Below, in pieces: positions 1-64,000 of a DNA stretch of 64,000 bases. The position numbers and the translations under genes were made by a program. Every line of letters starts with the position of its first letter. Positions within the stretch are counted from its first letter, which is position 1. The stretch is taken from the NCBI GenBank assembly GCA_038087875.1, contig CM075990.1, positions 14,634,001-14,698,000 on the forward strand. The letters are read 5' to 3'. The notes under the pieces were generated by a model. It ran no database searches. It was not told the origin of the DNA and was given only the letters and a program-made list of their open reading frames with translations. This DNA comes from Malacoraja senta (lineage: Eukaryota).

Positions 1-994
1 GTCAGGAGAAATTGATTGCAAGTAATTAAAAATGATCCACTTAGGACAACTGTACAGTTTTGTTCCTTTGATTGTTCAATTCCCAAAGGTTTTGGCATCG
101 TTCTTCTCTTGTAGTTCAAGGTATCTAGATGGTGTCATTATTCATAATGTCACATTGCATTGTTCTGGCTTGAAAGCAGCAATTTGAAATAGACTAACGC
201 ATGGATTACAATGGAACTTGTGCAATTATATATACAAAAAAAAAGACAAATATCTCTTGAAGAATAGAAGAACTTAAAACGCATGCACGCCACAAGCTGC
301 ATAAATGGTAACAGGCCCCGCTAATGCCATTATTGTGGTGCAGAAATATATAAATATTGTAATTATACGGTATGCATCAAAACTGATGTACACACATTAT
401 AATTCTGTGTGTTGTGTATATACTTGTGTAACAAGAGCACATAACTGTCATCCTTGGAATTAAATGGGATCAGCAATGCACTTCACTGAAGTCTTCCAGC
501 ATCTTTAATTTCAGCAGCATTGATGGTTTCTGACTCAAGGCGGAATGCAATGACACTGAGACATTTCATACTAGTTCTTAAATCCATTTCCAAAGCTATT
601 AATTTGAAGAGCATACATTTGGATTGCAGTGCAACGTTCACACATTCTTAAATTATTAATGCACTTTTACATTAAACTTGTTTTCTATTTGTCTGGTCAT
701 GCAAGCTTCATAACAAATTTTCTTAACACTATGACTGCGGAGTAACGCAGAACATATTTATTTTCTAAATCTGTTTATATTTGTAGTAAATAATTTTCTC
801 AGTTGCATAGTGTCACCAGTGTGACAAATCTGTGCCACAACTCATCATATTGCGTCTAAAAATGAGAAGAAATAATATGGTGAATATTCTGGGTTATAAT
901 AAATCACATCATGACAAGGTGACAAGAAGAAAAAAAGCAATATATTAGTATAAAAGTGCAAAGTCCTCAGTGCAGCCAAAACCGTTTGTACTCC

Positions 995-1410
995 ATAGAT
1001 TAGTTAGTATTTTGTAGTGTTCAGCAGCCCAATGGTTGTTGGAAAGAAGTTGTTCTTAAACCTGTTGTTCACTTTTTTCAGACTCGTATACTTTCGTCCT
1101 GATGGTAGGAGTGAAATGAGAGTGTGGCCAAGATGGTATGGATCCTTGATGTTGGCTGTCTTTTTGAGGCCACCATCCCTTCAATGATGTGGAGGTCAGT
1201 AGCCATGATGGACAGGGCACAGTACACCACCGTTTGCAATCTCCTTCATTCCTAGGTATTCGAGTTGCCGATCAAGGCCATGTTGGCCCAGTCAATATGC
1301 TCTTTACCATACACCAGTAGAGGTTCAAGAGAGTATTCATCAAGATAGTAAATCTTCTCAATCTTCTAACTAAGTAGAAGTATTGATGGACTTACTTTAT
1401 GATTGTATCA
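995..1410 (-). mobile_element. Old Rex1/Babar fragment
   Basis: The reverse strand carries degraded remnants resembling PHSH..LLPSG..YE.LK....RF.NNFFPT.I.LLN. Confidence 0.6.
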
Positions 1411-2697
1411 TAAAGCAATGAGAGAAATTACAGGCATAGTGTTTTTTCTTTTGGAGATGTTGATCAATGTATATTGGCTGGAAGTCTGCTTCTCAGAAGA
1501 TAGAATAGAATCTTATGCATTGAAGAAATTGATAGCTTCTTGGACTAATGCATAATTCCAAGAATGGTGATCTGATAATTCTTCAACCATGAAAAATAAT
1601 GCATGTCCACTTTGAGCATGATTGAGGTTCTGATGTTCACCCATCCAAGATACTGTATAAATGCTGGCACGAATGCTCAAAAAGTTTGTTTGTTTGTGCA
1701 ATCTTCAGCAATTGCCAAAGGAATAGTTTGCAGAGAAAGCATGTTGATTGGAGACGAGGGAGGAGATGATGACTGGAGAAGCCTATCGGTGTGAGTTGGA
1801 ATTAGTTCATTGGGTCTGAGAGGAGGCAGTGGAGACAGGGAAGGGCATTGAAACTGTGACGTGCACATTTGGCAATAAGTAGGAGTCAGTGCCAAATCAG
1901 AAATAACTTAATTTTGATTCAGAAATTTTATGTATTATCCTAGAATGTGATTGTATCCTAAACGTTATACATTTTTTTCTAAATTGCCTGGATTGCTTGC
2001 AAATAATAAATTAATTACTTTGCAATTACTAAAGATAAATTAGTTTCCAATGATCAAGGCTAATTATCCATAAACATTATTTACAAACTCATTGTCCCTT
2101 AATCTCCTGAAGGTAAACTAAAAGATAAAGAATTATCTATTAGACTAATATAAACTCATTCAGTGTTATTTTTTAATTCCAATTAGATATTTTTAGAAAT
2201 GTGATATCAATTCACAAACAAAAGCTGGGCAAAAGCATTCTTAGTTTCATCCCATTTTATTATATCTCTTATTTCTACAATAAAATCATAAGGTATGTAT
2301 TTGAGTGACTAGTTTTGCCAGAGTTAAATTGTACCAATGGTATCTTATTTCTATCAATCCATATTTGTCCTTCTGCCATAAAACTATGAAAGATAAATTA
2401 ATTATGTTGTAAATGAGAAGCATAGTTCCTGAAACCTTCAAAATATTTTTATTTAGGATGGAAGTAAATGCATTTCTTTCATTTCAAGAAAATATTTCTT
2501 CTGCAACTCAATATTTCATCCAACCTATCATCCTTCCTAGATCTTTGATTTATTTCCAGTCAATTTTACTTTTGCTTCCAGTGCCTGAAAGAATTGACAT
2601 CAGGCTGAACATTTGATTCCATAGAGCCATGTTTTTGCATGCTTTGCAATTTGCATCCAATGAAAAATCCTTGATTCTGGAAAATCAGAGCTTAGAG

Positions 2698-2974
2698 CAG
2701 TGATGGGGAACCTGCGGCCTTAAGGCCATTAAGTGCGGCCTTTTGAATGAATCCAAATTTTGTAGAACAAATCCTTTTATTTTTATTAATATGTTTTTGT
2801 TCGTCTTTTATTATTTAAATTTTAATCTTAAAACAAACGTATTTAAAATACCAAAGAGTAAAAGAAGATTCAACAAAATAATACTATATCTAATTGAAGT
2901 TTCTTGGATGTGGCCTTATTAGATTACAGCTAACTTAATGCGGCCTTCCAACATGAACAGGTTCCCCATCCCTG
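2698..2974. mobile_element. hAT (Charlie-like) MITE
   Basis: TIRs CAGTGATGGGGAACCTG / CAGGTTCCCCATCCCTG, 8-bp TSD GCTTAGAG / GCTTAAAG, AT-rich core. Confidence 0.88.
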
Positions 2975-3089
2975 GCTTAAAGCAAGGTGCATGACGCCAT
3001 TGTGGTCATCATGTTCATTGCTGGGGTGTTGTGCTCCATCCATTCTAACACACAGAAGAGCTCAGGTATCTGCTGTGGTGTTCAATTCA

Positions 3090-3520
3090 CTTCCAGGATT
3101 TTCACTGAGAAGTTCCTGAGTGGTTTGGGCCTCTCGTGTTGGAGCCACCTTTCACCCTGCTTTTGCTGGCACATTCAGCATCATCACTCCCCCGCTGGGA
3201 AGAAGATACAAGAGCTTGAAGCATAAAAGATAAAAGCATCCTCACTCTTATCACAATGGTCCTCTTATAACCTTATAGACCCGATCTCCCAACCTACCTC
3301 ATTGCATACCTTGCGCTGTAAAAAAAAATTGCACTTTCTCTAACTGTAATGCTAAAACACTGTGGCTCCTATATTCTGCACTCTGTTATTTATTTCTTGG
3401 CACTAGTTGTGGTCCTTATACATGGCTTGATTGTACTCGTGTAGAGTATAACTTGACTGGCAAGCACACAGACAAAGCTTTTCACTGTGTCTTGATACAC
3501 ATGACAATAATAAACCAAAC
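3090..3520 (+). mobile_element. Old Rex1/Babar 3' end
   Basis: Shares the 3' UTR motif GCTTTTCACTGT..TACACATGACAATAATAAA with 9130-9450, 11660-11750 and 34250-34455. Confidence 0.6.
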
Positions 3521-4364
3521 GAAACAAAGGGAGTTGGGCTAAATAGGTCCCAGTCTGTGGAACTAGTGTTGAGAATCCCTTAACTAATGTCATGACAGCA
3601 TTGCCTATGGCCCTGCAGCCCATTCCCACCCCACCATCTATTGCCCTGTCATTGCTCATACTGTATATAACATTTGCTCACAAGCTGCACAAAACCCCAT
3701 TTACACACTATTACTGGCACCATTCAGTGACCAGGATCTCCTGTTTGGAATTTTATTTCATTTCTCCCATTTAATGTGAAATTATTTTTTGATCTGGAGT
3801 CATAAATTTACAAATAATTTGACGTTACAAACTTTTTTCATCCAACAGCAATTTAATTCTGACTGACATGAGGATGTATTTACTTAATGACAACACTTTA
3901 TAGCATGAATGACAACCACAACATCAAAATGATATGTTGGATATCTGTGGTTAATACCTCTGCCGTTATCAATTAGATTTCCAGATGAAAGATTAAGATC
4001 AACTCCATTACTAGGAATGAATTTTATATGCTCTTGTTTTGCAAGATTAATTTCAGACCTATAGTTTGTTCTCTAGTTATTTCTGGAAAGATGGAGATGC
4101 AAGGATCTGCAGATGCTGGTTTACAAAAATAGACACAAAGTACTGGAGTAACTCAGAGGGTCAGACAACATCTCTGAGAACATATATAGGTGATATTTCG
4201 GGTTGGGACTCTTTCCACCCAAAATGTCATCTGTCTCTTCCCTCCACCTGTTGGGTTCCTTCAGCACTTTGTATTTTACAGTGAGACAATAGCTATTTTC
4301 AACTGTTGTATTATTTACATGATCTTGTATGAGTGTTTACAAAAATCAGCATGTTTGGTTTACA

Positions 4365-4640
4365 GAAACAGCAGGAAATGGGCCCTTCGGCCCACTGAGT
4401 CCATGCTGACTAATAATCACCCATTCACAATCATTCGATCCTACAAACTAGGGACAATTTACAGAAGCCAATTAACCTACAAACCTGCACGTCTTTGGAA
4501 TATGGGAGGAAACCGGAGAAAACCCTCGCCGTCTCAGGGAGAACGTACAAACTCCGTACAGATAGCACCCGTAGTCAGGATCAAACCCGGGTCTCTGGCG
4601 CTGTAAGGCAACAATCTACCCCTGCATCACTGTGCCATCC
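4365..4640 (-). mobile_element. V-SINE copy
   Basis: Reverse complement of the same SINE family. Confidence 0.8.
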
Positions 4641-5849
4641 TAAGTATGCATGAGTAAAGTACAAGTATATGTAAATGTTATTTTATGTTAAATTAATTTT
4701 AAGTAAATAGCAAGGTGTGATAAAGTAGCACGGTCAACATGATTAACAATCAGGATTATTAACAGCCATAACTCGCAGAGCTGATTTATTAACATTTTGG
4801 TTGGTTCATCAATAAGGGACAAACAAATCATTACACAATGGTAATTGAAGATAAATGGAAAAACAAAACTAAAATGAGTGAAATGAAAAATTAAGATATA
4901 TGTAAGGTTTGTGGTCTTAATATGATTTAAATATTAAGCTACCCTATCCTTTTGTCTCTGTGATGAACAAAGATAAAACAATGGAATTATTGACAAAAAA
5001 AAAGCATATTTGAAAGGAGTCCTGATACTGACCGTTTCAGTAGAGAAATAGCTGATGATATGCCAGCCTAGAACTGATATGTTTGCAGTTGGCAGCTCAT
5101 TTGGAGTCCACAACTATCAGATTCATCTTGAAAAAAATCCAGCCGTAAAATAGATTGGGCTTCACACTGGCACTGAAGGCCAACCAATTTTCTCTGCTAA
5201 GACGTCAAAAAAACTTTTCAAATCTAACACAAATTCTATGAAGGGTCTATGGTCTGAAACTTTTCTCTTTCCGCAGCTGCTGCCTGACATGCTGTGTTTC
5301 TATTTTTGTTTCACTTTTCCTTGTTCTCCAACTGCCCAATCATGAAGATGCACTTGGAGGCACAAGAGACTGCGGACGCTGGAATATTGAGCAAAGAAAC
5401 AACCAGCAGGAGGAACTCAGCAGGCCAGGCAGCATCCGTGGAAGGAAATGGACAGGAATCTGGAGAAGGGTCCCAACTTCAAATGCTCTCTGTTTGTTTT
5501 CCTCTACAGATGCTACCTGATCCGCTGAATCCCTCCAGCGTGGAGACACAAAAGACTGAAAATGCTGGGAAGGGAATGGACAGACAACATTTCAGGTCGG
5601 GCAGGCTGTTTCCTGATTAAGATGTACTTGCAATTCTAATTTTGTCTTTTTCCAGGGGTGGTGGTGGAGGCAAATAGAGGTGTTTAAGGGTCTGTCAGTT
5701 AGGCACATACTGTAGAGATCTTGGGAATGCAGGTGTATGGATCATGTGTAGGCAGATGAGATTAGTTTACCTTGGAAATATGTTCAGCACAAACATTTTG
5801 TGCCAAAGAGGCTGTTCCTATGCTGTACCATTCAGTATTCTATATCCTA

Positions 5850-6252
5850 GACTCAGCTGAAACAATCTAGCAGTGTTAATATTGCCTTCTCTATCTTCAA
5901 GTGACCCTTGCTTTCTCTCTCTCTCTCTCTCTCACTCTCTCTCCATCCCTCCCCCATCCTAGTCCTCTGACCAGGCTGACTGTCCTGATTACATCGTTGT
6001 CACCTTCCCCTCACTAAGAATGAATCAATCTATATTTTCCTCGATCTCCATCCCATTTGATCTCTAGATTTCACACCTTACCCTTCCATATCCCTCGTTC
6101 CCCTCTCCCCTGACTCTCAGTCTGAAGAAGGGGCTCAACCCAAAACATCACCCATTCCTTCTATCCAGAGATGGCGCCGGTTAACCTGAATTACTCCAGC
6201 ATTTCGTGTCTATCTTCGGTGTAAACCAGCAACTGAAGTTCCTTCCTACGCA
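5850..6252 (+). mobile_element. Penelope-like element 3' remnant
   Basis: Degraded PLE C-terminus, CT-rich tract and the same ~125-nt terminal module. Confidence 0.65.
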
Positions 6253-7959
6253 TTTTACTTTGACTAGTTGCCTCTGAGTCATTACATGATGTGTATTTCT
6301 CCCTGGATGGAGGGGAAAGATCCAACCCGTGGAGGATAGATTAGAAAGCATCCATTTGTGTGGAGGCAATGCTCTCAGAAAGGAGCTGGTGCTGCCGGCA
6401 ATAAAATTTCATGATGACTTAGTCAGATATATTGCAAGCTCCTGGATGGCCAAGATGGATGGGTTGCAGAACAGTTTTATTGTACGAAATGCAAAGCTGT
6501 CTCTTTTTAAATGCTGCCCATGCTATTATTCAATAGTTGTTTCAGAGCTAACATTATGCCAACCACACATGTTTAGAGAGCAGCAGCCAGTCAAATGTTT
6601 TTCTCCCTGTTTGGTATGCTCCTTGATTATAAGCATAATTAGAAACCTTGTTAGGATATTCCTTTTCGTGGAAAACTGATGTTTAAAACTGCAGAAAGTG
6701 GGTGTTGGCTGTCATCTCTAGCTGAATTATCTGCTATGTACTAGCTTTATTACCATACATCCCAGGAGTTATGGTTAGGATTAATCTGTCAAAAGGGATG
6801 TTTTTGTGTTGATGAATATGACATGTGACTATTAATGATGTTGATTTTATCTCTTGAGATTAGCATGATTTAGTTCAGATGGGTAATAATGTCATTTGGT
6901 TGATGTAGTATATCTGTTTACGAGCTGATTAAATTGTAAGACCTTGCTTCATTTCATGCTATTTGGTTTACAGCTTCATTACTGCAATCACAAAAGCTGT
7001 GGAAATGTCTCACATCTTATGTCACAATAAATCATTGTTTAAGATTGCTGCGTGTTTAAAGAGCCGCATTACACTTCATAGAAGCCCATACATTTCTCAA
7101 CAAAAATATTTATTAAGAATTCATTTACCAATATAATTTCCAGTAGTTGGACCTTAATAGTGCTCTTTAATATTGCTGCACTGCACAATATACACAATCA
7201 GTTATGAGATAATTGGTAAAATAAGAAAAACTGGTTGAGACATTCTTTTGAAAAAAGGCATTATGTGCTATGCCTTGCACAGCGATGATTTGTGGTGTGA
7301 GTGATAACTCAATGATTCTACTGTAGGTTGCCATTTGAGCAACTATGAAATAAGGTTCCAACCAACCATTCTCTTTTAGATTTACTGGAGGAAAATAAGA
7401 TTTCTCTGCACGATTATGGAACATACTTCTCTGAAAGATGTCTGCTGAAATGAAAACCTGTATTGCAGTAAACCATTATCATACTATTGTTTTTTAAATC
7501 AGTATTATAACCAGGATTCCTGTTTTTGCTAAGTTTCTTCATACTAGAATTTTTCTAGCATGACTCTTTATTTCCACCCAGTCTGCCCAGTTAATTAATT
7601 CTTATTGACTTTTTTTTGGTTAGTTTTGTGGTGATTTAAATTTTGGGTACATTTTGGAGCCAGTCAAAGTTTTTAATTTAAATGTGAAGTAAAAAATGTA
7701 ACTGATTTTAGCAGGACCTGACTTCTCATGAGTTGATTGCACAGTGCAGATGGGATAGGTAATCGGTATGATTTATGCTCTGCGCTGTGGTAGATAATCT
7801 CATGTGGAGCAGTGATAGAGATGCTTCAGTTAGCTTCAATATCCTGGGCAGGAGAAGGGAAAAAACAGTTCCTGTTACGGATTATCGTGTCAGGACTCGT
7901 GTGAGAAGAATACATTGCAGACATTGTTCAAATATAATTCAAGAATATGGGGGGGGGGG

Positions 7960-8262
7960 GGCACAGTAGCACAGCGGTAGAGTTGCTGCCTTACAGCGCT
8001 TGCAGCGTCGGCGACCCAGGTTCGATCCCGACTATGGGTGCTGTCTGTACGGAGTTTGTACGCTCTCCCTGTGACCACGTGGGTTTTCTCCGAGATCTTC
8101 GGTTTCCTCCCACACTCCAAAGACGTACAGGATTGTAGGTTGATTGGCTTGGTATAAGTGTAAATTGTCCCTAGGGTAGTGTTAATGTGCGGGGATGGCT
8201 GGTCAGTGCAGACTTGGTGGGCTGAAGGGCCTGTTTCAGCTCTGTATCGTTAAACTAAACTA
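7960..8262 (+). mobile_element. tRNA-derived V-SINE (HE1-like)
   Basis: tRNA-like head with B box GGTTCGATCCC, V-domain GGAGTTTGTACG..GGTTTCCTCCCAC, CR1-like 3' end and TAAAC tail. Confidence 0.85.
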
Positions 8263-9129
8263 TCTCCTTTGGTTCATCAATGAACTGGCAGCCACAAACA
8301 AGGTTTTGAAGTGTTTATACATGGAGGTTCTAAAGTTTGATGGTGGACATTAGAACATTTATTGGTGCAAAGCCAACAAATTATGTTTGGAGACACAAGG
8401 AACTGCGTATGCTGGGATCTTGACAATTCAGGTTGGGACCCGTATTCAGATGTGGCCGAACCTAAAACATTGTCTATCCATTCCGTCCCCAGACACGACC
8501 TGACCCACTGAGTTATTGCAGCACTTTGTGTTCAGCTCAGCCTTTGTTGGGGTGTATACTTGCATCAAGAATTAAATATTTCATCACACCGCATACAGAT
8601 TAAATTCAAAAGGAAAGCAAGTGTGATACTGGTTGGTTGAGATCAACTGTGCCAGAGAGCTGGCATCTTGATATTTCACCTTTTCAGAGTGGATAGATAC
8701 AGTTTTAGAGCATTCACATATTATTTGCCAGCTCTTCTGCAAGTAATTAGAGTAATTTATTAAAGATAACAGCTGGCAATAGCAATTAGAGTTGCTGATG
8801 GAACTCTGGACTGGCATATATCATCCACGATTCGGAAACCCTTTTAGATTCAGGTACTGGTAGAAATTTCCATACCTCAGAGGCTAAGAAAACATTAGCA
8901 TTCTAACAACATCGTAATGAAAAGAGAAAACTAATTTCTACGTATGTGACGTATGAGGAATTATCACCAAATTAAATCAAGGATTTTGAACGTTTTAAAA
9001 TAAGTGAGATATTCACATATAATGCATATCTGTTGCAGTAATTTGATTTATTTATCAGTCTGCAAGTGATGCAGGGTCTTAAACTCTTCCCAATCATTCC
9101 CTCCTCCCCCCTCTCCTGCCAGACAGAAA

Positions 9130-9455
9130 ATACAAAAGCTTGAAAGCACATACAACCAGGTTCAGGAACAGCTTCTCCCCTGCTGTTATCAGACTACTGA
9201 ATGGTCCTCCCACAAACTAGAGTGTAATCCCAATCTCCCAATCTACCTCATTACAGACTTTGCACTTTTTTACCTGCACTTTCTATTTCATTGTAATTTT
9301 ATAATGCTATAACACTGTATTCTGCATACTGGTATTTTTCTCTTTGTACTACCTGTTTGGCTTGATTGTACATGTGCATAGTATGATTTGACTGGATGGT
9401 ATGCAAAGAACCTTTTTCACTTTCTCAGTACACATGACAATAATAAATCAATCCC
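9130..9455 (+). mobile_element. Old Rex1/Babar 3' end
   Basis: KSLKAHTTRFRNSFSPAVIRLLN followed by the same 3' UTR. Confidence 0.7.
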
Positions 9456-11784
9456 AATATCAAATGTCAGCAAAGGCCACTCATTTCCACAGTTTGCTTC
9501 AAGCCATTTGTCATAGAGCACTCTGTGGTGGCATTGGGTTTTTGGTTACCAGGTTTGTAATCCAGTACAAATTCCACTGAGCCAGCTATGAAATCATAAT
9601 TCAATTATCAATCTGGAGTTTTAAACAAACCTATTCATATGTGAAAAAGACACAAAACATTGACTTGTTACAAATATTCTTCTGGATCAATAATACATTT
9701 CAGGGCAAGAAATTTGTCATCCATCTCCAGGACCACAATTATGGTTGATTCCGAGATGACTGCACCAATTCTGGTTTAAATCCTGCAATTCCCATTACAA
9801 GAGTGTTTTGGGAGTCCCTTCACCAGAAGTACCACAACAGTTCAAGAAGGCAGCTTGGTTCGCAATGGACAGTAAAAACTGGGTTCACGCGTGATGCTTA
9901 GGCCCTGAAAATGAATAAACACAATTCTAGTCTGAAGAAGGGTTTCGACCTGAAACGTCGCCCATTCCTTCGATCCAGAGATGCTGCCTGTCCCGCTGAG
10001 TTACTCCAACATTTTGGGTCTATCTTTGGTGTAAACCAGCATCTGCAGTTCCTTCCTACTCATCCTCGTAATCTATTTGTTTGCTAACTTTCCCCTTTTT
10101 TTTCGGATCATTATATTCACTTGTTATCACTGTTTGCTCTCAAATGATTTTGAAGCCTTTTATTACCATTTTCAATGTCAATGTTTTGAGTTTTGCTCCA
10201 TGCAAGTGAGCAAATGTACCTCATGTACCTCATGCTGGGTTACAATTACTGCTAACTGGTGGGTCAATTGAAAAATGCTGGATCAAATTGAGTCATAATA
10301 GAGTTACACCCTGGCAGATTGAAGCATGGAATTTGGGATCTGCTGGAGATTAGCAGTGGGCATGTCTGATCTTTTTGACCCACCTCTGCACTTGCCACCA
10401 TGTGCTGAACCATAGCATGACCAGGACTATGTGCAATCTGACTCTTTGACAATGCTTGACCCTGTGCTTTCCTCATGGTTGCGCTCACTGTTTGTGGCTG
10501 ACGGTTCTCTTGAAGGTGGAAACCTGTCCTGTGAGATGGAGTGGGCCATGGTCGGTGTTAAAGCCTCGCAATCCTGACCCCTGCCCCTTTGGTCCTTTGA
10601 CAGCTTACTGCTGTAAAAGGCCTTTGACCTGAATCTGGTGGCCTGGTGGGAGGTCAGATGTGCCATATTTAGGTTGTGCTTGGATCAGTACTTCTTAATA
10701 ATTGTAGTGAACTAGAAATTGCACTGAACAGAATTATATTTTCATGCATGAGCACATCTACTTAGTGGAGAGATATGCATGATGTAATAAGGCAACGTGT
10801 GCCTTTTTAATGCTCATGACTTATGTCAATAAATATTTAATGATGTACTGCTGTTCTTCCTCCTTTCTACTGTTGTCAGAATGAGAATGAATGTTGGACA
10901 TTTATTTCCCAATGAGTAACCAGTGCTCTTTCGCAATATTGATAATCTGTGGACAGGACTGTGAACAGTTTGATAGACATAAAAAAGCTGCAGTAACTCA
11001 GCGGGTAAGGCAGCATCTCTGGAGAGAAGGAATGGGTGACGTTTTGGCTCAAGACCTTTCTTCAGACAGTTTGAGTTTCTTGCTTAAGAAAAAAAATTGC
11101 GATTATGAAATTCTAACCTATGATTAGTTTGATTCTGCTGTTTAGATAACTTGCATATCATTGCATTCTTTTTACTTCAGATCAATGAAGCAATTTTTAA
11201 ATCATATTTTACTTTATGTTCTTAACGTGGCAGTAGCACCAAAAAAAGCCCTCTCAATCTTGATGACAACATGCAGTATTATGCAGAGAATTAGCAACTT
11301 GGACTCGTCAGCCTGTGCAAACTAAAGCAACTGGGTCATGGTTTATTGGTCACAAAATGACTTGTTTAAGTTGAACAGGAGCACACTTACCAATCTAAAC
11401 TTAAATAAAAATTGCAAATTGCTCCATTACATGGCTTCTTGACTTTGGCAATTGGACTATTTGCCAGTTAAATTCATTTTGAATTACTTTATCGGTAATT
11501 TCTTAATACTTGTAATGCAAAAGTAAAATAAATAATATTGTGCAAATAATTTTAATTCCCCAATTTCAATTTCTATTTATCAGCAATAAAATCTGTCATG
11601 GGAAAAAAAAATCCAGCATTGTACTGTTTAAACCCAGTGCAGAATGAGGTCTGCATATGCATGAATGTATATTATATCTGATCTGCTTGGATAGCATGCC
11701 AAACAAAGCTTCTCACTGTCTCTTGGTACATGTGACAATAATGAACCTAAACGTAAGCCTAAATCAATCAAAACCGTAGCTCCA

Positions 11785-12162
11785 TATAGAAACATATAAA
11801 ATTCTTAAAGGATTGGACAGGCTAGATGCAGGATAAATGTTCCCGATGTTTGGGGAGTTCAGAACCAGTGGTCACAGTTTAAGAATAAGTGGTAGGACTG
11901 AGATGAGGAAAAACTTTTACACCCAGAGAGTTGTGAATCTGTGGAATTCTCTGCCACAGAAGGCAGTGGAGGCCAATTCACTGGATGTTTTCAAGAGAGA
12001 GTTAGATTTAGCTCTTCAGGCTAACGGAATCGAGGGATATTGGGGGAAAAAGCAGGAATGGGGTACTGATTTTGGATGATTAGCCATTATCATATTGAAT
12101 GGCGGTGCTGTCTCAAAGGGCCGAATGGCCTACTCCTGCACCTATTTTCTATGTTTCGATGT
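11785..12162 (+). mobile_element. CR1 LINE 3' fragment
   Basis: TSGHSLRI..FYTQRVVNLWNSLPQKAVEA, with the same 3' UTR as 50300-50898. Confidence 0.88.
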
Positions 12163-12779
12163 GGTTTAGAACTAGTCATTTTCTTAATTTTCCTCACTCA
12201 GCTCCAATAATCTTCCTACAGGTGGAGCAAATACGCAGGGTGTTCAATTCTATTGTCTCCACTCCAGAAGCAAGGTCACTCCAGCCTTTGATCAACAGTA
12301 CACAGTGGATAGTTGTATATGTACATGAGCTCCATCATCACTGGCTCATGTGTAGAGGCATGTGAGATAGTGGGTTTGGCACTAGACAAAGCTCCAACAC
12401 AATCCCTTTCCACTGCACAACATTGCCACTTCTACACGTCTCTATCTCTAAAATGAGACGTTGCTCTCCCTGATGAGATGATGCCACAGTTCTGGCCTGG
12501 ACCTTTTTCTCCCAGTTAATATTCATGTCACATTTTGAAGGTGTCCTTAAATGTTTTTCCTCTGGCCCCTTCAAATCCTTGCTCCCTAATTAAACAGTCA
12601 GCGGGACGAAGGACCAGTTTCCACGCTGTATCTCTAAACTAAAGATGCTGCTCGACCTGCTGAGGATTTCTAGCATTTTTGTTTTGTATGCTGCTTTGTT
12701 CGTTAAAGAAAGTGAGTGAACACACTGGGCAGTTACATCCAGATTACTCTTATGGGTGTGCCATTCCTTACTGAGAGAC

Positions 12780-13268
12780 ATCAAGTCATACAGCATGGAA
12801 ACTGATCCTTCAGCCCAGCTCGTCCCCGCTGACTAAGATGCTCCATCTAAGCCAGTCCCATCTGCCTGTGTTTGGCCCATATCCTTCTAAACCTTTGTTA
12901 GCTTTATACCTGTCCAAATGTCTTTTAGATGTCTTTTATAGTACCTGCTCAACTACTTCCTCTGGCAGCTCATTCCATAAACCCACCACCCTCTGAGAGA
13001 AAATCTGAAGAAGGGTTTCGGCCTGAAACGTTGCCTATTTCCTTCGCTCCATAGATGCTGCTGCACCCGCTGAGTTTCTCCAGCACTTTTGTCTACCTTC
13101 GATTTTCCAGCATCCGCAGTTCTTTCTGAAACCCTCTGAGAGAAAATGTTGCACCTCAGGTTCTTATTAAACCTTTTCCCTCTCACCTTCAAGCCTTGTC
13201 CTCTGGTTCTCCATTCCCCTACTCTGGATAAAAGACTCTATGCATTCACCATATCCATTCACCTCATG
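12780..13268 (-). mobile_element. CR1 3' fragment interrupted by a Penelope-derived short repeat (13005-13130)
   Basis: KVRGKRFNKNLR..FSQRV. A 17-bp TSD ACCCTCTGAGAGAAAAT flanks the insert. Confidence 0.82.
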
Positions 13269-14074
13269 TGGTTAAAAAGAGCCGTATACAAATTTGGTTG
13301 CAACACCTTTCCTGTTTTTTTTTCTTTCTTCTGGCTGGTAGTTAAGCAGAATGGTTCAAATATGAAATTTCTGGAGTGCATAAGACAGTGTTAACTTCTC
13401 CAAATGTCAGCTTTTAATCTTTGGAAAATATTATGGAATGTACGGAAGATTAGCCAGACATTGTGATCCGTGCAGAATCAAAAATATGAAAAGGAATGTT
13501 CTGATGCCCTGTAAAAGGGTTTTTGGAAATTACAGGCCCAGAGTTGGAATATAAGGGTGGCCTTCTTGGATTATTCCAACATATAAGGACGAGAAAGAGC
13601 AAGGTTTAACAAATATATATATTTATTTTATTAGAAGCAATTGTATAAAGAGAAAGTAATCGCAAGGATTTGAGTGATTTGTATGATTAAATGGTATTGG
13701 GAAGAGGGTTAGAAACATATGGTTCTGCAGATGCTGGAGTCTTGAGTAAAACACAAAGTGCGGGATAGCTCAGTGGGTCAGGCAGCATCTGTGGAGGACA
13801 TGGGTAGCCAATGTTTTGGGTCAGTCTGGAAGATGGTTTCCAATTGAATGTCATCAGCACTTTACAAACATTTTATAACAGGAAGGTAGATAGTGGAAGG
13901 AACTGGAGTGAAAGGATATGAAATCCATAAGGTAGGGATGAGGTACATGAGGTTAGGATTATTGCAACATGGGAGATCAATGTCAAAAGTAAATAGGTTG
14001 AACAGTGAATTTCCATACACTAATATCAAAGTACTAAACAAATGCAATTTACGAGAGCAGGGCCAAAGTCTTTG

Positions 14075-14620
14075 TCCATATGGATTTGAGCGAGGCCTTT
14101 GATGAGGTACCACATAGTAGGCTGCTCTTGGAGAGCTGGCCGACCGGATTGAGAATTGGCTTCATGGAATAGAGCAGAGGGTGATGGTGGAAGGGTGTTT
14201 TCGAACTGGAGGTCTGTGACAGGTGGTGTGCCGCTGAGATTGGTGCTGGGCCCATTGCTGTTTGTGTTTTGTAATCAATAACTTGGATGAGAATAGACAA
14301 GGCATGATGAGTAAGTTTGCAGATGACACTAAAGTGGGTGGTATCATAGATAATGAACATGGTTAACAAAAAGCAAGAATTTCACTGACTCGTCACATGT
14401 GAGAACAATAAAGTATTCATTCATTCATTCAAAATTACGGCAGGGTTTTGATCAGCTGGGCAAGTGGGTTGAGGAGTTCAATGTAGGTACATAGGCTCCT
14501 GAAAGTGCCATTACATGTAAATGGAGTGTGCAAGAAGGCTTTTGGTACATTGGGCTTCATCAGTCAGCATTTTGAGTATAGATGTTAGGATGTTATGTTA
14601 CAGTTGTACAAGACATGCTA
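14075..14620 (+). mobile_element. Degraded CR1 RT fragment
   Basis: Remnants resembling MDF..AFDEVPH, SGVP..LGPLLF and SKFADDTK. Confidence 0.75.
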
Positions 14621-15041
14621 CATTTAGCATTTTATTTTGCTCCACAAAGGTCACGCTGTTAGTTCATTGTTCTGGGTCTCCAAAGATATATATGTCCCTC
14701 AAAGTCACGAACTAATTCAAGTCAAGGTCACCAACTAATTCAAGTCATGTCAAGTTTATTCTCATATCCATAAGGTGGTTGATGGTTCTTTATTTCTGTC
14801 TTTCTCCCTTTCTGAATAAAGGAGTTATCTTTGCCATTTTCCATTCTGATGGAACTGTTCATGAATCTAGGGAATTTGGAAAACTTAAACCAAACCATCA
14901 ACTGCAGGTGACCTCCATGTCATGCCAGTTTGGTTAATAAAAATTTGCCATTACCGTTTTCAAAAATCATTATTAAAAAAATCTGGGATACGGAATAACA
15001 TTTGTTTTGAAAGTTGAGTGAAAAAGAATAAATAAATAAAC

Positions 15042-16547
15042 AGTAGTGGTACCAAACGTGGTGAACAAACAGTTGCTTTATTCAGGTGTTTCATGCAAGT
15101 TTGGTCCACTAACAAAATTGTCGTTGTTTCTGCAACTGAGCGAGGGTGTTGTGTCGAGCTCAGCGACCTGTTGACTGGGTTGATCTCAAGGTGAGATATG
15201 CTTATGTAGCAGGACACTCCCCTTAACCCCATGACGTCATGTGAGAGCCCTCGTAATCACTGATGAGGGTTCGACTGCAAGTGGCCTGACTATCAGCTGA
15301 TGCCACAGGACACCCCCCCCCCCAGAACCGGAGGAAGTAATAGAACGAGCTAACCTTCTACAAGAAGGTCTGCAAGCATGGTAGAGGGTGGCTCTTGCTG
15401 TGGGTCGGAGGCACCCTGGCCATGAGTCAGGACGGTGGGGCCCGCAGGCGCAGTCGACGCTCTGGCTGTAGGCCGAGGGGTGCGAGGAGACCAATGCAAA
15501 AGCCGCCGGATGGACGAAACACAGTCGCATCTCCTCGACCAGCCGGGGATCGTGTCCTGAGAAATACGGCACCCAGCAACGGCTGGGAGACGTCGGCAAC
15601 AATGCAAACAAAGAAGGAATGTTTAAAAATAAATAATTATATAAACTGATTGCTAATCCCGGCATGTACTGTGTAAACAAAGTGAAAAGAAACAAAACCA
15701 ACTACAGTGAGCAATCAAGTGCAAAGTGGTAAGAAAGCTCAAATTGTCCAGTGTCCATGGTGCAGGATTGGAAGCTGTGCTGGAAAACTGGAGGTTGCAG
15801 TGACAGCATCCAACCTGATGTGGGGCTGTTGCCGTCGGACAGGCTGCAGGGATGGCATCTGGCCGGAAGGTGGCGTTGTGGACTGCGGTCAGGTGGCAGT
15901 GACGGTAGCCGACCTGAAGGTGGTGCTGTTGATGGCGGTCAGGGAAGGTCGAGCGTCTCTTCCGGCCGGCCGTGGCGGCCATTTTTGTAGTCGTTGCGTC
16001 GGCCATGTGGCAGTAGGCCGCGGTGGCCATTTTGGCGGCCGGCTGAGGCGGCCTTAAAAGGCGGGCCCCGGATGCGTGCAGGGCAGCCGGCATCGACGGG
16101 CCTCACCCCACTGCTGCAGATAGGGACTCCACTCACCGTGTGTCGATGACTTACGGTAGGGCCGGATTAGCGGCAGCGTCGTTGAGCAGGGCTGGGCTGT
16201 CGGCTGCAGACATCAGGTCTCCCGAGGCTGCGTTTGTCGGGAGAAACCCCAAATCCCAATTTGGATTGTCGGGGTCACCAATGTAGCGGCACCAAAAGTG
16301 GTGAACAAACAGTTACTTTATTCAGGTGTTACATGTAAGTTTGGTCCACTAACATAATTATCATTGTTGCTGCAGCTGAGCGAGGGTGTTGTCTCGAGCT
16401 CAGCGACCTGTTGACTGGGTTGATCTCAAGGTGAGATATGCTTATGCAGCAGGACACTCTCCTTAACCCCATGACGTCACGTGACAGCCCTCGTAACCAC
16501 TGATGAAGGTTCAACCTCAACTGGTCTGACTATCAGCTGATGCCACA
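15042..16547 (-). mobile_element. Non-autonomous miniature LTR retrotransposon (Gypsy-like, TRIM-type)
   Basis: 266-bp LTRs at 15042-15307 and 16282-16547 (TG..CA termini, about 24 mismatches by eye), 4-bp TSD AAAC, PBS TGGTGACCCCGAC (minus, 16268-16280; tRNA-Trp type) and a G-run PPT near 15313-15323. No recognisable gag or pol. Confidence 0.9.
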
Positions 16548-17266
16548 AAACACAATTATTTAAAAAAAAATCTAATTTCTTGATATATGTGCAGATGACA
16601 CCACTTTGGGTTATGGAAAATTGAGATACATTTTCTAGGAACACAATTCCACTTCCAATAATACACAGAGTGCATGTATCTCACCAGACACTTCTTTTAA
16701 GCTCCTAGGATGAAGTTCATCAGGACTTGGAGAATTGTCAGCCCTCAACTCCATCAATTTATTTTTGTTCTACTTCCCTGGTGATTGTACTTTACCTGAA
16801 TTTCTCCTTGCCATCCAATCATGATTTATAGCTATTTTGGAAGTGTTACTTGCATTCCTCTATATTGAAAACTGATGTAAAATATATTTTTATCTCATCA
16901 GTCATCTTCTTGTTTTCCATTGTTAATACTTTGGACTCACTTTTTATAGGACTCATTTTGTTAACTCATTTTCATCAATTCTTTACATTTCTGGCTCACT
17001 TTATCCTGTATTAATTTTTCCCATCATAATTCAGACTTGTTATTAGTTGCTGTTTTTATATCCTGCCCAATCTTCTAATCTGTCACCAGTCATTGTGCAA
17101 TCATATGGTATTTCTTTGTTGGGTACAAACTTTAACTTTCTTTTATTGGTTGACGAACTTTTGGAGCTTTTCTTTCTCTTAGGACAGTATTTCTTCTGAA
17201 TATTCTGAAATATCTCCTGCCTCTACATCTCAATTGACTGTCCCCTTTGTCTGAATGCACTGCCAA

Positions 17267-18259
17267 ATTAGAGATTAGAGATTAGAGATTCCTTTATTTG
17301 TCATTCAGACCTTTCGGTCTGAACGAAATTTCGTTGCCTGCAGTCATACATATAATAATAAATGACAAAACACACAATAAACACAAATTAACATCCACCA
17401 CAGTGAGTTCACCAGGCACCTCCTCACTGTGATGGAGGCAAAAGTCTTAAAGTCTCTGTCTCTTCCCGCTTTCTTCTCCCTCTGCGCTGAGGCGATCCAG
17501 GCTTCTGATGCTGTGGCCCCGCCGGGCGACGGTAAGCCAGTCCCGCGGCCGAATCCGTGCTCCGTGACGGGCCGGCTCAAACTCCGCGGCCCGGGGTGGT
17601 CGAAGCTGCCGAAGCTGCCGCCCTCCAGTCCAGCGGACGCAGCTGCAGCCGCGTGAGCCCCAGAAAAACAGGTCACCAACCTGTGACCTGCGCGCTCCCG
17701 ACGATGTCGTCCACTGGGCCCGCGGCCGAGCCTCCGGATTCAGGTCGCCACCAGTGTCCTCGGTCACCACCGCCGGAACGCCACCGCAGCTCCGAAGCCG
17801 GCCAGCCTCGCGCTCTCGAAGATGTCGTCCACTGGGCCAGCTGCGGCCGAGCCTCCGGATTCAGGTCGCCACCAGTGTCCTCGGTCGCCACCGCCGGAAC
17901 GCCACCGCCACCGCCGGAACGCCACCGCAGCCCCGAAGTTGGCCAGCCTCGCGCTGGTAAGTCCTGGCTCTGCCTCCGGAGCCTCGAGGTCGGTCGGTCG
18001 CAGTTGGAGGCCGGCAGCTCCGCCATTTTGGCCTCAGCGCAGACGGAGGCAGAGAAGGGGGATACGACAAGAAAAAGTCGCATTCCCCCGAAGGAAGAGA
18101 CAAAAGTCATGTTTCACCCCGCCCCCCCCCACCCCACACATACACAACCCAATAAACTAAAATTTAACTGAAACAGGACAAAAGAAAAAAAAAAAAAGTA
18201 AAAACAGACGGACTGCAGGCGAGCCGCTGCTGTACGACAGCGCCGCCACTTCCGGACCC
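17267..18259 (-). mobile_element. ~1 kb GC-rich non-autonomous retroposon (probably Rex1/Babar-mobilised)
   Basis: (CTCTAAT)3 tail, AATAAA and a GAAA-tetraloop hairpin at the 3' end. The 5' end reads GGGTCCGGAAGTGGCGGCGC. CpGs are retained and there is an internal ~118-bp tandem duplication. Confidence 0.7.
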
Positions 18260-18266
18260 ACAATTA

Positions 18267-18305
18267 TTCCACTGATCGTAATAATTAATATTACGATCAG
18301 TGGAA
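18267..18305. repeat. Perfect 17-bp inverted repeat
   Basis: TTCCACTGATCGTAATA-ATTAA-TATTACGATCAGTGGAA. Confidence 0.95.
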
Positions 18306-18364
18306 GGGTCCAGTTTTAAGTCTGTAATAAGAGCAAGTCACCATGTACAAAATCCACAGAAGGT

Positions 18365-18730
18365 CATGAGGAGAATAAATTAAAATCATGAGGGGAATAG
18401 ATAGGGTAGTTGTACTGTATTTTACCTAGAGTAGGGGAATCAAGAACCAGAGGATATACATGTAGGTTTAAATGAGAGGGGGAAGATTTGATAGGAACCC
18501 GAGGGGCAACTTTTTCCCCCACACAGAGTGTGGTGGGTATATGGACCAGGGAAGTAGGTGAGGCAGGGACTATAACAACATTGAAAAGATGTTTGGGGCA
18601 GGTACACTGAAAGGAAAGCTTTGGAGGGCTGTGGGCCAAACACGGGCAGGCGGGATTTGTGTAGATGGGGCATCTTGGTTGGCATAGGCAAGTTGAGCCG
18701 AAGGGCCTGTTTCAGTGATGTATGACTGTC
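18365..18730 (+). mobile_element. CR1 3' fragment
   Basis: IMRGIDRV..RGNFF..RVVGIW-like remnants and CR1 3' UTR. Confidence 0.75.
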
Positions 18731-19358
18731 CAACTCTAAGTCCACGGGCAAGTGCAAGCATAAGCACATCGAATGACATCTGCCTTTTGTTTGCCACTGA
18801 CTGCAAAATCTAGGCCAGTGTCTGAATCTTGGTCGATTCACAATGTAGGCAATGGGCACAGAAGTTTTTACTGGGATGAAGTTTTTGTGAGCAGTTCAGC
18901 TGTCAGAAATAATGGTCTAAGTTTTACTGTGGAGATGACAGCAAAACTATTGGCGCTCTTCCGGGCTGTGTTTTCTGCAACCTTCTACATTGCATTTAAG
19001 AGATCTCTGGAATTAATGTTTATTTATGAATTCTTCCTGCTGTAAAATATCCCAGCAATAGTTTGTTCTATAAGATCTATGAGATTTATTCATCTGTTGA
19101 GCCATATTTACAACTGAGCAATCTATTTTACACACAAGATTAATTTGAGGTATTTGGATTACACTTTCCTCACATAAGTATTTTAAAATATAAAGAATTT
19201 TACAAGTACTATTCTGTATTCCTTTTAGAAAGTCTATTTGCAATATTTTAGTTTCTGCGCTGATCAGATATATTTTGTAAGCCTTATTCAACACTGTATA
19301 TAGACTTAAATGTTAATTATAAGTTGTTCCCTGGTATGTTGTATGTGAGATCATGACT

Positions 19359-19660
19359 AGCACAGTGGTGAAGCTGGTGGACTTGCTGCTTCACAATGTC
19401 AGAGACCTGGGTTCGATCCCAACTTCTGCTGTCTGTGTGAGTTTGCATATTCTCCCTGTGACCACATGGTGCTCCAGTTTCGTCCCACATGCCAAAGGCA
19501 GGTTTGTAGGTTAATTGGCTTCTGTAAGTTGCCCCAAGTGTGTAGGGAGTGGATGAGAAAGTGGGATAACATAGAAGTAGGGTGAATGGGCCATCGATAG
19601 TCGGCGTAGACTCATTTTGGCCAAAGTACCTGTTTTAATGGTATGTCGAAACAAAATGAA
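19359..19660 (+). mobile_element. V-SINE copy (older)
   Basis: B box GGTTCGATCC, V-domain and CR1-like tail. Confidence 0.75.
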
Positions 19661-21210
19661 ACTTTTTAATATGATTGAACGCTCACCATAATTGTTGACA
19701 TCACAACCATTTCACTCCAGGGATCCCTTGAACTGATGACTGACAGCAACAGACAGGGCAAAAAGGAAAATCCTGCTGCAGAGATTGCTTGATCTTTGGG
19801 GAGTTTGCTTCATGATTAGTGAGGAACATCATTTCTTTAACCCGTTGGCAAATCCAGGTCAAGGAGTTTTGTCTTCTCTTGTCTGCCAACTGAAACCTTC
19901 AACTTTTCCAAGGCACAAGATGACTTCTGACAAAGCACACCAGTATCAGTCCTACAGTGAACTGGTCAGAGGAACCACATTGAAATAAATAGACACTTGG
20001 GCAAATATATTATCAGTTGTTTAAAAATATCCTAAGAATATTTTAACCTTGATATTGGAATGTAAATCTCAAATACTTAATACAAGAAGTATCTAGTCTG
20101 ACATATTGAGTACAACTTCTTCTTAAAAGCTTATACTGCTTGCATTTGCCATATTTCCAAAAAAAAACTTACATCGTACAGTTGAGCAAAGTTTTAGACT
20201 ATAAGGTAAGCATTATATTTGTTAAAACTAAACTAATAAATCATGCAAATTGCTCTTTTGGTTTGTGTCATCAGAATCCTTTGTTTGAAATATAGCTTGT
20301 TTTAACTTGCAGCAGGTTACCTGTGCTGAATTGTTTTTATTAGTTTGCATTATCTTCATTGTAGGCTGCAAAATGTCAGGAATACCCACAGGATAAATAT
20401 GTTGATTCTGCAGTCGTCGTTTAGATTTTTGTTGTTTTTGTCGTGTTGCAACAGTCAAATGTTGGAGGCAGCAGTAATAACAGATGCAATATGAGTGACA
20501 GAAGACTGTAAGATAAGATGAACTTATGACACATAATTGTAAGCAGTTTTACTGTTGCCAGATTGTTTTTTTGAAGTTATTGGAATGTTTCGGCATTATC
20601 AGTGTTGAATGTCTTGTATTCAGACCAGAAAAAGCCCTAAGGGTTATATACAATATCTGGCAATGTTCATCACAGAGACATTCTCTGGAATCTAAGTCCG
20701 TTAATGCAACTCAGATTAAACACAGTAAAGGAATAATATTGTGTGCCAAATTGCTTCATAGGCCATTCACTGGTATATTAATATACATTCTTTGTATGAG
20801 CATATTTAATTCTTTGGTTCACATCAATATACTTGTGCTGTCTAGATGCTTATCGTGTTGTACTGTTATAAAATGTGGTCCCAGATGTCCTGGATTAAGG
20901 GGGTTTGATCTTTGCATATTTCTCAGAATTATTACTTTCAATCATTTTTTTACTCCATCATTTGTATAAACCATATGAAGTTGAAGATATTAGACATCTA
21001 TATGAATGCATGCTTTCCAAGTAGTTGGTAAAATTTGTAGAGCATACCTTGTTGCATTAAGTACTAACCATAACACGGAAAAAGTTGGGCCAGTAAGTTT
21101 TAAAGGTACATTTAAAGCAAACAGAATATTACAGAAAATATGGCTGAAATTTGTTGACAAAAATAAGATTGCCATTTAGGTTTCTGTTATCAAGAATGAA
21201 AGATTAGTAA

Positions 21211-21521
21211 AGGCGGCCACGGTGGCACAGCGGTAGAGTTGCTGCCTTACAGCGCTTGCAGCGCCGGAGACCCGGGTTCGATCCCGACTACGGGTGCTGT
21301 CTGTACGGAGTTTGTACGTTCTCCCCGTGACCACATGGGTTTTCTCTGAGATCTTCAGTTTCCTCCCACACTCCAAAGACGTACAGGTATGGCTTGGTGT
21401 GTGTGTAAAGAATTGTCCCTAGTGTGTGTAGGATAGTGTTAATGTGCAGGTATTGCTGGTTGGTGTGGACTCAGTGGGCCGAAGAGCCTGTTTCCACACT
21501 GTATCTCTAAACTAAACTAAA
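21211..21521 (+). mobile_element. tRNA-derived V-SINE (HE1-like)
   Basis: Closely similar to the copy at 7960-8262, with a (TAAAC)n tail. Confidence 0.85.
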
Positions 21522-22029
21522 CATTGACAGGTATTTTGGTTATCCCAACTAAAAGTTGATATTGTTATTTAATTCATTGTTTCGTAGATACTTTCAAAGC
21601 TGTCAGGTCAAACTTGGAATTTGTTCGGAAGTATTTTTTGGAGTCAAGTTTACTTTGCATTCCTGATTTTTTGCACCAGCATTCATAAATGAAGATTATG
21701 TAGACTTATATGCCAAGTTTGCTGCATGGCACATTCTGTGGCAAAGAAACCAGTCGTGAACTACAAGATCGTGATACAATGGAATAAATTATAATTGCAT
21801 CCATTTTGAATTTTATGTTCTTGTTGTTCCTGCAATGTTTGTGTTCATATCAATTTGATGGCTTGCAAAACTAAAAATTCCATCACGTGGTCTTGATTAG
21901 GATTGTTGTCTGCTTTTAATGCCTACCGTATTTTCTTCACTGTTTTATTTTTCATGTTTTGGAAGATTGATGTTTGTTTAGGACAAACAACATTCTTGCT
22001 GGCATTTGCAGGTTATTTTTCTGCAATGG

Positions 22030-22315
22030 TGCCTCACAGTGTCAGAGACGTGGGTTCGATCCTGACCTCTGGTGCTGTCTGTGTGGAGTTTGCATGTTCT
22101 CCCTGTGACCACGTGGGTTTCATCTGTGTGCTCATTTCCTCCCATATCTCAAAGGACACATGGTTAATTGGCCTCTGCATATTGCCCCTAATGAGTAGGA
22201 ACTAGATGAGAAAGTTGGATAACATAGAACTGGTGTGAATGTGTGACCAAAGGCTAGTGTGGACTCAATGGGCCAAAGGGCCTGGTTCTATGTTGTATCT
22301 TTAAACTAAGCTGAA
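22030..22315 (+). mobile_element. V-SINE copy (older)
   Basis: GGGTTCGATCCTGACC..GGAGTTTGCATGTTCTCCCTGTGACC. Confidence 0.75.
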
Positions 22316-23014
22316 CATTCTGTTGTGAATTGTGTTGTAAAGCTTGTATTCCAACAAGGAAAATAAGTTTGTGAGCAGATAAACCGTATAAATAAATTGT
22401 ACCTCATTTGTACCTGTTTGCCTGGCTGAAGAAGGCACCCAACCCAAAACATCACATCCATGTCCTCCAGATATGCTGCCTGACCCGCTGAATTACCACA
22501 GCACTTTGTAAAACCCTGTAGATAAATTTATCTTTCAAAGATTTAACCTATTACCCAAGTGCCAACTCAGTTAGCTATCCATGTGCACATAGCAGGTGAA
22601 GGAAGGTTTGATAGAAAAGTTGTTTCCTTACTGCATAATGCACACTTCCAGATTTGTAGAGTTTTCCTGAATATTATGCTTCATAGATAACACCCTATGT
22701 ATTGTACTGACTGAGCCTGGTCATCAAGTCTGTACATCATGGGGCACTGGTGCAGCAAATAGATCACAGAATCGTTATAGTATAGGATACCACTCGGCCC
22801 ATTGAAACTACACATCTTCAGTACGGCAGTCCTCTCAGGCTCAATCAACGTGATTTCTTAAGACCCAGCAAATTGTCTTTCCAATTCCCTCTTGTTGATC
22901 TGTTACTACATCCATTGAGTTCCACATCACAACTACAAAATAGAAAGCTTCCCTCGTATTACCCTCCTTTATTTAATCCAAAACTTAACATCTGTGACAC
23001 CGCACTCCCCTGAA

Positions 23015-23295
23015 TCATAGAGTCATAGAGTGATATTGTGTGGAAACAGGCCCTTCAGCTCAATGTACCCACACTGGCCAACATGTGCCATTAGTACCAC
23101 CTGCCTGCGTTTGGTCCATATCCCTCTAAACCTGTCCTATTCATGTACCTGTCTAACTGTTTCTTAAACTTTGGGATAGTCCCAGCCTCAAGTACATCTT
23201 CTGGCAGCTTGTTCTATACACCTACCACACTTTGTGTGAAAAAGTTACCCCTCAGATTACTATTAAATCTTTTCCCCTTCATCTTAAACCTCAAT
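23015..23295 (-). mobile_element. CR1 3' fragment
   Basis: Reverse complement of a CR1 3' end with a (CTATGACT)-type tail. Confidence 0.75.
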
Positions 23296-23495
23296 TAATC
23301 TAGATATGGGAGCTGCCTCCCTCTATTTATTACATTTGCAGTCTTGTACAATAAGACAGAGCTCACGTTTTGTAGCAGTGTGCCAAATTAGTCACCAAAC
23401 AAATAAGGAAGCAACTCCATAATATGTCTCGGGTCCTCACTTGTTATCTGTAATTCAATTAACATGGTTCCAATCCTTTAACCGTGAACTGCTTA

Positions 23496-23802
23496 AGGGG
23501 CTGTCCCATTGTACGAGCTAATTCAAGAGTTCTCCCGAGTATCCCCTGATTCGAACTCGGAGAATTACGGTAATAGCCGCTCGTAGGTACTCGGGGCTCT
23601 CGTGGACATTTTTCAACATGTTGAAAAATCTTCACGAGCTTACCTCGTTTCCCGAGTACCTGCCGTTAGTGTTGCGAGCCGCTAAGAGACGTCCCGAGCT
23701 CCGAAGTACCTGCAACGTACATTCTACGTGCTTACCACGAGTTAGATTTTTTTTTTTACTTGGGAGAGCTCTTGAATTAGCTCGTACAGTGGGACAGCCC
23801 CT
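23496..23802. mobile_element. PIF/Harbinger-like MITE
   Basis: ~45-bp TIRs AGGGGCTGTCCCATTGTACGAGCTAATTCAAGAG.. / ..CTCTTGAATTAGCTCGTACAGTGGGACAGCCCCT, flanked by TTA and TGA (TWA-type TSD). Confidence 0.82.
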
Positions 23803-24742
23803 TGACGGTTACTATTAGGATCATTCTTTTCTCAAGACCAAAAGCTAAATTCAGCGAAATTGAGCCCACAAAATTAAAGTTGGCCATCTCAGTGCACATT
23901 TAGCTAGCTTGACACTGGCTATTTGTTAATTCAGGCAAAGATCTTGCTGCAACAGCAAATGCATATAATCACGCCGTTAACTCCAGTTTATCTTGCGAAA
24001 ATCCCAAATTGTATTCTCACAATTTAGTTTAAAATAGCCTTTGATGCCAGCCTCTGATGACTTTCTCAAACTTATTGGCAATAATTTCAGACTGATTAGC
24101 TTAGACTGTCAGCTAGTCCCACTGATCTTGGATCAAAGACAGCAAATGTTGGACAAGATTTACAATTGTAATTAATATTGTTGGATCTCTAAAGGGATGA
24201 TTTTAATTCTGCTTATTTGGCAGGAAGAAGATGGATTGATGGTTTAAGTCACTGGAGAGTATTTACCATTCATTTCCTGCTGTGTTTCCACTCACTGGCA
24301 CTTTAAACATATTTTACGTTGTCAGCCAAGGTGCCCACAGAAGATGTACAGGGTTTCTTGAATGCATGCAGCCTTCGATTTTGTGGGAATAAAGTAAGAG
24401 ACACAGTTTCAAAAAAGAGCACAGGAATGCAGAGATCTCCAGAGCGCCTGTATGTTATTGAAAGTCGCAGGTCAAATTTAGAAAGGGGATGTAAAAGCAT
24501 AAGACATTTGAGGTTTAAACTGATGGGCATAGAGAAGAAGAACCATAAAATCATAAAGAGCCTTTATAGATTATTGGTTCTGCTGCATCTTAAGTATTGT
24601 ACTGAGAATGGGTGCAATGGAGATTTTCTGCAATGATTTTGGTGTTGAAGGGCTTTATTTCCCTGAATAGAATTTGGGGTGGCATGATGTTGCAGCTGTA
24701 GAGTTTGCTTCCTTACAGCACCAGAGATCCGAGTTCCATTCT

Positions 24743-27626
24743 TTATAAACAGCAAACCCTTCTACTCTCTGAGGGAATTTAACTCCTTTATTCTCGCTGG
24801 AGTTTACATCCCCCCCCCCCCCCCCTCCAAGAGAATCTCTGGAATTCTCTGACACAGAAGATAGTTGAGGCCAGTTCATTGGCTATATTTAAGAGGGAGT
24901 TAGATGTGGACCTTGTGGCTAATGGGATCAGGGGGTATGGAGGGAAGGCAGGTACAGGATATTGAGTTGGATGATCAGCCATGATCATATTGAATGGCGG
25001 TGCAGGCCCTCGAAGGGCCGAATGGCCTACTCCTGCACCTATTTTCTATGTTTCTATGTTTCTATGCCTGCGTACGTAAGGCGCAAACGCAACTCACTGA
25101 CCAGGTAATGAGGGTAGAGAGTGACTTCCCGGACTCCATGGTGATTGTTTTGGGGGACTTTAACAAAGCTAACCTCAGCCGTGACATTCCAAAGTACAGA
25201 CTTCAGGTTACCTGCCCCACCAGAGGGGAGAGAACACTCGACCACTGTTACATGTCAATCAAGAACGCATATCGCCCTGTTCCCCGGGCGGGTCTGTGTC
25301 TCTCTGATCATTGCCTCGTTCACCTTATTCCGACCTACAGGCAGAAACTATAATCTGCTAAGCCTGTGGTCAGAACAACGAAAAGGTGGACAAGCGAGGG
25401 AATTGAGAACCTACAATCCTGCTTTGACTGCACTGATTGGAATGTGGTCAGGGAAGCAACCACAAGCCTCGATGAGTATACGGACACGGTCTCATCATAT
25501 GTCAGCTTTTGTGAGGACAGTTGCATTCCAACTAGGACCCGGACCTGGTTCAACAACAACAAGCCCGGGTTTACTGCAGAACTCAGACAGCTCCGACAGT
25601 CTAAAGATGAAGCCTACAGGAGCGGGGATGCAGACCTCTACAGGCAGGCCAAGCACAAGCTGAGAAGAGGAATCAGAGCTGCCAAGGAAAGGTACTGAGA
25701 AGTTGAGGAGCAAGTTCTCAGCTAGTGACTCTTCTTCAGTTTGGAAGGGCTTGCAAGAAATCACCAGCTACAAGAGGAAAGCCTCCCGGTCTTTGGACAA
25801 TCGTCAGCTGACCAACGACCTGAATGAGTTCTACTACAGGCTTGACAAGCAGAAACGTAACCCTGGTACCCCCTCCCCAACAAACACAGCCAGACCACAG
25901 TCTGCAAAGAATGGACCCTGCACCCTCTCATTCCCATTCACCACTTCACACATACTTAAAGCAAGACTCCAGTCTGAAAACACTGGACCCTTTCCCACCC
26001 ACCCTTCTTCAATCACCGCTTCACATCCAATTACCCACACCCTCCATGTTGCACAACATCACTTCTCCATCATCAACAATAAAAATAGAGGAGGTGGAGA
26101 GGCTTTTCAGAAGACAGAAAAGCTGGAAATCTCCAGGACCGGACAATGTTTCCCCCTCTAATCTCAAGCTCTGTGCCAAACAACTGGCACCGGTCTACAC
26201 AGACATTTTCAACCAGTCCTGCAAACCTGTACTGTCCCTGCCTGCTTCAAAGACTCCACTATTGTCCCTGTACCCAAAAAGGCAAGGATTACTGGTCTTA
26301 ATGAATACAGGCCTGTTGCACTGTAGTCATCAAGACCCTTGAAAGGCTTATGCTGGGCAAGCTGAAAATATCACGAACCCCCTGCTGGACCCTCATCAGT
26401 TTGCATATCGGGCCAATAGATCTGTGGATGATGCAGTCAACCTGGGCCTGCACTTCATGCTCCAGCACCTATACCGCTAGGGGACCTATGCAAGGATTTT
26501 GTTTGTTGCTTTTAGCTCTGCATTCAACACCATTGTGCCAGAGCTACTACACTCCAAACTTTCCGAGTTGACTGTGCCTGAACCCGTCTGTCGGTGGCTC
26601 ACCAGCTTCCTGACAGACAGGAAGCAGCATGTGAGGCTGGGAAAGCACATCTCGGACCCGCAAACCCTCAGCAAGGCTGTGTACTCTCCGCTCTCCTCTA
26701 CTCTCTCTACACCAATGAGTGCACCTCCACTGACTCCTCTGTCAAGCTTCTCAAGTTTGCGGACAACACAACCCTGATTGGACTGATCCAGGATGGGGAG
26801 GAATCTGCCTACAGACAGGAAGTGTCACAGCTGGTGTCCTGGTGCCGTAGCAACAACCTGGAGCTCAATGCTCTTAAGACAGTGGAACTGATTGTAGACA
26901 TTAGGAGAGCTCCCCATCCCCTCATCCCACTCACCATCAACGACACCACAGTCACATCTGTGGAGTCTTTTAAGTTTCTGGGAACCATCATCTCCAAGGA
27001 CCTTAAGTGGGGGGCTACCATCGACTCCACAGACAAAAAGGCACAACAGAGGATGTACTTCCTGCGGCAGCTGAGGAAGCACAATCTGCCACAGGCAATG
27101 ATGGTCCAATTCTATACGGCCATCATAGAGTCTGTCCTCACCTTCTCCATCATGGTCTGGTTTGGCTCAGCCACCAAGCACGACACCCGGAGGCTGCAGC
27201 AAATCGTCCGATCAGCTGAGAAGGTTATTGGCTGCAACCTTCCCTCCATTGACGAACTGTACACTGCAAGGGCCAGGAAGCAAGCAGGTAAGATCATCTC
27301 TGACCCCTCTCACCCTGGCCACAAACTCTTTGAATCACTTCCCTCTGGAAGGCGACTCCGGACTGTCAAAGCTGCCACAACCAGACATAAAGACAGCTTT
27401 TTTCCACGAGTAGTAGGTCTACTCAATAACCAAAAATCTGTAGCCTCCTTTTGCTCTGGTATTTTATTTAATTCACATATTTAATCAATAATGTTTTATT
27501 ATTAATGTTTAATGTTTTATGTATCATTCTTAACTGTCACTGTATGTCATGTTGTCACTTGTGGGCAGAGCACCAAGGCAAATTCCTTGTATGTGAATAA
27601 TTGGCCAATAAACTTATTCATTCATT
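24743..27626 (+). mobile_element. 5'-truncated, inactivated Rex1/Babar LINE
   Basis: APE remnants (KPFYSLREF...GVYIPP, LGDFN, TLDHCY, SDH) and RT remnants (PGPDNV, FSSAFNTI, QGCVLS, KFADNTT, FKFLG), C-terminal HPGH...SFFP, AATAAA and a (CATT)n tail. Has stops and frameshifts, and the catalytic FADD is mutated to FADN. Confidence 0.9.
24831..25065 (+). mobile_element. CR1 3' fragment nested inside the Rex1 element
   Basis: Matches the CR1 3' ends at 11930-12160 and 50680-50900, has a (TTTCTATG)n tail, and splits the Rex1 frame YIPP..Q / ACV. Confidence 0.85.
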
Positions 27627-28061
27627 CTGACCTTGGGTACTGTCTGTGTTGTTTTTTTTTTTATTTTTTTATTTTTTTATTTTTTAGAAGTACGGTAGAT
27701 TACAGTAATGTACAACATGTATATATTAATACATTTTTTGTACCGCTTCACTTTTTTAAACTTTAAGAAAGAAAAAGAAAGAAGTAAGAAAAGTGAAGAA
27801 AGTGCGCAAAGGTTGTGAAGTGCAAAAGAGTGTTGGGAAAAGAAAGCCCCTTAGAAAAGAGGTTAGAGAAGGAAGTAAAGTTAGAAAATAGACCCTAGAA
27901 AAAAAAGAGAAAGAAAGAAGGAACAATCGCTCTATTATAACTCTTATACCATACTTCATAGAGAAGGAACTACCAACCAAGTCTATTTTTATTTTACCTC
28001 CCATTACCAGGTCCAGATACCTTTTATTTATTTATTTGTTTTTCTAAATTACTATTGCACC

Positions 28062-31000
28062 TCATGCTTGTAATAGGTCCAAAAACGTAGACCACGTCTT
28101 TTGAAATTGATCTACTTTGCCTACTAGGAGGAATCTCATCTCTTCCAGATGTAATGTTTCCAACATATTTGATGTCCACATTTTTATTGTTGGTGTGGGC
28201 GCATTTTTCCAGAATTTAAGTATAAGCTTTTTTCCCATTATTAGCCCATAATTGAGTAAATTCTTCTGATACACGTTTAATTCAGGAATACCTTCCGATA
28301 TTCCAAAAATAATCCATTCTGGTTTTGGTACCAGTTTTATTTTGATTAATTTTGAAAAAATATCAAATATTTCAAACCAGAATTTTTGGATTTTTGTACA
28401 AAAAACAAAAGAATGTGCTATGGTAGCTTCTTGACATATACATTTATCACAGATTGGTGAGACGTTAGGAAAGATTTTATTTAGTTTGGTTTTTGAATAA
28501 TATAATCTATGTAATGTTTTAAATTGGATAAGCGTATGTCGTACGTTGATCGAGCATTTATGCACCTGTAATAAATGATTATCCCAACTCTCTTTTGAAA
28601 TTTTTATACCTAGATCTTGTTCCCAATCTCTTCTAATTCCATCTGTTGTGGGTATTTCTATATTTAAGATGATATTATATAAGTATGATATTAAATTAAC
28701 TGATTCCGCCTTTGTCTTCATTGCTTCATCTAGTAAGTCGGAAGGCATATTATAATAATCTTTTGTGTGTGTTTTCAAATAGTCACAGATTTGTATATAT
28801 TTAAAATATTGATTATTTTTCAAATTATATTTCAGTTGTAGTTGTTGGAATGATAGTAATTTTTCTAATTCATACAGATCTTCGAGCGTTTTAATTCCCA
28901 TTCTTTCCCATTGTATAAATGCTTTATCTATGATTGAAGGTTTAAACGATGGGTTATTGACTATTGGTATTAAGAGAGATAGGTTTCTTAATTTTAGATT
29001 CTGTTTTATTTGCTTCCATGTTCTAATAGTGCTATATATAATTGGATTTTTATTATAATTTTTATTATTCAAATTTATTGGAGAGAGAATAATCGCTCCT
29101 ATATTATTCGGGGAGCAATCCCCTTTTTCCATTATAATCCAGTCCACCTGCTGGGCAGAATTGTCCAGCAGGTGAATCATATTTTTAATATTTACTGCCC
29201 AGTTATAATACATAAAGTTAGGGAGCGCTAGACCCCCCAACTCTTTTCGTTTGTTAAGGTGTGTTCTTTGTATTCTGTGGGATTTGTAATCCCATATAAA
29301 ATTTGTAATGTCTGAGTCCAGTTTTTTGAAAAACTTTTTTGGGAGATATATAGGTATTGATTGAAATAGGTAAAGGATTTGTGGTAAGAAAATCATTTTT
29401 ATAGCATTTATCCTACCTATTAAGGACATCGGAAGTGTTTTCCAAAATTTAATCAGATTATTTAATTTCTTAAGTAGGGGATTATAATTAGCTTTAAACA
29501 TATCATGGTAATTTCTAGTAATCTCAATTCCTAAATATTTGAATTTTTCCATAGCTATTTTAAAAGGGAATTTCCTGAGATGTGTTGAGTCTTTTGGTTT
29601 AATCGACATAATTTCACTTTTGTTCCAATTTATTCTATATCCTGAAAAGGATCCAAAGTCCTCAATTAAGTTTAATATATTTGGTATACTAATTTGTGGT
29701 TTTGTGATGTACAGTAGTACATCATCAGCATATAGGGATAGTTTGTTGTTTGAATATTTTGTGTTATAACCGTGAATATTCGAGTGTGTTCTTATTTTTT
29801 CAGCAAGGGGTTCAATTACCAAAGCAAATAACAGCGGTGATAGTGAACATCCTTGTCTGTTGCCCCTAGATAATTCGAATTTTGAAGATAATATATTATT
29901 AGTTAGTATTCTAGCCGTAGGTTTGTTATATAGTAGTTTTATCCATGCAATAAAGTTTTCTCCCAATTGGAATTTTTGCAATACTTTGATCATATAGTCC
30001 CATTCTACTTGATCAAACGCTTTTTCTGCGTCCAGTGAGATGATAGCTAACTCTTGGTCATAAGATTTATGTGAATGCATTATGTTAAGCAAACGTCTCA
30101 AATTATTAAATGAGTGTCTCTTAGGTATAAATCCTGTTTGATCCTCATGTATTAGTCTACTAACATACTTGCTTAATCTATTGGCTAATGTTTTTGCTAT
30201 TATTTTCTGATCCGTATTTAACAAAGCAATAGCTCTATATGATCCTGGTTCTTCTATATTTTTATCTTTTTTAAGTATTAATATGATCGTTGATTCCGCT
30301 AGTGTTTCAGGTAGGTTTTGCTCTTTATAAGCATATGTATACATTTTTTGTAATCGTGGAGTAACTATATCATAAAAAGATTTATAAAATTCATTACTGA
30401 ATCCGTCTGGTCCTGGTGTTTTTCCATTTTTTAGTGTTTTTATTGTGTCTTCTATCTCCTTAGAAGTAATTTGTGCTCCCAGTTCCTCTTGTTCCCTGCG
30501 TTCTAATTGTGGTAGATTACAATTATCTAAAAATTCTGAGATTTTATTATTGTCTATTGACGTTTTAGATGTGTATAGATTCTGGTAAAATTGAGCAAAT
30601 CTTTTATTAATATCCTTGGGTAGTGTTAATACTTCCCCTCTATCTGATTTAATCTTTAATATTGCATTCTCTTTTTCCCGTTTTTTAAGTTGTCGTGCTA
30701 GAAGTTTGTGGGGTTTGTCCCCGAATTCGAAGTGTTCTTGTTTTGTGATTTGAAATAATGTTATAACTTTCTCTGACAGTAATTTATTTAACTGAAATTT
30801 CAGTAGTAGTATTTTATTATGTTTATCCATAGTTGGGTCTTTAGCATTATCTATATCTAACTGTTTTATTTGATCTTCTAAGTGTCTTTGTTCATTCTTA
30901 TTCTTTTTATTTTGATAAGCTTGAAATGAAATAATGACTCCTCTTATAAATGCTTTGAAGGATTCCCATAATAACGTGGGGGATATCTCTGGTGTATCAT

Positions 31001-31862
31001 TTAACTCAAAAAATAGATCCATCTGTTTTTTTAGATAGATACTCCCTTGAGGGTCTTTTAAAATTTGTGAGTTAAACCTCCAGAACGGTTTATTCATAGA
31101 CATTCCTTCTAGTTTTAGAACAAAAGTTAACGGAGAATGATCTGAGATCGCATTAATATGATATTTAGGATTCAGAGATTGCGAGATTAATTTTGTATCC
31201 ACTAGAAAATAGTCTATCCGTGAATATGTTTTATGCACCATTGAATAAAACGAGTAATCCCTTCCCGTCGGGTTTGCAATCCTCCATACATCTGTTATAT
31301 TTGTGTTTTCCATATATGTGTGTAAGAGTTCACTGGTTTTAGATTTCGTCTGACCTTTTTGTTTTTGCATCGATTTATCTAAATAAGGATCTAAAACACA
31401 ATTAAAATCTCCTCCGATTATAACATTTTGATAATTAGATTCTGCAATTATATTCAGAATTTTATTAAAAAATTGAGGGTTATCAAAGTTGGGCGCATAT
31501 ATGTTTACCAGCGTAATTGGCATATTATTGATCTCCCCTGCTACTATAAGATATCTCCCTTCCTTATCTAAAATAGTGTTCTTTGATTTAAATGGAATTC
31601 CTTTACGAATAATAATTGCAGTACCTCTAGATTTGGAGGTAAATGAAGAGTGAAATGTTTGGCCTATCCAGTTCGCCCTCAGTCTTGTCTGATCTTGCTG
31701 TTTAAGATGTGTTTCCTGTAGAAACGCTATGTCCGTGTTGTATGATTTCAACTGAGCTAGTATCTTGCCCCTTTTAATAGGTTCATTAATCCCCCTTATA
31801 TTCCAACTACATAATGTGATTCCTCCTATTTTCTTTTGATTGTCGTCATGCATTTTTACCAA
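28062..31862 (-). CDS. L1 ORF2p, 1266 aa (APE endonuclease, reverse transcriptase, C-terminal CCHC)
   Basis: APE motifs WNIRG, LQETH, NIYAPN, GGDFN, SRIDY, SDH. RT motifs PGPDG, YRAIALLN, LDAEKAFD, RQGCSLSP, YADD, KYLG. C-terminal CDKC-x8-H-x4-C. Confidence 0.96.
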   Translation of the reverse strand: MVKMHDDNQKKIGGITLCSWNIRGINEPIKRGKILAQLKSYNTDIAFLQETHLKQQDQTRLRANWIGQTFHSSFTSKSRGTAIIIRKGIPFKSKNTILDKEGRYLIVAGEINNMPITLVNIYAPNFDNPQFFNKILNIIAESNYQNVIIGGDFNCVLDPYLDKSMQKQKGQTKSKTSELLHTYMENTNITDVWRIANPTGRDYSFYSMVHKTYSRIDYFLVDTKLISQSLNPKYHINAISDHSPLTFVLKLEGMSMNKPFWRFNSQILKDPQGSIYLKKQMDLFFELNDTPEISPTLLWESFKAFIRGVIISFQAYQNKKNKNEQRHLEDQIKQLDIDNAKDPTMDKHNKILLLKFQLNKLLSEKVITLFQITKQEHFEFGDKPHKLLARQLKKREKENAILKIKSDRGEVLTLPKDINKRFAQFYQNLYTSKTSIDNNKISEFLDNCNLPQLERREQEELGAQITSKEIEDTIKTLKNGKTPGPDGFSNEFYKSFYDIVTPRLQKMYTYAYKEQNLPETLAESTIILILKKDKNIEEPGSYRAIALLNTDQKIIAKTLANRLSKYVSRLIHEDQTGFIPKRHSFNNLRRLLNIMHSHKSYDQELAIISLDAEKAFDQVEWDYMIKVLQKFQLGENFIAWIKLLYNKPTARILTNNILSSKFELSRGNRQGCSLSPLLFALVIEPLAEKIRTHSNIHGYNTKYSNNKLSLYADDVLLYITKPQISIPNILNLIEDFGSFSGYRINWNKSEIMSIKPKDSTHLRKFPFKIAMEKFKYLGIEITRNYHDMFKANYNPLLKKLNNLIKFWKTLPMSLIGRINAIKMIFLPQILYLFQSIPIYLPKKFFKKLDSDITNFIWDYKSHRIQRTHLNKRKELGGLALPNFMYYNWAVNIKNMIHLLDNSAQQVDWIIMEKGDCSPNNIGAIILSPINLNNKNYNKNPIIYSTIRTWKQIKQNLKLRNLSLLIPIVNNPSFKPSIIDKAFIQWERMGIKTLEDLYELEKLLSFQQLQLKYNLKNNQYFKYIQICDYLKTHTKDYYNMPSDLLDEAMKTKAESVNLISYLYNIILNIEIPTTDGIRRDWEQDLGIKISKESWDNHLLQVHKCSINVRHTLIQFKTLHRLYYSKTKLNKIFPNVSPICDKCICQEATIAHSFVFCTKIQKFWFEIFDIFSKLIKIKLVPKPEWIIFGISEGIPELNVYQKNLLNYGLIMGKKLILKFWKNAPTPTIKMWTSNMLETLHLEEMRFLLVGKVDQFQKTWSTFLDLLQA

Positions 31863-32253
31863 TTTTAATGACCTTAATTATTGTGGTGCGTTCATACCTC
31901 CGGACTCTGGTTATTTTGGGAGTATTTCTATTATAGACTTCCTTGGTAGTTCTCCTGCGCGATTGTCCTTGAAGAAAAAACACACAGATGTGACATATTG
32001 TGATTAAAAAAAAATATATATATAAATCAAATAAATTTACGGTGTCTAAAATTTCAACACCGTAGTGAGTGGCCCACTCGTCTGTGGGGTACGACATCCA
32101 TAACGCTTCCGGCGTAGTTGGTATAAAGTTAGCCCCGCTGTATTTATTACCCAAAATCTATGGGGTCATTACCGTTTCCAATTCAATTCTATTTCACCCA
32201 GTTACAATTTATATATATGTCAAATGTATTCGATTCCATATCCTACTCACTCT

Positions 32254-32835
32254 TTATCTCTTAACTATTTTAAAATGAATTTAGTATTGTTAAAGTGAGC
32301 GGTTTACTGAGTGGATTAACCGGAGTCAGGTTCCTGGAATTGTGCCAGGTGCCTGATCTCTTCTCCTCTCCACGAGCTGCGAACATAGGTGATAACTGCT
32401 GTCTGCGTTATGACGCAGGCACCACAGTTTTATCAGTTTCAAATATTATTTCTATATTAGTATTGTTAATTATTAATTATGATTAATTCTCAGCATTTTG
32501 TAAAACTATATAAGCCGTATATATTTTTCATATCAACCTCGAGTGTATATTATCTCTTAACTATTTTAAATTGATTTTAATATTGTTAAAAATGAGCTGT
32601 TCGCTGGAAGGGTTAACGGGAGTCTGGCTCCTGGAGTTATGCCAGGTACCCGGTCTCCCCCTCCCTCCACTCTCGAGCTGCATAGCACTTGCTGTTATCT
32701 GCTAAACAGAGCAGACTGCACATTTTTTATCTATTTCAATTGCTATTTCTATATTAGTATTGTTAATTGTTAATTATTATTAGTTCTCAGTTTTTTCAGT
32801 TTTTTATAAACAATATAAGCCATGTGATGTTTTTC
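32254..32835. repeat. ~296-bp diverged tandem duplication in the L1 inter-ORF spacer
   Basis: TTATCTCTTAACTATTTTAAA at 32254 and 32550, with ATTTCTATATTAGTATTGTTAATT present in both copies. Confidence 0.88.
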
Positions 32836-33072
32836 ACTCTCAGCCCAGCAGTTCGTCCCGTTATCAGGTTTTCCTCGTTTGAGCACGTAGTGTCCTTGAA
32901 TTACATAGCACAATGTTCCAGCGAAGATAATAATGTCTAGCCACGTCTCACTAAGAATCTGTTGCTTGAAGTCAAATAAAAAATAAAAAATCAGTGTTCA
33001 GTTAATTCACTTTCCTTGTGATATTCTTGTTGGAAGAATAAGCAAGTTCATTTGTTCATGTCGTCTTGGTTT

Positions 33073-33957
33073 TCAGTCTCCAGTTGATGCAGCCTTAGTC
33101 GCGATTTCTTGAGCGTATTTGAGAGATTCATCCGAATTAGTGAATGTTTTTGACACTCCCTCAAAGGTGATACGCATTCTAGCCGGGTAAAACACTCCAC
33201 ACAAAACTCCCTTAACACCATAAAGAACTTCTCTGGTCTGTGAGAACTTTCTTCTCTTTTGCTCAATCTCATAAGGGTAGTCCCGTAGGAGTTTAATAGT
33301 ATCACCTCTGTACATCATCTTCTCTCCGTGGTTGATTTTTTTCATCAGCGCTTCCATTGTTGAGATATCCCGAAGTTTAATTATGATCTGTCGTGGGTAG
33401 GCACGTTCTCCTTGAGATCTTGATTTAAATCTGGGGAGTCGATGTGCTACTTCAATTACAGGTACTTCTGGTAGCTTCAGTACGTGTTTAATTAGGTTGG
33501 CAGCGAACTCACAAACATTGTCCCCCTCAGCTCCCTCTTTTACACCACGTATTCTTATATTTTGACGTCTTGAGCGAGCTTCTAGGTCAACACATTTATT
33601 CGAAACCTTTGTGACTTGGTTCTTGAGACTATCTATTTCTGACTTCATAGTCTGCATCTCTCCAGCCATCACTTCCACAGCAGCTTCCAAATCATTCACT
33701 GCAGATGCATTTGCAGCCACAGTTTCGTGCACAGCCTCAAACATCTTTGTGGTCTCTTCTGCCACCTTTTCAATTTTTATCGATAGTCCTTTTTCCACAC
33801 CTTCAATTCTTTTTTGGAGAGCCTCAATACCCTCAAGTATTTTGTCATTACCGGCTATCAATTTACTGTTCCCAGCTTCCATATCATTTTTGATATCTCT
33901 TACCGAGTTTCTTAAGTCCTCCATTTCGGTTTTCTCTTTTGCAGATCGAGTAGCCAT
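33073..33957 (-). CDS. L1 ORF1p, 294 aa (coiled coil, RRM, CTD; Transposase_22-like)
   Basis: Starts MATRSAKEK, followed by a heptad-rich region, DLEARSRRQNIRIRGVKEG, AHRL, RDYP and FYPARMRI. The track's longer 349-aa version runs into an unrelated Rex1 fragment. Confidence 0.9.
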   Translation of the reverse strand: MATRSAKEKTEMEDLRNSVRDIKNDMEAGNSKLIAGNDKILEGIEALQKRIEGVEKGLSIKIEKVAEETTKMFEAVHETVAANASAVNDLEAAVEVMAGEMQTMKSEIDSLKNQVTKVSNKCVDLEARSRRQNIRIRGVKEGAEGDNVCEFAANLIKHVLKLPEVPVIEVAHRLPRFKSRSQGERAYPRQIIIKLRDISTMEALMKKINHGEKMMYRGDTIKLLRDYPYEIEQKRRKFSQTREVLYGVKGVLCGVFYPARMRITFEGVSKTFTNSDESLKYAQEIATKAASTGD

Positions 33958-34033
33958 TCCAGAGACCTCTCCAGATGAAGTGGGCCCCCTTTGTCTCCTG
34001 GCAACCAATATTTTTAGACCCAGTCCGCCACTG

Positions 34034-34455
34034 GTAGCCAAGACCATCATACAAACCAACCACCCTTCCATTGACTCTATCAATACTTCATGCTGCCTCG
34101 GCAAGGCCAGCGGCATAATCAAGAACCAATATCATCCCGGTCACTCCCTCTTCTCCCCTTTCCCATTAGGCAAGAGGTACAGAAATTTTAACATGCATAC
34201 CTCCACATTCAGGGACAGTTTCTTTCCTGCTTTTATCAGGCAATTGAACGGTGCTCCCTTCAGTTAGAGTAGGAGCCTGAACTCTACCTTACTAGAGTCC
34301 TTTGAACTATCTTTAATTGGACGTTATCTTGCACTGCTTTACCCTTTTATCCTTTATCTGTGGATAACTTGATTGTAATCAGGTGAAGTCTTTTCTTTGA
34401 CTGAGGAGCTCTCAAACAAAAGCTCTTCACTGTACCTTGGTACATGTGACAATAG
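34034..34455 (+). mobile_element. Old Rex1/Babar 3' fragment abutting the L1 5' end
   Basis: PSIDSI..CLGKASGIIK..HPGHSLFSP.P.GKRYR..FRDSFFPA.IRQLN. Confidence 0.8.
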
Positions 34456-35619
34456 TTAACGAAGCAACAATATTGGCATCTCACTGACTGTGGGTGGGAA
34501 GCTGCTTTTCAAATTTATCTCCATCCACGCCCGTCCCCCAGCCAATAAACTTATGTCTTCTCTCTTTTACTAATATTTCCTCCTTTATGGTATGAGTGGA
34601 TACAGGATGATAATGCCATGATTTCTCCTTCAATTCTTAACCAAGATATATTGTTCTCTATCCCTTCTGAAATGGCCCAAACTAACAGGTGATGGTGTTT
34701 TATTATTATTTGGTAGATTTGAATGTGTTATATTATATTTTCTCTATGTGATGCTAATCTGAGTTTAAAAAGCCATGCTAAATATTTCTTCCCATTTAAA
34801 AAATATTAGTTCATAAAATTATATTTGCATGATGATTCCTTAAAATTTCTGTCAGTCATCCATTAGGTAATATAATTGTCCAGGTGGGCATAATGTTACC
34901 CTGTCTGTACTTTAAAGCAATTGCAGTTATGAGAATTTCTCTGCCTGAAACTGTTAGAACTCTTGAAAATCTCATAGAAAGCTAAGATATGCCTGTACTG
35001 CATCATAAGCATAAAGTTTAGATTGATTTCCATAAACATGCTTGCTCTGAAATGTTAATCAACTAATTCATTAATTAACACTTCAGAACCATCAACTAAT
35101 TAATTAATAATTATTTGAAACCTTTCATGAAGTATCAATCAATTTGATTACTTTGGTGTCAATTCATTCATTGCATCAAGATTATTACACATGTTCGAGT
35201 AGAATTTGTTGTGATGGTTATGGATTGGCTGCCTGTTATATGCCCAACCAATATACAATATCATTTGTTTCATTGCACTTTTACCCCTTTAAAAGAAATC
35301 GCATCAACAAACTGGTTTCATGGGGCTTTTTAGTATTCTCAGCCAAACGTGGTTCTGCAAGGAGAGGAAGTATATTTTTATATTGAGGAAAAAATGCATA
35401 CCATAGAGAATTGACAATTTGATCCCAGATTTACTGATTTAACTTTAATTAACAGGTGGCAGTTTTATAACCTGAGTATGGAACAATTTTGCTTAAGATG
35501 AGTAGCAACATCTGCCTCTATATTTATTAGTTTAGTGTTGATAGAAGATATTTCAAGTGAGCATTGTAGCCTAGGATTTGAACAAAGGCACAGCAGAGGA
35601 GTGCTGTTCTTTCACATTT

Positions 35620-35925
35620 ATCTACACACACTCATATAAATAAATCACAGCTACTGTACACTGAAGCAATAAACTCCTTCTATGAATTGGAGAGCTTTCT
35701 TTTCAGTGGCTTCCAAGAATGTAATTCAAAAAAATCAAATACCTTTTTAACACGACAATCTTTTGCCAAGAGATCACGGAAATTTATTTGAAATCTCTGT
35801 TTGATTGTAATTTATACAGACCTGTAAAAACATGGCAGCTGCTTTCTGCAGTACAAATGTCATCTTAATTTATCACAGTGATTTATTTCAAACTACAGTA
35901 CTGTAAACTTTATGACAAAAAAGAA
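35620..35925. promoter_or_regulatory. Candidate conserved non-coding element / enhancer
   Basis: Unique, TE-free, AT-rich sequence with Pbx-Hox TGATTTAT twice (35640 minus, 35879 plus) and posterior-Hox/Cdx TTTATGAC (35909). Conservation was not tested. Confidence 0.4.
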
Positions 35926-36849
35926 ACATATGTAGTTTTTAATCCCTTATGTGCAACACCCTGACTTTAGATATAATAAACAGAGAAACTAACCGAAATG
36001 GGGAATAAACAATCTCTTTAAGTCGTAATTTTTTCCAGGTTTCATAATTCCCTACTTGATGTCACATAATAGGGGAAAACGCCTAAAGTGCTGATGCTTG
36101 AATAAACTCGCATTGAATGTTAGATGATTCAAAACGTGATCATACATTTATAATGTTGTGCGAAAATTTATCCCGGTTTGGATTTTTCGAACTTTAATAC
36201 AATTTTTTCCAACTTGTGAAGATATTGCAAAACTTATTTTTCTGTGATAGCTCATGACTTTTTTTTTTCTTTGTGTATAGTTAATATACAAACCTTGATC
36301 ATTTTGTTTAAATTAGGTTGAAATCAAGAATAATGGGAAAGACAAATGTTTAAATCGGTCCAAACCCATTTTTTTAGTGGTGAAAGTCCTACTTGAAAGA
36401 TCAAGGGCACTCAATTCTCTGATACAAGCTTCTTTGCATATTTATTTCACACGATTATTTACAAATTCTGAATGGCATAAGGAGGAAAATATCATGTATC
36501 AAATGTGAGGAGGGGGTGGGGGTCAATTGATGGAGGTGTATTGGAACAATAGGGCAAACATTGCCTTTTAGGAGATTTGAAAGGCATGTGAAACCATGTG
36601 AAAGGCCTTTGCCAAACATGAAAGAACAGGAGATTAAGAAACAGCATACAAAACAAGTGAAAGGGAAGCTTAAGTGCAGACATGAGACTGAGGACAATTG
36701 TTGAAACAGCCAGCACTTAAAGTTGACATAGGGGCTAAATAATATAACTAGGTTAGTACGGAAAACGTTTGCACTCCAGAACGAGTTCCACATGCAACAA
36801 ACCTGTTTCAAAATTAATACAAAGCAGGCCATGAGAACAATTGTCCAGT

Positions 36850-37500
36850 TATGTCTGGTTCACAAGAAGCAGGACAAATTTAATCTGGCTAATGACCACC
36901 CAATCAATCCACTGTCAATTATCAGCAAAGTGATGGAAGATGTTGTCAACAATGTTATCAAGTGGCACTTACTCACCAATAACCTGATGACTGATGGCTA
37001 GTTTGTTCTTGCCATGACCACTCAATTCTGGACCTTATCACAGTCCCAGTCTGAAAGTGGATTTAAAGCTGCCAGAGGTGAGAAGGAAATAACTGCTCCT
37101 GACATCAAGGCACCACTTGACTAAATGCAGTATCAAGACACCCCTGGTGAAACTGAAATCAATGGGCATTAAAGGGAAAGCATTCCAATCCTAGCTTTCA
37201 TTCCTCACGTAAAGAGCCGTGGTTGAACGTTGATGAAGATCAATTGTCCTAATTCCAGGGTGTCATGGAAAGAGTTCCTGAGGCTCCAGACATCTTCAGC
37301 TGCTTCATCAATGACCTCCCTTCCATCTTGAGGCCAGAAACAGAGCCATTCACTGACTCTGCAATGTTCAATACTATTTGCAACTATTTAGCAAATGGAG
37401 CAATCAATACCTAAGTGCAGTGTGCTCTGGGTAACATTCAGTCACATTGCATTAACATTACCAATGTTCCACATCATACTCAGTTCCAACAAGGGAGAAT
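36850..37500 (+). mobile_element. Old CR1-group LINE RT fragment
   Basis: VHKKQDK.N.AN..PI..LSIISKVME.V.N..IK.HL..NNL.TD remnant. Confidence 0.7.
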
Positions 37501-39139
37501 CCGACCATCTACCGTTGACATTCAGTGATGTCAATTAAAACTCCTCACCATCATTTATTTATCTCTCTAAACATATATTTCCTCCACCATTCGTACACAG
37601 TGTTTGCAAGATGTACTAATACAACATTGAGTATAGGTGGTCACAGGTCTGAACTCCTCTGAGCGTGCCCATCAACACTTGACCTTTATCAGCAGTGAGA
37701 ATTGTTTAAAATACATGGGAACTCGAGCAGGTTATCCTCCAGACACTAAATGCTGGAGTAACTCAGCAGGACAGGCAGCATCTCTGGAGAGAAAGAATGG
37801 GTGACGTTTTGGGTCAAGACCCTTTTTCAAGTATAGTATGTCTTTGTTAGGAATAGATTGGTATAACCTATTAAAAATTGGTATAAATAATTAAGGCTTT
37901 TTAACCTGGCCATATTTGAGATTGTCAGTGTAATGTTGCTTTCGTTCAGACACACCATGGAAAAAGTATGCATTCCTCGGCCTTTTGAATAAGGGCAGCA
38001 CTGATAATGCGGTTATCTTAGATGTAGTTTCACCAATCATCTAGGAAATTAGCATGTAGAGAAAAGTCATAAAATTGCAGCATTACTGATATACAAACTT
38101 TCTCTGGAAAAGCTAGTGTAGTGTTCCTTTGTTGTATCAAATGTTATTAATGCACTTTGAACCTCAGACTGAATTTTAGAGAGTAATTCCTTGGGAAAGT
38201 TTACTGTATGAGCATTTGTATCATTGTAACTGTAATACAGGAAAATGATTAGGAGAAAAGGTTAGTGGAAACACTGTCCATATTTTATCATAAAATGAGA
38301 TGGATGACAACAGAAACAAGACAACAAGTTGCAATCACATCTGAAATACAGTGGGTTAGATTCTAACAATGTAGCATTGTTGTTTAATGGAAAGAAAAGC
38401 AAATGTATGCAAATATGAGATATGAGAAATACATTACTGCAAATGCAAAAAATGTACCTGGAGAATATTCATCAACTTTTAGTTGAGAGAGTCTTGAAAC
38501 CACTTGCATAATCGTCATAGACACAAAGCCAGGTACAAGCTCAGAACCTCTGACTTAAGGATATAATACGTCTGACAAAGCAGATAGGGTGACATCCACT
38601 CTGCCCTGAATAATGTGTGCAGATCTTAGCAGCACATTGCAAGGAGACATCATGACCCCAAGGAAGTATAACGTAGACCAACTAAGTAAATAAGATATGA
38701 CACCTAGGCTGCTAAATAAGATTGAGAATACAATACATATTTATGGTATGGAAAAAATCTTGCGAAAATACTTTTTTGAGATGGTTAAAATATAAGATTC
38801 GAGAATCAGCAAGTTATAGGATACAGGGACCTAGAACATAGCAGAATGTGTTGACTGTACCATTAAATTATATATTTTTCACCTAGATGGAGATCAACAG
38901 GTTGGATAGCATACCCAAGACAGCAATGATCTTGATTAGAAATGTCGTGGAGTACGAGGGATACATTTTAGTTATTTGTACATTGTCCCTGACTGGGTTT
39001 TAATGATTAATTGATTTTATTATTGATCATTGTTGGCTTTGTTAGCATAGTCCCACATCCCAAAGATGTGCTGGTCTGTCGACTTGCTTTTGGAAATTAC
39101 TTCCTCATCTGGATAAATGGCAAAAAATCTAAGAAGAGT

Positions 39140-39402
39140 TTGGACTTACAGCGTGGAAACAAGTCCTCACCAACCAGTGATGACTCCATACACGAGCACT
39201 ACCCTACACACTAGGGACGATTTACAATTTGTTTAATACAAACCTATACGTCTTTGGAGTGTGGGAGGAAACAGAAGCACCCGGAGAAAACCGATGGGGT
39301 CACAGGGAGAAAGTACAAACTCCATACGGACAGCATCCGCAGTCAGGATCGAACCCGGGCCTCTGGTGCTGTAAGGCAGCAACTCTTCCGCTGCACCACT
39401 GT
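39140..39402 (-). mobile_element. V-SINE copy
   Basis: Reverse complement of the SINE head and V-domain. Confidence 0.75.
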
Positions 39403-39639
39403 GAGAGTTAATAGACATTTAAGAGAGAAAGAGAATAAAATCGAAGGCTGGAGGGGAAAGGAGATTGGGATTGCTGAGATTTCTCTGCTGGGAGCTGGCA
39501 GATATTAGGTGCCAATAATTTATTACCACGTTAATGAGGCTGAATACACAAACTGTGTGAATTACCACTTATCATGTGATTTAAAAAAAAATTCAACAAC
39601 TATTTCCTTAAATGAAACAATGCAACCATATGGCAGAGT

Positions 39640-39950
39640 AGTGGAGTCGTAGAGCTGTACAGCAAGGAAACAAGCCCTTCGGCCCACCTTGTCCAGACAG
39701 ACTGGACTCATTCCACTTGCCTCCATATGTCCCATGGTCCTCTAAATCCTCCCTATTCATATATCTGTCCAAATGTCTTTTAAAAGTCGTAACTGTATCC
39801 GCTTCTACAGCTTCCTCTGGCAGCTCTTTCCAGATACAAACTACCATCGGTGTGAAAAAGTTGCCTCTGGGGTCCCTCTTAAATCTTTCCCCTCCTCTCC
39901 TTAAGCCTCTGCCCGAGTCTTCGAATGCACTACCATGGGAAAAAGACTGT
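39640..39950 (-). mobile_element. CR1 3' fragment
   Basis: RGGERFKRDPRGNFFT..IWKELPEEAVEA..FKRHLDRYM. Confidence 0.8.
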
Positions 39951-40564
39951 GAGCATACAGATGAAGTGGAGCCATCTCTCACTTGCTGTCGATAGTGAAC
40001 ACAAGGCAGGCAACACAAATTAATAACCACTAGTAACAGGGTCCTAAAAGAAAAGGTGGCATTGCATACTAATAACCACCTTGTGTCATTTATCATCTGA
40101 GGCCGGCATCACATGCTATTAAACATCCGCCTGTATCGTTTGCAAACTGAAGCCTGCACCCTGTGCTAATAACTGCCAGTCACTGGCTGTTAACACCTGA
40201 AGCCAATACTGTGACTAATAACTATCAGTCATGTGTTGTTTATAACCAGTGCCTGCACCATGAGCTCGTAAATGCCTGTCATATGTCGTTTACCACCTGA
40301 ATCCAGAACCAGGAGCTAATAACTACTGGTCACATGCTGCTTACTAGCTGGTGCCGACACTGTGAACTCATAACTGCTAATCCCTTGATGTTTATCACGT
40401 TAAACCAGCTCCATTAGTTGTCAATTACCCATCGTGTGCAGTTTACCACTTGGAGCCAGGCAGAATAAATGGGATGTCGTCAGTGTCCTCGCCCTGCCCA
40501 ATATCCTCAGTTTTGCTTCTATGAGCAGACTGCATCATTTACATGTCCAAGATGTGTAAATGCA

Positions 40565-40978
40565 GGCAGCACCGTGGTAGAGCCGCTGCCTCCCAGCGCC
40601 AGAGACCTGGGTTCGATTCTGACCTCAGCTGCTGTCTGTGTAGAGTTTGTACATTCTCCCTGTGGGGTGGAAGATTGCAACCTTCACGTGGTCCGCCCTG
40701 TTTCAACTAATGCAATCAACTCAACGTGCACAAACGGAAGATCAAATAGAACAAGTTGTCCTACAACTTTAGGCTGTGCACGCCACACGCAAGAAGAAGA
40801 GATTCTCCCTTGAGTTTTCTACGGGTGCTCTGTGTTCCTCCCACATTTCAAAGGTTAATTGGTTTATAGGTTAATTGGCTTCTGTAAATTGTCCCTCGTG
40901 TGTAGGATGCGGGCGATTGATGGTCAGCGTGGACTTGATGGGCCAAAGGGCCTGTTTCCAGGCTGCATCTCTAAACCA
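40565..40978 (+). mobile_element. V-SINE interrupted by a 140-bp (AAG)n-tailed retroposon (40662-40801)
   Basis: SINE halves lie either side of the insert, which is flanked by a 9-bp TSD ATTCTCCCT (40653-40661 and 40802-40810). Confidence 0.8.
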
Positions 40979-41719
40979 GACTCCAAAAACTTAAACACTA
41001 CTGAATGCAGTCACATGGAAAAGTTACCAGGCTGAAGTGGGAAAGATACCTTGATGTTCTCAAAGTCTCCTTGAAAGAGCAGAATATCTCCATCAGCCCT
41101 TGAGAATTCCTGATGTCTTTTGGCTGCTCAAAATGGACAAAGAGCATTTAGGGCAACTCTGAGAATCTTGAGACCAAAGAAGTTTATGAGCACAAAGAAG
41201 CTCAATGTAAAAGGAAGATAGACACAAAATGCTGGAGTAACTCAGCGGGATAGGCAGCATCTCTGGAGAGAAGGAATGGGTGACATCTTGGGTCGAGACC
41301 TTTCTTCAGACTAAGGAGTTTGACACTTTACATAGTAAACACCTACCCATCTAACACTGCCTGTCTCACACATGCAGAGCCTCTGGTCCTACACTGACTG
41401 ACAGGTCACCTTGAAACCCATGGAATTAGAATGGAAGAGAGTCATTCTAAATCCTGAGGGACTGCTGAAGAAGCAGGCCAGTACTGTGAATAATAACCTC
41501 CAGATATTTTCTGTTTACTCAGTCATAGAACAAAGCAGCACAGAAGTAATATACTGGTAAAGGAAGCAAATGGTATGTATGCTTGCCTTCATTGGTGAAG
41601 GGATATGAATCAAGAAGTCATGATGCAGCTTTATACGACTTTGGTTAGGCCACATTTGGAGTATTGAGTATAGTTCTGCTTGTCCATTACACACTGTTGC
41701 TGTGCTCTACTGTTTTGTG

Positions 41720-42525
41720 GAACATAGAATAGTAGAACACAAGAACAGGCCCTTCGGCCCACAATGTCTGTGCCGAACATTATGTCGAGACCATCTCTTG
41801 TCTATCAACACATAATCAATTTCCCTCTATTTCCCACATATCCATATGCCTGTCCAAAAGTCTCTTAAATGCCACTGTCAGATCAACCTCAACCACCTGG
41901 CACTCATCACCCTCAATGTTAAAAAAAAAAATGTGCCCTGCCCATCTCCTTTACAATGTGCCCCTCTCATCGTAAATCTATGTTTTCTAGTATTTGATTT
42001 TCCATCCTCGGAAAAAGGTTCTGACTGTCCACCCTATCTATGCCTCGCATCATTTTAGGTACTTTTCTATCAGGTCTCTCTGTAACCAACGGCATTTTAG
42101 GAGAAAACAATCCTAGTCTGTCCAACCTCTCCCTGTAGCTAATACCTTCTAATCCAGTCTTCATTCTGGTAAACTTCCTCTGCTCCCTTTCCAAAGGCTT
42201 CATAATGGGGCGACGAGAACTGTAATGAGATGACAAGAACTGGACGCAATACTCCAAATGCGCTTATACTCAATGCCCCAACGTTTGAAAGCAAGCATAC
42301 CATATGCCTTCTTTACCACCACTGAGTTGCCACTTTCAGGTAGTTATGGACTCGGACCCCAAAATCCCTTGGTGCATCAAAGCTGTTAAGAGTCATGACC
42401 ATAATTGTATAGTTTTCCCCTTATATTTGACCACCCAGACTGTAACACTTCACACTTGCTCAGATTAATCTCCATTTGGCATCCCCCCCCCCCCCCCTCA
42501 TTTCTGTAGCTTATCTATATCCTGC
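41720..42525 (-). mobile_element. CR1 fragment(s)
   Basis: LEYCVQF..LERE.RKFTRM..SYRERLDRLGLFS..MRGIDRVD. Confidence 0.78.
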
Positions 42526-43979
42526 TTTAGGTAACTCAGTGGGTGAGGCAGCATCTATGGAGAGAAGGAATGGGCGACCTTTCGGGTTGAGACCCTTCTT
42601 CAGACTCTTGTAAAATCAAAGGTAGACACAAAATGCTGGAGTTACTCAGCGGGTGAGGCAGCATCTATGGAGAGAAGGAATGGGCGACGTTTCGGGTCAA
42701 GACCATACTTTTTTCCAGCATCTGCAGTTCTTTCCTACACACTATATCCTACTTTCCTCACAGACTTCCTCACAGTCCGTGACCCCAGAAATCTTCTTGT
42801 CATCTGCAATCATATGTTCAATGTAAATGATTCCATATGTTCTATGTATATGTAATTATAAGTTCTATGTAACTGGAAAAAGAGTGAGAGAAAGAAAGTT
42901 GGTATCAAGCTAAGAGGATGAGGAGGGATTGATATGACAAGGGGGATGTTCCTCACAGGGTGAGACTAGGGTTGCTCTGCGGATAAGCTGTAACCTGTGC
43001 CAATAGTCCTATCATAGGCATTTACTGCCTTAAATCATGCTGCCAGCTCATGACTACAAACACTAGTCATGTGCCAAAGAAAATCTCAAGATGAAGTTAC
43101 AAGCTAATAACTGCCAACACTATACCTAATAACCCTCAGCTGTTCACCACATGAAACAGTGACATGAACTAATGACTGTCAGTCGCTCACTGTTACCTCC
43201 GAAAGATGAAGTGCAAGCGGATACTAGTCACATGCTATTTACCATCCAAATCTAGCATCAATACCATTAGTTATTGGCCATTAGAAATGCTCCTTTACCA
43301 GCTCAAGATGGATGGCACAACTTAACAACTACCAATTACGCCCTGCTTACCACTTTAAATCGATGATGTTAGCCAATACCCATCAGCTGATTGTTGCTTG
43401 AAGTTTGCACAAATAATTGGGTTCCGGTTACCAATCAAAGCCCAATTGAAGCTGATAACCACCAGTCTAAACTATGTGCCACCTGAAGGTGGCATGGTGA
43501 GCTAAAATGTTGGTTGCCACCCTCTGTGGACGCCACAGGGTGTGGTTTGCTGGTCACAGCTCAGTTACCAATTCAGACCAGCCACGTGAGCTAATAACTA
43601 CCAGTGGGAGATCTTTACCAACTGAGGCCGTGCTGCAAACTAGTAGCTGCCAGTCGCACACCTCCTGAAGCCCACACTGTGTGCAAATGAACACTGATGA
43701 TGTGCTGTTTACTAGCTGGCGTTTGACTATGAATCAATAGGCTTTGACCATGTGCTGCCTTGTCACTTGAAATTGATGATGTTCCCTGATAGCAACCAGT
43801 TATCTGTTGTTTCCCACCTGAAGTTGGTACTGCATGCTAATTAACACCAGTTACGTGGTGCTTACCAGCTTATTCACCGCTGCAAATGAACAAACGCGGG
43901 TTCTGAGCTGTTTATCAAGAGCTAATAATCACCAGTCACATGCTGTTTGCCAATGGAGGCTCACACCGAGAGCTAATAT

Positions 43980-45058
43980 TGTATTCTATTGTTTATTATT
44001 GTCACGTGTACTGAGATACAGTGAAGAGCTTTGTTTGCTTGCTATCCAGTCAAATCATACAGTACATGAGGATAATCAAGCTATACACAACACAAAAGAT
44101 ATTGCAAAGTGAGAGATATTGGAGTGCAGAATATCATGTTGCAGCATTATAGTTAGCAGTCACAGAGAAAGTGCAGATTTTAAAAAGTGTAAGGTCCACA
44201 ATTAAGTAGGTTGGAAGATCGAGACTAATGTATGGGAGGACTGTAGCAGTCTGCTATCAGTGGGGAAGAAGCTGTTTCTGAATCAATGGGGCCTGCTTTC
44301 AAGCTCTCAAGAGGGGATAAAAGGGGATGAGCAGGTTCCAAGTGGTCCTTGATTATGTTGGCTGCTTTCCCTGGGCAGCCTGAAGGTCATGGTTGGTCAA
44401 GGACAAATATTTCATGATATTTACACCAAGGGACCTGAACATCTCCACTTAGGCAATATTGATTGTGACAGGGGCCTGTACACCACCTCGCTTCATGAAG
44501 TTAATGCCTGGCTCCTTCATCTTGTGGACACCGAGGGAGAGGTTGTTATCTTGACACCATGTAACTGAGCTCTCTATCTCCTCCCTGTACTTCGTCTTGT
44601 TGTTATTCGAGATCCGGCCCGCGATGGTGGTGTCATCTGCAATTTTCCCCACGCAGTCGTGAGTGCACAGGGAGTATAGTGAGGGGTTGAAAACGCCTCC
44701 TTGTGGAGAATTATCAGGATGTTTTGTCGCCTATCCTTATTGATTGTGGTCTGTGGTTCAGGAAGTCAAGGATCAAGTTGCAGAGCGGGATGTTTACTCC
44801 TAGGCCCAGATGTTTGGAGATGAGTTTGTTGGGACAAAAGTGTTGAAGACAGAGCAATAGTCAAAAAATATGCATCTGACGTAGGTGCCCCTGTTAGCTA
44901 GGTATTCTTGCAATGTGTAGGGCCGGAGAGATGGTGTCTGGTGTGGAGCTCTTGCACGATAGGAGAACTGCAATGGATCAAGGCTGCCTGGGAGACTGGA
45001 GATGAGGTGTGCCATGACCAGCCTCTTGATGCACCTCATAATGTTAGATGTCAGAGCC
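43980..45058 (-). mobile_element. Old Rex1/Babar fragment inserted in the 51-bp minisatellite
   Basis: LDPLQFSYR, FFDYCSVFNT, K.ADDTT..G.I..N....YREEI..LV.WC.DNNLSL, and a Rex-type 3' UTR. Confidence 0.8.
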
Positions 45059-45784
45059 GTTGGATTGCAAAAGCAGTGTCACATTCAATTTGCCAATCGA
45101 AGACACAAAGTGAGCTGCCAACCAAAATTCACATGTTGTTTGCCATTTTAAAATGGCATCGCAAGCTGAGAACTACCAATTACATGCTGTTTACTATCAG
45201 AACCCAGCACTGCCAGTGGTGTGCTGATAACATCAGACGCTGAAGCCATTATCTAATAATCCCCTTCTAATAAGCACCAATTGCATAGTGTTAGCCAGGT
45301 GAAGTCTACACTGCAAGGAAATCGCCACCGTTTGCTGTTAAGCTTCTGAATCCAGACCAAGATCAAATGAATATCAGTCGTGCTGTTTCTACCTCAGGCT
45401 GTGCTGTGTGCCAATACTCATCTGTCATGTACTGTTTGCAACCTGAAGCCATGCTTGGGGCTAATATCAGCTTGTCATGTGCCGCTAACCACCTGAGCTC
45501 ATGTTGCAAGCTAAAATCAACCAGGCACATTCGGTTTACCAGCTGCAGATGGTACTTGGAATCAATAACCATGGAGTGATAACTACCAGTGACATGCTGT
45601 TTATTACCTGGAGGTGGTGCCATGAGCTAATAACCAAGAGTAACTTGCTGTTTACCAACTGAAGCCCTTGTACTATTTACGATCCAAAACTATCGTAGTG
45701 AGTTAATGGCCAAAAACAAACTGCTGGAGGAACTCAGTGGGCTCGGCAGCATCTGTGGACGGAAATGGAGAAATTGATTGAAAG

Positions 45785-46085
45785 ATGCAGCGTAGAAACT
45801 GAGCCTTTGGCCCACTGAGTCCAGGCCAACCATCGATCACCCGTTCACACTAGTTCTACGCTATCCCACTTTCACATCAACTCCTTACACACTCAGGGTA
45901 ATTTACAGAGGGCCAATTAACCTACAAACCTGCACGTGTTTGGGATGTGGGTGGAAACTGGAGCACGGGGAGGAAACCCGAGCCTTCACGGGGAGAACAT
46001 TGAAACTCCACACAGAGGGCACCTGAGATCGTGATCCAGCCCAGGTCTCTGGTGCTGTGATGCAGTAGCTTTGCTGCTGTGGCCC
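45785..46085 (-). mobile_element. V-SINE copy
   Basis: Reverse complement of the same SINE family. Confidence 0.75.
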
Positions 46086-46324
46086 AAATGATGTATCAGG
46101 TTGGAACCCTTTGTGAGTTTATGACTTCCTGCTATGTGCTGTTTAGCACCTGAGACGGGCGGATGCCATTGCCAGTCACACGCTGTTTACCAACTGAAAC
46201 CCACACTATGCGCTGGTAATCAACAAGTACATGGTATTTAGCACTCAATGATAGTGCCACCAACCAATAACCATTCATCACATAGTGGGACCACCTGCAG
46301 TGGAACTACAAATTAATAATCTGC

Positions 46325-47130
46325 CACTCTATTTCATGCAAAATCATCCAAATTCACTGGAAGGATCAGCAAACCTGTCCTCTCTCAAGCCAAGACCTCA
46401 GCGCTGAGACCCTAATTCCACTCAGTCTGTGGCTTGTGTCTGGCTACATTGTTTGCATGCCTGACACCAGACTCCTGGAACATGTTGTTTTCTGATCTTT
46501 GTCATAGGATGTAATGACCAATCAGACAACTGTCTTCTTGTACATCTTCCAAACCAAATAAAATAATTTTTCCCATGAAATATAATCTACTCTTGAAAGG
46601 ACATTGGCTGCATATTGTGTCCTTTTTTTGTATGACTCATTGAGTTACTCCAGCATTTTGTGTGGGGTTTTGTAAATCAGAGATGCTGCCAGACCCACTG
46701 AATTATGCCAGCACTTGGTGTCTTTTTTTGTAAACCAGCATCTGTAGTTACTTGTGTCTGCCCTTACAGATCTCAAACTCCTCATTTGTGTTCAAGATCT
46801 GGTATTTAGATTGATGTGCTCAAAGCCACTTACTATATAGTAAGCTGAAAGGGTGCGTTTTGAAACCTCCTTACATAAAAGGTAAATTTCCATTGGCAAA
46901 GATTCCCAACCTCATGACTGCCCAAAATGAAGAAGAGTATTGAGGACTTTGAACCCCTGCATAAGGAGTACATGGATGGCCTACATCACTAGTGGAAGAT
47001 GCACCACGACCCATAACTGCCCACAAGCCCGCCCCATCTACGGAAGAGTTCACTCCCCACTTTGGCCTCATCAGTACCTCGGAAGCCCATGGACTGCAAT
47101 GGACGCAAGACATCCTGGATCTTATGCCAA
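46325..47130 (+). mobile_element. Degraded RTE-clade LINE 3' fragment (interrupted)
   Basis: KIIQIHWKD..GYIVCMPDTRL remnants and a C-terminal zinc-finger-like P.YGR....GLIS.L..H. A related fragment lies at ~41000-41475. Confidence 0.6.
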
Positions 47131-48214
47131 GGAATCAGAACCACCCAGTGTTTATCAGCTGAGGATTGAGCACAGAACCCTTGCCTACCATCTGGTCCCG
47201 GGCCAGGAAACCGCGCTTTCTGCTCTGCTCTGGCGGGGACTGGGTTACCGTTCCAGGAACCAAGTGCGTTTCATTTGCCATCCGTCCACAGAGTGTGACC
47301 TCGGCATTAAATCTTGACGGATTTGATAATTTCCAGACAAGGCAAAGATAAAATCTGTTATGTGCTAATGCCCAGGCAACATTGATAGCCCCAACATAGC
47401 TTGCAATGGGTAAAATAGTTACGATCCTAAAATTGAATCAATGGCTGCGGCATTGAAATGCATGGACTTATTGTTGGGAATGTGGCAAATTGCAGACCGT
47501 CTTTGAATGTTGAGTCAAATTTCTGTTGCCGCAGACTCAGCGACGACATCTATAGAGGTGTCTTGCGATTGCCAAGGTGGTAAGGCAGTGGAAGGCAGGT
47601 CCAAAGTCTTGCTGTGGTTAAAACATCCCACTAGATACAAATGCTGGAGTAACTCAAGGAACAGGCAGCATCTCTGGATAGAAGGAATGGGTGAGATTTT
47701 GGGTCGAGACCCTTCTTTTCGAAGAACCACTACTGTCGATGTTCGCCAGTGAAAACACATGGGGAGGAATGGGCTTTCTGGATTTAAATCGATAAGCAGA
47801 TATTTCATGTCAATATTTCGTTGGGTTGATTCATTGAAGCCTGCTAGTTAGTGGTGCCAGAGAAAGGAATAGCCGCATGGAAATGTTGCTTTGTGTAATT
47901 AATGGTTCAGGTTTAGGTCTCTGTTCATCTCGCTGCTCTTCCAGCAGAGCCACCCTGTCAAAGACTCGAGTAAAACCTTAATGCGCCAGCAGTGTGTGGG
48001 TTGGTGGAAGATAAATTGTTGCCTTCTTGTATATCTTCCAAACCAAACAAAAGAAATCATCCAGAGAAATATAATCTACCCTTGACAATCCATCGCTGTG
48101 TATGCATTTACAGAACTCAACCTCCTCATTTCAGTTCAGGATCTGCCATTTACATTGATGTTCTGTTCAAAGCCACTTGTTATATATTAAGCAGGAAGGG
48201 CCTGTCTTATACAT

Positions 48215-58690: not shown

Positions 58691-61469
58691 GAAAGCGGAT
58701 TGGAACGAAATTGGTTTAAAAGCAACAGGACGGACCGCTCATCTTAAAACACAACGGCGGAAGGCAAGTTGCTGTTAAACCCTTCGCTTTCTTTTAAATA
58801 AATTCAGTAACATTGGGACGCAGGGCCACAGACAGAAGCAGCCAAATAACACGAAGTATCCCATCATCTACGACTCGCTTTAGAGTATGTTCCGTCATTA
58901 TTAATCAATATTATTTTCTCAAGAAAGCTATGAGGAAAACCGCATCAGCATTAAGATTCCATAACTCCATGGGTAATATTTGGACAGGACGGCTGATATT
59001 CTCTTTGTTTCTCGTTCGCATCTTTGTCGTTGATGCGCTGCCGCCAACGCTGTTTTCGCTCTGTGGCGGTCATCTAATAAATCTAAAGAAATCTTTAAAA
59101 TTACACACGCAGTTCGGGACCCTCCATGCTCCCCATTCCAGCCTAAATTATGTCTGATCAGGTGCGCGCAAAGTGGGAAAATCCATGCGCGATTTAGAAC
59201 CACGAAACACATAAATATTTCATTGTCCTGTACTTTTTGTTGCTAGTTCTTGTAAAATATTGCATCTATTCTAGTTTGCCGAAGCACTGTTAAAAACACT
59301 TTAGAAAGTGAAGATATCGCAGTTTACCTATAGTATCAAGGGCCGGTTTGGTGCTGGGGGGAGTTTAAAAGTTGGAGGTAATAATGAAAGATTTGTTTTT
59401 ACTTTCAGACTTGCGATTTAATTCCAGTCTATTAAAATAATTAAAATGTCGGCATCCTTTTAGTTACTTCGGTCGATAGAAAAATTGTTCGTGGACCAGT
59501 GGAATCTTGTATATCTTTCAATGGCGGTGATGTTTTCATTCATCATCATGAAAAAAACTCGTATCCCAGGAGATTCTATTTGGGTTGTGTCCTCTTCTTG
59601 AATCAGAACTTATTGCACGAAGTTATACTTTTAGATTATCACACATTTAGAGAAGTGTGCTTTCTTTATCCCGTGTCAATCTCAATGGTCCAGAAAACTA
59701 AATCATTGGAACATTGTCCTTTTAAAACAAATTTTAAATTGGCCTTAAAAGATTATCATGTAGTTAGTTTAGTTAAGATATATTGAAATTATATTTGATG
59801 TCATGAAATTGCGGCGAACTTTGAATACTAACCATTTGGAATAATAGTGTTTGGGTGATGATGAAGAATTACGCGTTGACGTATAGAAATTAGTTTTTTG
59901 AAGTTATTCTATTCGTCCATTCTTAACTGAGCTTGTTTAATAAAAAAAGATGGTAACAATATTAAAGAAACAATGACAAATGCTAACCAAATCCGAACTC
60001 TTCTTTCGAGAGAGCGAGAGCAACAATGTTTTGAGGGGGAAGTATATCTTTGCTACTACAAATGAAAACTCAAGAGAAACTCAGTCCTGAATGTCACGGC
60101 GCGACTTTACCGATATATCAAAATAGTTACTTTGAGGAAAGGCAGCTTAAGGATAATTTTCTTCTCTTTAAAAAAAAAGATTAGATACAATCTACAAAAC
60201 GGCTTTAAAATGGGGAGGAAAGTGCGGATTTTACAGCGGCATGCACGGATAAGATTTGTTATAAAATATATTTATTCCAGTGTAAAATTCCACAAGTGTC
60301 AAGCACTCTAAAATGGCGAAAACTGTAAAAATCTCTCTTCCTTTTGTTGATTTGAAAGACGTGATAGATCACGTCCCGCCTTACAGTAAATCTGTGGAAT
60401 GATTCATAATGATATAATTCATACATAAACGTGTCTTGAAGATCAGAGCGCAGCTAAAAATATGCAAAGGGTTGTTTGATTGATAACAGGGTTGCTGTTT
60501 TTCTGCAAGCCTGTCAAACGTTGACACAATGCTTGAGTTATTAGGCCAGTGTAGGGCACCCATAAATTTCCAACGTCAGGGAAAAAGTAACAGCGGCTTT
60601 CTTTATTGTCTAGATGACAGATGGGTCTCAGTACAAGACAGCAAATACTTCGTATTACCCTAAATGGGAACACATTTTTCGTGGCTATAATTCATGATTT
60701 TTAAATAGAAAGTTTGAAGTACGTGCCTATATTTTACAGTCTGACATTTTTATGAATCACTCATCGCATGCAAATATAATTATTGCTGGAAACAAGAGCT
60801 AGTTAGGATATCTGATGTTGGTCGAACGGGATTTTTTTCTTTTAAAAAATTGCAATTTAACTATCGACGTTATTTTAGCTGTAAAGTTATTTTGTTTCAC
60901 AGTAGAGGTGCTTCGCCGATGAACAGCTGAAACATAAAATTATAAAAAAAATGACACAAAAAATGTGCAAGTCGAGATCCGGCCGTTACATCGATTGAGA
61001 GGATCATATAATTGCAAGAGGAGATGGGGCGGAAAACTAACATAGTTTCCGATACAACTCATCGTTATATCAATAACCCGCTAGACCCCAAACTGCACCG
61101 TGTCGAAGCGAGCGCTTACAGTAACAACCTACCTACCAAAGCTACCAAAGCTGACACACGCGGATAAATATCAAAATCCATACCTGATTATTAATAGTCG
61201 AACGCAAACAATTTTAAGGTCGATTCTACTCTGAAATGCACATATTCCCTCTGTGACAAAGACATCACTGTTGTTCCTGTATTTCTCCGTATAACCCGAC
61301 ACAGAAGGAATTTGGTGTTAAATTTCTAAAAACAAAACAATATCTCGGCAGCGAACGGCCGGATCAATGAAAAGTATACTCCATGCACCAAAACTTACTT
61401 ATGTGAAATATCAGTGTGGTCGGCTTACATTAGGAGTTAGTAGGATGTGAGATTGAGTCAGTATTCTGC

Positions 61470-61960
61470 AGTGCGAGACTTCCGCATGCGCTGCGCTTAC
61501 GGGGCGGGAAGGGAAGTTTTCCTTTTCTCCCCGTGGGAGGGGGGTGGGGGGTGGAAACTAGCTTTGATGGTTCAGTCTACACTACTGCCTGCACGACTCC
61601 AACATGAGCGGCACAAAAGATAAATTAGTCCGACTCGTTGGTGAAATCCGAATAAATGCAGCGCGGCGCCCTTGTCTTCAGTCGCTGGATCAGGGCCTGG
61701 GAGTGACAATTGAGGTTTAGAGAGACAAATGCACTGGGCATTTGCACAAAAAAAAAAGTAACCCCAAGGTTAAACCAACTTCCCATGCATAGTTTTTTTG
61801 GGGGGAATATGCTGCATCATAATTGCATGCAATGCAATTCCGAAAGCTTTGGTTTTTAAGTCATTTTGCTCCTCCTTTTCGACGTTTAGGACACTGACTT
61901 CCGCTCCGACTCAGCTGACAAGAGTGCGGAAGTGTGGCGCTCTTGTGTATTTCCATATGC
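61470..61960 (+). promoter_or_regulatory. CpG-rich TATA-less promoter, probably of lrmda
   Basis: ETS ACTTCCG (61478), NRF1-like GCATGCGC (61484), GC box GGGGCGGG (61501) and an inverted ETS pair ACTTCCGC (61897) / GCGGAAGT (61926). Confidence 0.5.
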
Positions 61961-62104
61961 AGGTCATTGCTCCGTTACAGCGGTACTTCCAAACAAACCT
62001 TGTATAAAATACAGAGCTGCAGCTGGCAGCTTGCAAAGCCGTAAAAATAAAACAAACAACGGCATTCTCAGTCTTTTTCTGTAATATAAATTAGCATGTC
62101 AGTG

Positions 62105-62146
62105 ATGGCGAGCAACGATATAGGGGTCGTTGTTGATGGAACTCAA
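62105..62146 (+). CDS. lrmda: Probable first coding exon of leucine-rich melanocyte differentiation-associated protein (C10orf11); the rest of the gene lies beyond the window
   Basis: Translates to MASNDIGVVVDGTQ followed by a consensus donor CAA|gtaagt. This resembles the human LRMDA N-terminus MAGLVVRGTQ-VSYIGQ (recalled). Orientation is head-to-head with znf503, as in human. An alternative in-frame ATG lies at 62096. Confidence 0.72.
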
Positions 62147-63479
62147 GTAAGTGCAAAGTATTTAAACACTTGCCTTTATTTACACAGAACAAAAGAAGAA
62201 GTCTGCATTTGAACTAGTTCACTTGTTAGGGACAGGGTTTAGTTCATTGTTTTATGTTCGTTAGTTATATTTTGCAGGTTACAACATTTTTTTTCCGGGG
62301 CTTTTACCCACTTTGATGTCAACTGACTCGCCACTTAACCTTACACATCTTGGTCATTTGAAAAAAAAAACGTTTTTATAAAATAAATTAACGTAAATAA
62401 TACCAAAAATTGTGGATTAGCGCTTTCACCTAATTATTTTGAGAGGATTGATACGTAAATTTACTGTTCATCAAATTTGCTTTTACATATATATATATTT
62501 TCCTCTTGCAAATCCTTTTGCTTGTAATTAGAGGGAAGCCGTTAATTGAATACAGTATTTGCAGAAGACGGGAGTGTTACTGATCTAGGGAGTATTTTCA
62601 AATATAGCAAAATAGCGGAAGATTGAAGGGCGAGATTAAAAATTGCAATTGACGGTTTCATTCCACAAGAATTGCACAAGAAGGGCTAGAATGGGTTTTC
62701 TTGAATGGTGGACGAGGGAAGTTGCACGCACCTCATCTAAGGAAAAGATGGATGTTGGAAAGAAAATAAGGAAGGTCAGTGGCCCATCTTCCACTTAAAA
62801 CACTCGTGTTAATAACTTTAGCAGGAGAGTTGACTTGGTGGAGATAACACTCTAAGAATGTTACAAAGTTAGATTAGTTTAGGAAAGCTGTGACTTATCT
62901 TAATGTGCTTCACCTGTGCCCATTATTGTCTGCACAGTCGCTTATCATAAATTCAGGAACTTCTAATAGCTTTCCTCTGACTTTTCAACGCTTATATTTG
63001 CAAAACCATCAATAGCTTGCTACAAATGGAAATCTCATCTGGTTCTCTTTCATACAGAACAGTAAATGTAATATTGCCAATAATGAACAGAGAACAAACA
63101 TATGAGATAGGTACTGGGTATAACTAGTGGAAATAGTGGTGACTTTGGTATGCCACCATAATTGTCTAAGCATTATTGACAGAATTGGCTATGCTTTCCA
63201 ATTGCTATCTGCTTGTATAGTCAATTAAACACTTTTATATTTGCTGGCCAAAATTGATTCCTCTAATCATTCAGCAGGAAAGGAGATACATTTATTGCCA
63301 TTGACAGATTGTAAATATCTCTTTCAGGGTTTGGATCTGAAAATATTTTGGCCTTTGATAAAATCTCACCTAGTTTTGCCAGTGATAGTGATTTAAAACA
63401 GGTAGGCAAGGAGCTACAGCAGATTGAGTCTTTGTTTGAAGTTTCATGGTGAGGCTCAAGTCTGCCCAAGGCATGAACT

Positions 63480-63760
63480 TGTGTAGGAAGGACCTGCAGA
63501 TGCTGGTATAAACCGAAGATAGATACAACATGCTGGAGTAACTCAGCGGGACAAGCAGCATCTCTGGAGAGAAGGAATGGGTGACGTTTCGGGTTGAGAC
63601 CCTTCTTCAGACCTTTTTTCAGAGGGACAGTCAGACTGGCTGGGGAACTGGGAAGGCGGAGGGATGGAGAGAGAGGGAAAGCAAGGGTTACTTGAAGTTA
63701 GAGAAGTCAATATCCATACCGCTGGGGTGTAAGCTGCCCAAGCAAAATATTAGGTGTTTT
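63480..63760 (-). mobile_element. Penelope-like element 3' remnant with hammerhead-like core
   Basis: The reverse strand encodes HLIFCLGSLHPSGMDIDFSNFK* (typical PLE ORF C-terminus), followed by CTGAAGAAGGGTCTCAACCCGAAACGTC. Confidence 0.75.
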
Positions 63761-64000
63761 TAAAGTCCAAGGCATTCACTTTATATTAGACTGGAGGAGT
63801 AGCACTGATAGACCTGTTTCTTGTCCTTCTAATCATAGCCTAATATGATCTGTGAGGTTTCCACAAATATGGTGGCTTGGTCAAGTCTTGGGAAGTGGTC
63901 TTAATCCCTAAAGAATGACATTTTTTTTCAACTATTTATATTGGCGAAGGACATGAACAGACAATTTTTCCAAATGAGAAAATGAGAGATTGTCCTCTTG

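Follow-up and report, generated by a model that had tools for sequence, protein, structure and literature searches.

The window, the whole 64,000-nt stretch of Malacoraja senta DNA analysed here, carries on its minus strand an L1 retrotransposon whose ORF2, with the Pfam domains RVT_1 and Exo_endo_phos, places it in the L1 clade, and whose two genes are separated by a spacer of 1,219 nt (31854-33072), in agreement with the approximately 1210 nt reported in a preliminary description of the locus (Table 1). The copy is cut at its 5' end near 33975, inside ORF1, with the spacer whole and ORF2 intact, and the 347-aa ORF1 frame continues into the flanking DNA. The Pfam search of ORF1 gave no L1 match; a distant homologue of ORF1 nevertheless pulls out ORF1s, and then an L1-type ORF2, in the same genome. 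The family is young, 30 loci taken from the best 40 spacer matches being at least 99.8% identical, and a pattern for the hairpin core described below occurs at 1,347 places against 0 for its control; another pattern search, which let 432 whole copies through, showed a 3-nt length variant within the family. Every family comparison was made within one genome of 1.94 Gb. About 20 kb from the L1, in a GC-rich stretch of the window (53588-54715, minus strand), there is also a 375-codon frame with a NocA-like zinc-finger (nlz1) domain, which is an exon of a host gene.

Table 1. Features of the L1 element and of its ORF1-ORF2 spacer, in window coordinates
Feature	Position	Strand	Remarks
L1 ORF2	28062..31853	-	1263 aa, endonuclease and reverse transcriptase (Pfam), intact
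Spacer ORF	31846..32097	-	83 codons, AUG 32097 to TGA 31846-31848; TGA overlaps the ORF2 start as AUG-CA-UGA
Small palindrome CCAC-N6-GTGG	32074..32087	.	inside the spacer ORF; common to many L1 families
Motif pair	32105..32138	.	plus-strand reading CTTCCG...TAGC(C/T)CCGC; resembles, in inverted orientation, the beginning of the element's own 5' promoter
In-frame ACG	32115-32113	-	candidate near-cognate start of the spacer ORF
Duplicated unit nearest ORF2	32226..32522	-	copy 1 of the preliminary description
Conserved stem-loop (hairpin 1), copy 1	32301..32382	-	purine-rich 5' arm, two helices (32326-32356), 5-7 nt loop, then UUAA palindrome (32314-32321)
Second hairpin, copy 1	32401..32420	.	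confined to this lineage
Duplicated unit nearest ORF1	32523..32822	-	copy 2 of the preliminary description
Conserved stem-loop (hairpin 1), copy 2	32598..32683	-	palindrome at 32611-32618
Second hairpin, copy 2	32698..32715	.	confined to this lineage
L1 ORF1	33073..33975	-	5'-truncated: promoter and first codons missing

The spacer had been called unusually long, a statement that does not hold, because other families of the same genome have spacers of about 470-1,500 nt and those of fish, frog and lizard L1s measure 257-1,032 bp, with a predicted cripavirus-like IRES (Boissinot and Sookdeo 2016, PMC5381506). Those elements likewise have a long, AT-rich ORF1-ORF2 spacer with ORF2 translation unexplained, their 5' termini likewise start with GACTTCCGG, the frog ones carrying GAGCTCCG, and their long spacer is regarded as the ancestral condition (PMC5381506). 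That study found no RNA structure common to the spacers and put its predicted IRESs no more than 10 nt from the ORF2 AUG; here a stem-loop common to several groups is situated about 470-620 nt upstream of ORF2, the last 250 nt being occupied by an ORF. Because the sense spacer of the window element holds 15 upstream AUGs, among which the one at 32097 opens the longest frame, plain scanning from ORF1 is implausible, and the earlier contention that such a spacer requires another route to ORF2 is borne out.

All the sequence strings quoted in the preliminary description were found at their coordinates, and its two units of about 296 bp are there, spaced 296-297 bp and approximately 74% identical. 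In an older subfamily, with ORF2 about 92% identical, 11 of 21 elements have one unit and the other 10 have two, and the older double form shares with the young family the same breakpoint, at an AT microhomology. Judged from this breakpoint, the two units are the product of a single tandem duplication, a slippage event at the microhomology that is not required. As the older relatives carry one unit or two, doubling is optional and one unit is enough, and the importance formerly given to the tandem arrangement is not supported. The cores of the window copies each differ from the older unit at 12 of 79 positions (15%); the neutral yardsticks were 9 of 78 for ORF2 fourfold sites (11.5%) and 12-16% for the rest of the spacer, so that the cores diverge no faster than neutral sequence. 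Tandem duplication of a regulatory unit of 200-300 bp within an L1 lineage is likewise known from the monomers of the mouse L1 5' UTR and from duplicated UTR motifs (PMC5381506); unlike the mouse monomers, the duplication here sits in the spacer, arose once, reaches at most two copies and is optional. A peptide of 38-41 codons encoded by the unit on the sense strand, with its AUG at the foot of the hairpin, was rejected as a candidate product: constraint on it was not found (P 0.13 and 0.08) and its frame shifts in group I.

Folding of the duplicated cores gave z scores of -4.4 and -3.7 on the plus strand and of -2.2 and -3.3 on the minus strand, values that are unexceptional for L1 sequence given the -6.7 of a 100-nt ORF2 control window; the ORF2 stretch 29000-30200 scores -6 to -7 on the plus and the minus strand alike in windows of this size. 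When neutral decay was simulated from a central sequence, the fold energy of the real copies was found to be better kept (P 0.008 on the plus strand, P 0.029 on the minus strand). Within this lineage alone a double change affects 1 of 39 predicted pairs on the plus strand and 1 of 38 on the minus strand, and the conservation of hairpin 1 is clear only once distant families are included. The hairpin is common to at least six L1 groups of the genome, whose ORF2 N-termini are 67-81% identical to that of the window element, and in the six groups it follows ORF1 by 350-580 nt and precedes a second motif module by 240-380 nt. It was found by nhmmer in 5 of 30 loci drawn from a nearby-motif pattern (E 1e-8 to 2e-6), and two further hairpin patterns matched 249 and 323 places against 0 and 0 in the controls. 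Families first reached through the distant ORF1 query had no hairpin-like sequence, and the motif model run against families B and C and more distant ones gave one match in 26 loci, itself a member of the clade. Pattern matches in a metagenome scan are chance matches, since 0 of the 80 stretches (of 120) score with the model at E 0.001. In the family B spacer (L240), about 390 nt after ORF1, we also observed a hairpin of 7 bp whose loop is UUAA, together with a long sense tract rich in purines; this may be a distant version of the palindrome.

The covariation set consisted of 16 hand-picked variants from 45 distant loci plus five lineage types, with group M left out. For the 12 pairs of the two helices, 90.1% of cells are paired on the sense strand and 87.0% on the antisense strand; 5 of 500 shuffles, which ignore relatedness, gave a sense value as high, and slid partners gave 20-45%. 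Three of the 12 pairs show Watson-Crick to Watson-Crick swaps, that is, compensatory change: one is C-G in 5 variants, U-G in 6 and U-A in 5, being paired in 16 of 16 on the sense strand and in 10 of 16 on the antisense, and the two others exchange G-C and A-U. The number of covarying pairs is not above shuffle (450 of 500). Because the controls ignore relatedness and this count is no better than shuffle, we regard the support as good but not formal. Hairpin 1 as a predicted conserved cis-acting RNA structure, with pairing kept by compensatory change across groups, is well supported, and the earlier proposal of a selected cis-acting element is upheld for it by the covariation across families together with a fold kept above simulated neutral decay. 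Its least variable parts are the inner helix core and the GGUUAACC palindrome 3' of the inner helix; in this lineage pairing within the UUAA palindrome occurs as G-C, G-U and A-U on the sense strand, and group M keeps the inner helix core and the palindrome, with the middle helix lost. Only half of the fold put forward earlier is thus conserved, and the idea that the two hairpins together make up the conserved domain is not supported: hairpin 2 and CGAGCTGC are absent from the distant families carrying hairpin 1 and confined to the lineage. Rfam, also named in the preliminary description, returned nothing relevant, and the stem-loop, undescribed in the literature searched, is a candidate new Rfam family.

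A neutral spacer, in which an old inverted repeat is simply carried along and was duplicated by slippage, would account for the neutral substitution rate within the lineage, for the similar z scores of ORF2 and for the sufficiency of one unit. We consider it highly improbable, because the hairpin motif persists with compensatory pairs where the flanking spacer no longer aligns, and does so despite an apparent cost in truncation, to which we return below.

Both window copies fold better on the plus strand, two pairs favour the antisense, and the antisense pairing also beats shuffles. The consensus energy is -14.2 kcal/mol for the sense strand (minus in the window) against -7.5 for the antisense, and in single-sequence energies the sense fares better in 11 of the 16 variants. 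The lean toward the plus strand in the preliminary description holds for the two window copies and not for the family, where the consensus energy and the C-G/U-G/U-A pair favour sense, and the folded strand is probably the sense RNA. A reading of the hairpin as single-lineage and antisense was overturned by the distant homologues and the family-wide pairing. Under one alternative the folded molecule would be an antisense RNA started from the inverted promoter motif of the spacer, which the hairpin and its U run would end or cleave, so avoiding double-stranded RNA with ORF1. The orientation of the motif pair, the better plus-strand folding of the window copies, the stronger plus-strand result in the neutral-decay test and an 88-codon antisense ORF in the older unit would fit such a molecule; set against these are the family-wide pairing and energy, which favour sense, the confinement of hairpin 2 and the U run to the lineage, and the borderline standing of the antisense ORF (P 0.04-0.06, no homologue, broken in both window copies), and we hold this alternative to be very improbable. 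The antisense ORF itself, which fills the older unit (L220:1702-1968) and is hydrophobic at both ends, retains in the window copies one shared frame and a terminal stop (TGA, TAA, TAG); as a gene it was rejected on its P value and with no Pfam, Atlas or database support. A box H/ACA RNA, on the antisense reading, was likewise discarded: ANANNA occurs in one of three unit types, hairpin 2 is missing from the distant families and Rfam gives no match.

To look for a cut site, the junctions of truncated, inverted or deleted young copies were mapped by anchored patterns; once small-indel whole copies, out-of-window junctions and duplicates had been dropped, the rows kept were 57 of 73, 37 of 47 and 42 of 46. 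In copy 1 (32338-32380) the arm that the reverse transcriptase copies second holds 20 of 57 junctions against 7.2 expected, an approximately 2.8-fold excess (scan-corrected P 0.001), and 10 of 37 in copy 2 (32635-32681) against 5.6 expected, about 1.8-fold (P 0.04); the first-copied arm is unenriched (5 of 57 and 3 of 37). We infer that folding of the template or of the nascent cDNA promotes drop-off, at a small cost to the element, and the excess on the second-copied arm would indicate that, in vivo, L1 truncation is shaped by the structure of the template or the cDNA.

Non-LTR elements carry ribozymes. A self-cleaving ribozyme, or a nuclease site, releasing an ORF2 RNA, as the preliminary description had suggested among other roles, would have this precedent (PMC11620745), and the enrichment of junctions on one arm and the invariant internal-loop bases, which could be catalytic, could be read in its favour. 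The junctions are nevertheless spread over 43 nt, with a best 5-nt peak (6) that is equalled in the ORF2 control, so that we see broad enrichment only and no sharp 5' end at one cleavage position among the copies; in this analysis a cut RNA would go unseen unless it were copied. Moreover, self-cleaving cores (HDV-like, hammerhead, twister, twister-sister-like) have no Rfam match here at E up to 10 or, in a further search, up to 1, the CA that twister-sister-like cores conserve in a 5x6 loop is missing, and cleavage would destroy the full-length template. With no Rfam match and truncations that point to no single cut site, a ribozyme is unlikely, and we place it among the least probable of the explanations, at the level of the neutral spacer. 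The twister-sister-like ribozyme of the human L1PA7-8 5' UTR (PMC11620745) is likewise a small structured L1 RNA with an internal loop between stems; compared with it, the stem-loop here lies in another region, differs in loop sizes and sequence, and has neither the conserved CA cleavage site nor an Rfam twister-sister match. Splicing was also rejected, the junctions including five internal deletions, none of them recurring and the three inspected having no GT-AG ends.

Downstream of the stem-loop on the sense strand there is a three-part module (32074-32138) whose pattern gives 1,755 matches against 102 in the control with the window's family excluded; among the matches listed, the motif spacing is 15 or 18 nt in 100 of 100 rows. 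From the in-frame ACG onward all spacings are multiples of three, and the upstream frames vary. The likeness of the motif pair to the 5' promoter start is significant in family C (P<0.005) and not in families A and B, and CpG observed/expected is 1.13 at the module against 0.65 in ORF2. The module may serve as a promoter, as a near-cognate start followed by a hairpin, or in both ways; if it is a promoter, copies truncated at the 5' end, such as the window copy, could go on providing ORF2 protein. The 58 nt directly 3' of the motif contain 6 junctions, the background level, and show no cluster of 5' ends, and no copy begins at the antisense position, a blank search for retrotransposed RNAs starting at the module on either strand that we regard as weak evidence. 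We also noted 7 of 29 junctions within 18 nt at 32128-32145, 5' of the spacer ORF, an excess that is uncorrected for scanning and has no cap signature and that is possible as a subgenomic RNA start.

In a DNA-level explanation the palindrome of the stem-loop would be an enhancer-like element (an NFI-like site with Sox-like flanks) lying 5' of an internal ETS/GC-box promoter in the motif pair, ORF2 would be made from a subgenomic RNA and doubling would raise output. The resemblance of the motif pair to the 5' promoter start, with the family difference just given, and the CpG content of the module agree with it, as does the exact NFI consensus, TTGGC-N5-GCCAA (PMC12630593), in group J. This consensus is exact in group J only, however; the window copies match it at 7 of 10 positions, and in groups I and M the GCCAA half-site is lost on both sides with pairing kept, on which ground an NFI binding site was rejected. 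The retention of U-G pairs and of the outer helices, together with the missing cluster of 5' ends and the missing antisense-position starts, further makes the enhancer improbable. Except as stated in the following sentence, the Sox, HNF1, ETS and Sp1 labels applied to motifs here are names that we take to fit. ETS-like XrpFI and Sp1 sites are named for the L1 5' start in section 9 of PMC5381506.

The module and the spacer ORF that follows from it are conserved deeper than the hairpin and are a more direct answer to how ORF2 is produced, one missed by the preliminary description. The stop of the spacer ORF overlaps the ORF2 start as AUG-CA-UGA in 54 of 54 lineage copies in which the ORF2 start was found (56 examined) and as UAAUG in all 8 family B copies, stops elsewhere lying at -17 to +23 of the ORF2 AUG. 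The distance from motif to ORF2 AUG, 243-261 nt, crosses a homopolymer and a dinucleotide run; it is divisible by three at 132 of the 145 young loci and 22 of the 28 old ones, overlapping loci included. A long frame ending near the ORF2 AUG is present in 8 of 8 copy sets, and its median exceeds local shuffles (P<0.025) in 7 of them, set G not being significant (P 0.13), in a T-rich sequence that yields long frames cheaply. Among the older families that bear the hairpin, the frame is open to the stop near ORF2 in 8 of 31 copies and 41 of 43 have the stop nine bases before the AUG, and we read the closed frames as decay. In 14 of 15 comparisons (the remaining one is misaligned) the spacer ORF has dN 0.08-0.12 and dS 0.08-0.13, against dN 0.03 and dS 0.16 for ORF2, and the homologue search gave none beyond one weak match on a hydrophobic stretch. 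A conserved microprotein gene was rejected on these grounds, dN being about equal to dS with no homologue. Since the frame is kept, the amino acids are free and there is no homologue, translation itself, rather than the peptide, seems to be under selection. In the predicted product a hydrophobic stretch at the centre gives way to basic residues, as in a peptide that crosses a membrane once, a pattern that may be due to composition.

An upstream stop overlapping or near a downstream AUG is the arrangement of coupled termination-reinitiation, of which AUGnxUGA and UAAUG are textbook forms (PMC5972666), and is likewise found in caliciviruses (AUGnxUGA), in influenza B and SART1 (UAAUG) and in human L1. 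In contrast to those systems, the upstream frame here is an independent ORF in the spacer, about 80 codons long, instead of ORF1; it is under no sequence constraint, must itself be entered internally and has no TURBS at the usual distance. By reading the sequences, TURBS motif 1 (UGGGA) is absent shortly 5' of the stop-start and occurs only far upstream and in some variants. Mammalian L1 likewise has short extra ORFs beyond ORF1 and ORF2 (ORF0 and antisense ORFs, PMC5203782); the spacer ORF differs from these in being sense, between the genes and abutting ORF2, and in the accessible part of that source the extra ORFs described are antisense only, with no mention of a spacer ORF.

Taking the stem-loop, the module and the stop-start together, the order of elements in the clade is constant: ORF1, stem-loop, module, spacer ORF, stop-start and ORF2, with an open frame of about 80 codons running from the module to a few bases from the ORF2 AUG. 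We consider it probable that ribosomes translate the spacer ORF, beginning at AUG 32097 or ACG 32115, and that it is coupled to ORF2. The explanation that we tentatively put first is that the clade-wide stem-loop, doubled in this lineage, helps on the sense RNA to load ribosomes onto this short ORF, which would start at that AUG or ACG and, after the spacer ORF stop, reinitiate at the overlapping ORF2 start. The function of the stem-loop is here inferred from position alone: it lies approximately 250 nt from the proposed spacer ORF start (240-380 nt in the clade) and about 470-620 nt 5' of ORF2. That its role lies in this entry step, and not elsewhere in the L1 cycle, is plausible, though somewhat short of probable. 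As families B and C and those beyond keep the spacer ORF without hairpin 1, the hairpin is not a general part of the mechanism, and as an IRES it matches no known Rfam IRES family and is not positioned next to a start codon. The module, as an internal promoter, could equally make any entry element unnecessary.

The sense-RNA stem-loop could also be a signal for binding of ORF1p, ORF2p or a host protein, for nuclear export, or for dimerisation through the self-complementary GGUUAACC, the spacer ORF being independent of it. In line with this, the palindrome is the most invariant part and survives in group M, where the middle helix is lost, family B has its UUAA-centred palindrome at a similar distance from ORF1, and the distance from hairpin to start codon varies from 240 to 380 nt. 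On the other side, the stem-loop is always placed between ORF1 and the ORF module, the outer palindrome pair is broken in one window copy, and we know of no established dimer or packaging stem in L1; we find this signal doubtful. Returning to ribosome loading and reinitiation, its parts would by analogy behave like known cis elements and coupled reinitiation. The literature searched, mostly without subscription papers, gave nothing on the stem-loop or on an ORF2-coupled spacer ORF, and what appears new, undescribed as far as searched, is an optionally duplicated RNA motif together with a proposed coupling to a separate spacer ORF, not ORF1. Both offer concrete parts to mutate: the stem-loop has compensatory variants in nature, and the spacer ORF overlaps ORF2 through its stop-start.

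A broader and more speculative extension, which we regard as rather unlikely, is that the long-spacer L1s of this vertebrate are functionally three-ORF elements with their own ORF2 cassette, an ancestral arrangement simplified in mammals. The stem-loop would recruit ribosomes internally, these would start at the near-cognate ACG, lying in a relic inverted copy of the L1 promoter, the sequence-free spacer ORF would be translated with reinitiation at ORF2 afterwards, and mammals would have deleted the spacer and coupled ORF2 directly to ORF1. An inverted likeness of the promoter about 250-290 nt before ORF2 is also seen at L083, L085, L087, L239 and L240, and it may descend from an inverted 5' end that the spacer once captured. 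The spacers of L093 and L089 have a GC-box/ETS-like/CRE-like cluster about 100 nt before the aligned ORF2 start, in the orientation opposite to that of the module in families A-C.
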